From Candidatus Helarchaeota archaeon (GTDB taxonomy: Archaea; Asgardarchaeota; Lokiarchaeia; Helarchaeales; RDOG01): 49,481 bases of DNA. A model generated the notes under the pieces. It searched no databases. It worked only from the letters and a program-made list of their open reading frames with translations, and was not told where the DNA came from. The DNA lies in contig JALGVI010000033.1 in NCBI GenBank assembly GCA_029838215.1, forward strand, positions 1-49,481, read 5' to 3'. The first letter of the stretch is position 1; each line of letters opens with the position of its first letter. A program made the translations under genes and the position numbers. This document shows, piece by piece, positions 1-49,481 of the stretch.

Positions 1-827
1 TCAGCTTCTTGTAATGCGCTGTTTAGCTCGGCAATTTGCTTGTCTTTTTCTTCTACTTGAGCAGCGGCTTGTTGTAATTCGCCCAATTTTCCCTCAAGGT
101 CACTAACCTTTGCTTGTAACTCACTGATCTGTTGCTCCTTTGTGCCAAGATCTCCAGTTTGAGCTTGCATATTTGAGACTTTGCTTTCCAAATCAGCGAT
201 GGCAGAATCTTTTTCTGCAAGTTGCCCTTGAATGCTTGAAATTTGTTCATTCAATTGGGCAATCTGTTGGTCTTTTTCAGCAATAATATTATCTTTTTCG
301 CTTAATTGAGTTGAGAGTTGACTCGCATCGGAAGCAGCAACTTCAAGGGATGAGATTTTTCCCTTGGCTTCCTCAAGTTTTGCGTTTAAATCATTAACGT
401 TATTTTTTAAGGTCTCAATTATTTTTTCCTTTCCAGTGATTGCTTGGTCTTTTTCGGCAACGACCCCACTAAGTTTTTCGCCATCTGCTTCTAGATCCGC
501 TATTTCTTTTGCTTTGGCTTCGAGTTCTTGGCTTTTTTCGTCCAACTCAGCCCTAGTATTATTTAGCAACTGTTGTAAATCGTTTTTTTCGGCTTCGAGT
601 GTTTCAAGGGCTTGCGTTTTTTCTTGCAGACTCGTGTTCATTGCCTCAAGTCGAACCGTTGTACTTTCTAATTGTGCCTTAAGCTTCGCAACTTCCTCAT
701 TCAGGCTATTTATTTCATTGTTTTGGGATTCTATTTTATCTCGAGAGTTAAGTAGGAATTGTCCGGGAACTTTATGATCTTTTTCGGGTTTTAACTCGAT
801 CTTGCTCCAATCTATTTCATACGCCAT
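1..827 (-). CDS. Long coiled-coil protein, 3' end runs off the window
   Basis: Not in the ORF track (no stop in window). Translated by hand from ATG at 827 after GGGTGAG: MAYEIDWSKIELKPEKDHKVPGQFLLNSRDKIESQNNEINSLNEEVAKLKAQLE..., 275 open codons of heptad-rich E/K/Q/L sequence. Confidence 0.85.
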   Translation of the reverse strand, partial: MAYEIDWSKIELKPEKDHKVPGQFLLNSRDKIESQNNEINSLNEEVAKLKAQLESTTVRLEAMNTSLQEKTQALETLEAEKNDLQQLLNNTRAELDEKSQELEAKAKEIADLEADGEKLSGVVAEKDQAITGKEKIIETLKNNVNDLNAKLEEAKGKISSLEVAASDASQLSTQLSEKDNIIAEKDQQIAQLNEQISSIQGQLAEKDSAIADLESKVSNMQAQTGDLGTKEQQISELQAKVSDLEGKLGELQQAAAQVEEKDKQIAELNSALQEA

Positions 828-952
828 TGGCTCACCCTTTTCTGAGTGAATTAAATCCATTTTTCAAGAATTTATAATCTGTCTTTAATAGGTAAAAAGT
901 TTTCCTGATTTTTTAATTAATTGGTGCATATATAACATATTTGGTGTTCAAT

Positions 953-1249
953 ATGGGAAGACAAAAAACGTTATTCGGCATGGAACCGCATGATGATTCG
1001 AAATCAAAACATGAGAAGGCAAAACCGAAAAACACCCAAGACAGGACTCCTGCCCAAACATCGAAACTTCCGGTAGAAACTCGTCGTGGTAAAAAAGCCA
1101 GGATAGATCGGACGAGACCAAAAAGTGAGTTTTATACGTGTGAATGTGGACTAATGATGCACTGGAAAGTGGCGGAGGGTAGGCGGGATGGTTGTCCAGC
1201 ATGTGGAAAACCCATTCCTCTTTCGGAGCTGTTTTTAAAAATCGATTAA
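953..1249 (+). CDS. Small basic protein with C-terminal zinc ribbon
   Basis: CECG...CPACG cysteine pairs after a basic low-complexity N-terminus; ATG at 953 preferred over the track TTG at 941. Confidence 0.7.
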   Translation: MGRQKTLFGMEPHDDSKSKHEKAKPKNTQDRTPAQTSKLPVETRRGKKARIDRTRPKSEFYTCECGLMMHWKVAEGRRDGCPACGKPIPLSELFLKID

Positions 1250-1331
1250 CTTTATAAGATAAAGGATTTTTTATCCTTAAATTTAATTAGGACGTTTTGT
1301 TTATCATATATAAACATGTTAGGTGTTTTTC

Positions 1332-1850
1332 ATGAGCACGAGCAGTAAAATGCAAGCACTTCTAAAGGAAGGAAACTCTTATCGCATCTTAAATCTCAAG
1401 CGCTTTAAAAAGGAAGCTAGTTCGACATCGTCCATCTTTTCCAAAACTCTAACCAAGGTCATGAAGACCATGATTTCAATGGAGAAGGACCATCCAACTT
1501 TCCAAGAGATTGCCCAGAAGCACGGTCTTGACTTTGCGGACATAAAAGATCTTCTCGTGTACCTATATGAAAGAGATTGTATAAGTTTCATGGAATTGCT
1601 TCCTTTTTTTGAAGAGAAACTCACTCAAGAGAAGGGGAAATCAGTTCAGGAAAAATTAATGGGGTTAGGGCTCATGGATCGTGCTAATTATGAAGAATCC
1701 TTGGAAATTTTGAGAAATGTCCTGCCATATTTGGAGAATGCAGATAATACTTTAGAATATATTGCAGAAAAAATCAATGTCCGTCCTTTAAAACTGCAAA
1801 CAATCCTAAGGCGATTTAAGCCTGAATGGATTCCTATTGAACTCGAGTAA
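1332..1850 (+). CDS. Hypothetical protein with probable HTH motifs
   Basis: Two HTH-like segments (FQEIAQKHGLDFADIKDLL; LEYIAEKINVRPLKLQTIL). Confidence 0.6.
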   Translation: MSTSSKMQALLKEGNSYRILNLKRFKKEASSTSSIFSKTLTKVMKTMISMEKDHPTFQEIAQKHGLDFADIKDLLVYLYERDCISFMELLPFFEEKLTQEKGKSVQEKLMGLGLMDRANYEESLEILRNVLPYLENADNTLEYIAEKINVRPLKLQTILRRFKPEWIPIELE

Positions 1851-1852
1851 AA

Positions 1853-2392
1853 TCAAAGAGAATTTCCATATTTTTCTCGCCACGTGATTTTTTCGAGTGA
1901 GATGCGGCTACTGGTGTTTTTCTTTTCTGCTTCTGTTGGATGACCGATTGCAAGGACGGCTTGTAATTCAAACGAGTTAGGAACGGCGAGGATTTTTTCG
2001 ACCTGTTCTCTTTGGTTTAAGATTTCGCCGAGCCAGACTGCCCCAAGATTAAACGCGTGAATGGAGATCAACATATTTTGGATGCAAGCACCAATTGCCT
2101 GCATGTCTTTCGTTCGATTATATCCTTTATTTTGATCAAAAAATACCGCGATTAATACTGGTGCATTTTTAATGATTTTTCCATATTTGGTGCAATCAGC
2201 CAGATCTTTTTTAATCTTCGGGTTTTTGACGATGATAAATCGCCAAGGTTGATTGTTTAATCCTGACGGAGCCCAACTGCCAGCTTCCAAAATCTTTATT
2301 ATCAAATCATCGGTAATTTCTTTGTCCATCATAAATTTTCTAATGCTTCTTCTTGATTTTATCACTTGTACCGTTTCTGACAAATCCTTCAC
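1853..2392 (-). CDS. Nitroreductase family protein
   Basis: RRSIRKF and WAPSGLNNQPWRF motifs, G-A-C-I-Q-N-M-L, LGAVW. Confidence 0.92.
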   Translation of the reverse strand: MKDLSETVQVIKSRRSIRKFMMDKEITDDLIIKILEAGSWAPSGLNNQPWRFIIVKNPKIKKDLADCTKYGKIIKNAPVLIAVFFDQNKGYNRTKDMQAIGACIQNMLISIHAFNLGAVWLGEILNQREQVEKILAVPNSFELQAVLAIGHPTEAEKKNTSSRISLEKITWREKYGNSL

Positions 2393-2510
2393 AAACCTTT
2401 AACTTATCATTTTTTATCCAAGCTTGTTTCACGTGATGCTTCCAAGTCATCATTTCTTGTAATTGGAAATTGAATAATCAGATTATTAAAATGATTTCAA
2501 TATACAAGGA

Positions 2511-2978
2511 GTGATGATGGATAAAAAAATACGCGTGATGGTCTTTGGCACGTTTGACTTACTGCATATTGGTCACGTTACACTCCTTGAAAAAGCCAGG
2601 GAACTTGGAGGTAAGGATGCCGAATTAATCGTGGTTATCGCCCGAGATTCATCCGTGTTAAAAGAAAAAGGTCGTCCCCCAATCTTCAATGAAAAACAGC
2701 GACTTGCCTTGATACAAGCATTAAAGGCTGTTGATGTAGCGCTTTTAGGGAATAAAGATCCTGACCACTTCAAGATAATTCTTGACGTGAAGCCCGACGT
2801 GATTGTCTTGGGGTATGATCAAAAAGTCGATCTTGATGCTTTGGAAAAGACGCTGACGCAGAGAGGACTTAAAGACTTCAAGGTTCTTCGCCTCGAGAAA
2901 TACGGGGAACCGGGATATAATAGTTCTTCTTCAATTAAAGAAAAAATCAAAGAAAAGATTCTGGAGAATGGTTTTTAA
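2511..2978 (+). CDS. ribL: Archaeal FAD synthase (cytidylyltransferase fold)
   Basis: GTFDLLHIGH (HxGH), VIARD, PDVIVLGYDQ, SSSSIK; adjacent to riboflavin kinase. Confidence 0.88.
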   Translation: MMMDKKIRVMVFGTFDLLHIGHVTLLEKARELGGKDAELIVVIARDSSVLKEKGRPPIFNEKQRLALIQALKAVDVALLGNKDPDHFKIILDVKPDVIVLGYDQKVDLDALEKTLTQRGLKDFKVLRLEKYGEPGYNSSSSIKEKIKEKILENGF

Positions 2979-2986
2979 AAAATTTA

Positions 2987-3685
2987 TCATTCTAAAAAAA
3001 CTCGAACAGAAACCAAATCGCCATCTTTTAAGCCCAATTGTTCTCTTAAATTATGTGGAGAAATAATTTCAAGGACATCTTCTTTCCAACTCGTGCGTTG
3101 AATGACAAGGACGGCACCTTCAATTTTGTTATTGATCGTTGCTTTAAAGCACGTGACAGGACCGTATGTTCGCGTGGCATCTTTAAACCCATCTATTCGA
3201 ATTCCCTGCGTTGTTTTGTCTTGAAGCAAACGTCGTTTCTCCATGTCGCGTCTATTTTTCAATTTTAGGTTCAGGGTACCTGCAAATACTTTTTTGAATG
3301 CCAATTTTTCAACGAATTGCGTGTAATATTTCTCAAGACTGATATAATGTCCACCTTCTCCCATGCCAGTGAAGAGTTCACCTTGAATGTCAATTATTTT
3401 ATCTCTTATCATGAAGGCATCCGCAAGTAAATCTCGAATCTTTTCAAGTTCCTGTTCACCGCTCTGAGTTATTCGTATGTATTGTCCTTTTATTGATGGA
3501 CGTTTGATTATCCATTTTTGTTCTTCCAGCTCATTTAACTTACGGGATGCGGTCTGTTGGCTTATTGTCGCCCCTTCAGAGAATTCTCGTGCAAAACGTG
3601 ATGTTGAAATGTCTATTTCTTTAGTAAGGGCACCCAATTTTGCAAGCATGATAAGATAGGGCCATAGGTCTTTCGTTTTTTTCAT
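2987..3685 (-). CDS. ribK: CTP-dependent riboflavin kinase with N-terminal winged HTH (RbkR type)
   Basis: SQQTASR HTH, G-x-G-E-G-x-x-Y, GTLNL, EIISP, LREQLGLKDGD. Confidence 0.92.
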   Translation of the reverse strand: MKKTKDLWPYLIMLAKLGALTKEIDISTSRFAREFSEGATISQQTASRKLNELEEQKWIIKRPSIKGQYIRITQSGEQELEKIRDLLADAFMIRDKIIDIQGELFTGMGEGGHYISLEKYYTQFVEKLAFKKVFAGTLNLKLKNRRDMEKRRLLQDKTTQGIRIDGFKDATRTYGPVTCFKATINNKIEGAVLVIQRTSWKEDVLEIISPHNLREQLGLKDGDLVSVRVFLE

Positions 3686-3729
3686 TGATTTTTCCTTGTC
3701 CTTAGTCGTGTTTCATGTAAACGCGTGTT

Positions 3730-4443
3730 TTAATTGCTTGAATTTTTATCAGGCTTAGTATCTAAGAAATCTTTTTTAATTTTATTTGCCAGTCGATGAG
3801 CAAGTGATAAAGGAATGGGCATTTTTTCTGTTTTTATTAACTTCGTGATTAGGGTGATGGATGTTTTAAGAGAAATGCGATGTCCAGGAGATATGAAAAT
3901 TGGATTTGTTCGAGGAATTGCTTGAATTGAAGCCCCAATTCTCGTGCCGTTATCATCGATCACGTATTTCCATGTTTTATCTTTCGGTTCCGTTGAAATC
4001 CTACCATGAAGGAGATTTCGTGCCATACCAATGCTTGGTTTATCGAGCAATATGCCGAGATGAGAAGCGGCTCCAATTCGCATGGGATGAATCGTGCCAT
4101 GAGCATTGAAGAGAATCAAGTCTGGAGAGTGTTTTAATCCTGCAATGCATTCAAGGATTGGAGGTCCTTCACGAAAAACAAAATATGTTGGTATATACGG
4201 AAATTCAAGTCTTGTTTGGCATGTATTTTCTTCAATCACTTTTAAAGAGGAAAAATCAACGGTCACGCATGCAGTGAAAGCCAAATCATCAATATATGCG
4301 GAATCAACACCCGTCACTGATGAGATGGACTCAAAGTCATCATATAATCTAATAAATGGCACGAGTTGTAGTTGATGTTCACGTAATTTCTGCAAGTCGT
4401 TTTTATTTTCATTGATTAATCGTAAAAATTCTGAAATCGTCAT
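3730..4443 (-). CDS. nfi: Endonuclease V family protein (one metal-binding Asp appears as Asn)
   Basis: GVDSAY, FPYIPTYFVFRE, GTIHPMRIGAASHLG, PSIGMA, ISPGHRIS, PLSLAH. Confidence 0.88.
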   Translation of the reverse strand: MTISEFLRLINENKNDLQKLREHQLQLVPFIRLYDDFESISSVTGVDSAYIDDLAFTACVTVDFSSLKVIEENTCQTRLEFPYIPTYFVFREGPPILECIAGLKHSPDLILFNAHGTIHPMRIGAASHLGILLDKPSIGMARNLLHGRISTEPKDKTWKYVIDDNGTRIGASIQAIPRTNPIFISPGHRISLKTSITLITKLIKTEKMPIPLSLAHRLANKIKKDFLDTKPDKNSSN

Positions 4444-5984
4444 TCCATGACTCGTCCAGTAATGCCGATAAAGACCGGTCCTTTAAGGTCTATGCGTTTT
4501 TCGTTGGACGTGATGTAAAAACGGACATCTTGCGGTATCTTTATGTTGAGTTCAGATGCTTTTTTCACCATTTTCACGCGAATTTGAAAAGAGGACTCAT
4601 GTTTATCGATCATTTCTTCAGTTTTTCTTGCGGCTTGGGCAGCAATGGCATCGAGAAATCGGATTCCTGTCCCGACACCTTCGCCTTTTATAGAGCCTAT
4701 AATGGAACCGTCTTTCACGCATATTTCATTTAATGATGCTTTTCCGAGAAGCTTTGCTCCCTTATCCTGTTCCCAAATAAGCAATTCCACGGGGATGTCT
4801 CGGATTTTCCCTTTCCAAGCAATAATTTCGACGGGAGCCTCTTCGTCCTTGTGTTGTTCCGCCATTTTAATGATGGATTTCATTATTTCTTTTCCAGTTG
4901 ACGTTCGGGGCTCCATTTCATAATCGATTTTTTCGGCGATATCTTCATCGGACAATACTTGTTCGTAATAATATGGGTAAGTGAGCTTCCTGATGTCATC
5001 GATTCCTGTTTGAATCATGGCGAAACGTTCGACTCCGATTCCAAGATTAAAAACGGGATATTCAATACCAAACTTCGCAAGACTTACAGGGCTATAGAAA
5101 CCACCATCTCCAATTTCTATCCACTGACCGGTCTCATGTTTAATGAAAATCTCATATTCTGTTTGCGGGGCATAATATTTAGACGTGCCTTTCTTAATTT
5201 CAAACCGGACGTCCGGATATCCGAGTTCCTTCAGGATTAATATTGAAATTCTCTTCGTGTCTTCAAGTGTGATCTCATCATTTTCGATGACGAGTGAAAT
5301 GGTGTGTGAAGTGTAGAGGTGTGTCTTGTCAAGTTGCTGTTCACGGCGAAATTTTGGACCCACATGAAATAGTTGCACGGGTAAAACGCGGCTTTTCTGC
5401 ATTGCAGCAAGTACTGGGAACCAAAGTGCCGTTGTATGACTTCTTAACGTTAGTGACGTTGGTATCGGCGTGAGTGTTTTGAATTCTGGAAAAACACCAT
5501 CAATAATCTGGGTGGCTTCTTCTTCCTTGATATCTAACCGAATGATCATCGTTTCAATTAAATCATCGGCTTCAATCTTTCCGATTTTATATTCCCGCAG
5601 TATCTTTTTAAGGATGTCTTCTTTTGAAAAAGAAGGAATGATCTTTCGGATTTTATTGATTTTTTCCTTTGAAAGTCCTATTTCAGGGCGTGGTAATCCC
5701 GCGAGATAGAAAAGTCTATCCAAGATCAATGCGGCTTCGGGTCCGTATTCCTTGTATACGAGAGATTCATCTAGAATTACGGGAAGGACTAGCTCTTCAA
5801 ATCCCAGCTTGATCAATATCTTCCGTGCTTTTTCAATAAAATCATAAATCACGTGTGATTTACCTTGATCCTTGCGGAGCTCGAATTTTTTTCCTTCAAT
5901 ATCAAGGAGGTCCTTTGTTTTGACCCAAGCCTCTTCATAATCCTTCTCCATTAAGCTCTTTATGTATTTCAAATCAAATTTCAT
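4440..5984 (-). CDS. sepS: O-phosphoseryl-tRNA(Cys) synthetase (SepRS)
   Basis: YGPEAALILDRLFYLAGLPRP, TLRSHTT, KFRREQ, SKYY, YSPVSLAKFGIEYPVFNLGIGVERFAM; ATG at 5984 after AAGGAG. Confidence 0.93.
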   Translation of the reverse strand: MKFDLKYIKSLMEKDYEEAWVKTKDLLDIEGKKFELRKDQGKSHVIYDFIEKARKILIKLGFEELVLPVILDESLVYKEYGPEAALILDRLFYLAGLPRPEIGLSKEKINKIRKIIPSFSKEDILKKILREYKIGKIEADDLIETMIIRLDIKEEEATQIIDGVFPEFKTLTPIPTSLTLRSHTTALWFPVLAAMQKSRVLPVQLFHVGPKFRREQQLDKTHLYTSHTISLVIENDEITLEDTKRISILILKELGYPDVRFEIKKGTSKYYAPQTEYEIFIKHETGQWIEIGDGGFYSPVSLAKFGIEYPVFNLGIGVERFAMIQTGIDDIRKLTYPYYYEQVLSDEDIAEKIDYEMEPRTSTGKEIMKSIIKMAEQHKDEEAPVEIIAWKGKIRDIPVELLIWEQDKGAKLLGKASLNEICVKDGSIIGSIKGEGVGTGIRFLDAIAAQAARKTEEMIDKHESSFQIRVKMVKKASELNIKIPQDVRFYITSNEKRIDLKGPVFIGITGRVME

Positions 5985-6023
5985 GTGAGTGCTCCTTATC
6001 AATCAAAGATAAAAAAGAATTTT

Positions 6024-6473
6024 TTATTTAGCAGGAACGATTTCTTCAAATCGCAACTTCTTTAAAAATAATTTCTTGTATTTTTCGATGATTTCAACGT
6101 TCCATTCAATCGGCATGCTCAAGATAATGCGTTTTATTTCATCCCTTGGATTTATTATAACCTTATCAGGATTAGGAAACGTTTCAATCAGTTCCACTTT
6201 AACATCATTCAAGCATTTTAGTATGTCATCTATCTTTTCTGGCATGGTCGAATAATCAACGACGATATTTATAATCTTGAACCGTTCGATTTCTTCCTTG
6301 ATGATTTTTTCGACTTTCTCTTTAAAGAGCAAATAGGCATAATTTATGGCTTCCTTGGTCAATTTTCTTTCAAATTTTTTTTCAGCTTCTATTCTAGAGC
6401 GATCCATTTCGGATTTAATTAGTGAATCGAGTCGATTTAGCTCGGTCAAGATTTTATTATTCACGAGAACCAT
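6024..6473 (-). CDS. Hypothetical protein upstream of sepS
   Basis: 149-aa ORF with protein-like E/K/I/L composition, co-oriented with sepS; no motif recognised. Confidence 0.6.
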   Translation of the reverse strand: MVLVNNKILTELNRLDSLIKSEMDRSRIEAEKKFERKLTKEAINYAYLLFKEKVEKIIKEEIERFKIINIVVDYSTMPEKIDDILKCLNDVKVELIETFPNPDKVIINPRDEIKRIILSMPIEWNVEIIEKYKKLFLKKLRFEEIVPAK

Positions 6474-6570
6474 CAGTCTTCTCTCCTGAATGATGCGAGT
6501 AATTTCATTTTCATATTAAGTTTGTGATTTAAATATTTATTCGATCATCTAATTTTTTCAGTGATTTGTT

Positions 6571-7113
6571 ATGAACGAAGATCTATCAGAAGCAAGTAAA
6601 GCCGTGTTTCCCATTTTTGCCCAAGCACACTTCTTCGTTTCACGTCAAGGAAAAATCACGCAAGTTTTGACGTTCTATTACCACGATGAGAAATATTTTT
6701 ATCGTGGTCTTCAGGATCATCCCGATCTCTTAAAGGATGAGTTGAAAACAATTTCTTCAAACATGGACCGGTTCTTTACAGAAGAGAAAAATATTTTGAA
6801 TGGTGAACGCGTTTCGCCCGAAGTCACGCATGTAGACCTTTTTTTTCATGGATCAGCAATTTTTCCCGCAATTTTAATGTTTGTAGAATTTCAAGGTCAA
6901 ATAAAGAGCGGTAGGAATCTCTATGAATCCTGGACAGAACAGGAAATCCTTGAATATGGTTGTTTAGCAACGTGGACATTTCCTTTTGGGGCGAGAATAC
7001 TAAAAATTGTATCGCCATTGCAGTATGACATCTTTTCGCACGTGATTGTATTCAAGGGTGGCAAAGGAGACCTAGTTGGCGGTCGAGAAAAGATATATTT
7101 TCAAATGCCGTAG
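6571..7113 (+). CDS. Hypothetical protein
   Basis: 180-aa ATG ORF with globular composition; no family recognised. Confidence 0.65.
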   Translation: MNEDLSEASKAVFPIFAQAHFFVSRQGKITQVLTFYYHDEKYFYRGLQDHPDLLKDELKTISSNMDRFFTEEKNILNGERVSPEVTHVDLFFHGSAIFPAILMFVEFQGQIKSGRNLYESWTEQEILEYGCLATWTFPFGARILKIVSPLQYDIFSHVIVFKGGKGDLVGGREKIYFQMP

Positions 7114-7273
7114 TCCGTCGCAGGAGATTCCAAATCATTCGCTTTGTCAAGTAAAAGCTTCGAAAGACTGATGAAAAAAAATCAAAACTTTTTTATATCT
7201 TATAAGGATGTTGATTAAAAAGAATCTCTAAAAAATCAAACCTTTGTTAATCAGACTCAACGGAAGAAACAAG

Positions 7274-7390
7274 ATGAATCAATTCATGGAATTAGAAAAT
7301 CAACAAAATTTCAATTTAAGCTTTGTAGAAGTTAGTTTACTTCTTCTTCTTTCCGTTGTAGTCGTTATTATTATTGTCCTTCTTCTATAA
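7274..7390 (+). CDS. Putative 38-aa single-pass membrane peptide
   Basis: Hand translation: MNQFMELENQQNFNLSFVEVSLLLLLSVVVVIIIVLLL*; below the track cutoff. Confidence 0.5.
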   Translation: MNQFMELENQQNFNLSFVEVSLLLLLSVVVVIIIVLLL

Positions 7391-7512
7391 AAGACCTGAG
7401 AAATTCACACGGATTTTTTGGGTCTTTGAATGCTAAATAGTTGCTAGAGACATGAGAAAATAAAAATATCGTGAAGGAAAAACAAAGGAAAAAATCAAGA
7501 GGTATGGACCGC

Positions 7513-8097
7513 ATGAACGAAAATAAAATTTATGAAATACGATGGCACGGTCGAGGTGGTCAAGGGACAGTGACTGCAGCGAACATGGTATCAGCCGCAG
7601 CATTTGCAGACGGCTATAAAGGTGTCCAATCCATTCCTTTGATTGGTGCAGAAAGGCGTGGATCGGCAATCCAGGTATTCTCTCGCCTTAGCAAGGAGAC
7701 CATTCGCATCCATAGCCAAATTCAATATCCAGACATCGTGGTATGCATTGATCCCAGCTTATTTGCCAGTTATGCTGACATGGTCATGTCGGGCATCAAA
7801 GAAGATGGGATACTGATAGTAAATTCTTCTAAAAAACCGGAAGAAATAAACACGGATAAAAAAATCAAGATATGTACCGTTGATGCTTCGGGGATTTCCG
7901 TCAATTTAAATTTAGAATTTGGAGGAGCATTTGTGGTCAATTCACCCATGCTTGGTGCCTTTGTAAAAGGGACGGGTTTGATTCAACTGGAAACCCTACT
8001 ATCTTTACTCGAGAAAAAATGGAAGGGAGAGTGGGGTGCAAGAAACATCGAAGCTGTAAAAACGGCTTACGAAAAATGCACCTGCGTAAAAAAATGA
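7513..8097 (+). CDS. porG: 2-oxoacid:ferredoxin oxidoreductase gamma subunit
   Basis: EIRWHGRGGQG, GAERRGSA, NSPMLGAF; ATG at 7513 preferred. Substrate specificity not established. Confidence 0.9.
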   Translation: MNENKIYEIRWHGRGGQGTVTAANMVSAAAFADGYKGVQSIPLIGAERRGSAIQVFSRLSKETIRIHSQIQYPDIVVCIDPSLFASYADMVMSGIKEDGILIVNSSKKPEEINTDKKIKICTVDASGISVNLNLEFGGAFVVNSPMLGAFVKGTGLIQLETLLSLLEKKWKGEWGARNIEAVKTAYEKCTCVKK

Positions 8098-8106
8098 AGG
8101 TGAAAC

Positions 8107-8421
8107 ATGATGGAAAACAACAAGTATAAAAGTTGGCGAAAAGTTCCTGATGAGACAAAGTTTGAAGACTTGCCCCCCGTTCCAATCTCCGTCCCTGATA
8201 AGGGTTCTATAGGATTGACTGGCGAGTGGCGGACGCTCCGTCCTGTCATTGATAAAGAAAAATGCAAGGAGTGCATGTTTTGCTGGGCTTTTTGTCCAGA
8301 GGGAATCATTTACATCACTGCAGACGGCATGCAAATCGACTACGATTATTGCAAGGGTTGTGGAATTTGTGCACACGAATGTCCCTTTGATGCAATAGAG
8401 ATGGAAAGGGAGGTAAAATAA
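8107..8421 (+). CDS. porD: 2-oxoacid:ferredoxin oxidoreductase delta subunit (2x[4Fe-4S])
   Basis: TGEWRTLRPVID, CKECMFCWAFCP, DYDYCKGCGICAHECP. Confidence 0.92.
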   Translation: MMENNKYKSWRKVPDETKFEDLPPVPISVPDKGSIGLTGEWRTLRPVIDKEKCKECMFCWAFCPEGIIYITADGMQIDYDYCKGCGICAHECPFDAIEMEREVK

Positions 8422-8422
8422 C

Positions 8423-9661
8423 ATGGTTGAACACTTACCCGAAACTGTAAAAATCATCTCAGGAAATGAAACGGCTGCTTGGGCAGCACGATATTCGCGA
8501 GTACAAGTCATTTCGGCGTATCCAATTACCCCTCAAACGGTCATCGTTGAAAAACTTTCTGATTTCGTTGATTCAGGAGATTTCGACTGTCAATACGTTC
8601 GTGTTGAAAGCGAACATAGCGTCATGGCTTTCTTGATAGGAGCGAGTTATGTTGGAACTCGAACTTTTAGTGCTACTAGTGGACAGGGTCTTTTCTATAT
8701 GAACGAAATGCTTCATTGGGCTCCTCCAACGAGGCTACCAATCGTGCTTGGTGTAGTAGATCGAGGTGTTGCACCGGGATGGAACATTTGGGCAGATCAT
8801 CAAGATGTTATCGCTTCTCGTGATACTGGTTGGATGATAATGTTTGCCTCCAATCATCAGGAGATTTTTGATAATATCGTTCAGGCTTATAGAATTTGTG
8901 AGGATACTCGCGTTTTTCTGCCAATGATGGTATGTTTGGAAGGTTTTTCTCTAAGCCACACTAATCAGCCCGTATATTTACCAGACCAAAAGCTCGTGGA
9001 TGAATATTTGCCTAAAGTACCGAAAAATGGTTGGCCACACATTTACTTGGATCCAGAACGGCCTGTGTTTCACGGAAGCCTTCAGATTCCTGGGGGCACC
9101 ACGGCAATGCCGAATGCAATGTATTTCGAATTTCGAGCATTAATTGATAAGGCACAACAAGCTGCGAAACCCGTTATCAGAGAAGCCGCCCAAGAATTTG
9201 AGAAGAAATTCGGACGTAATCATGGCGAATTGATAAAAAAATACCGCTGTGATGATGCTGAAGCCGCATTGGTATGCATGGGTAACTTGGCGGACCAAGC
9301 TAGTGTGGCAGTTGATCGAATGCGAAAAGACGGATACAAAGTCGGCTTGATCAAGCTCCGCGTGTATAAGCCCTTCCCAATAGAAGATTTCTGTGATGTT
9401 GCAAACGAAGGCAATATAAAGATATTTGCAACGATGGAACGCAACATGGCATTCAGCTTGAATGGAGGAGCAGTATCTGCGGATCTCAAATCTGCCTTGT
9501 ATGTGAATGATGAAAAGCCACTTGTAGTTCCTTATGTTGCAGGCGTTGGCGGGCGAGATGTCACGGTAGAACAACAATGCGAAGTTTTACGGAATACACT
9601 GAAAATGGATGCTGGCGAGGCTAAAAAAATGACTCCGAGGTATGTGAATTTCCACTATTGA
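8423..9661 (+). CDS. porA: 2-oxoacid:ferredoxin oxidoreductase alpha subunit
   Basis: SGNETAA, AYPITPQT, VESEHS, TSGQGL, KLRVYKPFP, GVGGRD. Confidence 0.92.
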   Translation: MVEHLPETVKIISGNETAAWAARYSRVQVISAYPITPQTVIVEKLSDFVDSGDFDCQYVRVESEHSVMAFLIGASYVGTRTFSATSGQGLFYMNEMLHWAPPTRLPIVLGVVDRGVAPGWNIWADHQDVIASRDTGWMIMFASNHQEIFDNIVQAYRICEDTRVFLPMMVCLEGFSLSHTNQPVYLPDQKLVDEYLPKVPKNGWPHIYLDPERPVFHGSLQIPGGTTAMPNAMYFEFRALIDKAQQAAKPVIREAAQEFEKKFGRNHGELIKKYRCDDAEAALVCMGNLADQASVAVDRMRKDGYKVGLIKLRVYKPFPIEDFCDVANEGNIKIFATMERNMAFSLNGGAVSADLKSALYVNDEKPLVVPYVAGVGGRDVTVEQQCEVLRNTLKMDAGEAKKMTPRYVNFHY

Positions 9662-9662
9662 G

Positions 9663-10574
9663 GTGAAGAACATGGTGAAATCTTATAAAGAATTGGTAAA
9701 AACAGAAACAAAGGAATATTTTCTTCCCGGAAATAGTTCTTGTGCAGGATGTGGACTCGAGCTCTCCTTAAGATGGACACTAAAAGCTTTAGGACAACGA
9801 ACCATAATTGTATGCCCTGCATCATGCACGAATGTCGTCGTGGGACTTTATCCAAAGACGGCAATGGGAATAGCGGGCACGAACATGGCATTTGCGGCAG
9901 GATGTGCGGCAGCGGCAGGCATAAGGACGGGATTAAAAGCCCGTGGAATTGATGATATCACGGTTCTTTGCTGGAGTGGTGATGGAGGAGCCTATGATAT
10001 TGGACTGCAAAGTGCTTCGGGTGCAGCAGAACGGAATGATGACATCCTTTACATATGCTATGACAATGAGGCTTACATGAACACCGGCACGCAGAGAAGT
10101 GGTGGAACTCCTTTTGGAGCATGGACGACTACAACGCCAGAAGGTAAAAGACAACATAAAAAAGACTTACCTGGCATCATTAGGGCTCATAATGTCCCGT
10201 ATGTGGCAACAGCTTCAGCAGGATATCCAAATGACCTATTCGAAAAAGTCACGAAAGCCAAGAACATGAAAGGATTCAGATACATTCATATCTTTGCTCC
10301 TTGTCCTCCAGGATGGCGATATGATACCAACTTGACGGTAGAAATAAGCAAGGATGCAGTAAAGACAGGGATGTGGGTTCTTTACGAAGTCGAAAATGGT
10401 GAGTTCAAGCTTTCGAAAGAGAGTGCTAATCTGGTCGATAAATCAAAAAGAGCTTCTATTCGGGAATATCTGAAGAAACAGGGTCGTTTTAAGCGGATGT
10501 CAGAGGATGAAATTGAAGAACTTCAAGCTTGGATCGATCACAATTGGAAAAAGATAGAAAAAAATCAAAAATAG
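9663..10574 (+). CDS. porB: 2-oxoacid:ferredoxin oxidoreductase beta subunit (TPP binding)
   Basis: CAGCG, GDGGAYDIG...DNEAYMNTG TPP motif, PCPPGW. Confidence 0.92.
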   Translation: MKNMVKSYKELVKTETKEYFLPGNSSCAGCGLELSLRWTLKALGQRTIIVCPASCTNVVVGLYPKTAMGIAGTNMAFAAGCAAAAGIRTGLKARGIDDITVLCWSGDGGAYDIGLQSASGAAERNDDILYICYDNEAYMNTGTQRSGGTPFGAWTTTTPEGKRQHKKDLPGIIRAHNVPYVATASAGYPNDLFEKVTKAKNMKGFRYIHIFAPCPPGWRYDTNLTVEISKDAVKTGMWVLYEVENGEFKLSKESANLVDKSKRASIREYLKKQGRFKRMSEDEIEELQAWIDHNWKKIEKNQK

Positions 10575-10596
10575 TGCATGAATGCTGAAATTCGCC

Positions 10597-11937
10597 TTAC
10601 CAAAACTTAATTTTTTTCTTTTTTTCTTGCTTCTTTTCAGGTTCAGTGCTTTTTTCCCGAATAGCTTCAATGAAATCTATTTTTAAGTCCATAGGATTAG
10701 AGGGCTTTGGTGGTGATATGTTTTCAACGAATACTTCAACTTTTTCGGGTTGTGCTTCTGCTTTCTCATGTTCGGATGGAGAAGATGAAAGATCATTTTC
10801 TGCTATCATTTTTTGTACGAAATCACGTGCAGGTCCTTCTGGCAAGATATCAACAACTTCTTTCATTCTATTGGCGATTTCTACATCATTTTCGGAATGA
10901 ATTGGTCCGATTTCTTCCTTCTTTTGAATTATATATTCCCTTAATTTATCAAATTTTTCTTCAACTTGTTTTATATTCTCAAGTTCTTTATCAAGATTGG
11001 ATAGATCGACTTGTTCCCCTGTTTCCATGGTTCCCCCAAAAAGTTCCTTGATATCTCCAATGTGTTGCTTCTCTTTTTCATAATCAATATGTCCATTATC
11101 GTATTCCGTGGGTTTTTTTTCTTTTTCGAGAGATTCAATATCTTCGAAGATCGATTCAGGCGTTAACTTGATTTCTTCGGGCGGTTCCGCGGAAATAGAT
11201 ACAGATTCTGCAATTTGCTTGGTTTGTAATAGGGTCTTTTTGAACTCTTCCTTCATTTTGAATTTTTCTTGAATCGAATGTGTCATTTTTTCAGCCAGTT
11301 CATGGCTTTCCTCTTCTTCTTCGGTCTTTTCGGGTTCGGAAGGCTCTGGCTCTAGAACCAGTGGTTCACTGGTTTTTGCTTCATTCTCGGTTGTTTCCTT
11401 AACGGGTTCAACAATCGGAATGGCTTCAGGAATTCCTAAAGCAGAAGCATCAAATGGTTCGCTTTTATTAACGGGCTCTGGCTTAGCTTGTAAATCAACT
11501 TCTGCAGTCTCCGTTTCGGTATTTAGCGAAGCAAATTCCTCTCGAAGAGTTTTTAAAGATTCTACTTCAGGAGATAGATGAATGGGTTTGGGACTCGGCA
11601 GGCTTGTGGATGAATCAGCCGGTGTAGTGGATACCGTTATTTCAAAGGCATGGGGTGCAATTTCTTTTATCCCTTTTGTTTCGATAATTTTAACGTCCTT
11701 CGAGGTAAATGTTTGGTCTTCAAATTCATCTAGGAACGTTTTAAAATCTTCGTATTCATCTATTGATAATTCAATTGCGATTTTCTGCCCTTGGTTTTCT
11801 AATTCCAAGCCAATGGCAGATAATATACCATTAACCTCAATAGATTTGAGTATTATGGCTTGAACCTTGCCATTTTTTGTTCGTTTTCGTTGATATATTT
11901 TTTCTATTCTTTTCAATGCCTCCCAAGTCAAGAACAT
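10597..11937 (-). CDS. Hypothetical protein: small N-terminal domain plus long acidic, Pro/Glu-rich region
   Basis: ATG at 11937 after CGGTG preferred over the track start; E/P/K-rich low-complexity body. Confidence 0.7.
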   Translation of the reverse strand: MFLTWEALKRIEKIYQRKRTKNGKVQAIILKSIEVNGILSAIGLELENQGQKIAIELSIDEYEDFKTFLDEFEDQTFTSKDVKIIETKGIKEIAPHAFEITVSTTPADSSTSLPSPKPIHLSPEVESLKTLREEFASLNTETETAEVDLQAKPEPVNKSEPFDASALGIPEAIPIVEPVKETTENEAKTSEPLVLEPEPSEPEKTEEEEESHELAEKMTHSIQEKFKMKEEFKKTLLQTKQIAESVSISAEPPEEIKLTPESIFEDIESLEKEKKPTEYDNGHIDYEKEKQHIGDIKELFGGTMETGEQVDLSNLDKELENIKQVEEKFDKLREYIIQKKEEIGPIHSENDVEIANRMKEVVDILPEGPARDFVQKMIAENDLSSSPSEHEKAEAQPEKVEVFVENISPPKPSNPMDLKIDFIEAIREKSTEPEKKQEKKKKIKFW

Positions 11938-12027
11938 CACCGAATCGTAAACTTGCACTAGGAGAAGTTGTAAAAATTCTCTAGTAGAAGTAAATAAATT
12001 CAATTATAAAAATATGAAATCAAGTTG

Positions 12028-12615
12028 TCACCGCCTTTTTTCTGCAATCTTCCTGAAAGTCCAATTTAGTGTCCTTTGAATCTCTTGTAATCGTTCAGAC
12101 GACCCATAATTGTAAATCGTGATATTTTTAATGGAGCCATTTTCATCCTTGTGAACAAAATAATTGAATCTACGGTCTTCAGGAATTTTCTTTCCCGTGG
12201 TGGGTTTTTCATCTGCTAATTTAAATTTATTTAGAATTTTTCCAATGAAGAATGAACGAAGCGGAGCATCATCATCTGTTAGAATAAAATCCTTTTCGGG
12301 CGTGATTTGAATTGTATCGCCTCGAATTTTATAAGTTCCCAATAACGTCCCTTCAGCGGATTTAATCTCATGGACAACCTCTTCTTGCTGAACTTCTTCA
12401 ACGAGTGGTTTTTTGGCTTCGGTTTTGGGTTTTTCTTGTTTTTGTGAAACGTATAAATCCGCAGCGGTCTTGAAGCTTTCTTTTATTAACAAAGAATCTA
12501 CCTGTTCAATGGCTTTTTTATAGATGTTGAGTTCTTCTTCAATTCTTGCCTTTTCCATCTCGAGATCTTTGATTTTTTTATTTAAAAAAGTCTTAAGCTC
12601 CGCAATTTCCTTCAA
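12028..12615 (-). CDS. Hypothetical protein with N-terminal coiled coil and globular C-terminal domain
   Basis: Heptads LKTFLNKKIKDLEMEKARIEEEL; C-terminus resembles, from memory, a conserved TACK/Asgard hypothetical family. Confidence 0.7.
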   Translation of the reverse strand: MKEIAELKTFLNKKIKDLEMEKARIEEELNIYKKAIEQVDSLLIKESFKTAADLYVSQKQEKPKTEAKKPLVEEVQQEEVVHEIKSAEGTLLGTYKIRGDTIQITPEKDFILTDDDAPLRSFFIGKILNKFKLADEKPTTGKKIPEDRRFNYFVHKDENGSIKNITIYNYGSSERLQEIQRTLNWTFRKIAEKRR

Positions 12616-12753
12616 GCAATCGCCTCATTAAAAGAAAGAATTCTGAAAGAATGGATTTCATTAATGGATTTCTTCGTTTATAGATTAAAAAAATGATCTA
12701 ATAAACGACACAAAACGAGGAAGATCATGAAAATGATATTGTAGTTTTGACGA

Positions 12754-13362
12754 TTAAAATAGCTCTTTTGGAATGGCAAGCAGGCGTCCATGTGCGTATT
12801 CGTGTAATTTTACCATTGCATCAATAACATCAGCACGTATAAAACCACTGACATTTATAATTCGGCGATTTTTCTTGACTAGTGCAATCAATTTTTTATT
12901 AGCTTCGATTTCAGGCATGATGTATTGCAGGCATTCTTCTCCAGAAGCAAAACCAGTTTTATATAAATCTTCCCAAGTTTCAACGTTTGATGAATCCATC
13001 AGGAGTTTATTGTAAAATTTTATGCGATTTTTGTAAGAATCACGGAGATATCCGCGGGCTTCAGGATAAAGTGATAGCGATTTCCTGAGATTTTGATTGA
13101 TGGGATCTGTTGCAAGCAACTCTTCCAAGTGTTCGGATACTACTGCATCGATATCAGAAATACGTTCTTTAGAAGCCACGGCCACGATCTTTTCAAGTAA
13201 TTTAATCGTTCGTTGGCGTTGTTCGGGTCCGATTACGAGTTTAAAAACGGGTTCAATTAACGAGCCCACTAAAGTCTTTCGCAGATCTTCCGATAGATAT
13301 TCCACGCCGCGATCCACTTCTGCCACTAGATAATCCTTGAGAATGGTAATTTTTCGTTCCAC
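12754..13362 (-). CDS. Hypothetical all-alpha protein
   Basis: 202-aa ORF with amphipathic helical composition. Confidence 0.65.
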   Translation of the reverse strand: MERKITILKDYLVAEVDRGVEYLSEDLRKTLVGSLIEPVFKLVIGPEQRQRTIKLLEKIVAVASKERISDIDAVVSEHLEELLATDPINQNLRKSLSLYPEARGYLRDSYKNRIKFYNKLLMDSSNVETWEDLYKTGFASGEECLQYIMPEIEANKKLIALVKKNRRIINVSGFIRADVIDAMVKLHEYAHGRLLAIPKELF

Positions 13363-13409
13363 GATTTTTCACTTGTCATCAATTGTTTTCTGCGCTTTTT
13401 CAGGCAAGT

Positions 13410-14096
13410 TCATAATTGAGTTATCAGATAAGTGCAGTGATCTTTTCCGTCACATCTACATTCTATCTCTTTCACGTCGACCTTTGTCGATGCAATGAGA
13501 TTTTCGATAATGCCTTTGAGAAGCCCTGCTTGAATTTCACAAATAGATCTATATTCTTGCTTCCCTTCACATATACAATTTTCAATGGTTAGAAGGAAGC
13601 TCTTGTGAGAATTTTCCTGATTGATGTGAACTTGGGCTTTCACGTTCGGAATGGGATAAGTTATCTCTACCGCAATGGCTGCAAGTTGCGTGATATTTTC
13701 AAATGTAAATTCGAAACCATTAAATTGCTTTGTATAGATATCCGTGGCACCTTTTTTCGCCATTGCATATCCGATTTCTCGTGCTTTTTTTGGGTCTTCC
13801 AAGAAATCGTTGAAAAAAACGGAATGTAGAAGCTGATAAAAAGAAACCATGTAATTTGCCCGTTCTTCGAACGTCTTGGATTTTCTTTGGGGATAGAATA
13901 ACTTTGCGGTCTTTCCCCTCTCGACTTTATAGATTAGCTCCTTCCCCGCCATTATTTCCAAGTATTTTGCCGTGGAATTCCTGTTTAAACCAATTTTTTC
14001 GGCAATTTGTGTTACAGTTAGCCCCAAATCCTCTTTTTCCAAGATATTAAGGATTTTAAACTGTGTTTCTGACGATCTTTTCGCCATAAATTTCAC
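13410..14096 (-). CDS. Winged-HTH regulator with C-terminal V4R domain
   Basis: LTVTQIAEKIGLNRNSTAKYL HTH; CICEG...CEIQAGLLKG...EIECRCDGKDHCTY V4R cysteine pattern. Confidence 0.85.
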   Translation of the reverse strand: MKFMAKRSSETQFKILNILEKEDLGLTVTQIAEKIGLNRNSTAKYLEIMAGKELIYKVERGKTAKLFYPQRKSKTFEERANYMVSFYQLLHSVFFNDFLEDPKKAREIGYAMAKKGATDIYTKQFNGFEFTFENITQLAAIAVEITYPIPNVKAQVHINQENSHKSFLLTIENCICEGKQEYRSICEIQAGLLKGIIENLIASTKVDVKEIECRCDGKDHCTYLITQL

Positions 14097-14596
14097 GAGC
14101 TAAATCATGATTTAATGGGATTTTTTCCTTTTAAGGAGTTAATGAACATTAAGAAATCAAGAGATATTTAAATTTTTTTAACCGAAAAAATTAATAAACA
14201 AAGCATTTTTTTTTAATAAGAATGCTGTTCTTTTTTCTCATGTTAAAATGTAATCGAATTTTAGTGGTTTGAAACCTATTGTTGTACTGGTGCATTCTTT
14301 TTTTTACGTGAGAATCGATTTGGAGGGATTTTTTTCTGATAGCCAGAAAAATGTCTAGTGGAAAACTTAAATTTGACTTGAATAATTGCCGACTGAACTA
14401 AAATCGAATCATTTTGTTTTCTTAAACGATTTACTTGGCTCTGCTTGTATTCAAATTGAAAACGGCAAAAATACAAAAAAAGAACGTTGAAAAACAGTTT
14501 GAATTTCATCGAGCAGCAGAAAAATCCTTGGATATAATTATTTGTTTTTGCTCTAAACGATTCATTTATTAGATAATCTAGACATAATTTAGGAGG

Positions 14597-15217
14597 ATGG
14601 TAGAAAATAATCTTCCTTCAGAAATCATGATACCGAAAGATGAAAAAATTCTCTTGAGATTCAGACGTGAATTTTCTGCACTCATCATACCATATATAGT
14701 AAATGTCTTGATCGGTCTCGGGGCGATAGTAGTCATCTTTTCCATAATTGAAGCCGTATTGTTAGTTTATTTCAGGTTATGGTTTTTGATTATCAATGCT
14801 TTAATGATTAATTTTGGAAATTATTTCACGTTATCGCTTATAGGGATTATTCCGGGATTATTATTCGTTCCAATTATCGGTTATTTTTATTGCAGGTCTC
14901 ACGTGTATTTAATTACAGACAGACGGCTCATCATTTATTGGAAATTCTTTTTCATTAGGATTCGGGAGACAAAACTCGAGAAGATGACTGATTTGACGGT
15001 AAAACAGGGATTGCTCGGGCGTATATTTCGGTTTGGTGACATTAATCCGATCACTCCAGGATTGCAGGCGAAAATACCCAGACAATCTGGTAGCTCGACA
15101 GCAGATGCTGCTCAAACGGCTCAAACCGTAACGTTCATGGGATTTGCAGGAGTAAAGTCTCCGTTTGACATCACGTATAAATTTAAATCCATTGTCAAGT
15201 TTGGGAAAATTATTTGA
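14597..15217 (+). CDS. Membrane protein with two TMs and a bPH_2-type PH domain (array gene 1)
   Basis: Two hydrophobic helices, then YLITDRRLII...QGLLGRIFRFGDI; AGGAGG SD. Confidence 0.8.
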   Translation: MVENNLPSEIMIPKDEKILLRFRREFSALIIPYIVNVLIGLGAIVVIFSIIEAVLLVYFRLWFLIINALMINFGNYFTLSLIGIIPGLLFVPIIGYFYCRSHVYLITDRRLIIYWKFFFIRIRETKLEKMTDLTVKQGLLGRIFRFGDINPITPGLQAKIPRQSGSSTADAAQTAQTVTFMGFAGVKSPFDITYKFKSIVKFGKII

Positions 15218-15236
15218 TTTGGAGGTTCGTGTTAAA

Positions 15237-15788
15237 ATGCAGATAGATGAAGATATTCCGGACATTATTGACCTTGAATTTGACGAGAAAGTAATCCACA
15301 TCCTCCATAGAAAGTTTATCTCTTTTATTTTTCCATTTTTAATGATATTAGCAATAATTGTCGGGTCGACACTGACAGGTTTTCTAGGAATTTTATTCGA
15401 TCCTTTTATCTTATTCTATGTTTTACCCGTCATTATCATCGTTATCGGTTTCATTTTAGGTACCGTGATTTCAGTTGGACTACTGCTCGGATATTTCTAT
15501 TGTCGCGGACATGTATATTTAATCACGAACAAGAGAATTATCTATTACATGAAATTCGTGTCGAAGAACCTACGTGAATTGAGATATCCAAAAATCTCAG
15601 ATACCGTCTTTCAGCAAGGACCGTTTGGACGGTTGTTTAATTATTCTTCGATTACATTAACCAGTCCAGGCATGGAAGGCGGCTTTACGGCGCGTGGAGG
15701 ATTCACGTTTTTATTCTCAATTAAAGGAATTGAAAATGGTTTGACGATTCGGGAAGATATAATTAAATTAATTGATTTGGCTGGATAA
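15237..15788 (+). CDS. Membrane protein with bPH_2-type PH domain (array gene 2)
   Basis: YLITNKRII...QQGPFGRLFNYSSI; ATG at 15237 after GGAGGT. Confidence 0.8.
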   Translation: MQIDEDIPDIIDLEFDEKVIHILHRKFISFIFPFLMILAIIVGSTLTGFLGILFDPFILFYVLPVIIIVIGFILGTVISVGLLLGYFYCRGHVYLITNKRIIYYMKFVSKNLRELRYPKISDTVFQQGPFGRLFNYSSITLTSPGMEGGFTARGGFTFLFSIKGIENGLTIREDIIKLIDLAG

Positions 15789-15789
15789 A

Positions 15790-16377
15790 ATGAGCACGAA
15801 TACTGCACCACGAAAAATACCTGAAGAGATTTCCTTGAATGGAGATGAATCCATCGAATTAACATATTCTCGAAACCTCACTTCTTATATCCTGACTCGC
15901 ATCATTCCCGGGATTTTTTTTGTATTGTTATTATTCATTATTCTTAATTTCATCATGTCCTTATTCTTTTTTACACTTATTACCTATTCAGGATTCTCCA
16001 TTATCTTGTACCTCCAAGTCACATTCGTCATCAATGTTACATTGTTGAGTATCTTCTTCCCGATAATTCTCCTTGCCATAATTTTTGCAAGGGCTTATTG
16101 CAATTCTCATATCTACATCGTAACCAATAAAAGAATTATTATTTTCCGCAAATTCATCATCATCACGAGACGTGATGTTTGGTTTGATCGTATTTCGGAT
16201 CTCTTGGTCATCCAGGGTCCCGTGGGTAGATGGAAAAAATACGGCGAGATCCAGCCATTGACACCGGGATTGGAAGTGGGAATGGCTCAGGTACTTCATT
16301 CTTTTTTAGGAATTTCATCTCCATATGAAAGTAAGAAAGAAATAATTAAGATTATTCAGAAATATCGAAAAGAGTAA
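15790..16377 (+). CDS. Membrane protein with bPH_2-type PH domain (array gene 3)
   Basis: YIVTNKRII...QGPVGRWKKYGEI; ATG follows the gene 2 stop after 1 nt. Confidence 0.8.
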   Translation: MSTNTAPRKIPEEISLNGDESIELTYSRNLTSYILTRIIPGIFFVLLLFIILNFIMSLFFFTLITYSGFSIILYLQVTFVINVTLLSIFFPIILLAIIFARAYCNSHIYIVTNKRIIIFRKFIIITRRDVWFDRISDLLVIQGPVGRWKKYGEIQPLTPGLEVGMAQVLHSFLGISSPYESKKEIIKIIQKYRKE

Positions 16378-16395
16378 CCAATCAAGGTAAACATC

Positions 16396-17589
16396 ATGAA
16401 TGTTCCTCATGAAATCCAGCTTGAAAAGAACGAAACCGTGAAGTACATTTTACTACGGAAATACCAATCTTTTTTCTTTCCAGTTGTAATAGCATTTACA
16501 GTCTTAATTATCATAGTTGCGGTTATCGCTTCAACATTAATGCTTTCGATGTTCAAGAGTTCTTCATACTTCGGCATCATGTATCCTAGTGTCATGTTCT
16601 TTGTCGTGATAAGCCTGATTGCATTAATGGTGCTTGCATTGGTTCTTGGATGGTTTTATGTCAAGTCACATAAATACATCATTACGAATAAGAGAATCAT
16701 CATCTACAAGAAGTTTGTTTCTTTATCGCAAAGGGAATTGACTTTTTCTCGAATTACGGATTTATTAATGAACGTGGGTCTTTTTGGACGTATTTTTGGT
16801 TATGGTACAATAATTCCCGTGTCTGGAGCAATGGAGACCATTTATGCCCCTAGCTTGAGTTGTGCAATTTCCGGTATTCCCAATCCATCAGAAATCTTCG
16901 AGACCATCACGGCTCTCCGACTTGAACATGAGAAAGCCATTCCCGTTGAAATCCCAGAACTCGAAATTGAAGAACAAATCATAGATAGAGGAAAGCTTCC
17001 TTCACAAATTCGATTATTTCCTAATGAAAAAATCGTGATGGTTCTTAATAGAAAGTATTTTTCGTTTTTCTTTTCAGTAGTTTGGTTTCCAATAATTAGT
17101 TTGATTATTAGCTTGATTTTTACCATAAATTATTCGACCTTATTCGGAGTAGCAATGTCCATCACGGCTTCAGATCCAGAATTTCTTTCAATAGTGGTCA
17201 TGTTGTTCATGATCCTTCCTTTTATTCTTTGGATCATCACGGTAATTGGTGTTATTGCCTTGATTCTGGGTTATTTTTACACGCGAGGACATCTATACTT
17301 GATAACAGACCAGAGGATCATCATGATTCGTATCTTTATTATCATTCGTTACCGAGAGCTCGATTATGAAGATATCAGCGACTTGGTGATTTTCCAGGGT
17401 CCATTTGGTCGAATATTCAAATATGGAAACTGTCGACCGCTTACCTTGGGAATGGAATTTGGTTTGTCATCCTTTCTCTCTGCCTTAAATGGCATTCCGA
17501 ATCCTCACGAATTTCGCGATTTTAATATCTTGTCGATTATCTTATTGTTAACCGTGATGACAACCATTTCTTTGAGAAAATACTTATAA
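16396..17589 (+). CDS. Membrane protein with two TM-TM-bPH_2 units (array gene 4)
   Basis: Two internal repeats: YIITNKRII...VGLFGRIFGYG and YLITDQRII...QGPFGRIFKYG. Confidence 0.8.
   Translation: MNVPHEIQLEKNETVKYILLRKYQSFFFPVVIAFTVLIIIVAVIASTLMLSMFKSSSYFGIMYPSVMFFVVISLIALMVLALVLGWFYVKSHKYIITNKRIIIYKKFVSLSQRELTFSRITDLLMNVGLFGRIFGYGTIIPVSGAMETIYAPSLSCAISGIPNPSEIFETITALRLEHEKAIPVEIPELEIEEQIIDRGKLPSQIRLFPNEKIVMVLNRKYFSFFFSVVWFPIISLIISLIFTINYSTLFGVAMSITASDPEFLSIVVMLFMILPFILWIITVIGVIALILGYFYTRGHLYLITDQRIIMIRIFIIIRYRELDYEDISDLVIFQGPFGRIFKYGNCRPLTLGMEFGLSSFLSALNGIPNPHEFRDFNILSIILLLTVMTTISLRKYL
17404..17579 (+). repeat. Direct repeat copy 1 (3' end of array gene 4)
   Basis: Matches 18488..18669 except a 6-nt indel (AAAAAA) and one substitution (G17547 vs A18637), compared base by base. 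Confidence 0.95.
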
Positions 17590-17787
17590 CAGTAAAAAAT
17601 TCAAGTAAATTTTATGTTAATACCTTTATATTCGTTATTTCTTTCATCTATTAGCAATTATTTCGTCATAGAACGGTACATTGCTGTCATTCACAGAGAC
17701 ACCGCCCCCTTCTGTATTGCTCTGAATCATAGTTCTATTTTAAAATGTTTTTATAATTAACAAACACATTAAATAACTAGATAAAAT

Positions 17788-18246
17788 ATGACGCATAAAA
17801 TCAAAGTATATCTGGATACATCAGTCATTTCAGCACTTTTTGACCAAAGAAATCCTGAGAGACAAGCCTTAACGCGTGAATTCTTTGATTCCCTTGAAAA
17901 AATAGAAGTATATATATCAGAAATAACCTTGTTAGAAATAGACCATATTCCTAATATCGAATTGAAGAAGAATATCAATCAAATTGTAAAAGAATTCAAT
18001 GTTTTAGAACTAGGAAAAGATACAGAAGAATTGGCACAAAAATATGTAGAAATGGGAGCAGTCCCCAAGAAATTCTCAGAAGATGCTTTTCATATTGCCG
18101 TGGCAGTCATGTATGAAATGGATTATCTTTTAAGCTGGAATTTTAAACACATTGTAAAGAGAAAAACAAAGGATATTGTGAGAATGGTCAATACTATTAA
18201 TGGATTTAGACATATTGAGATAATGACGCCTGCAGAATTTACATGA
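17788..18246 (+). CDS. PIN-domain (VapC-like) toxin
   Basis: YLDTSV, ITLLE, EDAFHIAVA, LLSWNFKHIV, IMTPAE acidic PIN residues. Confidence 0.88.
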   Translation: MTHKIKVYLDTSVISALFDQRNPERQALTREFFDSLEKIEVYISEITLLEIDHIPNIELKKNINQIVKEFNVLELGKDTEELAQKYVEMGAVPKKFSEDAFHIAVAVMYEMDYLLSWNFKHIVKRKTKDIVRMVNTINGFRHIEIMTPAEFT

Positions 18247-18255
18247 GAGGATTAC

Positions 18256-18447
18256 ATGAATGATGCAAGAAATGATGAGCTAAAGGAAATTAAAAAACTA
18301 ATTGAAACAGAGTTTGTAGACGATCCTGCTTTACAACAAGTTCATATTGCAAGAAAAATAATTCAAATGGAAGCAAAATCGGAAGGTCTATCCTTTTTCG
18401 AATTCGTTAAAAAGCAGATAAAGCAAATGAAATCTATTTCTAAATAG
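18256..18447 (+). CDS. Small protein, putative antitoxin partner
   Basis: 63 aa, 9 nt after the PIN gene with GAGAGG SD; role inferred from position only. Confidence 0.55.
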   Translation: MNDARNDELKEIKKLIETEFVDDPALQQVHIARKIIQMEAKSEGLSFFEFVKKQIKQMKSISK

Positions 18448-18487
18448 AAAATTGGAATTTGATATTTTTTTTATTAATTTAAAATTG

Positions 18488-18669
18488 TTTGGTCGAATAT
18501 TCAAATATGGAAACTGTCGACCGCTTACCTTGGGAATGGAATTTGGTTTGTCATCCTTTCTCTCTGCCTTAAATGGCATTCCGAATCCTCACGAATTTCG
18601 CAAAAAAGATTTTAATATCTTGTCGATTATCTTATTATTAACCGTGATGACAACCATTTCTTTGAGAAA
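18488..18669 (+). repeat. Direct repeat copy 2 (orphan 3' fragment of the bPH_2 gene)
   Basis: See copy 1; encodes FGRIFKYG...HEFRKKDFNILS without the upstream part of the gene. Confidence 0.95.
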
Positions 18670-18752
18670 GCACTTGAAATATTAGATTTTTAAAGCAAGT
18701 TTTAGATCTATAAAGAGAAATCCCCCTTTCTTTACGGCTAAGGTGTTTTGTC

Positions 18753-19631
18753 ATGAAATGGAAGACTCGTATAACAGAAATGACGAAAACCGAGTTCCCC
18801 ATCATTCAAGGTGCTTTTGCAATTTTTGGTAAACGGACATTTGCCGCTCCAGTATCCGAGGCTGGCGGTTTAGGAATAATAACGGCACATAATTTTCAAA
18901 CTGCAAGAGCATTCCAAAAAGAACTTAAAAAAATGAAGGAACTTACTCAAAAACCATTTGGAGTTAATTTCTCAATTGCGCCTCCGGGACATACTCGACT
19001 TGTTCCTGAAGAGCTCTTGCTGGATTACGTTGACATTGCTTTAGATGAAGGCGTGAAAATCATCACGACATCAGCATACAAAGCTGCAGAGATTGGAAAG
19101 AAAGTGCATGCCAAGCAAGGATGTTTTTGGTTCCATAAGTGTGCCACGATGAAGCATGCGTTAGCAGCCCAACGTCATGGAGCTGATGCGGTTACGATCG
19201 TGGGACTTGAGGGAACGGGTTTTAAAAATCCGCTTCAAAATACGACTTTAATAAATATGACTCTCGCCCGAAAGGCAGGTATAACGGTTCCATTAATAGC
19301 GGCAGGCGGTATTGGAGACGCTCGAGGATTCTTAGCTGCTTTAGCAATGGGTGCTGATGCCGTTTGTTTTGGCACCAAGTTAATGGGGACTACGGAATTT
19401 CCTGCTAGAGGCAATTTCAAACAGCGCTTGGTAGAAATGGATAGTTTTAACGAGGATTTCTATAAGAAAATCTACCATGGTAAGTTACGGGATTCGCCAA
19501 TTGCGAGCATGGCGGTGGGATTCATTGATCGCATTATTTCCATCAAGGAGTTCATTGATGGTGTCATGATCGAGGCGGAAAAGATCCTTCGAGCATGGGG
19601 ATTTTCAGGAGATACGTTCACGACCTTCTGA
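18753..19631 (+). CDS. Nitronate monooxygenase / FabK-like FMN oxidoreductase
   Basis: PIIQGA, SEAGGLGII, KPFGVNF, G-L-E-G-T-G, IAAGGIGDARG, LAMGADAVCFGT. Confidence 0.85.
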   Translation: MKWKTRITEMTKTEFPIIQGAFAIFGKRTFAAPVSEAGGLGIITAHNFQTARAFQKELKKMKELTQKPFGVNFSIAPPGHTRLVPEELLLDYVDIALDEGVKIITTSAYKAAEIGKKVHAKQGCFWFHKCATMKHALAAQRHGADAVTIVGLEGTGFKNPLQNTTLINMTLARKAGITVPLIAAGGIGDARGFLAALAMGADAVCFGTKLMGTTEFPARGNFKQRLVEMDSFNEDFYKKIYHGKLRDSPIASMAVGFIDRIISIKEFIDGVMIEAEKILRAWGFSGDTFTTF

Positions 19632-19649
19632 AAAATGCGCCTTTTCTTT

Positions 19650-20228
19650 TCAAGTCAGGATGAGAAAGTTTTGGATCATTTTCATTCCATGGGGTCTTGT
19701 CAAAATGGATTCGGGATGAAATTGGACACCTTCAATTCTAAATTTTTCATGCCTGATTCCCATTATCGTCCCATCATCCGCTTTTGCAGTTACTTCTAAT
19801 TCTATTGGGACGGCTCGTGCGGCAAGACTATGATATCGCGTGGCAGGAAACGGATTGGGAATATCTCGAAATATTGTTTCACCGTCGTGATGAATCATTG
19901 ATATCATACCGTGAACGGGTCCAACACGTGCTCGTTCAATAGTGCCACCAAACGCTTCTACAATTGCTTGAAGTCCCAGACATACGCCAAGAATTGGAAT
20001 ATTTTGTTTCGTTCCAAACTCCTTAATTATTTCGAGACAATTACCCGTATCGGAAGCAGGATGTCCTGGACCAGGGCTAATTACGATTCTATCGGGATCT
20101 ATTTCTCGGACTTCTTTAATTGAAATGGAATTATCCACAACAATGGTCTTGCAGTCATTTTGCAAGAAATAATCGACGATTATATAGACGAATGAATCAT
20201 GGTTATTGATAAAAAGGACTTTATTCAT
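19650..20228 (-). CDS. trpG: Anthranilate synthase component II
   Basis: NNHDSF, ISPGPGHP, LGVCLG, RYHSL, QFHPES; ATG at 20228 after GGAGG overlaps the trpE stop. Confidence 0.93.
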   Translation of the reverse strand: MNKVLFINNHDSFVYIIVDYFLQNDCKTIVVDNSISIKEVREIDPDRIVISPGPGHPASDTGNCLEIIKEFGTKQNIPILGVCLGLQAIVEAFGGTIERARVGPVHGMISMIHHDGETIFRDIPNPFPATRYHSLAARAVPIELEVTAKADDGTIMGIRHEKFRIEGVQFHPESILTRPHGMKMIQNFLILT

Positions 20229-21718
20229 TGAAATGCCTCCGCCATTCGAATCGATAGTAAAATTGATCTCATCTTGTTTCTCGTCTCGATCCACTCCAAG
20301 CGAGGAATTGAATCCTTAACAATTCCCCCGCCAGCTTGAACCGTGAGTTCCTTGTTATTCATAAAGATTGTTCTAATGGCAATTGCAAAGTCCGCATCAC
20401 CATTCAGACTGAAATAGCCGACGACACCTCCGTATGGTCCGCGAGACTCCCTTTCAACTTCGTTAATGATTTCCATTGCTCTCAATTTTGGTGCACCTGA
20501 GACAGTTCCTGCTGGAAACATTGACCTGAGGATTTCAACGCTCGATATATCACGCCTTTGCGACTCTAGATGAGTCACTAGGTGCATCAGATGTTTATAT
20601 TTTCTCACGACCTTGAAGTCTTTCGCAATGACAGTCCCCGATTTTGAAACTTTTGCCAGATCATTTCTTGCCAAATCCACGAGCATCACGTGTTCAGCTT
20701 GTTCTTTTGGATCTTGCGTTAATTCCCGAACCATCTTTTCTTCTTCTTCGGGCGTTTTTCCGCGCCTTCGCGTGCCCGCGATTGGAACCGTTCGTACGTG
20801 TTCATTATCCATGCTAACTAAGGCTTCAGGAGAGCTACCAAGTATGCGAATGTCCTTGAAGTTCAAATAATACATGTATGGGCTGGGATTCAGGAGTCGT
20901 AATGCCCCATAGATATCCAAATCATCTGCAGAAGAACATATCTTGATTTTACGTGAAATAACCGCTTGAATGATATCACCAGAAAATATGTGTTCTCGTG
21001 TTTTCTCAATCATTTCAGAATATTTTTCAAACGGAACTGTAGATTTGTACTCTTCAGTTTCATTGAGTGATAGCTCGGGATATTTCTTCATTGGATGCCG
21101 ATGGTATTTCTTAATGCTCTTTATTAACTCAATTGGACGTTCGTAGCCATTTTCGCCTTCAAGAGTGTTATCAATGGAAAACAATTGTCCCGTCTTATGA
21201 TTGTAGATCAAGACTTTGGAATGCAATCCCAGTAAAACATCAGGATAGGATGATTTTGAATTGAATTTGACCCACGAAGCGACCGAGTCATAACCGATAT
21301 AGCCTAAATAGCCCCCATAGAACACGTTTCTTGGAAAAATCTCTCTAAATGCGTTCTTATTAAAAAACACGTATTTTTGGAGCTCATCGAATGCCTTCAT
21401 GTCATACTTGACTTGATCATTAAACGATCCATTGCTTTCGATGAAAGGTTTCGTCTCAGTAGAATTTATTTCTTCCAAAATTTTCTCGCCTCTTTCAGAA
21501 AGCACCGTGCGAATTTTTGATTTGCCGTTCTTGATTTCCAAAATAAAATCAGGTTCGAGGCAAATGAAACTATATAGAGTCTCCCGAGTCTCTTCTTGTA
21601 CTGATTCGAGCAGGAAGCTATATTCTACCTCTAAATCAGAAATGAGGTGGTTGAATAAGTTAAATATATCGTATTTCTGTCCAAGCAATTCTAAATGAAA
21701 ATTAAAATTCATTAACAT
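20225..21718 (-). CDS. trpE: Anthranilate synthase component I
   Basis: FLLES, NPSPYM, SSPE, PIAGTRRRG, EHVMLVDLARNDL, FPAGTVSGAPK, AGGGIV; ATG at 21718 after GGGAGG. Confidence 0.94.
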   Translation of the reverse strand: MLMNFNFHLELLGQKYDIFNLFNHLISDLEVEYSFLLESVQEETRETLYSFICLEPDFILEIKNGKSKIRTVLSERGEKILEEINSTETKPFIESNGSFNDQVKYDMKAFDELQKYVFFNKNAFREIFPRNVFYGGYLGYIGYDSVASWVKFNSKSSYPDVLLGLHSKVLIYNHKTGQLFSIDNTLEGENGYERPIELIKSIKKYHRHPMKKYPELSLNETEEYKSTVPFEKYSEMIEKTREHIFSGDIIQAVISRKIKICSSADDLDIYGALRLLNPSPYMYYLNFKDIRILGSSPEALVSMDNEHVRTVPIAGTRRRGKTPEEEEKMVRELTQDPKEQAEHVMLVDLARNDLAKVSKSGTVIAKDFKVVRKYKHLMHLVTHLESQRRDISSVEILRSMFPAGTVSGAPKLRAMEIINEVERESRGPYGGVVGYFSLNGDADFAIAIRTIFMNNKELTVQAGGGIVKDSIPRLEWIETRNKMRSILLSIRMAEAFQ

Positions 21719-22526
21719 GTCCTCCCATTTTCGTGGCATTTTTAAGTTTTCGTGTAAGATCTCCGATTTCACCAAGCATCTTATCGGGTTTCTTGAGATT
21801 TTCTTCAATTTTCTTTATTATGGCCGAGCCAACGATTACACCTGCCGCACCCGCTTTAATTAATTCCTTCACGTGCAACGGTGAACTGATCCCAAACCCG
21901 GGCATGATAGGTATTTCTGACATCGTCGTGAATCGCAACAAATTCTTTAACGTGGATGTTTCAACTTTCTTCCGAGCTCCTGTTGTCCCATAAGTAGAGA
22001 CAAAATATAGAAAACCCCTGGCGTTCTCAATTATTTTTGTGAGCCTTGTTTCGGATGTATTGGGAGCGATAAAAAGAATCAAATTAACGTTGTTTTTCAA
22101 GCATTCTTGGATAACAGGAGCAGCTTCTTCAATTGGCAAGTCAGGGATGACGATTCCCTGAACGTGGTTATCCTTGCAATTCTTGAAAAAAGCCTCAAGC
22201 GGATATTGAAGGACTATGTTGTAATATGTTAAAAATAAGATGGGGATCGATGAAAATTGGCGGATTTCTTTCACCATTGAGAATGCGATATCTGTATTCA
22301 TGCCCATTTCTAAGGCCCTTTGCGAGCTCATCTGAATTGTCTTTCCGTCTGCAATTGGATCTGAAAATGGAATTCCCAGTTCCATGAAATCAGCACCATT
22401 TTCAATCAACGTTTTGATGATTTCGATGCTCAAAGTTCTATTCGGATCTCCCAGCGTTACAAAAGGCATGAAAGCGCCTTCTTTATTTTTCTTTAATTGT
22501 TTGAATACCTCTGAGATTGTATTCAT
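21702..22526 (-). CDS. trpA: Tryptophan synthase alpha chain
   Basis: [43 protein letters not shown]. Confidence 0.95.
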
Positions 22527-23737
22527 ATATCAAAGCCTCCCAATCTCTCTTTGATAATCTGCAGGTCTTTTCCTCCTGCACCGGAAAGGTTTACCACAAC
22601 AATGTCGTCTTCTCGAAATTCTTGCACGGCGATCTTAAATAAATATGCTAATGCATGACTGGGTTCTAACGCAGGAATTATGCCTTCAGTTCGGGATAAT
22701 TCTAGAAATGCATTAAGTGCTTCAACATCCGTGACGGAACCAACCCGTAACCGTTTAATTTCTTTTAGAAATGCATGTTCAGGTCCTACTCCAGGGTAAT
22801 CCAATCCCGCACTAATACTATAACTTGTTTTTATCTGTCCGTATCTATCTTGCTGGAGATGTGTGTGCGCTCCGTGGAACACGCCCTTTGAATCATTACC
22901 GAGGCTTATTGCGTGTTTTTTTGTTTCTTTTCCTTTTCCTGCTGCTTCTACAGCGTGTAATTCAACAGAAACATCTTCAATAAATTCATAGAATGCTCCG
23001 ATAGCATTACTTCCTCCTCCAACGCAGGCAATGATTGCTGACGGAAGACGTCCTTCTTTTTCCATTATTTGAACTTTGATTTCCTTGCCAATTATTTTTT
23101 GAAATTCTCGCACGATGAGTGGATAAGGATGTGGTCCGACGACAGAGCCAATCAAATAATAGGTGGATGACAAGTTCGTAATCCAATCCCTGAGAGCTTC
23201 ATTAATGGCATCCTTTAGAGTTTTACTTCCAGAATCCACCGGTTTGATTTCAGCTCCTAGTAGTTTCATTCGAAATACGTTGTGTTTCTGTCGCTCTATG
23301 TCCTCCCTTCCCATGTAAACCTCAGTTTTCATCCCTAATAATGCTCCTGCGATGGCAGTTGCAAAACCGTGTTGTCCTGCACCAGTTTCCGCGATCAATC
23401 GTGTTTTTTTCATGTGCTTGCAAAGCAATGCCTGACCAAGAGTATTGTTGATCTTATGTGCACCACCATGAAGAAGGTCCTCTCGCTTCAGATAGACCTT
23501 GCATCCCAATTTCGTGCTCAAGTTTTTGGCAAAGTATAAGGGCGTGGGACGCCCTGCAAAATCTCGTAAGAGAAGTTTCAATTCAGCTTGGAATTCATTC
23601 GTATCTTTTATTTCGTTGAATGATTTTTCAAGCTCTTGAAGTGCAGGCATCAATATCTCTGGAACGAACTTGCCTCCGAAACGCCCATATTTGCCATTTT
23701 CATCGGGGTATTTCATTTTATAATCTTTAACTGACAT
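22523..23737 (-). CDS. trpB: Tryptophan synthase beta chain (TrpB1)
   Basis: [18 protein letters not shown] lysine, [28 protein letters not shown]. Confidence 0.96.
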
Positions 23738-23738
23738 T

Positions 23739-24410
23739 TTAAACCTCTCTGGAATTTTTTATGAATTCTTTAATTAAATCAATATCTTTCACGCCAGGAG
23801 CTGATTCCACGCCACTTGAAACGTCAACTGCAAACGGTTGAACTGTCTCGATTGCATTCCTAACATTTTCGGGCGTCAATCCTCCTGACAAGATTAATGG
23901 AACGTTAATCGATTCTCGGACTTTTTTTGCAATGGACCAATCATGAACGACTCCTGATCCGCCGATGGTCTTAGCCGAGTAGCTATCGATTAGAAGTGCA
24001 TCACAATATTTAGTCAATACTTGACTTGCAAATATTGGATCCTTATCAATCAAGCGCGAATTACCGCTTTCATCAATGGGCAATGCCAAAACCAATTTTG
24101 TCTTGATTATTCTGCGTAATTCTTTGAAAAAGGACTCTTTCTCCAGGGCATGAACTTGAAGAACATCAGGTCGGAGTTTTTCTTCCAAGGATAGTGCATC
24201 CACGATGGTTTCGGGAACGGTCACGCATACGTGAGAAATGAATGGTGGAATAGATCTGCGAATAGACAAGGCATGTTGAATAGAGATGCTCCGAGCAGAT
24301 CTGGGCACGTTTACTACCGTTCCTATGGCATCTACACCTTGATAAACGATTTGTTCTATGTGTTTTGAGTCCTTTAATCCGCATATTTTAATTTTAGTCA
24401 TTTTTAACAC
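23739..24410 (-). CDS. trpF: Phosphoribosylanthranilate isomerase
   Basis: [31 protein letters not shown]. Confidence 0.93.
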
Positions 24411-25176
24411 CTCTTAATTCTTGAATTGTTGAAGCAATCCGTGGAGACTGCATGATGTAAGTGCCTACTAGTACGGCATTAGCGCCTGCCGCTTGAACAC
24501 GCTCAACATCGGTCCGAGATTTAATACCGCTTTCACTAATGATCATGCAATTTGGGAATTCTTTTCTTAGAATAGGGGCAAGTTTTTCGGTATTTTTTAG
24601 ATCAATAGAAAAATTGGTTAAATTCCGGTTATTAATTCCCACGATTTTCAGATTAAATCCTCTAATTTTTTCGATATCAGTTTCATCGTGAATCTCAACC
24701 AGTGATTCGAGGTTTAATTTCTCATTTATTTTGAGAAAACGTGAGATCTCACCCTTATTTAGAACTGAAGCAATTAACAATACCATGTTAGCTCCAATAT
24801 CGGCGGCGAAATTTAGCTGGCTTTCATGAATGAAAAAATCTTTCATTAAAATTGGGAGATTCGTGACTTTTTTGATAGCAGGGATGAAGTCAGGAGATCC
24901 CTTGAAAAATTCCGGTTCGGTTAGTATGCTTAAACCAATTGCACCTCCCGTTTCCATCTCCTTAATGAGATCAATTATCGTGACATTTTCTCGAATATCA
25001 CCCATTGAAGGCGAAGCAAATTTCAATTCGGATATGATTGAAATGTTCTTGTTTCGTTTAATGGAATCATGGAACAGATTTTTTTCATTTGGAATGAATT
25101 TTGGTTGAGAATATTTTCGTTTAATATTGTTTATTGAAATAGACCTTTTTTGAACGATTTCATCTAAAATATTCAC
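24394..25176 (-). CDS. trpC: Indole-3-glycerol phosphate synthase
   Basis: ELKFASPS, SILTEPEFFKG, PILMKDF, GINNRNL, SESGI. Confidence 0.94.
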   Translation of the reverse strand: MNILDEIVQKRSISINNIKRKYSQPKFIPNEKNLFHDSIKRNKNISIISELKFASPSMGDIRENVTIIDLIKEMETGGAIGLSILTEPEFFKGSPDFIPAIKKVTNLPILMKDFFIHESQLNFAADIGANMVLLIASVLNKGEISRFLKINEKLNLESLVEIHDETDIEKIRGFNLKIVGINNRNLTNFSIDLKNTEKLAPILRKEFPNCMIISESGIKSRTDVERVQAAGANAVLVGTYIMQSPRIASTIQELRGVKND

Positions 25177-26237
25177 GTATTGTCCTCCAGTTTTTCGAAT
25201 ATTGTTTTATTTCCCCCCGAGGTCTCAACCAGATTTCTTAAGACCTCGTGTGGTTTTCCTGTATTAATAACATCTCTTGCAAGTTCGACACCATCCTTAA
25301 GAGCATCAACTTTACTTGCCACGTAAAGACCTGCTGCGGCATTCATTAACACGATATCCATTTTTGGAGATTTTTCTCCATTCAGGATGGATAAACTTAT
25401 TTGAATATTCTTTTCAACGGTTCCGCCTTTGATATCTCCAATGGTTGCTTTCGTGAGACCAAAATCCTCGACTTGAACTACGTAATTACGAACACCTCCA
25501 TTCTCAAGCTCAGACACAAACGTTCGTCCTATATTAGAAAATTCATCCAGACCGGGCATTCCATGAAATGTCAAGGCACGTTTGATTCCCAAAAGCTTCA
25601 AAGTTTGTGCTATTTTTTCGGTCAAATCCGGTGAATAAATTCCGACAATCTGAGCTTTGGCTTCTGCGGGATTGGTCAAGGGACCTAAGATATTGAAAAC
25701 TGTTCTAATTCCCAATTCTTTCCTGGGTCCTAACGCGTGTTTCATTGCGGGATGGAAGACGGGTGCAAACATGAAACCGATTCCAACTTTTTCGATGCAT
25801 TTTTTCACGATTTCTGGTTGGGCATTTATGTTGACTCCAAACCCTTCAAGTAAATCAGCACTCCCGCAAGTGCTGGTTATCGAACGATTTCCGTGTTTTG
25901 CAACACGAACGCCGGCCGCTGCCAGAACCAATGCTGATAGCGTACTGATGTTGAATGTTTTAATGGCATCCCCTCCCGTTCCACACGTATCGACCATGAT
26001 ATCATTTTTAGGAATTTCTGGAGAGACTTTCTTGCTAAATGCACGCATTACTTTAGCAAATGCCGCGATTTCACTCGGTTTTTCACCTTTCAATCGCAAT
26101 CCGGCTAAAAAAGCACCAATCTGAGCTGGTGTCGTCATACCACTCATGATTAATTCCATTGCCTTTGCTGCGGACCTATCATCCAAGTCCTTGTTCAAGG
26201 TTATTATTTTCAAGATCTTTTTCATTTCTTCAGACAA
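25173..26237 (-). CDS. trpD: Anthranilate phosphoribosyltransferase
   Basis: DTCGTGGD, FNIST, KHGNRS, GSADLLE, RTVFNILGPL; start placed at TTG 26237 after GAGGTG (ATG 26225 is the alternative). Confidence 0.94.
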   Translation of the reverse strand: MSEEMKKILKIITLNKDLDDRSAAKAMELIMSGMTTPAQIGAFLAGLRLKGEKPSEIAAFAKVMRAFSKKVSPEIPKNDIMVDTCGTGGDAIKTFNISTLSALVLAAAGVRVAKHGNRSITSTCGSADLLEGFGVNINAQPEIVKKCIEKVGIGFMFAPVFHPAMKHALGPRKELGIRTVFNILGPLTNPAEAKAQIVGIYSPDLTEKIAQTLKLLGIKRALTFHGMPGLDEFSNIGRTFVSELENGGVRNYVVQVEDFGLTKATIGDIKGGTVEKNIQISLSILNGEKSPKMDIVLMNAAAGLYVASKVDALKDGVELARDVINTGKPHEVLRNLVETSGGNKTIFEKLEDNT

Positions 26238-26314
26238 AATTATCACCTCATTTGAATTTTTAAAATAAATAAAAGAAAAATAAAAAGACGTGAATTGACC
26301 AGTGCAAGATACGC

Positions 26315-26461
26315 TTAATTGCGCCAGCACCAAGGCCACTCAAGACTAATTAGAAAAAAAGGAACATTAAGACTGTTACGGGGAACAATCTCACAAAAAT
26401 TTGTTTGAAAATCCAAAATTAAATCGCTTGACTCGAAAAATAAATCTTGACCTGCATCCAT
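26315..26461 (-). promoter_or_regulatory. Putative Trp-rich leader ORF of the trp operon
   Basis: Hand translation: MDAGQDLFFESSDLILDFQTNFCEIVPRNSLNVPFFLISLEWPWCWRN*; TGG-CCT-TGG-TGC-TGG at 26338..26324, followed by a U-tract at 26286..26262. Confidence 0.6.
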
Positions 26462-26878
26462 CTCTACAAGAAGTTCTCCATTGTAGGAAATTAATTCCAG
26501 TCCAAGTGTCAGGCCTCGATAACATTTTTTCGGTTTTATAAAGTCTAAATCAAGATGGTATATTTAAATTTCTAGGCAATTTTAAATTTTGAAATACTTG
26601 AAAGTCAGAAGTTGGATTTTAAATCAGAACCTGAAGATCTTGGAGAATGAAATCAAATCAATAGAGAAAAAGGACTTTACTAAGGTTTCCATATCATGAA
26701 TGATGAATAAAAGGATTCTCAGTGCATTTTAAGCTTGAAGTATGAGATCGTAAATTTTTTTGCATCCATTCGGGTCTTCAGTTTCTAGAATTCCGAGAAT
26801 TTAAACCTGAAGATTTATATCCTAATGAATTTTATAAATTTGATAGATCATATTAAACTTGGGGATTTAATCAAACAA

Positions 26879-26918
26879 AGTAGACTAATGCGGGACACGT
26901 AGGGGGACCACGTCTACT
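26879..26918. other. GC-rich stem-loop in AT-rich intergenic DNA
   Basis: AGTAGAC (26879-26885) / GTCTACT (26912-26918) inverted repeat with T-rich sequence downstream on both strands. Confidence 0.4.
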
Positions 26919-27054
26919 CTTTTTAATAAATTTTAAGACTCGTGAGAAAAACCAGTAAATCAAGATGGAATGGAATTTTTATCGAATTAATTCATCATGT
27001 TATTGAATTAAAATTGCCCAGATTTTAAAAAAGAAGGAATTTAAAGAAATTTTG

Positions 27055-28803
27055 TTAAGAGATCATCGGCAGACCAAATGGAAAGAAATTGATCATCATC
27101 CAAGCATAAAAAATGCTCAGAAACATGGTTGATCCGAGAATATTCCGTCCTGAATACATGTAAATCCAAGTTACCAAGATCTGCTGGATTATTGAAAAAA
27201 TCATGACCACCGTCAGAGTTAGTGCCAAAAATCCAATTAAAGGACCTTTTGCCCAAGTTAGGATAGTTAATGGAATGATCAGTGCATTATCCACTAAAAT
27301 TCCAATGCCTACCATCGAGAAATATTCCTTGAATCGGTTTTTGTATTTCAGCTGTCCTTGAATGGACCTTAAACAAAACTCCTTTATAAAAAGCCACGGA
27401 AACATCATGATAACTAATCCAAAAATCGTTCCAATTTCTCGTGTCGTTGGGACTGTAGTGATTGTACTCCATGTCGTTATTGCTGTTATTGAGAACGTGA
27501 ATATTAATGCGGCACCCACACCAAAGAGCATTGCTCGTCCATAATTCTCCGTACATAGTTCTTTCATCTTTGTTGGGATTTCCGAGAATCCGAGTGATTC
27601 ATTCTTTCGGTTTACGAGATAATAACCGAGAATCCCACCGAGAGCAACAGCAATTAGCTGGGCATACAAAAATTGACCCATAGAAATCGTTAAGACCGTG
27701 GATAAAAGAATGCTAAGCGGCAAAAAGAGTCCTGCAAATCCTATTGTTGTGCCGAGAATATAATAGACTACCATTTTCAGAGCAGATGCATCTTGTACCA
27801 AATTTTTTTGGTCATTCCAATCTTGATTCTTCCAAATCTGATCCCGAAGGTAAAGAATTAGCACGAAACAAAAAGCAATTACTCCCATAAGTGTGATGGC
27901 AAATGAAAGAATGTTGAGAGTCGATGTGAGAATTATCGGACTTGAAATGGTACCATTAAAGGCGAGTTCAAACCAAATTACTGTTTCATGGATAATAAGT
28001 AAGTCAAGTGGTTCAAATAAGTGCTCTGTCCCTCCAGCAATGGCTTTACAAGCATTTCCTGCGGCAAAGCTCCCATATTGTTGCCAAAGACTAACCTGAG
28101 TGAGATTTGTATATTGTCGCAAGAAATTCAAAGAGATATCGACCGAAAACATTTGTTCAAATAATCCATTTGCGATCAAGAGATTTGAGACGCGAGAGAG
28201 ATTCACTTCTGCGGTTTCGGCTCCTGCCAAAGCCCCCCGTATGCCCGAGCTAAAATCACGAGACATTCCTAAGACAACGGTGGCATTTATCAGATTCGTA
28301 TAGTCATCGGCTGTTGTTAGAACAGTCATCGCACCCATTGAATGACCTAGCAAGCCTATTTTATCAATATTCCCAAGAGATTGGAGATATTGGACTGCTG
28401 CCATTATATCATTCTCAATTGTCTGGACCATGTTGGGATCCATGAATGACGGAAGAAATCCTCCAGAACTGCCGTGACCTCTAAATTCGATATTTACGAC
28501 CACGAAACCACGTTTGACCAATTCAATGGCAATCAATTGCATGTGATGAGCATTTTCAGTGAATCCGTGTCCAATAACAACACCCGGGCGATTACCAGTA
28601 GCAGTCAACGGATTATACACGTATGTCATTATCGGAACATCATCTTCAGTCAACAGGATTACCGGCGTGATGGTATATGAATGAGTCGGATCGGGGCAGA
28701 AGTTAAAAATAATCAAAGGAATAAGTCCAGTAACGATCACGATAGCAGATAGCAGAAGTCCTGTCCTTTTTTTATTCGATGACAAGAATTTTCTAACATC
28801 CAT
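27055..28803 (-). CDS. Alpha/beta hydrolase with N-terminal TM and multi-pass C-terminal membrane domain
   Basis: VIGHGF, FRGHGSSG, GHSMG nucleophile elbow, TEHLFE; many C-terminal hydrophobic helices. Confidence 0.85.
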   Translation of the reverse strand: MDVRKFLSSNKKRTGLLLSAIVIVTGLIPLIIFNFCPDPTHSYTITPVILLTEDDVPIMTYVYNPLTATGNRPGVVIGHGFTENAHHMQLIAIELVKRGFVVVNIEFRGHGSSGGFLPSFMDPNMVQTIENDIMAAVQYLQSLGNIDKIGLLGHSMGAMTVLTTADDYTNLINATVVLGMSRDFSSGIRGALAGAETAEVNLSRVSNLLIANGLFEQMFSVDISLNFLRQYTNLTQVSLWQQYGSFAAGNACKAIAGGTEHLFEPLDLLIIHETVIWFELAFNGTISSPIILTSTLNILSFAITLMGVIAFCFVLILYLRDQIWKNQDWNDQKNLVQDASALKMVVYYILGTTIGFAGLFLPLSILLSTVLTISMGQFLYAQLIAVALGGILGYYLVNRKNESLGFSEIPTKMKELCTENYGRAMLFGVGAALIFTFSITAITTWSTITTVPTTREIGTIFGLVIMMFPWLFIKEFCLRSIQGQLKYKNRFKEYFSMVGIGILVDNALIIPLTILTWAKGPLIGFLALTLTVVMIFSIIQQILVTWIYMYSGRNILGSTMFLSIFYAWMMINFFPFGLPMIS

Positions 28804-28912
28804 CGCAATATCACGACCATTTTCTTTTTGCGATAATGGATTACGAAAATATCTCTTTTATAGATATATAAAATGATCTTCCCAATAAAAAAAGGAGAGA
28901 GAAAATCTATTC

Positions 28913-31465
28913 TCACAGATAGCCTAGAGTTTTCATTACAGGATCGATGAGAAAAGATAGTTGCGCAGGCAAGATGGCAGCCGCCTGTAGACGTGCACCA
29001 AAAGTAATTGTAATCATTGAAGGAACCTTCTCATCTAAGTATGGTTTCATGATTTGTCCATTAAATTTTGGTGGTGCACCGAGTGATTTTGCCATTTCCC
29101 ATTGTAAATCATCGAATGATACCTGTTTCCAATCCTTTTCCATGTTTTTACTTACTTTCCAACTGGCTTCAGATTTAAGAATTGTTTTTTCACCATTTTC
29201 CAGCGTGATTTCACAATAAATGTTGATTGCGGCTTCCCCTTGTAAATGATTGCTGGCTTCTATGGCAATGACATTCTTGCCAGGATTAAGATATTGAGTG
29301 ATATCGAAGACCTGCACTGCGACATCTAGAGGTCGAAAGTCGAGAGAACCGCGACTTTGCACGATGCCCACTTCTTTCCCATTGATGAATAAAGTCATGA
29401 ATAGGTGTGAAATTCCTTGAAGGAATGCGGACTTGATTTTACCGCCATTGATGGTAAAAGTTTTGCGCAAGTAAGTAGGTTTTTGCTTGGTTCTTTTTTC
29501 TGGAAAGGCAATCCATTCTGATTCTAAGAATGGGTTCTTCCATGGAATGTTTTCATTAATCTGTTCAATTTTTTCCTTGAAATATCTTAAATACAAATCT
29601 TGCTTTGGGATTAATCGCTTTAATCCCTCGGGTTTGGCACAGTTCAGCCATAGTTGTCGATATTTTTTGTTGAGTTGGTTTAATTCATCATGGAGCATCC
29701 TAATTTTCGCAATGCAGGAGGATTTGGTTTTAGAATCCATTTTTTTATTGAGTGCCTTCTGAACGGTTTGAGTTATCAAGGATTTCTTTGCGAAATATAA
29801 CCCGATTTCGGCACCAAATTTAATGTATTCCAGATAATCGCTGTTTTTCTTGACGGATCTCTTGACTTGTTGGAGCAACCGTATTCCTTCTTCCATGTCC
29901 TGAATTATTTTTTTCATCTTTTTTCGTTTTATCTTGAATTTAGGAGCAGGAAAGGGATGTTTCCAAAATTCGTTATAGAATTGTGGTAGTGGTATTGGAA
30001 ACCAACCTGATAACCTTTGATTTACTGATGAAATTAGATGCATTGCCTCCACGATTTTTAGATCTGTCGTACCAAAAAATTGACGTGCATATGCTTCGTG
30101 GAAACGATCAAGCGTGAACGTGGTGGAATTCCAGCTGACGTCCGCCGTGAGAATGTAACCATACAGATTATTTTCCCGAAAATTTTCGTTCCCGTAATCG
30201 CCCCACGTGGACGTAACGGCACCTATCGCGCCTTCCTGAATTCCTTTCTTTATGAGGCTAATGATGTTTTTATTGCTTTTCATAAAGTCAGGGAAGTTGC
30301 GGGTCCAGCTCAGGACTGACGGACTGACAACAATATTGAATCCGGCATTACGACATTTTTTAATCTTGCCATACGTCAGCGTGGTGAAGTATTCCCAGAA
30401 GAAAACGATAAGATCTTTAGGTAGACCTTTTTGAAGAACTTTATCGCTTGCAATGTTATCATGATAAATGAAGATCTCTTTTTTTCCATGCTTTTTTACG
30501 TTTTCGTATATCCAGAGGTAATATTCTAGAAGAGCTTTACTTTTTCCTTTCTGTTTTAGGTATGGACGGGAATTAAATGTTCCAAAATCAAAAATTTCAT
30601 CACAAGCCACGTGTACCCAGCTCGAAGAATGCATCTGTAAGATCTCTTCATGAAGATCCTCTACAAATTTCTTGGTTTCAGGATTCGAAATGTCCAAGCA
30701 CGTTGAGCCGGGAAATTCCATGAGCGCCCGATATTCAGGAATGTGAGCAATATTATCCATGTGTCCTAATGATTGAAATATTGGTATCAGTTCAACATGA
30801 TACTTCTTTGCTTCTTGCTCGAGGATCTTAACTTCCTCAGCAGTAAAGACATCTCGCCCTTCTGTTAATTTCGGATGTTTCTTTAACTCCCAGCAATCAG
30901 ATCCATAGCCGTAAAAAATCGAGTTTAACTTGAATTTAGCAAGCGTGCGAATCGTTTTCTTCATATTTTCAATAGTAGGGACCTGACCTCGCGCCGTGTC
31001 GTCGGAAATCCCTCGAATTTTTAGTTCAGGGAAGTCCACGATGTATGTTTCTGGAAGATATACGACACCTTCTTTAGTTCTTTGAAAAAGCTGCAAGAGA
31101 GTCTGCATCCCATAAAATAACCCCGTCTCTGTTTTTGATTCGATAACAATGACTTCACTCTCGATTTCTAAATAATACCCCTGTTCCTCGTGTAGTTCAT
31201 TCGAATATATTCGATGCTTTCTCGATACCTTTGAATCTATCACGGCCTCTTGAAGCCGTGGAAGATCGTGAAAGCCCAATTCTTCATTTAAAAGCGAGAG
31301 GAGTAACTCTTTCTGCTGAGTTTCTTCGAATATAATCGTTGACTCTCGTGTAATCGTAAAGCCTTCAGCCCCTAGATTTACGGACTGAGGGTATGGGATG
31401 ATATGTATTTCATTATTTAAATTTTCAATATCAACTCTTTTGATATTCGTGAGTATGATCCGCAT
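28913..31465 (-). CDS. GH20 beta-N-acetylhexosaminidase family protein with C-terminal beta-sandwich
   Basis: IIPYPQ, GLFYGMQTLLQ, IVDFPELKIRG, QSLGHM, HVACDE catalytic pair, TWGDYG. Confidence 0.85.
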   Translation of the reverse strand: MRIILTNIKRVDIENLNNEIHIIPYPQSVNLGAEGFTITRESTIIFEETQQKELLLSLLNEELGFHDLPRLQEAVIDSKVSRKHRIYSNELHEEQGYYLEIESEVIVIESKTETGLFYGMQTLLQLFQRTKEGVVYLPETYIVDFPELKIRGISDDTARGQVPTIENMKKTIRTLAKFKLNSIFYGYGSDCWELKKHPKLTEGRDVFTAEEVKILEQEAKKYHVELIPIFQSLGHMDNIAHIPEYRALMEFPGSTCLDISNPETKKFVEDLHEEILQMHSSSWVHVACDEIFDFGTFNSRPYLKQKGKSKALLEYYLWIYENVKKHGKKEIFIYHDNIASDKVLQKGLPKDLIVFFWEYFTTLTYGKIKKCRNAGFNIVVSPSVLSWTRNFPDFMKSNKNIISLIKKGIQEGAIGAVTSTWGDYGNENFRENNLYGYILTADVSWNSTTFTLDRFHEAYARQFFGTTDLKIVEAMHLISSVNQRLSGWFPIPLPQFYNEFWKHPFPAPKFKIKRKKMKKIIQDMEEGIRLLQQVKRSVKKNSDYLEYIKFGAEIGLYFAKKSLITQTVQKALNKKMDSKTKSSCIAKIRMLHDELNQLNKKYRQLWLNCAKPEGLKRLIPKQDLYLRYFKEKIEQINENIPWKNPFLESEWIAFPEKRTKQKPTYLRKTFTINGGKIKSAFLQGISHLFMTLFINGKEVGIVQSRGSLDFRPLDVAVQVFDITQYLNPGKNVIAIEASNHLQGEAAINIYCEITLENGEKTILKSEASWKVSKNMEKDWKQVSFDDLQWEMAKSLGAPPKFNGQIMKPYLDEKVPSMITITFGARLQAAAILPAQLSFLIDPVMKTLGYL

Positions 31466-31582
31466 TACTTACAAGCTCCACTTAAAAACCATCATCCGTC
31501 ACGCTGTAAATAATAATTTGAAAAAACACTGATCCGTGCCATATGTCTCAAACGGATCACTGAAATTTTTTTTAATTTTAAG

Positions 31583-32671
31583 CTAACTCGTTTTTGTTTT
31601 AGAATATGTCGGAAGAAATGGAAAATTCTTTTTTATCAAATTGTCAGCTGATGAAAAATCTTTCATATTTATTAATTTTGCAGAGATTTCTTTCCTGAAT
31701 TTATCGATAAAATCATTTCCAAATTGAGTTAAGCCGTGAAGGAGGATCGGGCTTGATTTTGAGCTTATAATGACAAACATTAAATTAGAGTCTTCAACTC
31801 GATTAATTATCATTATTCCATTGTCAAACTTGACTTCACGCACGAATCCCTTGCCCAGACCTTCGTCCAAAATGCTGGAGAGTGCCTGAATTGCTCCTGA
31901 AAGAAGCGTATCATCCGCGACATTTGTTGGATCCCAGTCGTGAGTATATATTGGAACTCCGCTTTCCGAATTGATACACATGAGTCTAAATGCCTTGAAA
32001 GGAAGCACGTAACCCAATTCAGGTTGATTCCAGAAGGAAAAGGCGCACAAAAAAGCACCACAACTTATGAACAGATAATCGGTTCCGGGAACGATCCAAA
32101 CCAAACCTGTTGAGAATGCGATGAAGGAACCCGGTCCTGCCAAGATCGCACCTATCAAATTTATCAATGAATATTTTTTAATCGATGTTGGAGCATTCAA
32201 ATGAATCTTCAGCATGTAATATATCCACAACAGACCTGAGAAGATAAACGTCAAGGAACCCGCGATCATGAACGGTCCTGTCATTGCTAACGTGATATCT
32301 CCGAGAATCGACACGTTATAAACTACGGAATTCAGGTCAAATGCAAAAATGAATAATACAGTGGAGATAATGGATATGATGAATAATTTAGGAGCATGAA
32401 CGTGTTCTCTGGAAATGGAGTCAACTAATCCCATAATTGCAAATGCTAACGGAGCAGAAATCAAGATACCTACTCGATAGATAGTGGTGTTTAGGAAAAG
32501 GTATGCGAATCCAATGAGAATATTTCCGAGCGACAAGAAGATCCACGTGAAAAACATGTAGAAAAAATGAGGAAATCTTGTTCTCAAATATCCGTATAAG
32601 CTGATGATGACTGCCATCAATTCAGGTATCGTTGCAATAAATAAGATTAAAGTTGAAATCGACAGGTTCAT
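31583..32671 (-). CDS. Seven-TM membrane protein with C-terminal longin-like domain
   Basis: About seven hydrophobic helices counted, then SGVPIY...LLSGAIQALSSILDE...VREVKF...FVIIS...FIDKF, a longin-like pattern. Confidence 0.7.
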   Translation of the reverse strand: MNLSISTLILFIATIPELMAVIISLYGYLRTRFPHFFYMFFTWIFLSLGNILIGFAYLFLNTTIYRVGILISAPLAFAIMGLVDSISREHVHAPKLFIISIISTVLFIFAFDLNSVVYNVSILGDITLAMTGPFMIAGSLTFIFSGLLWIYYMLKIHLNAPTSIKKYSLINLIGAILAGPGSFIAFSTGLVWIVPGTDYLFISCGAFLCAFSFWNQPELGYVLPFKAFRLMCINSESGVPIYTHDWDPTNVADDTLLSGAIQALSSILDEGLGKGFVREVKFDNGIMIINRVEDSNLMFVIISSKSSPILLHGLTQFGNDFIDKFRKEISAKLINMKDFSSADNLIKKNFPFLPTYSKTKTS

Positions 32672-33043
32672 TTGTCTTAGTTATTTTCTTGTTAATATTT
32701 AAATATTTTTCAATTAGAATTGATAAATGGCAAAAAACAACAAAATTTCAATTGAGAACGATAGAATCGGTTGAAATATCAGTGATGTGCAACTTTTTTC
32801 ATGCTTTTCATATTGTCAGAAATCTGTTCTGATAAGCTCAAAGTACAAAATTTTTGTCGAGATAGAGTAAATTCGACACAAAATGAAAAGAAAACAATTA
32901 ATTTGCTTGTTTTTTACAAAGATGACGAAAGCTATATAATCTTAATCGGAGTAAGATATAAGCTAGTTACATTTATATAATGAAATAATAAAATCGGTTT
33001 GTTATTAAATAAATTAAATTTTAAAATATGATAGGGAATTAAA

Positions 33044-33202
33044 ATGGTCTTCACAAATTTTGATAAATCAACATATGAATATGACTTAAAAATAGAGAGA
33101 AAAATAAGTGCTGAAGACATCCAGAAAATCCATGACAAAGAGAGAGAATTTTTAAAGAAGATAAGGCAACATGTTCCTGAAAACAAGATGATGACGTTTT
33201 AA
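33044..33202 (+). CDS. Putative 52-aa protein
   Basis: Hand translation: MVFTNFDKSTYEYDLKIERKISAEDIQKIHDKEREFLKKIRQHVPENKMMTF*; AGGGA upstream, T-tract after the stop. Confidence 0.5.
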   Translation: MVFTNFDKSTYEYDLKIERKISAEDIQKIHDKEREFLKKIRQHVPENKMMTF

Positions 33203-33244
33203 CTTTTTTCTCAATTTACTAACCGCTGTTTAATGCCCTTCCTT

Positions 33245-34900
33245 TTAAGACTTTAGTGTTACTAGGGCATTTTCAAATATGTTTTTAATTTTTTCATCGC
33301 TTTGATCAATTGAATTTTTTAAATTATCAATTATTTCTGAATGATGTTTTGTTTTATGAATAAGAATGGTATATATGGATATGAGATCTGAAAATCCTGT
33401 TGCATCAAAATATATGGTAAATATTGGAAGTTTTAGTCTTGTTTTTTCGTCTGGGAGTAAAGCACTACATTGCCAAAGAAATCTAGGTCCATTCTTTGTT
33501 AACAGAGTTTGTTTAGATTTGTTATTTAGAGATGATTTTAAGAGATCTTGTCTATATTTAGCTATATCGATTAAAAATACATCCCATATATACTTGTTTT
33601 TTCGTGATCCTTTGAAAAAGTCTTCTATTTGTTTAATTAGATTCAATATTTCTTTAAAATCAACACGAATTAATTTATTTAGGGGAATTATAATGCTTTC
33701 AAGATTTATATATCCATCCTTGTATTCATAATGTCCATTTGGCACGTAAAACTTAGAGGCATACCGAATTTTTGTTTCTTCATCTTTCATTCTTTCAAGT
33801 TTTATAAACATACCTAAATCATCATCATGAACCAAAAAGCTTTCGATGGCATTTCCAAGTAAACTCAAATATTTTTCTTCTTGAGATTCAGTTTCTACCA
33901 TTTCAGGAAGAGAGAGGGATGAAAGATCTTGACATCCAGTAACAATAATGGCATGACGTGAATTACTAACTTCCTCTTCAAACGATTTATAGAAATTAAG
34001 GCATAATATGCAAGGAATTCCTAAATATTTATTATAGGCATAGATGAATGCAGGTGTATTATAAAAATCTTTAAGATCCGTTTGAATGTGTGCGGCTAAT
34101 AAATTACTTTCGTTTAGAGCTTTAATTATTTCAGTCTCATAAAGTCCTCGTGCAGGAAAAATTCTAGTAGGATAATAATATTCTGAAAAACCATTAATCG
34201 TTATTTCGGATAAAGACGCGGTTATTACATTCTTGTAAATCTCTTGAGAAATGTGTAGTGCCATCCATACTGCAGCACTTGCACACAATCCTGCACCACT
34301 ATCCTGAGTTATGAAGATTGAGCCAAGCAACGTCAATTTAATACCAAAAAAGTTTACATAAATGGGCTTTTTTATTGGAATACTGAATTTTTGATCTTGA
34401 TTGGAATTATCTTTTAGAAGCAGATCATCAGTTAGTTTAAGACAGGTTCGTCCCAAATATGCATTTGGCAAAGGTCTTAACACACAAAATCCCAAATAAT
34501 AGTCATTAAAATCTAAGTCTTTCTTTTCTGATGAAGAATCGCTATGAAGAAAATCCTCTAAAAAATCTTGGCCAATTTTTTCATTAAAGAAATGAAGTCT
34601 TCTGGTTGTTTTTTGTACGTGCGGAAAACTAACAACGTGACTGTGACCAAAATCTGTTAGAAAATCATCATCGATATAACAAAGTTCATTTACAATGCTT
34701 TTGCAGGAAAGGCGATCTAATTGTTCAACCAAATTGTCAAAAGTTGGATATTCTTTGACCTTTTCTTTTGTTATGAAGTTATATTTTTCTTTTTCATGTA
34801 TATGGTCGCCTTTATCTCCAATAGCTGTTAATAACTGGTCTCGAATTGAATCAGATGTTGTTTCATAATATAAGAATGGAGTTTTTGGTAAATTTTGCAT
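33245..34900 (-). CDS. Orphan protein with papain-like (C39-like) catalytic motifs
   Basis: YLGFCVLRPLP..LGRT, TQDSGAGLCASAAVW (Q...C), RHAIIVTG (H), VHDD (D); visibly AT-rich. Confidence 0.6.
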   Translation of the reverse strand: MQNLPKTPFLYYETTSDSIRDQLLTAIGDKGDHIHEKEKYNFITKEKVKEYPTFDNLVEQLDRLSCKSIVNELCYIDDDFLTDFGHSHVVSFPHVQKTTRRLHFFNEKIGQDFLEDFLHSDSSSEKKDLDFNDYYLGFCVLRPLPNAYLGRTCLKLTDDLLLKDNSNQDQKFSIPIKKPIYVNFFGIKLTLLGSIFITQDSGAGLCASAAVWMALHISQEIYKNVITASLSEITINGFSEYYYPTRIFPARGLYETEIIKALNESNLLAAHIQTDLKDFYNTPAFIYAYNKYLGIPCILCLNFYKSFEEEVSNSRHAIIVTGCQDLSSLSLPEMVETESQEEKYLSLLGNAIESFLVHDDDLGMFIKLERMKDEETKIRYASKFYVPNGHYEYKDGYINLESIIIPLNKLIRVDFKEILNLIKQIEDFFKGSRKNKYIWDVFLIDIAKYRQDLLKSSLNNKSKQTLLTKNGPRFLWQCSALLPDEKTRLKLPIFTIYFDATGFSDLISIYTILIHKTKHHSEIIDNLKNSIDQSDEKIKNIFENALVTLKS

Positions 34901-35363
34901 TTATTTCCCCAGAATATATTATCATTCACTAATAAGATATCTAATGGATTGGAACTACTTATATCGGTATTTGAAACAGATTATAATATAAGTCTTCTCT
35001 AATTTCATCTTCAAAGAACTTGAGATGTCTAGTTGTTTTTTGAGTGTTTTAAAAATAACGATATACAACAATGATTAATATCTATTAGAAAATCTTCATT
35101 GTCTTCGATGAATTAAATTCAAATCGTATCTTGACAGGAACGATATTCTAAACACTGTTGGATTGGAGGTTATAATTGTGGAGATCACGCGGGTTGTATA
35201 TCGAAACAACATCCATACACGAAAATGTCAGATTTTTTATATTTTTTTTATCTTCACGTCTTGATTTTGGTCTTTTTAAAATGGAATCTATCTAAAATTA
35301 GAGAATAAATTTTAAAAAATTATTTTCGGAATTGAAACGTGTTTCTTACGTGAGGTTTTATTC

Positions 35364-36599
35364 GTGACAAGAGTGATCATATTCACGGGAAAAGGCGGCG
35401 TCGGCAAGACCACGTGTGCTGCAGCAACGGCATTGAGGACTGCAAGCCTCGGAAAGAAAACGTTAGTGCTTTCAAGTGATCCGGCACAGGCACTTTCTGA
35501 GTCCATGGATACTAAATTAGGGACACTAAATCCGAAGGAATTGAGAAGTAACTTGTGGGGTCTTGAGATTAACACGCAAGCAGAAGTAAATGTAAATTAT
35601 GGAGATGTTCGAGACTTCTTAATTCGTCTCTTCCAATCGCGCGGAATAGATTTGGAAATAGCTTCCGAGATGGCAGTTCTTCCAGGCATGGATGAGATAT
35701 TTTCGATTTTGACGATAGAAAAGTATCTTGAAGAATTTGATGTCATCGTTCTCGATACTGCACCCACGGGACACACGTTTAGGTTGCTTGCCTTGCCACA
35801 GGTATTTTCAATGTTCGGCAAGACGTTCATGAAGATGGGATCAGGTCTATCAAAATTTCTTCAACAAACAGGATTGCAAATGGGTCTTGAACAGGCCACC
35901 CGGACGCCGATTCCAACGGACCGATTTTTTGACCAAATGAGGAGCATAATGGATCGAGTGGAACACGTACATGAAATTCTGGCACAAGCGGACACGACGG
36001 TTCGAATAGCAACTAATCTCGAAAAAATGCCCATTCAAGAGGCAGAACGGTCTTTAACATTCATGAGCTTGTACGGATTATTAGTTGATGCTATCGCGGT
36101 GAATAAAATTTATCCGGAAGTCCTTGATGACGATTTTAAAACTCAGACGGGATCCTATTTTGATAAGTGGATAGAATTGCAAAAAGGGTATTTGAGGAGA
36201 GTTCAGCACAGTTTTCATCCGCTAAAAGTGTTGAAGTGTCGATTGATGCAGGAGGAGGTCATCGGATTTGATCTTTTAGAAGAGGTCGCCACGGATCTTT
36301 ATGGCCCGAAGGGAGATCCAACGGAGAAATATACCGATAAAAAAGCCATTGAGTTTTCTACGGACCAATTCGGTAATATCGTCATCAAGTTAGAAATTCC
36401 ATTTGCCAAGCGAGGAAAGACACGAATTCGTAAAAAAGGAGAAGAGTTAATCGTAGAAATCGGGAATGATAAGCGAATAATCTTGCTTCCAGATTATGCA
36501 TTGAGTCTTAAGGTAAAAAAAGCATACTATGAAGGTCAGGTTTTCTTCATAGTCATGGGTTCTGAGAGCGATTCGGGATTTAGTGTCCCGATTGACTGA
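35364..36599 (+). CDS. ArsA/Get3 family ATPase with C-terminal alpha-crystallin-like domain
   Basis: GKGGVGKTT, SSDPA, LPGMDE, DTAPTGHTFRLL, NLEKM..E; C-terminal LEIPF...EELIVEIGNDKRIILLP. Confidence 0.9.
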   Translation: MTRVIIFTGKGGVGKTTCAAATALRTASLGKKTLVLSSDPAQALSESMDTKLGTLNPKELRSNLWGLEINTQAEVNVNYGDVRDFLIRLFQSRGIDLEIASEMAVLPGMDEIFSILTIEKYLEEFDVIVLDTAPTGHTFRLLALPQVFSMFGKTFMKMGSGLSKFLQQTGLQMGLEQATRTPIPTDRFFDQMRSIMDRVEHVHEILAQADTTVRIATNLEKMPIQEAERSLTFMSLYGLLVDAIAVNKIYPEVLDDDFKTQTGSYFDKWIELQKGYLRRVQHSFHPLKVLKCRLMQEEVIGFDLLEEVATDLYGPKGDPTEKYTDKKAIEFSTDQFGNIVIKLEIPFAKRGKTRIRKKGEELIVEIGNDKRIILLPDYALSLKVKKAYYEGQVFFIVMGSESDSGFSVPID

Positions 36600-36708
36600 T
36601 TTTTTCAGGATTTGTATTACTCAAATTTTTTAAGTTTTCAAGAAAGGATTTATTAAAGACAAATTAGCATGGAATCATGAAAAATCTGCCAAGCTTAATC
36701 ACGAGGTC

Positions 36709-37800
36709 ATGGAACCGTTGACATCACGAGAGAAAATTGACAAGATCATCAGAGGAGTTATTTTTTCCTATTTTGGCGAAGAAGGACCTGCTCCTGCGAG
36801 GAGTGGATGGTTCCCGGACGATAATGAGACCGAGTTAGACCTGCGAATTCTTCACCTTGTTGCATTAAAATCCCTGTCATTGCTTGCAGGGGAGACAGGT
36901 AGTTATCCTGAACCGAATTTGGCTTCCATTATTCCTTTTCCCCATTTAAACATGTCTTGTTTGGTTTATCTATTCGAAATTCCAGAAGAAAAGGCTCGTG
37001 GAAAAAGGGTCGATAGTTGCATTTCGGTTTTATTTACGGAGAAGTTTAGCCCCTTGATCTATAAGCACATAGTATTTCTCACGGATTACTTGAAAAAAAT
37101 AAGCCTCCAGTTGACAGAATTATTTCACAAAAAAGATGAGGAAAATGAACCATTTCGGAACGTGATTGTTAAATTTTATGACAATCTCACGAACTTTCTT
37201 GAAGATTACCGGGCAACCGAGCTGAAAAAATGGCAATTACAAGAGATTTCAAAGGCGACTATTGATTACAAAATCAAGATCATTGTATTGGGTGATCCGG
37301 GCGTTGGAAAGACAACGCTTCTCCTACGTTACGTGGATCAAGCATTTCGCGAGTTATACATTCCCACGACAGGAGTTCAAATCTCGACAAAACGTGTAAA
37401 GATCGGGGATGACATCATTCAACTGAACCTGTGGGACCTCGCAGGGGAAAAGAAGTTCAAGGAGCTTCAAAGAATCTATTATGAAGGAGCGGTAGAAGGC
37501 GGAGTCATATTCGCATATGATATTACCAGAAAGAAAAGTTTTGAGAGCCTATCTAATTGGATAGAAGACCTCCAAGCCGCCCTAACTGTTAACGTGAAGG
37601 ATATTGATGGAACCCTCATTGGTAATAAAGTTGATTTGAAAGCAACAAGACAGGTTTCAATTGAAGAGGGTAAAAAACTTGCGGAAAAATATGATTTACG
37701 CTTTTTTGAGACTTCTGCATTAACGGGAGAAAATGTTGATGAAGTCTTTCATGACATGGCTGAAAAAGTATATAACAGGTTAAAACAAAATCATCAATAG
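36709..37800 (+). CDS. Rab-like small GTPase fused to an N-terminal longin/uDENN-like domain
   Basis: G1 GDPGVGKT, G2 YIPTTG, G3 WDLAGE, G4 NKVD, G5 ETSAL; N-terminus VIFSYFGEEGP resembles the uDENN-longin first strand. Confidence 0.85.
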   Translation: MEPLTSREKIDKIIRGVIFSYFGEEGPAPARSGWFPDDNETELDLRILHLVALKSLSLLAGETGSYPEPNLASIIPFPHLNMSCLVYLFEIPEEKARGKRVDSCISVLFTEKFSPLIYKHIVFLTDYLKKISLQLTELFHKKDEENEPFRNVIVKFYDNLTNFLEDYRATELKKWQLQEISKATIDYKIKIIVLGDPGVGKTTLLLRYVDQAFRELYIPTTGVQISTKRVKIGDDIIQLNLWDLAGEKKFKELQRIYYEGAVEGGVIFAYDITRKKSFESLSNWIEDLQAALTVNVKDIDGTLIGNKVDLKATRQVSIEEGKKLAEKYDLRFFETSALTGENVDEVFHDMAEKVYNRLKQNHQ

Positions 37801-37905
37801 TTAATTTTATTGTTTTTATGTCAAAAATCAGTTTTCGGATCATTTCTCTCATTCTATCAAAAACTTTTAATGGTTGAAAATGTCACCAATGTTGTTCGGT
37901 TTCAT

Positions 37906-38021
37906 GCAGAGGTGTCCGAGTTGGAGAAACTCGGGGTTCGCCCCATCTTCGACGAGTCAAAGGAGCAGGACTGAGGCTCCTGTGGCGAAGGCCTGCGTGG
38001 GTTCAAACCCCATCCTCTGCA
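37906..38021 (+). tRNA. tRNA-Leu(GAG) with a 32-nt insert in the D-loop
   Basis: Acceptor GCAGAGG/CCTCTGC, anticodon arm CAGGA-CTGAGGC-TCCTG, long variable arm, T arm GTGGG-TTCAAAC-CCCAT, discriminator A; no encoded CCA. Confidence 0.92.
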
Positions 38022-38042
38022 CCTCGTTATTTTTAATGATAT

Positions 38043-38744
38043 TTGTCAAGCACAGAATTGGTTTGCATTCCAGTGAAAGAATGGTTCAAGAAATACATCG
38101 ATATCATTTTTGGTTTCGTTCTAATAGGGATATTTCTAATCGTTTGTCTAATATCAATTGAATTGTTTCCCGGATTTTCCGTATTTCTTACTCGCATTAG
38201 TGAATTGGGCGTTGGTCCCGGAGTCCCTAATTCGACTCCTATTGGCAGGACACTTCCGGTATCCATTACAATAGGGGGTATAATATTCAACTTTGGATTG
38301 ATTTTTACAGGAAGCGGAATCATTGGGTTTGCATTAAGATTCACAAACCATTATCGAGAGATTTTGCAAATTGAAGATTCTTTTTTCATTAAATTATTTA
38401 AGGTCGGTCGCGTGTTCTCCATTCTTTTTGGTGTATTTTTGATCCTCACGGGTATTTTTCCAATGACGGTTTTTACATTCTCCGTGCACGTGCTTTTTTC
38501 GTTCTCGACCTTTCTTTCGATAACAATCACGGTGATTTGTTTCAGCACGATTTTATTTACTTCGATAGAAAAGTTTTCGAGATTAATTGCAGGAATTGGT
38601 TTTGCTCAAGTTTTCCTTGCTTTTCTTCTCATCAGCACGGGTTTTCCCTTACTGGAGTGGCTGACGGCAGGGATTTTCTTGATTTGGATGATACTGGTTT
38701 GTTTACAAGTGCTCTTACATGAAATTAAAGAAGTTGATGAGTAA
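38043..38744 (+). CDS. Multi-pass membrane protein (DUF998-like)
   Basis: ISELG...FNFGLIFTG, TGIFP, VHVLFS, LEW pattern; hydrophobic helices. Confidence 0.7.
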   Translation: MSSTELVCIPVKEWFKKYIDIIFGFVLIGIFLIVCLISIELFPGFSVFLTRISELGVGPGVPNSTPIGRTLPVSITIGGIIFNFGLIFTGSGIIGFALRFTNHYREILQIEDSFFIKLFKVGRVFSILFGVFLILTGIFPMTVFTFSVHVLFSFSTFLSITITVICFSTILFTSIEKFSRLIAGIGFAQVFLAFLLISTGFPLLEWLTAGIFLIWMILVCLQVLLHEIKEVDE

Positions 38745-38847
38745 ATTTCATTGATATAAATATATCATACATCAGGGAATCGTAAAGATTATAAATACCA
38801 TGTTCATAAAGTAAAAACTAATCATTTAATTAGATCGGTGAATAAAA

Positions 38848-39366
38848 ATGCCCGAGCGTGATGAGCGACAAAAAATCAAAGAGGAATTCCTGAAAAAAAC
38901 GGCAAATGCCGTGATCATTCAAGTCATTTATCCAAGCCTAGTGCTGTACATTCAGCAAAAATTTCAAACACGGGAAAAACTGACTGAACAGCTCTTTCGT
39001 TTGGGAGAAAAATTAGCCGAGACGTATTTAGATGATGGTGATTTGATCAATGAAAAGGATTTCAAGAAATACATTCTTGCGGTCTTTCGAAAATACTTGA
39101 TGAATAAAAAAGTCAAGATTAAAGAAATTGAGAAGGATGTTTACCACATCATAGATCCGATTTGTCTGTTATGTGCAAAAACAGAGATCGAAGGTCTTGA
39201 CGTTCACATGTGCACGCCGTTTTCGGGCTATTTCCAAACACTGCTTAATGAAATAATGGATAAGGAATCAATTGGTGTTAAAGAATTTCAAATCAAGACA
39301 ATAGCATCTAAATGGATGGGTTCTCCGAAATGCATTCATGAACTCAAGCTCGTGAGGGAAGAATAA
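38848..39366 (+). CDS. Bet3/TRAPP-like V4R-fold protein
   Basis: YPSLVLYIQQKF...EQLFRLGEKLA and AVFRKYL match the Bet3 pattern; V4R cysteines CLLC, C, C. Confidence 0.7.
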   Translation: MPERDERQKIKEEFLKKTANAVIIQVIYPSLVLYIQQKFQTREKLTEQLFRLGEKLAETYLDDGDLINEKDFKKYILAVFRKYLMNKKVKIKEIEKDVYHIIDPICLLCAKTEIEGLDVHMCTPFSGYFQTLLNEIMDKESIGVKEFQIKTIASKWMGSPKCIHELKLVREE

Positions 39367-39996
39367 ATGTCATTTACGAAATTAAGTAAGTCGAAAAGGC
39401 TTTTAGGTAAAATAGGTCGCTGGTTTTACTTTAGGAGCTCAAAAAAATTCAAGTTATATACATTAAACTTACTCTATCGGGCACTTCTAAGATATTTAGC
39501 TGAAATGGAAGGAGATCTTCAAACCGCCATAAAGGTTCTCAATGCTCGGATGGTATCACCTGAAGCTTCTAACATTCTTTATGAATTGATGACAAAAAAA
39601 GTTGGAGGATATTCCTTCGAATCTTTCGTAACTCAAGACCTTTCAGATCTTGAATACGTGACGCCGTTTTTTCTATATGTTGTCTTTGGATCATACTCAA
39701 AGGAAATGTTCGGGAAGATCACGGCTCGTCCAGATGAGAATGGAGTTTACATTCTCAGGGTGCCAATAAAAAAGTGTTTCATGTGCATGTTTGAAAAAGA
39801 GCGAGTAAGTCAAGAACTTGGTGATGAGCAATTTGGAAGTGCTTTTTCGGTAATCATGAACACGCTAATTCAAAACGTCATGGATTTTGCATTTGAAGAA
39901 AGCCCTTACGAGATCATAACGGAGGAGACAAAATGTCTCTGCAAGGGAGATCCAGTTGGTGAAGTTACTTCATGGTTTCATAAGAAATCAGAATAA
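39367..39996 (+). CDS. Second V4R/Bet3-fold protein
   Basis: LYRALLRYL helix, CFMC, EETKCLCKGDPVG; ATG directly follows the previous stop. Confidence 0.65.
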   Translation: MSFTKLSKSKRLLGKIGRWFYFRSSKKFKLYTLNLLYRALLRYLAEMEGDLQTAIKVLNARMVSPEASNILYELMTKKVGGYSFESFVTQDLSDLEYVTPFFLYVVFGSYSKEMFGKITARPDENGVYILRVPIKKCFMCMFEKERVSQELGDEQFGSAFSVIMNTLIQNVMDFAFEESPYEIITEETKCLCKGDPVGEVTSWFHKKSE

Positions 39997-40485
39997 ATTC
40001 ATTTTGGATAAACACATCAATTATTTAGAAATATTGGTTCACGTATAGTTCTGGCATTAACGGAACGACCTTTCTGGGATTTTCTTCCATGAATTCCAGA
40101 AGCGTCCTGTGGATCTCGTGGACGCTGCTTAATCGTTGTTTATAACACGGGCGAGATTGAATATCCCAGACATAAACACACAGTTCTAATAACGTGAATG
40201 ATGTTCTTGTTGGCATTTCGCAGGCTAGAGCTAGTTCTAGGGCTTCTAACAATGACAATGTTCTTCTTATGTTTAGTTGTGCCAAAACACACCCAACCGA
40301 CATGTATTTGATATCTCTCGTTAATTAATACATGATAAATCTTCTTATTTACATCTACTTGAACAAAAGACTGAATATTTAGAACCAGAAAAATGATCAT
40401 TGAGACATTTATTTTTAATTTTAGCAAAACTGCTTCGGATGGGTTCGAAATGGTGATAAACGGTAAAAAAATACGGATAAATTAC

Positions 40486-41856
40486 TTATTTTTTTGAGAT
40501 TTCACCCAATCCGATTGCTTTATATTTTATTTTAGAGGAAAATTCGTTTTTGTCATAAATTCTCCTCCCATCCAAGACAAATGGATTTCTCATTAATTCT
40601 TGATATGTTTTTGGAAGTATTTTTTTATAAACATCCCATTCAGTTACGATGAGGCATGCATCACTGTCTTGAATGCATTCTTCAATTGTTTTTGAAAAGG
40701 TCACGTCAATTTTTAAGTTGGAGAGTTCTTCTCTTGCAGTTTCCATTGCAATTGGGTCGTGTACTTTGATAGTTTTTACTTTTTTAATTTGTTTTAAATG
40801 TTCAATAATTTTAAGAGAGCGAGCATGACGCATGTCTGATGTTCCGGGTTTAAAAGCCAGACCCAAGACGGAGATCGTGAGGTCTTCCAAATCTTCGGGG
40901 ATGTTCTTCATGAGAAGATTAACAAAATGAATGGGTTGAGTCTCATTTATATCAAGAATTGATTGTAGGAGGTGTGGAACAAGATCTTGCCTTTTCGTGA
41001 AGTCCACCAAAGCACTTACATCTTTGGGGAAGCAAGACCCTCCAAAGCCTACACCTGCATTTAAGAATTTACTGGAAATGCGTTCATCGAGTCCCACGCC
41101 TTTCATAACTTCGGTGACATCCACACCCGGAATTGTTTCGGCTAACCTACTAATTTCATTTGCAAAGGATATCTTCATTGCAAGTAATGCATTTGACGTG
41201 TATTTCACCAGTTCCGCTGATTCAATACTCATTCGTAAGAGTGGAACACCAGAAAGGAGTTTTTCATAGAAATCTTCCACGATTCTTCCGTGTCGTTCAT
41301 TCATCTCTCCCAGAATGATTCGGTCAGGGTGGAGGTTATCATGGATGGCATTTCCTTCACGCAAAAATTCGGGAGTTGCCATGATGCCAAAATCATGATT
41401 GACTTTTTTCCCAGAATGTTTCTCTATAATGGGAAGGACAACGTTTCGCGTCGTGCCGGGAAGGACTGTAGATTTTACGCATATAACGGGCTTTGATTTT
41501 GCCGATCGCAAGGCATTTCCAATATCTCTCGATGCAGACTGAATGAATTGTAAGTCCATGCTTCCATCATCACGTGAGGGAGTTCCCACACAGATGAATA
41601 TGATATCGACATCATTAATGAATTCAGCAATGTGGGTTGATGCTAATAGTCTTTTCTCTTTAATGACTTCTTTTAAAAGAACTTCGAGACCCTGTTCATA
41701 AAAAGGAGGAGTGCCCGCATTAATCATTTCAGTTTTTTCTTGAATGGAATCAATGCAATAAGAAGTTAATGAGATTTTCTTTTCTTTTCCCAATTTTGCA
41801 AGAACCACGCCCGTTGTTAATCCAACGTAGCCCGTGCCCACTATCATTATATTCAT
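40486..41856 (-). CDS. ugd: UDP-glucose/GDP-mannose dehydrogenase family protein
   Basis: GTGYVG, ICVGTP, KSTVLPGT, PEFLREG, GFGGSCFPKD, GLAFKPGTSDMR; ATG 41871 is an alternative start. Confidence 0.92.
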   Translation of the reverse strand: MNIMIVGTGYVGLTTGVVLAKLGKEKKISLTSYCIDSIQEKTEMINAGTPPFYEQGLEVLLKEVIKEKRLLASTHIAEFINDVDIIFICVGTPSRDDGSMDLQFIQSASRDIGNALRSAKSKPVICVKSTVLPGTTRNVVLPIIEKHSGKKVNHDFGIMATPEFLREGNAIHDNLHPDRIILGEMNERHGRIVEDFYEKLLSGVPLLRMSIESAELVKYTSNALLAMKISFANEISRLAETIPGVDVTEVMKGVGLDERISSKFLNAGVGFGGSCFPKDVSALVDFTKRQDLVPHLLQSILDINETQPIHFVNLLMKNIPEDLEDLTISVLGLAFKPGTSDMRHARSLKIIEHLKQIKKVKTIKVHDPIAMETAREELSNLKIDVTFSKTIEECIQDSDACLIVTEWDVYKKILPKTYQELMRNPFVLDGRRIYDKNEFSSKIKYKAIGLGEISKK

Positions 41857-42045
41857 GTCGATCCGGCTCATCGATTTAATTTATCCTTGATAATATTCAT
41901 AACCGAAAAATAAATTAAAAAGAGTATCATCATTTTTGTAAAGCGATTATTCATGAAAAGCTTTAGTAAACATGCTTGAATTTTAAAACATTTTCTCAAT
42001 TTTGGTTCAATTGTAAATTGAACATGTCGTTAAGGATGAGTTCAC

Positions 42046-42603
42046 ATGCGAAATCTGGTAAAAAATACAAAGAATTTGATGGAAAATAGGGGATATTCGG
42101 AAAAAGAACATAAAAAATTAGATAATGGTCAATACATGAAAATATTTGAGCGGAAGGTAAGGGGAAAAACGGAATTAGTTCAAGTAATGATCATTGAAGG
42201 ACTTTCCACGTTAGGCGTAGCTCATATTCGAGATGCCATAAAAGAGATGGGTAAACGAAAAATTAAGAATCGAATCATCGTTGGGGCAGGGAAAGTAACT
42301 CGAAGTGCAAAAAACGAGATGGAGGACAATAATATCGAATTTATCCCAGCAAAGCTCGTTCAGATGGATATCTTGAACCATAAATTCGTTCCAAAACACG
42401 AGATCATTTCAAAGGAAGAAGCAGTTGAAATGCTTATCAAGTATCGCTTAACAAAAGATGTTCTTCCACAAATCTCGAGTCGAGACCCTGTTGCGATTGT
42501 CATCGGAGCAAAACCAGGTGATTTTATAAAGATCACTCGAAAGAGTAAAACAACTGGAGAAACAATAGTATATAGATATTGTGTAGACTTACCTGAAGAT
42601 TAA
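42046..42603 (+). CDS. rpo5: RNA polymerase subunit Rpo5/RpoH with N-terminal RPB5-jaw-like extension
   Basis: C-terminal HKFVPKHEII...LPQISSRDPVA...GDFIKITRKS.TTGE; about 105 extra N-terminal residues. Confidence 0.92.
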   Translation: MRNLVKNTKNLMENRGYSEKEHKKLDNGQYMKIFERKVRGKTELVQVMIIEGLSTLGVAHIRDAIKEMGKRKIKNRIIVGAGKVTRSAKNEMEDNNIEFIPAKLVQMDILNHKFVPKHEIISKEEAVEMLIKYRLTKDVLPQISSRDPVAIVIGAKPGDFIKITRKSKTTGETIVYRYCVDLPED

Positions 42604-42616
42604 GGGCCCTTTTTTT
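42603..42616 (+). terminator. Putative oligo-U terminator of rpo5
   Basis: AGGGCCCT palindrome followed by T7 directly after the stop codon. Confidence 0.45.
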
Positions 42617-42664
42617 ATTCTTTAGTTTTTAAAATTGGAATAAAAGCATAAAGGAAAAAAAGAT

Positions 42665-43312
42665 CTAAGATTTCGCATATTTCGTTTGAAAATCTTGAGA
42701 AGAAAAGAAATCAGACTGTTCAAATCCAAATTCTTCACGGTTTGGAATTTCGCCTCGTTCCAAAAGGACTTCTCGTGCCAAAAGATAGAAAATGAGAGCA
42801 AGAGATTTCCGACCGCGATTATTCGCAGGGATGGATAAATCGATCTTGGAGAGGCTGTTATCAGTATCACAGAGGCTTATGACAGGAATCTTAACAATAG
42901 TTGCTTCTTTTAGAGCCTGTCGATCGGCTCGCGGATCCGAAATGAGGATCAGGTCTGCGTCAATGTATTTGTATGCCATGTGATTAGTCAACGTTCCGGG
43001 TATGAATCTACCTGCAATGGGACGAGCACCAATGATTTCACAAAATTTTTGAACTGGAAGGTGCCCATAGCGGCGAGCACTGACCACAACAAATTTCACG
43101 GGATCGTATCTGGCGATCATTTTAGCGGCAATTCGAATGCGCTCATCAGTTTTTCGGATGTCGATAACGTATAGACCACCTTTAGTCATGCGGTAAATGA
43201 ATTGGTTCATATCATTTACCTTGATTTGCGTTCCGATATGCAAGCCAGCGGCTAAATATTGGTCTCTTGGAATTAATAAGCCGTCCTGCGGTTGTTCAGT
43301 ATCTTCAGACAT
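42665..43312 (-). CDS. rps2: Ribosomal protein uS2
   Basis: YLAAGLHIGT, AGRFIPGTLTN, DPRADRQA, DLSIPANNRGRKS. Confidence 0.95.
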   Translation of the reverse strand: MSEDTEQPQDGLLIPRDQYLAAGLHIGTQIKVNDMNQFIYRMTKGGLYVIDIRKTDERIRIAAKMIARYDPVKFVVVSARRYGHLPVQKFCEIIGARPIAGRFIPGTLTNHMAYKYIDADLILISDPRADRQALKEATIVKIPVISLCDTDNSLSKIDLSIPANNRGRKSLALIFYLLAREVLLERGEIPNREEFGFEQSDFFSSQDFQTKYAKS

Positions 43313-43430
43313 GTTATACTACCTTGTAATGGATTAATCGCTTCTGCACTTCGGAGTGATTCCCGCCCGCTGTGTTTTAATCAAATCGAAAGGAGTTCCG
43401 CAATGTGGAATTGCCGATCACGGGCTTTTA
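43313..43430 (-). promoter_or_regulatory. Structured 5' leader of rps2 (candidate r-leader)
   Basis: GC-rich multi-stem segment below a TTTAAAAT TATA-like box at 43460..43453. Confidence 0.45.
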
Positions 43431-43548
43431 AAAGTGCAAGGAATCTAACCAAATTTTAAATTAAAAGTTTTCTTGATTCATTCAATTTCAAATAAGGGAA
43501 AAATTAGAAAAAAAGAGGATTCGACCTCTTAATGATAAGACGGCTAGT

Positions 43549-44817
43549 TCAGAAATTTAATTGAGAGAATTCAAGGATGGTGACTTTCATGGGTTTCCTT
43601 GTCAATTCACTTTTACGTGCTCCAATAATGAACTCTATTTCTAGATTTGAAGCGATATCAACAATTCTTTGGGAAACCACGCCATCAAAAACAAGGGCTC
43701 GGATTTTTTCTTTTGGTGTTCCTTCTTCTTCATTTGAATAATTGATTAAGTAATCTGCGAGTTCACCTATATCGACTTTAGTAATTTCCTCGAATTTTTC
43801 ATTTAGAAGCACGGCTATTAGTTCCTCTTGAATGGCCATTGATGCTTGGATTAGTTCAGGAGGAACTTGAGGGGTTTTTTGTTGTTTCTCGGGTTTATGT
43901 GCTGGACTTGGTGAGCTGGCAGATCGGGATTGTCTTTTAGAGCTTCTTGTTTTCTCCTGTTTTACTTTTTCTTTTGGTTTTTCAATGGTCATGTGATAAT
44001 ATTGTTCAAATGGCATTTTATTTCGAAGTGCCTTAATGATTTCCTTTCGAGTTAATTCTTCAACTTCCTTTCCGAATGGTGCACGAGCAACGAAATCGAC
44101 ATCTGCGACTTGATTTAATTCTTTAAGTATGAGTTCGCCGCCCCGATCTCCGTCGACAAATGCGATTGTAGTTTTCTTTTCGCAAAGATCGATTATAGTC
44201 CTTGGGATGTTGGTTCCTTCGACAGCAATGGCATTTTTATAACCATATTTTAGAAGATTCAGCACGTCTGCTCGACCTTCTGCAATGATGATCGTATCAG
44301 ATTCATCAATTGCTGGACCTGCAGGGAGGTTTTCTTCGCCGTATTTGACAATTTCTTCAACTCGAACGGATTTCAAGACTTCGTCAGAAATCTCCTGACT
44401 TTCGGGAACTACTTTTTCTTCCCATGATTTCAAGATCTCGGCAGCTCGTTGAATGATTTGAGCGCGTTTTGTCTGACGAATATCAGTGACCTTCTCTAGA
44501 AAGATCTTTGCCAAGCAGGGTCCAACTCGGTCTACGGTTTCAAGTGCGGATGCGAGAATGGACGTTTCGACTTTATTCAGGCTGGACGGAACGATTACAT
44601 GTCCAATGGTTTTTCCTCCTTCGGACAGAACGTCAACTTGGATGCGGCCTATCCTCCCCGTTTTCTGTAGCTCGCGCAAATCAAGGTCTTCTCCGAGGAG
44701 ACCTTCTGTTTGTCCAAAAATCGCTCCAACTATATCCGGCTTTTCAACAATTCCTTCGATCTCTATTCGAGCTTTAATTATATATTTAGTTGTACTTAGA
44801 CTTTCATTTTTTTGCAT
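43549..44817 (-). CDS. dnaG: Archaeal DnaG (TOPRIM, exosome-associated)
   Basis: [53 protein letters not shown]; ATG at 44817 after GGGTGA. Confidence 0.94.
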
Positions 44818-45464
44818 GATTATCACCCATATGAATCAAAAAATAATCAAAAGTAACACGTACCTAACCCGCTTTCGAAAGGCGAGTTTACCTTATCCAC
44901 TTTTTGGCATGCACTTTCCTTTGCTTATCATCCCATTTCGTGATGCCTGACAAGTGTCGAATGTAGTTATTTCCATTCGATTGGTTTCGATCAGTTAATG
45001 AGTGATGAGAGTGAATAAGATTAGAATGTGTTTATGATTATTTTCTGAAGTGATTTTAGTGAATTGTGATATGGTGATGTTTTCATCATTGGATTTCTTA
45101 TTTATATAATTAATTCTCTTTGGATTACGAAATCAGTTACTCAAATCAGGGACAATTCGAGAAACGACCAAACCATGATTCCAAAATTTGGATTCTTTTT
45201 AAAAAAATTGAGGAGGCATCATTCCTTTGTTGCATCTTATTTGCGATTCGGAGGAGTAGTTCTTTTTTCAAGATGGTAATGCCATCAGAATCATTAATGT
45301 GGACTTTAAAAAGTCAACAGTCGTTGAGTTATGGTTGATTTATCAATTCTGATAATAGAAAAATACTTTTAAGGAGTTCCGTTTAGCTGATCCATAACCC
45401 AATTTAGTAACCCTGAATTTCAGATTCAAAATTGTCCAAATAAAAGAAAGTGATGAATGGTTAA

Positions 45465-46565
45465 ATGGATATTGATGAAAAACTTGAACTTTGTTCGCGA
45501 AACGTTGAAGAAATAATCACGTTTGGAGATTTAAAGCGACTTTTCGAGAAGCAAGCCGAAACGGGTAAAAACATTCGTGGTTATGTTGGGGTTGAACCAT
45601 CAGGGAAGTTCCATATTGCACATTTAATTTGGGTAAGAAAAGTCAAGGATTTGATGGAAGCAGGAATAGAAATGGATTTTCTCGAAGCCACTTGGCATGC
45701 TCAAATTAATAATAAGTTGGGTGGAGACATTGAAAAGATCCGGGTGTCCGCAAGATATTTAGAGTATTGTCTTGAGGCTCTTGGAGTTGATGTAAAAACC
45801 TTGCACTTTAAAACTGCAGAAGAATTAATGAGTAACTTAGAATATTGGACTTGGGTAATGAAGGCGGCGAAGAAATTATCTCTTGCTCGAATTAAGAGGT
45901 CAATGACTATAATGGGAAGAAAGCAAGACGAAGCGGATCAGGATTTTAGCATGAACTTGTATCCCCTTTTACAAATCTCAGATATTTTTTATGGCAAATA
46001 TAATGTGTGTCTTGGTGGGATGGATCAGCGTAAGGCACACATGCTTGCCCGCGATGTAGGAAAAGCATTGAAAATAAAGTTTCGTCCCGTGGGTATCCAT
46101 ACGCCATTGTTGAGCTCATTGAGTGGCGAATCTAGAATGGAAATGGGTCTGGATAAGGAAGAAGCCATGATTGAATTTAAAATGTCAAAATCAAAACCAG
46201 GTTCTGCCATATTCATTCATGATTCACCGAAAAAGATTGCGAAAAAACTTGCCAAGGCTTTTTGCCCTCCAAAGACGGTTGAAAATAATCCCATTATCGA
46301 TTTAAACAGGTTGTTGCTTTTCTCACAAAAGGGGTTTGTTTTGAAGATCGAACGGAAACCAGAACATGGTGGAGATCTTGAAGTAACTTCACTTGATGAT
46401 CTCTGCAGGATCTATCAAGATGAAAAACTCCATCCTGGAGATCTCAAAAGTGCAACAGCTCGCGCCATTACGGATTTATTAAAACCGGCTCGAGAATTTT
46501 TCGAAAAAAATGATGAAGCTGCAGAAGTCTTGGAACAGATGAATAAGTTTCAAGTTTCAAGATAA
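45465..46565 (+). CDS. tyrS: Tyrosyl-tRNA synthetase (archaeal type)
   Basis: GVEPSG...HIAH, YPLLQISD, GGMDQRKAHMLARD, KMSKS, LHPGDLK. Confidence 0.94.
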   Translation: MDIDEKLELCSRNVEEIITFGDLKRLFEKQAETGKNIRGYVGVEPSGKFHIAHLIWVRKVKDLMEAGIEMDFLEATWHAQINNKLGGDIEKIRVSARYLEYCLEALGVDVKTLHFKTAEELMSNLEYWTWVMKAAKKLSLARIKRSMTIMGRKQDEADQDFSMNLYPLLQISDIFYGKYNVCLGGMDQRKAHMLARDVGKALKIKFRPVGIHTPLLSSLSGESRMEMGLDKEEAMIEFKMSKSKPGSAIFIHDSPKKIAKKLAKAFCPPKTVENNPIIDLNRLLLFSQKGFVLKIERKPEHGGDLEVTSLDDLCRIYQDEKLHPGDLKSATARAITDLLKPAREFFEKNDEAAEVLEQMNKFQVSR

Positions 46566-47122
46566 TCGGTTTTTTCTTCAGACATTTCAGTTCCGCAAAA
46601 ACAGCATAGAAGTGGTTTAGAATCATATTCTCGTCCACAAGAAGGACATTTTGAGAGAATACTTACTTTCTTTTTTCCAATTTGAATTGTAGATGGCTTT
46701 GGATCTGGACGGATCAGTCCTCCTAAGCATCCTCCCAAAACAGTAACCGCAAGCACGGTCAAAAATGAGCTTAGGTTCATGAGAATATATGAAATCGTGA
46801 AAATCGTGGGTAATAATTGAAGAAAAAGACCTGCAAACATTGAATATAACACGCTTACTGCAAAAACAGAGAGATATATGCTGCTTTTAAGTCCCCGGAT
46901 CAAAATGCCGCCCGCTAAGCCCGTGATGAACCAAATAGTACAGACAAATATATTATTGAAGGGTGCAAAAAGTACTATCAACACGCTCATCAAAAATCGT
47001 TTATCAGGAAGAATGAATGGAGATAAAATGTAATTCTGAATGATGAAGGACCACGTGAAAAGAATCGCTAACACGAAAGAAACGATCCACAGGAACATCG
47101 TGAGACCAAAATAATTCTTCAT
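46550..47122 (-). CDS. Membrane protein with C-terminal zinc ribbon
   Basis: 4-5 hydrophobic helices, then CPSCG...CCFCG; overlaps the tyrS 3' end by 16 nt. Confidence 0.7.
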   Translation of the reverse strand: MKNYFGLTMFLWIVSFVLAILFTWSFIIQNYILSPFILPDKRFLMSVLIVLFAPFNNIFVCTIWFITGLAGGILIRGLKSSIYLSVFAVSVLYSMFAGLFLQLLPTIFTISYILMNLSSFLTVLAVTVLGGCLGGLIRPDPKPSTIQIGKKKVSILSKCPSCGREYDSKPLLCCFCGTEMSEEKTDYLET

Positions 47123-47143
47123 TTACATTCACTCTTTTAATTT

Positions 47144-47929
47144 TCAAGACATTAGGAGCATGATTAGTTGAGTAATAGTCATGATGAACGGAGCCAGCCA
47201 TAAAGTAGCGACTAACCCAGTAATGAAAAGGGTTCCGAACCCGAATAAGAGAATATAATCAATTCGTTTTAGTTTTATTTCGTGAAGGAATGTTCGTCTG
47301 ACATGAGCGTTGAAACAGCGGGCTTCTAGACTCTCGGCAACAACGTGTGCCTTTCTAATTGATGATACAAATAGAGGGATGAGTAATGGAAGATAGTTTT
47401 TAATTTTAGTAAAGATATTTCCACTTTCGAAATCAATTCCTCTTGAAATCTGTGTTTCCTGAATCTTACGAGCTTCTTCAGCGAGATTAGGAACAAATCG
47501 TGCTGCAAGACTAATCGTGTAAGCATACGGAAATGGTATTTTCATTTTATATAGAGCCTGTGCGAGTTCATCAGGATGTATTGTTGAGAAGAAAAGAAGG
47601 AAAGAATCCATTAGAACCAAGAGTCTAAATATCATGGCAAGGGCGAAATCAAAGTTAAAATAAAAGATATTGATGATGAATATGAAAATGACCATGATGG
47701 ATAAGTTTTTATTAAAATCTAAAAATTTCTTAAATGACTTTGCAAAATAGAAGAAAGGGAGAAGCGTTAAAAATAGAAATAGCAAGAGAAAGAAATTTTG
47801 GAGAAGGAGTGAAAGAACCGCATAAATTAAAATGATGAAGAGTTTCGTTCTCGGATCTAGATCATAAATCACGTTTTTTTTCTTTCGGAATTTGAAGGTT
47901 TCAAGAATCATCGAAGACATGAAGGTCAC
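47144..47929 (-). CDS. ecfT: ECF transporter T component
   Basis: LDPRTK, ARFVP...ETQISRG, ESLEARCF motifs. Confidence 0.9.
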   Translation of the reverse strand: MTFMSSMILETFKFRKKKNVIYDLDPRTKLFIILIYAVLSLLLQNFFLLLFLFLTLLPFFYFAKSFKKFLDFNKNLSIMVIFIFIINIFYFNFDFALAMIFRLLVLMDSFLLFFSTIHPDELAQALYKMKIPFPYAYTISLAARFVPNLAEEARKIQETQISRGIDFESGNIFTKIKNYLPLLIPLFVSSIRKAHVVAESLEARCFNAHVRRTFLHEIKLKRIDYILLFGFGTLFITGLVATLWLAPFIMTITQLIMLLMS

Positions 47930-48744
47930 TTGAGCCGTTTTAAGAGATTTTCATGAATTTCATCATCTTTTATCAAATAGTGGGGAAAATCACTCCAAAT
48001 ATTTCGGCATGCTTTTACGAACGAGACTGATTGTGGAAGGAGGAGTGAGGATTCTTGCACGATACGTGAATTTGAAAAGATCCGCCCGGGAGGGCCATCT
48101 GCTAAAATCATTCCATTTTTAATTATGAGCACGCGGTCATAGACTTCCACTGCCCAGTCCACGTCATGAGTAACCGTGATGACTATCCTCTCAGAATCAA
48201 GATACTCTTTAAGGATTTTTGTAAGGAGCTTCTTGTGGTTGAGATCCTGTCCGATCGTGGGTTCATCTAAAATGAGATGTTTTGGATTCCAGCAGAAAAT
48301 TGATGCGATCGACACGAGTTTTCGTTGTCCACCACTCAGATTGAACGGAGATTTTTCTAATAGTGCTTCTAATCGAAACAATTTAATAGTCTCTTCCAAT
48401 TTTTCTTCAATTTCTTGTCGAGATAAATTCCAATTTTTCAGGGAAAAAAGGATTTCATCCCTTACTGTTTCGTTGAATAAAGCGTGATCGGGATTCTGGA
48501 ATGCAATGCCTACTTTTCTTGCCAAGTTGGTCATGTTGGTCGCTTTGGTTGAGATTCCATCAATAAAAACCTCTCCTTTTTGAGGCTTGAGAAGACCGTT
48601 GAAAGTTTTGATGAGTGTTGTTTTTCCTGCACCATTTTCACCCAAGATTGCAACAGATTCACCATCTTTAATTCGAAGTGAAACGTTTTTTAGGATATCT
48701 CGCTTTCCATCGTAGGAAAAGATAAGATCTTGGGTTTGGATCAT
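47926..48744 (-). CDS. ecfA: ECF transporter ATPase
   Basis: GENGAGKT, FQNPD, LSGGQ, ILDEPT, VTHD. Confidence 0.9.
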   Translation of the reverse strand: MIQTQDLIFSYDGKRDILKNVSLRIKDGESVAILGENGAGKTTLIKTFNGLLKPQKGEVFIDGISTKATNMTNLARKVGIAFQNPDHALFNETVRDEILFSLKNWNLSRQEIEEKLEETIKLFRLEALLEKSPFNLSGGQRKLVSIASIFCWNPKHLILDEPTIGQDLNHKKLLTKILKEYLDSERIVITVTHDVDWAVEVYDRVLIIKNGMILADGPPGRIFSNSRIVQESSLLLPQSVSFVKACRNIWSDFPHYLIKDDEIHENLLKRLK

Positions 48745-49481
48745 TTATATTCTTCCTTCATTTTCTTTATCAAAGTCATTGTTTCATCGATGCATTTTGG
48801 AACTTGGTCAATTTTTATTCCTTCTTTCTTTAGGCGTTTATACAACCGGATGGTAAAGGGAATGTTAATCCCAATGTCCACCAAGTCATCTTTCAACAAG
48901 ATTTCTCGTGGATTCCCATCGTAAATCAGGTCTCCATCATTCATCACGAGAATTCGCGTGATATATGGTAAGAGCAAGTCAAGCCGATGTTCCACGACGA
49001 TTATGGTCAGGGAATATTTTTGATTTAAATCATGAAGAATTTGAAAAATCTTGCAGGTAACGCTCGGATCAAGATTTGAACTCGGTTCATCCAAACAGAT
49101 CATTAGAGGATTAAATATGAGCACTGATCCAATGGCAACCAATTGTTGCTGGCCTCCTGATAAATCTTGAGGAGCGTGATCTTTAAGAGAATTTAATTTC
49201 AGTAACTCCATTATTTCATGAATTTTAGCCTGCATCTCCGCTTGAGGCGTTCCCAAATTTTCCAGACCAAATGCCAATTCTTTTTCAACTGTAAAAGAAA
49301 TTAGCTGATCATCAGGATTTTGGAATACTAAACCCACGCTAGGAGCTACTTCAAACACGCTAACGTTCTTTGTATCCATACCATTGACCAGAACAGCCCC
49401 CGAGATATATCCAGGATGATGATGAGGAATCAATCCATTGAAACATTTAAGAAGCGTGCTCTTGCCGCACCCTGTAGGACC
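48741..49481 (-). CDS. ecfA: ECF transporter ATPase, 5' end outside the window
   Basis: Frame stays open to the window edge with GPTGCGKST Walker A; FQNPDDQ, LSGGQQ, LDEPS, VEHR. Confidence 0.9.
   Translation of the reverse strand, partial: GPTGCGKSTLLKCFNGLIPHHHPGYISGAVLVNGMDTKNVSVFEVAPSVGLVFQNPDDQLISFTVEKELAFGLENLGTPQAEMQAKIHEIMELLKLNSLKDHAPQDLSGGQQQLVAIGSVLIFNPLMICLDEPSSNLDPSVTCKIFQILHDLNQKYSLTIIVVEHRLDLLLPYITRILVMNDGDLIYDGNPREILLKDDLVDIGINIPFTIRLYKRLKKEGIKIDQVPKCIDETMTLIKKMKEEYK

Follow-up and report, generated by a model that had tools for sequence, protein, structure and literature searches.

The trpD gene of a Helarchaeota archaeon is directly preceded by a short open reading frame (ORF) rich in Trp codons, which raises the question of whether this ORF serves as a leader that senses tryptophan and, if so, how it would act on the genes lying behind it. 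The window, meaning the whole stretch of DNA that was analysed, is a 49,481-nt contig from Candidatus Helarchaeota archaeon. A first-pass annotation of this DNA had proposed a candidate translation-coupled attenuator before trpD. When set against relatives, its three parts (Trp codons, hairpin and U-tract) are upheld as those of a candidate element.

A Trp-rich reading frame directly upstream of trpD

The features on which the proposal was built are the following.

19650..26237, minus strand: trpD-trpC-trpF-trpB-trpA-trpE-trpG operon; NCBIfam equivalog matches for 7 of 7 genes
25173-26237, minus strand: trpD, with a TTG start at 26237
26242..26249, minus strand: Shine-Dalgarno (SD) sequence of trpD, GAGGTGAT, read directly; relatives conserve (G/T)AGGTGAT
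26262..26286, minus strand: oligo-T tract T5-A-T5-C-T4-A-T3-A-T4 (21 T in 25), candidate archaeal termination signal, read directly
26315..26461, minus strand: 48-codon ORF from the first in-frame ATG (26461) to TAA (26315), ending SLEWPWCWRN-stop
26324..26338, minus strand: Trp-codon cluster UGG CCU UGG UGC UGG (W-P-W-C-W), read directly

On the minus strand the tail of the leader frame reads CTT GAG TGG CCT TGG TGC TGG CGC AAT TAA and ends at 26315. Its Trp codons, located at 26338-26336, 26332-26330 and 26326-26324, are three in five codons and three in the last eight. The stop codon is separated from the T-tract by 28 nt (26314-26287). Upstream, the Trp frame contains no stop over 82 codons and reads TLGLELISYNGELLVEMDAGQ...EWPWCWRN-stop.

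What the first-pass annotation had read from the letters agrees with these data. The minus-strand ORF from ATG 26461 to TAA 26315, with its terminal Trp cluster, was confirmed base for base, and sequence reading together with NCBIfam confirmed the T-tract at 26286..26262, the trpD SD and the gene order trpDCFBAEG. The coordinates given for a box TTTATAAA (26542..26535), for a second ATG at 26367 reading MFLFF-stop and for a T7 run (26360-26354) are all correct, and an ORF at 26525..26391 does carry two Trp codons.

Chance expectation and a second leader in the same genome

ORF tails with at least three Trp in the last eight codons are rare in this 3.6-Mb genome, since only seven were recovered from the 836 kb lying outside long ORFs. 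The two top Trp-tail ORFs of these 836 kb are found upstream of two trp loci, namely trpD in the window and trpB2 on contig C130. For a 600-nt upstream region, the chance expectation of a tail with at least three Trp is about 0.0025. The second leader is located 89 nt before the stand-alone trpB2 gene and ends in LFWRWQWCWRWQ-stop. It has the same design as the window leader, with a hairpin over the stop codon and the same conserved sequence near its 5' end, designated block 1.

26491..26506, minus strand: block 1, CTTGGACTGGAATTAA, near-invariant 5' block of the leader, codons L-G-L-E-L

Within this genome the 15-mer TTGGACTGGRATTAA, TTGGACTGG(A/G)ATTAA, has exact matches only at the two trp leaders. 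Other near-matches to block 1 in the order sit inside unrelated coding genes (e.g. at GIGLGL motifs). The Trp-codon leader arrangement is not a product of chance. A crude scan of the same genome for ORF tails rich in His, Cys, Met, Thr, Val and similar residues before biosynthetic genes returned nothing convincing.

A long open frame conserved among Helarchaeales-type relatives

In the protein database the nearest named TrpD sequences (61-67% identity) come from Helarchaeota, Promethearchaeota and Lokiarchaeota MAGs. The contigs of 10 TrpD relatives were fetched, 9 of which hold the whole leader region. These nine loci, the window, the trpB2 leader of the same genome and the trpD and trpB2 leaders of G001, the one other species of the window's family, make up a set of 13 leaders. 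The relatives in this set have TrpD proteins 56-67% identical to that of the window; in species-level relatives among the genomes compared the figure is only 47-59%. A JGI metagenome scan with TrpD returned no relative above 55% identity.

26315..26512, minus strand: conserved leader reading frame, 65 codons from CTG 26512 to TAA 26317-26315

The upstream regions compared bear out the expected Trp cluster and T runs, which are present in all 13 leaders. From block 1 to the Trp cluster and stop, the frame is open over 50-63 codons in 13/13 leaders. Its 734 codons contain not one stop, whereas 66 and 53 were counted in the other two frames. Every one of the 39 TGG codons in this frame falls within the last 10 codons, with the stop 1-3 codons further. 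The relatives' frame runs for 52-65 codons to the Trp cluster and stop, e.g. MTLGLELTSFNGEHSARMFRLIF...LFSRSWPWRGWRR-stop, and the shared 15-mer, block 1, thus lies at the start of the long leader ORF. The window leader frame aligns with the relatives' MTLGLELTSFNGEHSARMFRL...SRxWxWRGWRR-stop.

Block 1 is invariant or nearly so across the 13 leaders. Seven of the nine fetched loci open with aaaGGAAGC-ATG-ACA-CTT-GGA-CTG-GAA-TTA-AC, the exceptions being L237 (GGAAGA-TTG) and L236 (GGATGCG-ATG), and 12-13 of 13 leaders have the same GGA codon and the same rare Leu codon, CTG. Judged from these alignments, the conservation of block 1 at the nucleotide level is greater than its peptide would need. 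In another family of the same order, f3, in which the operons begin with trpE, no convincing leader was found before trpE in two genomes.

An ORF at this position could also be an ordinary gene for a small protein, transcribed together with the trp genes, or a chance product of AT-rich DNA. Indeed, ORFs of 48-65 codons can encode genuine small proteins, and the N-terminal TLGLELT motif is conserved among the leaders. However, the middle of the peptide is unconserved in sequence and variable in length over the 13 leaders, a Pfam search with three leader peptides returned nothing, and nothing is constant except the 5' block, the open frame and the Trp cluster at the end. The arrangement also recurs before two trp loci and across Asgard orders, against the low chance expectation given above, so that this explanation appears very improbable. 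An open frame with terminal TGG codons and a variable middle argues instead for a frame that has to be translated up to its Trp codons, and not for a protein with a function of its own.

The first-pass annotation had further suggested a 17-aa peptide of TrpL-like size, MFLFFLISLEWPWCWRN, which would be read from ATG 26367 if the U7 run contained an assembly error (one U too few) or if a -1 slip took place there. The string U UUU UUC, with UAA behind it, could plausibly act as a slippery site, and the trpD leader of G001, with no ATG, GTG or TTG in the Trp frame, also has a T6 run. Nevertheless, neither device is necessary, since the Trp frame is open and continuous over U7, colinear with the relatives from block 1 to the stop and homologous throughout its length to their 52-65-codon leaders, and one base more or less would break it. 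Moreover, ATG 26367 is without counterpart in the relatives, and the T5-T7 runs found there encode Phe residues preceding the Trp cluster. As the frame crosses U7 in register with that of the relatives, it can be argued that U7 is correctly assembled. We therefore hold the 17-aa peptide to be the least probable of the readings considered. In this order the leader is not of TrpL size, being a long ORF whose 5' block is conserved.

The overlapping upstream ORF 26525..26391 (44 aa), which had also been noted, is not conserved as an ORF: only 2 of the 13 leaders have a canonical start in its frame. The two Trp codons in it are by-products of nucleotide blocks belonging to the main leader frame. 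Its frame, W-T-G-I-N-F-L, showed apparent third-position changes and was rejected on account of the same missing starts. A mini-ORF within block 1, TTG-GAC-TGG-AAT-TAA (MDWN-stop), prompted by the sequence ATGGACTGGGCATAA of genome G004, was dropped as well, because the long frame has an ATG two codons upstream.

TATA-like boxes and the possible start of leader translation

Two TATA-like boxes precede the leader in the window.

26561..26568, minus strand: TATA-like box TTTAAATA (then TA), 48 nt upstream of the conserved start position; candidate, read directly
26535..26542, minus strand: TATA-like box TTTATAAA, 22 nt upstream of CTG 26512; candidate, read directly

In relatives, TTTATATA or TTTAAATA is found about 35-38 nt before the leader ATG. 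A canonical start 2-3 codons before block 1 is present in 10 of 13 leaders. At the position of the relatives' ATG or TTG start the window has CTG (26512-26510), as does the trpD leader of G001, and the trpB2 leader of the window's own genome (contig C130) has no start at all. The translated length of the leader is therefore uncertain. If the TTTATAAA box is the promoter in use, transcription would begin at about 26512 and translation would then start from ATG 26461, which corresponds in the alignment to an internal Met (position 18) that the relatives' leaders conserve. From the sequence, leader translation may begin at this ATG, or else at the position of the relatives' start, which in the window is CTG 26512. 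Read from this CTG, the leader peptide of the window would be (L)TLGLELISYNGELLVEMDAGQ...PFFLISLEWPWCWRN-stop.

A predicted hairpin with the stop codon in its loop

Folding of the leader RNA pointed to two hairpins.

26291..26342, minus strand: interrupted 18-bp hairpin, dG -20.0 kcal/mol, z -2.3; predicted fold
26368..26393, minus strand: internal hairpin GAGAUUGUU..AACAGUCUU within the leader ORF, predicted in every constrained fold

The 5' arm of the first hairpin contains the three Trp codons, its loop AAUUAA holds the stop codon and its 3' arm ends 4 nt before the T-tract. Only 4 of 200 dinucleotide shuffles were equally stable. The GGUGC/GCACU pairing that the first-pass annotation had noticed around an inner GCGC/GCGU stem is present, and forms the inner part of this structure. 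Masking of the Trp codons had the expected effect, as a 28-nt ribosome footprint on any of the three abolished the hairpin in constrained folds. The same folds of the window gave no consistent alternative helix under a footprint on each Trp codon, and a classical mutually exclusive antiterminator (2:3) was found neither there nor in the leader alignments.

Seven aligned leaders share the outer helix GGC(N)UUG : CAA(N)GCC, the 3' arm of which borders directly on the first long run of T. Compensatory changes in this helix were not seen in these seven leaders, which can be attributed to the hairpin 5' arm being made of constrained UGG codons. A stem-loop with the stop at or near the apex was predicted in most of the leaders, and in several of them the 5' arm of the stem extends over the last Trp codon or over one or two codons behind it. 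With the exception of the window, local folds of the relatives mostly did not exceed shuffles in stability (z -1.6 to +0.7), and the stability of the whole-leader fold of the window was not unusual by the same comparison (z -0.34).

The U7 run (26360-26354) lies downstream of the internal hairpin. That this hairpin acts as a pause site is only a guess. A helix linking block 1 over a long distance to a downstream UCCAAGUG was also considered; it is strong in L231, L232, L236 and L239 (z -2.9 to -5.4) and was set aside, being not significant in the window or its family.

The T-tract and transcription termination

T-rich windows were counted around crude gene calls of this genome. A 25-nt window with at least 20 T occurs upstream of 11 of 3033 calls (0.36%) and downstream of 56 of 3113 (1.8%), i.e. 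about five-fold more often after genes than before them. The tract before trpD thus corresponds to a signal of the 3'-end type placed in a 5' leader. Clusters of T4-T10 runs are found at +7 to +56 after the leader stop in 13/13 leaders.

Archaeal RNA polymerases terminate at oligo-T without hairpins. In agreement with this, the 45 nt preceding the T-tract were barely structured at 571 gene ends of this genome (mean -4.3 kcal/mol; z -0.33 against -0.15 in controls). The window leader gives -11.2 by the same 45-nt measure, a value adjoining the eight most stable of the 571 (-15.3 to -11.9). Because little structure precedes ordinary T-tracts, the leader hairpin is special and not a generic terminator part in this organism. 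A hairpin-plus-T scan based on a bacterial consensus reported no terminator at the leader. Termination follows other rules in Archaea.

Trp-codon leaders in other Asgard lineages

Shorter leaders are found in the sister family, which is of Lokiarchaeales type. They have 16-23 codons and precede trpD or trpB2, e.g. MATENNCFWSWQWPWRWQ-stop and MFRKNLNLKVPSSTWFWVWCWHA-stop. Some of these relatives have about 420 nt between the leader and trpD, and an ORF of about 80 codons within this interval. Contigs of Sifarchaeum, Hodarchaeota and Wukongarchaeum contain Trp-tail ORFs 97-119 nt before trpD. At least three Trp codons were found at 20 of 30 trpB2 loci. In an 80-locus set, no Trp-tail ORF was present within 150 nt of trpD at the non-Asgard loci.

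The short Asgard leaders (L005-L011, L118-L141) resemble the window leader in their terminal WxWxW-type cluster, in a stop at the hairpin apex, in their U-tracts and in their target genes. They differ from the Helarchaeales-type leader, which is 3-4 times longer and has both the 5' block (GGAAGC-ATG-ACA-CTTGGACTGGAATTAAC) and the internal hairpin, two elements that the short leaders lack. This long Helarchaeales form, with its conserved 5' block and a CTG at the start position, is new.

Proposed mechanism and competing explanations

We propose that the ORF is a tryptophan-sensing leader which controls trpDCFBAEG in cis by ribosome-mediated, one-hairpin attenuation. Translation of the ORF, ribosome stalling and hairpin-aided transcription termination as the output are what we infer from the arrangement of the sequence. 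A ribosome would translate the leader and, with ample charged tRNA-Trp, would pass UGG-CCU-UGG-UGC-UGG, reach the stop codon and depart. The freed RNA could then fold into the hairpin at 26342-26291, just ahead of the U-tract, and RNA polymerase in the U-tract would terminate, either intrinsically or with FttA/aCPSF1. When charged tRNA-Trp is scarce, a ribosome stalled on UGG would cover the 5' arm, no hairpin would form and transcription would read through into trpD.

The proposed sign of the regulation works only if the hairpin promotes termination, and this is where the model is weakest, because archaeal termination is hairpin-independent and ordinary terminators of this genome are likewise free of hairpins. 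As no antiterminator was found either, and the terminator scan was negative, we give the model a probability of only about 0.55.

For the same reason a different output has to be weighed, in which the ribosome senses tryptophan in the same way and acts on the initiation of trpD translation or on the stability or processing of the mRNA, the T-tract then serving only as AT-rich spacer or as a partial terminator that acts constitutively. Where U-tracts terminate without hairpins, a terminator gated by a hairpin would be unexpected. When the RNA is folded without constraints, weak pairing of the U-tract and the SD region with A-rich trpD codons is predicted, and moving the footprint alters it; the leaders located about 420 nt from trpD, with an ORF in between, also fit an output of this kind. 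However, the SD pairings are weak A-U/G-U helices devoid of comparative support, and with 53-121 nt between the leader stop and the gene start, coupling by termination-reinitiation would have a long gap to bridge. Also against this output, every one of the 13 leaders has a dense cluster of T-tracts behind its stop, a feature rare in 5' regions. On balance this other output seems unlikely.

The Trp codons could also be read without any ribosome. The UGG repeats, block 1 or both would in that case bind a trans-acting factor such as a TRAP-type protein, a TrpY-type repressor or tRNA-Trp. The spacing UGG-N3-UGG-N3-UGG resembles the spaced triplet repeats of B. subtilis TRAP, and block 1 is operator-like in that it is conserved at the nucleotide level and common to both trp loci. 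Control of trp genes in Archaea has so far been ascribed to the proteins TrpY and Tar (PMC6737238). For a binding site, however, a reading frame would be superfluous, whereas 13/13 leaders keep theirs open. The TGG codons are always in frame and at most 10 codons from the stop, and where their spacing varies (WxWxW, WWW, WxWxxW) it does so in phase. We consider control by such a factor, with no ribosome stalling, quite improbable. A factor at block 1 and ribosome sensing may act together, in a manner resembling E. coli TrpR plus trpL. Two relatives have a MarR-type gene beside the leader, which makes its product one candidate for such a factor.

Attenuation in the window can be extended to a broader proposal, to which we give even odds. 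Asgard archaea would use genuine ribosome-mediated attenuation, in which a Trp leader gates a U-tract terminator via a ribosome-occluded hairpin, and the 5' block and internal hairpin of the Helarchaeales would provide a second level of control, such as a pause, an operator or CUG initiation.

Implications

According to PMC8448881, no mechanism of attenuation or antitermination is known in Archaea. The known archaeal trp regulators are TrpY and Tar, with little described beyond TrpY as of 2019 (PMC6737238), and we found no published description of Trp-codon leaders in archaea. If the proposed mechanism is true, it would be the first attenuation mechanism documented in this domain and direct evidence that transcription-translation coupling is used there in regulation, and the Trp leader conserved at two trp loci would provide a first concrete, testable case. 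Archaeal ribosomes and RNA polymerase would then be coupled closely enough to carry regulatory information, which raises the question of how a hairpin modulates a hairpin-independent terminator.

Asgard archaea are the closest prokaryotic relatives of eukaryotes. The finding in such hosts therefore bears on the prokaryotic control logics that were available in the lineage giving rise to eukaryotes. Being small and modular, the element could also serve as a Trp-responsive switch in archaeal genetics.

Comparison with known systems

The closest parallel is the enterobacterial trpL leader (RF00513), which likewise combines Trp codons near the stop of an ORF, an RNA structure formed from the codon region and a U-rich tract before the first gene. 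The logic proposed here is also common to both, the position of the ribosome reporting on charged tRNA-Trp. An Rfam cmscan of 25800-27300 on both strands (E<=1) matched no family, RF00513 Trp_leader included, so that the element is not a member of the trpL RNA family even though it would work in a trpL-like way. The two differ in several respects. With 48-65 codons, the leader described here is three to four times longer than trpL (14 codons). The trpL RNA has a 2:3 antiterminator, whereas this leader has a single predicted hairpin with the stop codon in its loop and no such antiterminator was found. The host of trpL is bacterial, whereas that of the present leader is archaeal, with a polymerase that terminates at oligo-T and with FttA in place of Rho. 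Unlike trpL, it also precedes a stand-alone trpB2.

In its use of one hairpin the proposed mechanism recalls the E. coli pyrBI leader, in which a ribosome on the 5' arm, rather than an alternative helix, decides on termination. The pyrBI leader senses UTP through polymerase pausing, and a ribosome following closely leads to read-through, whereas the signal proposed for the Trp leader is the stalling of a ribosome on Trp codons. The TRAP site of the B. subtilis trp leader, made of (G/U)AG repeats, is similar in having spaced triplets that overlap a terminator/antiterminator decision. In the leader described here the repeats are UGG, lie in frame within a conserved ORF with a stop nearby, and vary in spacing. 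In Archaea, the same pathway is controlled by TrpY in Methanothermobacter and by Tar (TK0271) in Thermococcus, both of which are DNA-binding proteins acting at promoters (PMC6737238). In contrast to these, what is conserved before the trp genes studied here is a reading frame and its Trp codons.

Another Trp leader elsewhere in this genome

In addition to the leader preceding trpD in the window, the same assembly (GCA_029838215.1) carries another one, located upstream of a stand-alone trpB2 which begins 89 nt past the leader end.

Second Trp leader: minus strand of contig C130, approx. 27700-27395 (locus L111:1896-2200)

Both leaders share block 1, the near-invariant 5' block of the leader ORF. 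The ORF on C130 comprises 34 codons counted from ATG (MSNVKKIRVGFFSSLATTLEDSLFWRWQWCWRWQ followed by the stop codon) and harbors an internal GC-rich hairpin with arms GGACACCG and CGGUGUCU. According to the predicted fold, its stop and last Trp codons are covered by a hairpin of -21.6 kcal/mol, 3' of which a small hairpin and then U5 are found.

Start codon and structure of the initiation region

At the leader start position, CTG is present in both trpD leaders of the family (26510-26512, minus strand, in the window, and locus L003 of the other species, G001), while relatives have ATG or TTG. No ATG, GTG or TTG was found along the whole Trp frame of the G001 leader. Taken together, these observations point either to CUG initiation, to a downstream start or to assembly errors.

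In one group of relatives (L231:1255-1345, L232, L235, L236, L237 and L239), block 1 and the start codon pair with UCCAAGUG(CAU), about 66 nt downstream, in a helix of 9-10 bp with z as low as -5.4, both strands of which are altered in L236. This long-range helix encloses an internal GAACAU/AUGUUC hairpin containing the second in-frame AUG. By these predicted pairings, the leader's initiation region is structured in these relatives. The long-range helix is without support in the window itself, where another element was noted within the leader ORF.

26368-26393, minus strand: 10-bp hairpin, with the U7 run (26354-26360) lying 7 nt further 3'

One guess is that this hairpin and U7 might act as a pause or partial termination site, letting the ribosome catch up.

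Sequences flanking the leader

The trpD frame stays open for 34 codons 5' of its start, up to GTG 26339 (26237-26339, minus strand), which explains why ORF lists give trpD as 388 aa. This extension runs through the T-tract and, in a different frame, through the Trp codons. In the protein database, TrpD is given as 357 aa from GTG 26246, and the alignment of homologues begins in the region of TTG 26237. In three sister-family loci (L005, L007, L010), an ORF of about 80 codons with a conserved ..IIFGPEKSKTAKFI.. motif separates the short Trp leader from trpD.

In two relatives, a MarR/HTH-family gene of 162 aa (L235:686-1174 and L236:660-1148) lies immediately 5' of the trp leader and in the same orientation. 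The protein it encodes is a candidate for regulating the trp operon there. In the window, its place is occupied by an unrelated membrane alpha/beta-hydrolase (582 aa). The stop of the hydrolase gene is at 27055, and the roughly 500 nt that separate it from the promoter region of the leader (26560-27054) hold short ORFs only and gave no Rfam match.

Signals across the genome

A short ORF tail, PPPLVLPPDEK(H/Y), recurs at five sites of the assembly (C28:161, C49:90, C96:9274, C103:137 and C154:18918), several of them near contig ends, and is probably a repeated element.

Over all contigs, T-tracts (at least 10 T in 12) lie 3' of 571 of about 3100 crude gene calls. The sequence preceding them displays almost no excess structure, in keeping with termination at oligo-T that does not depend on hairpins in this archaeon.
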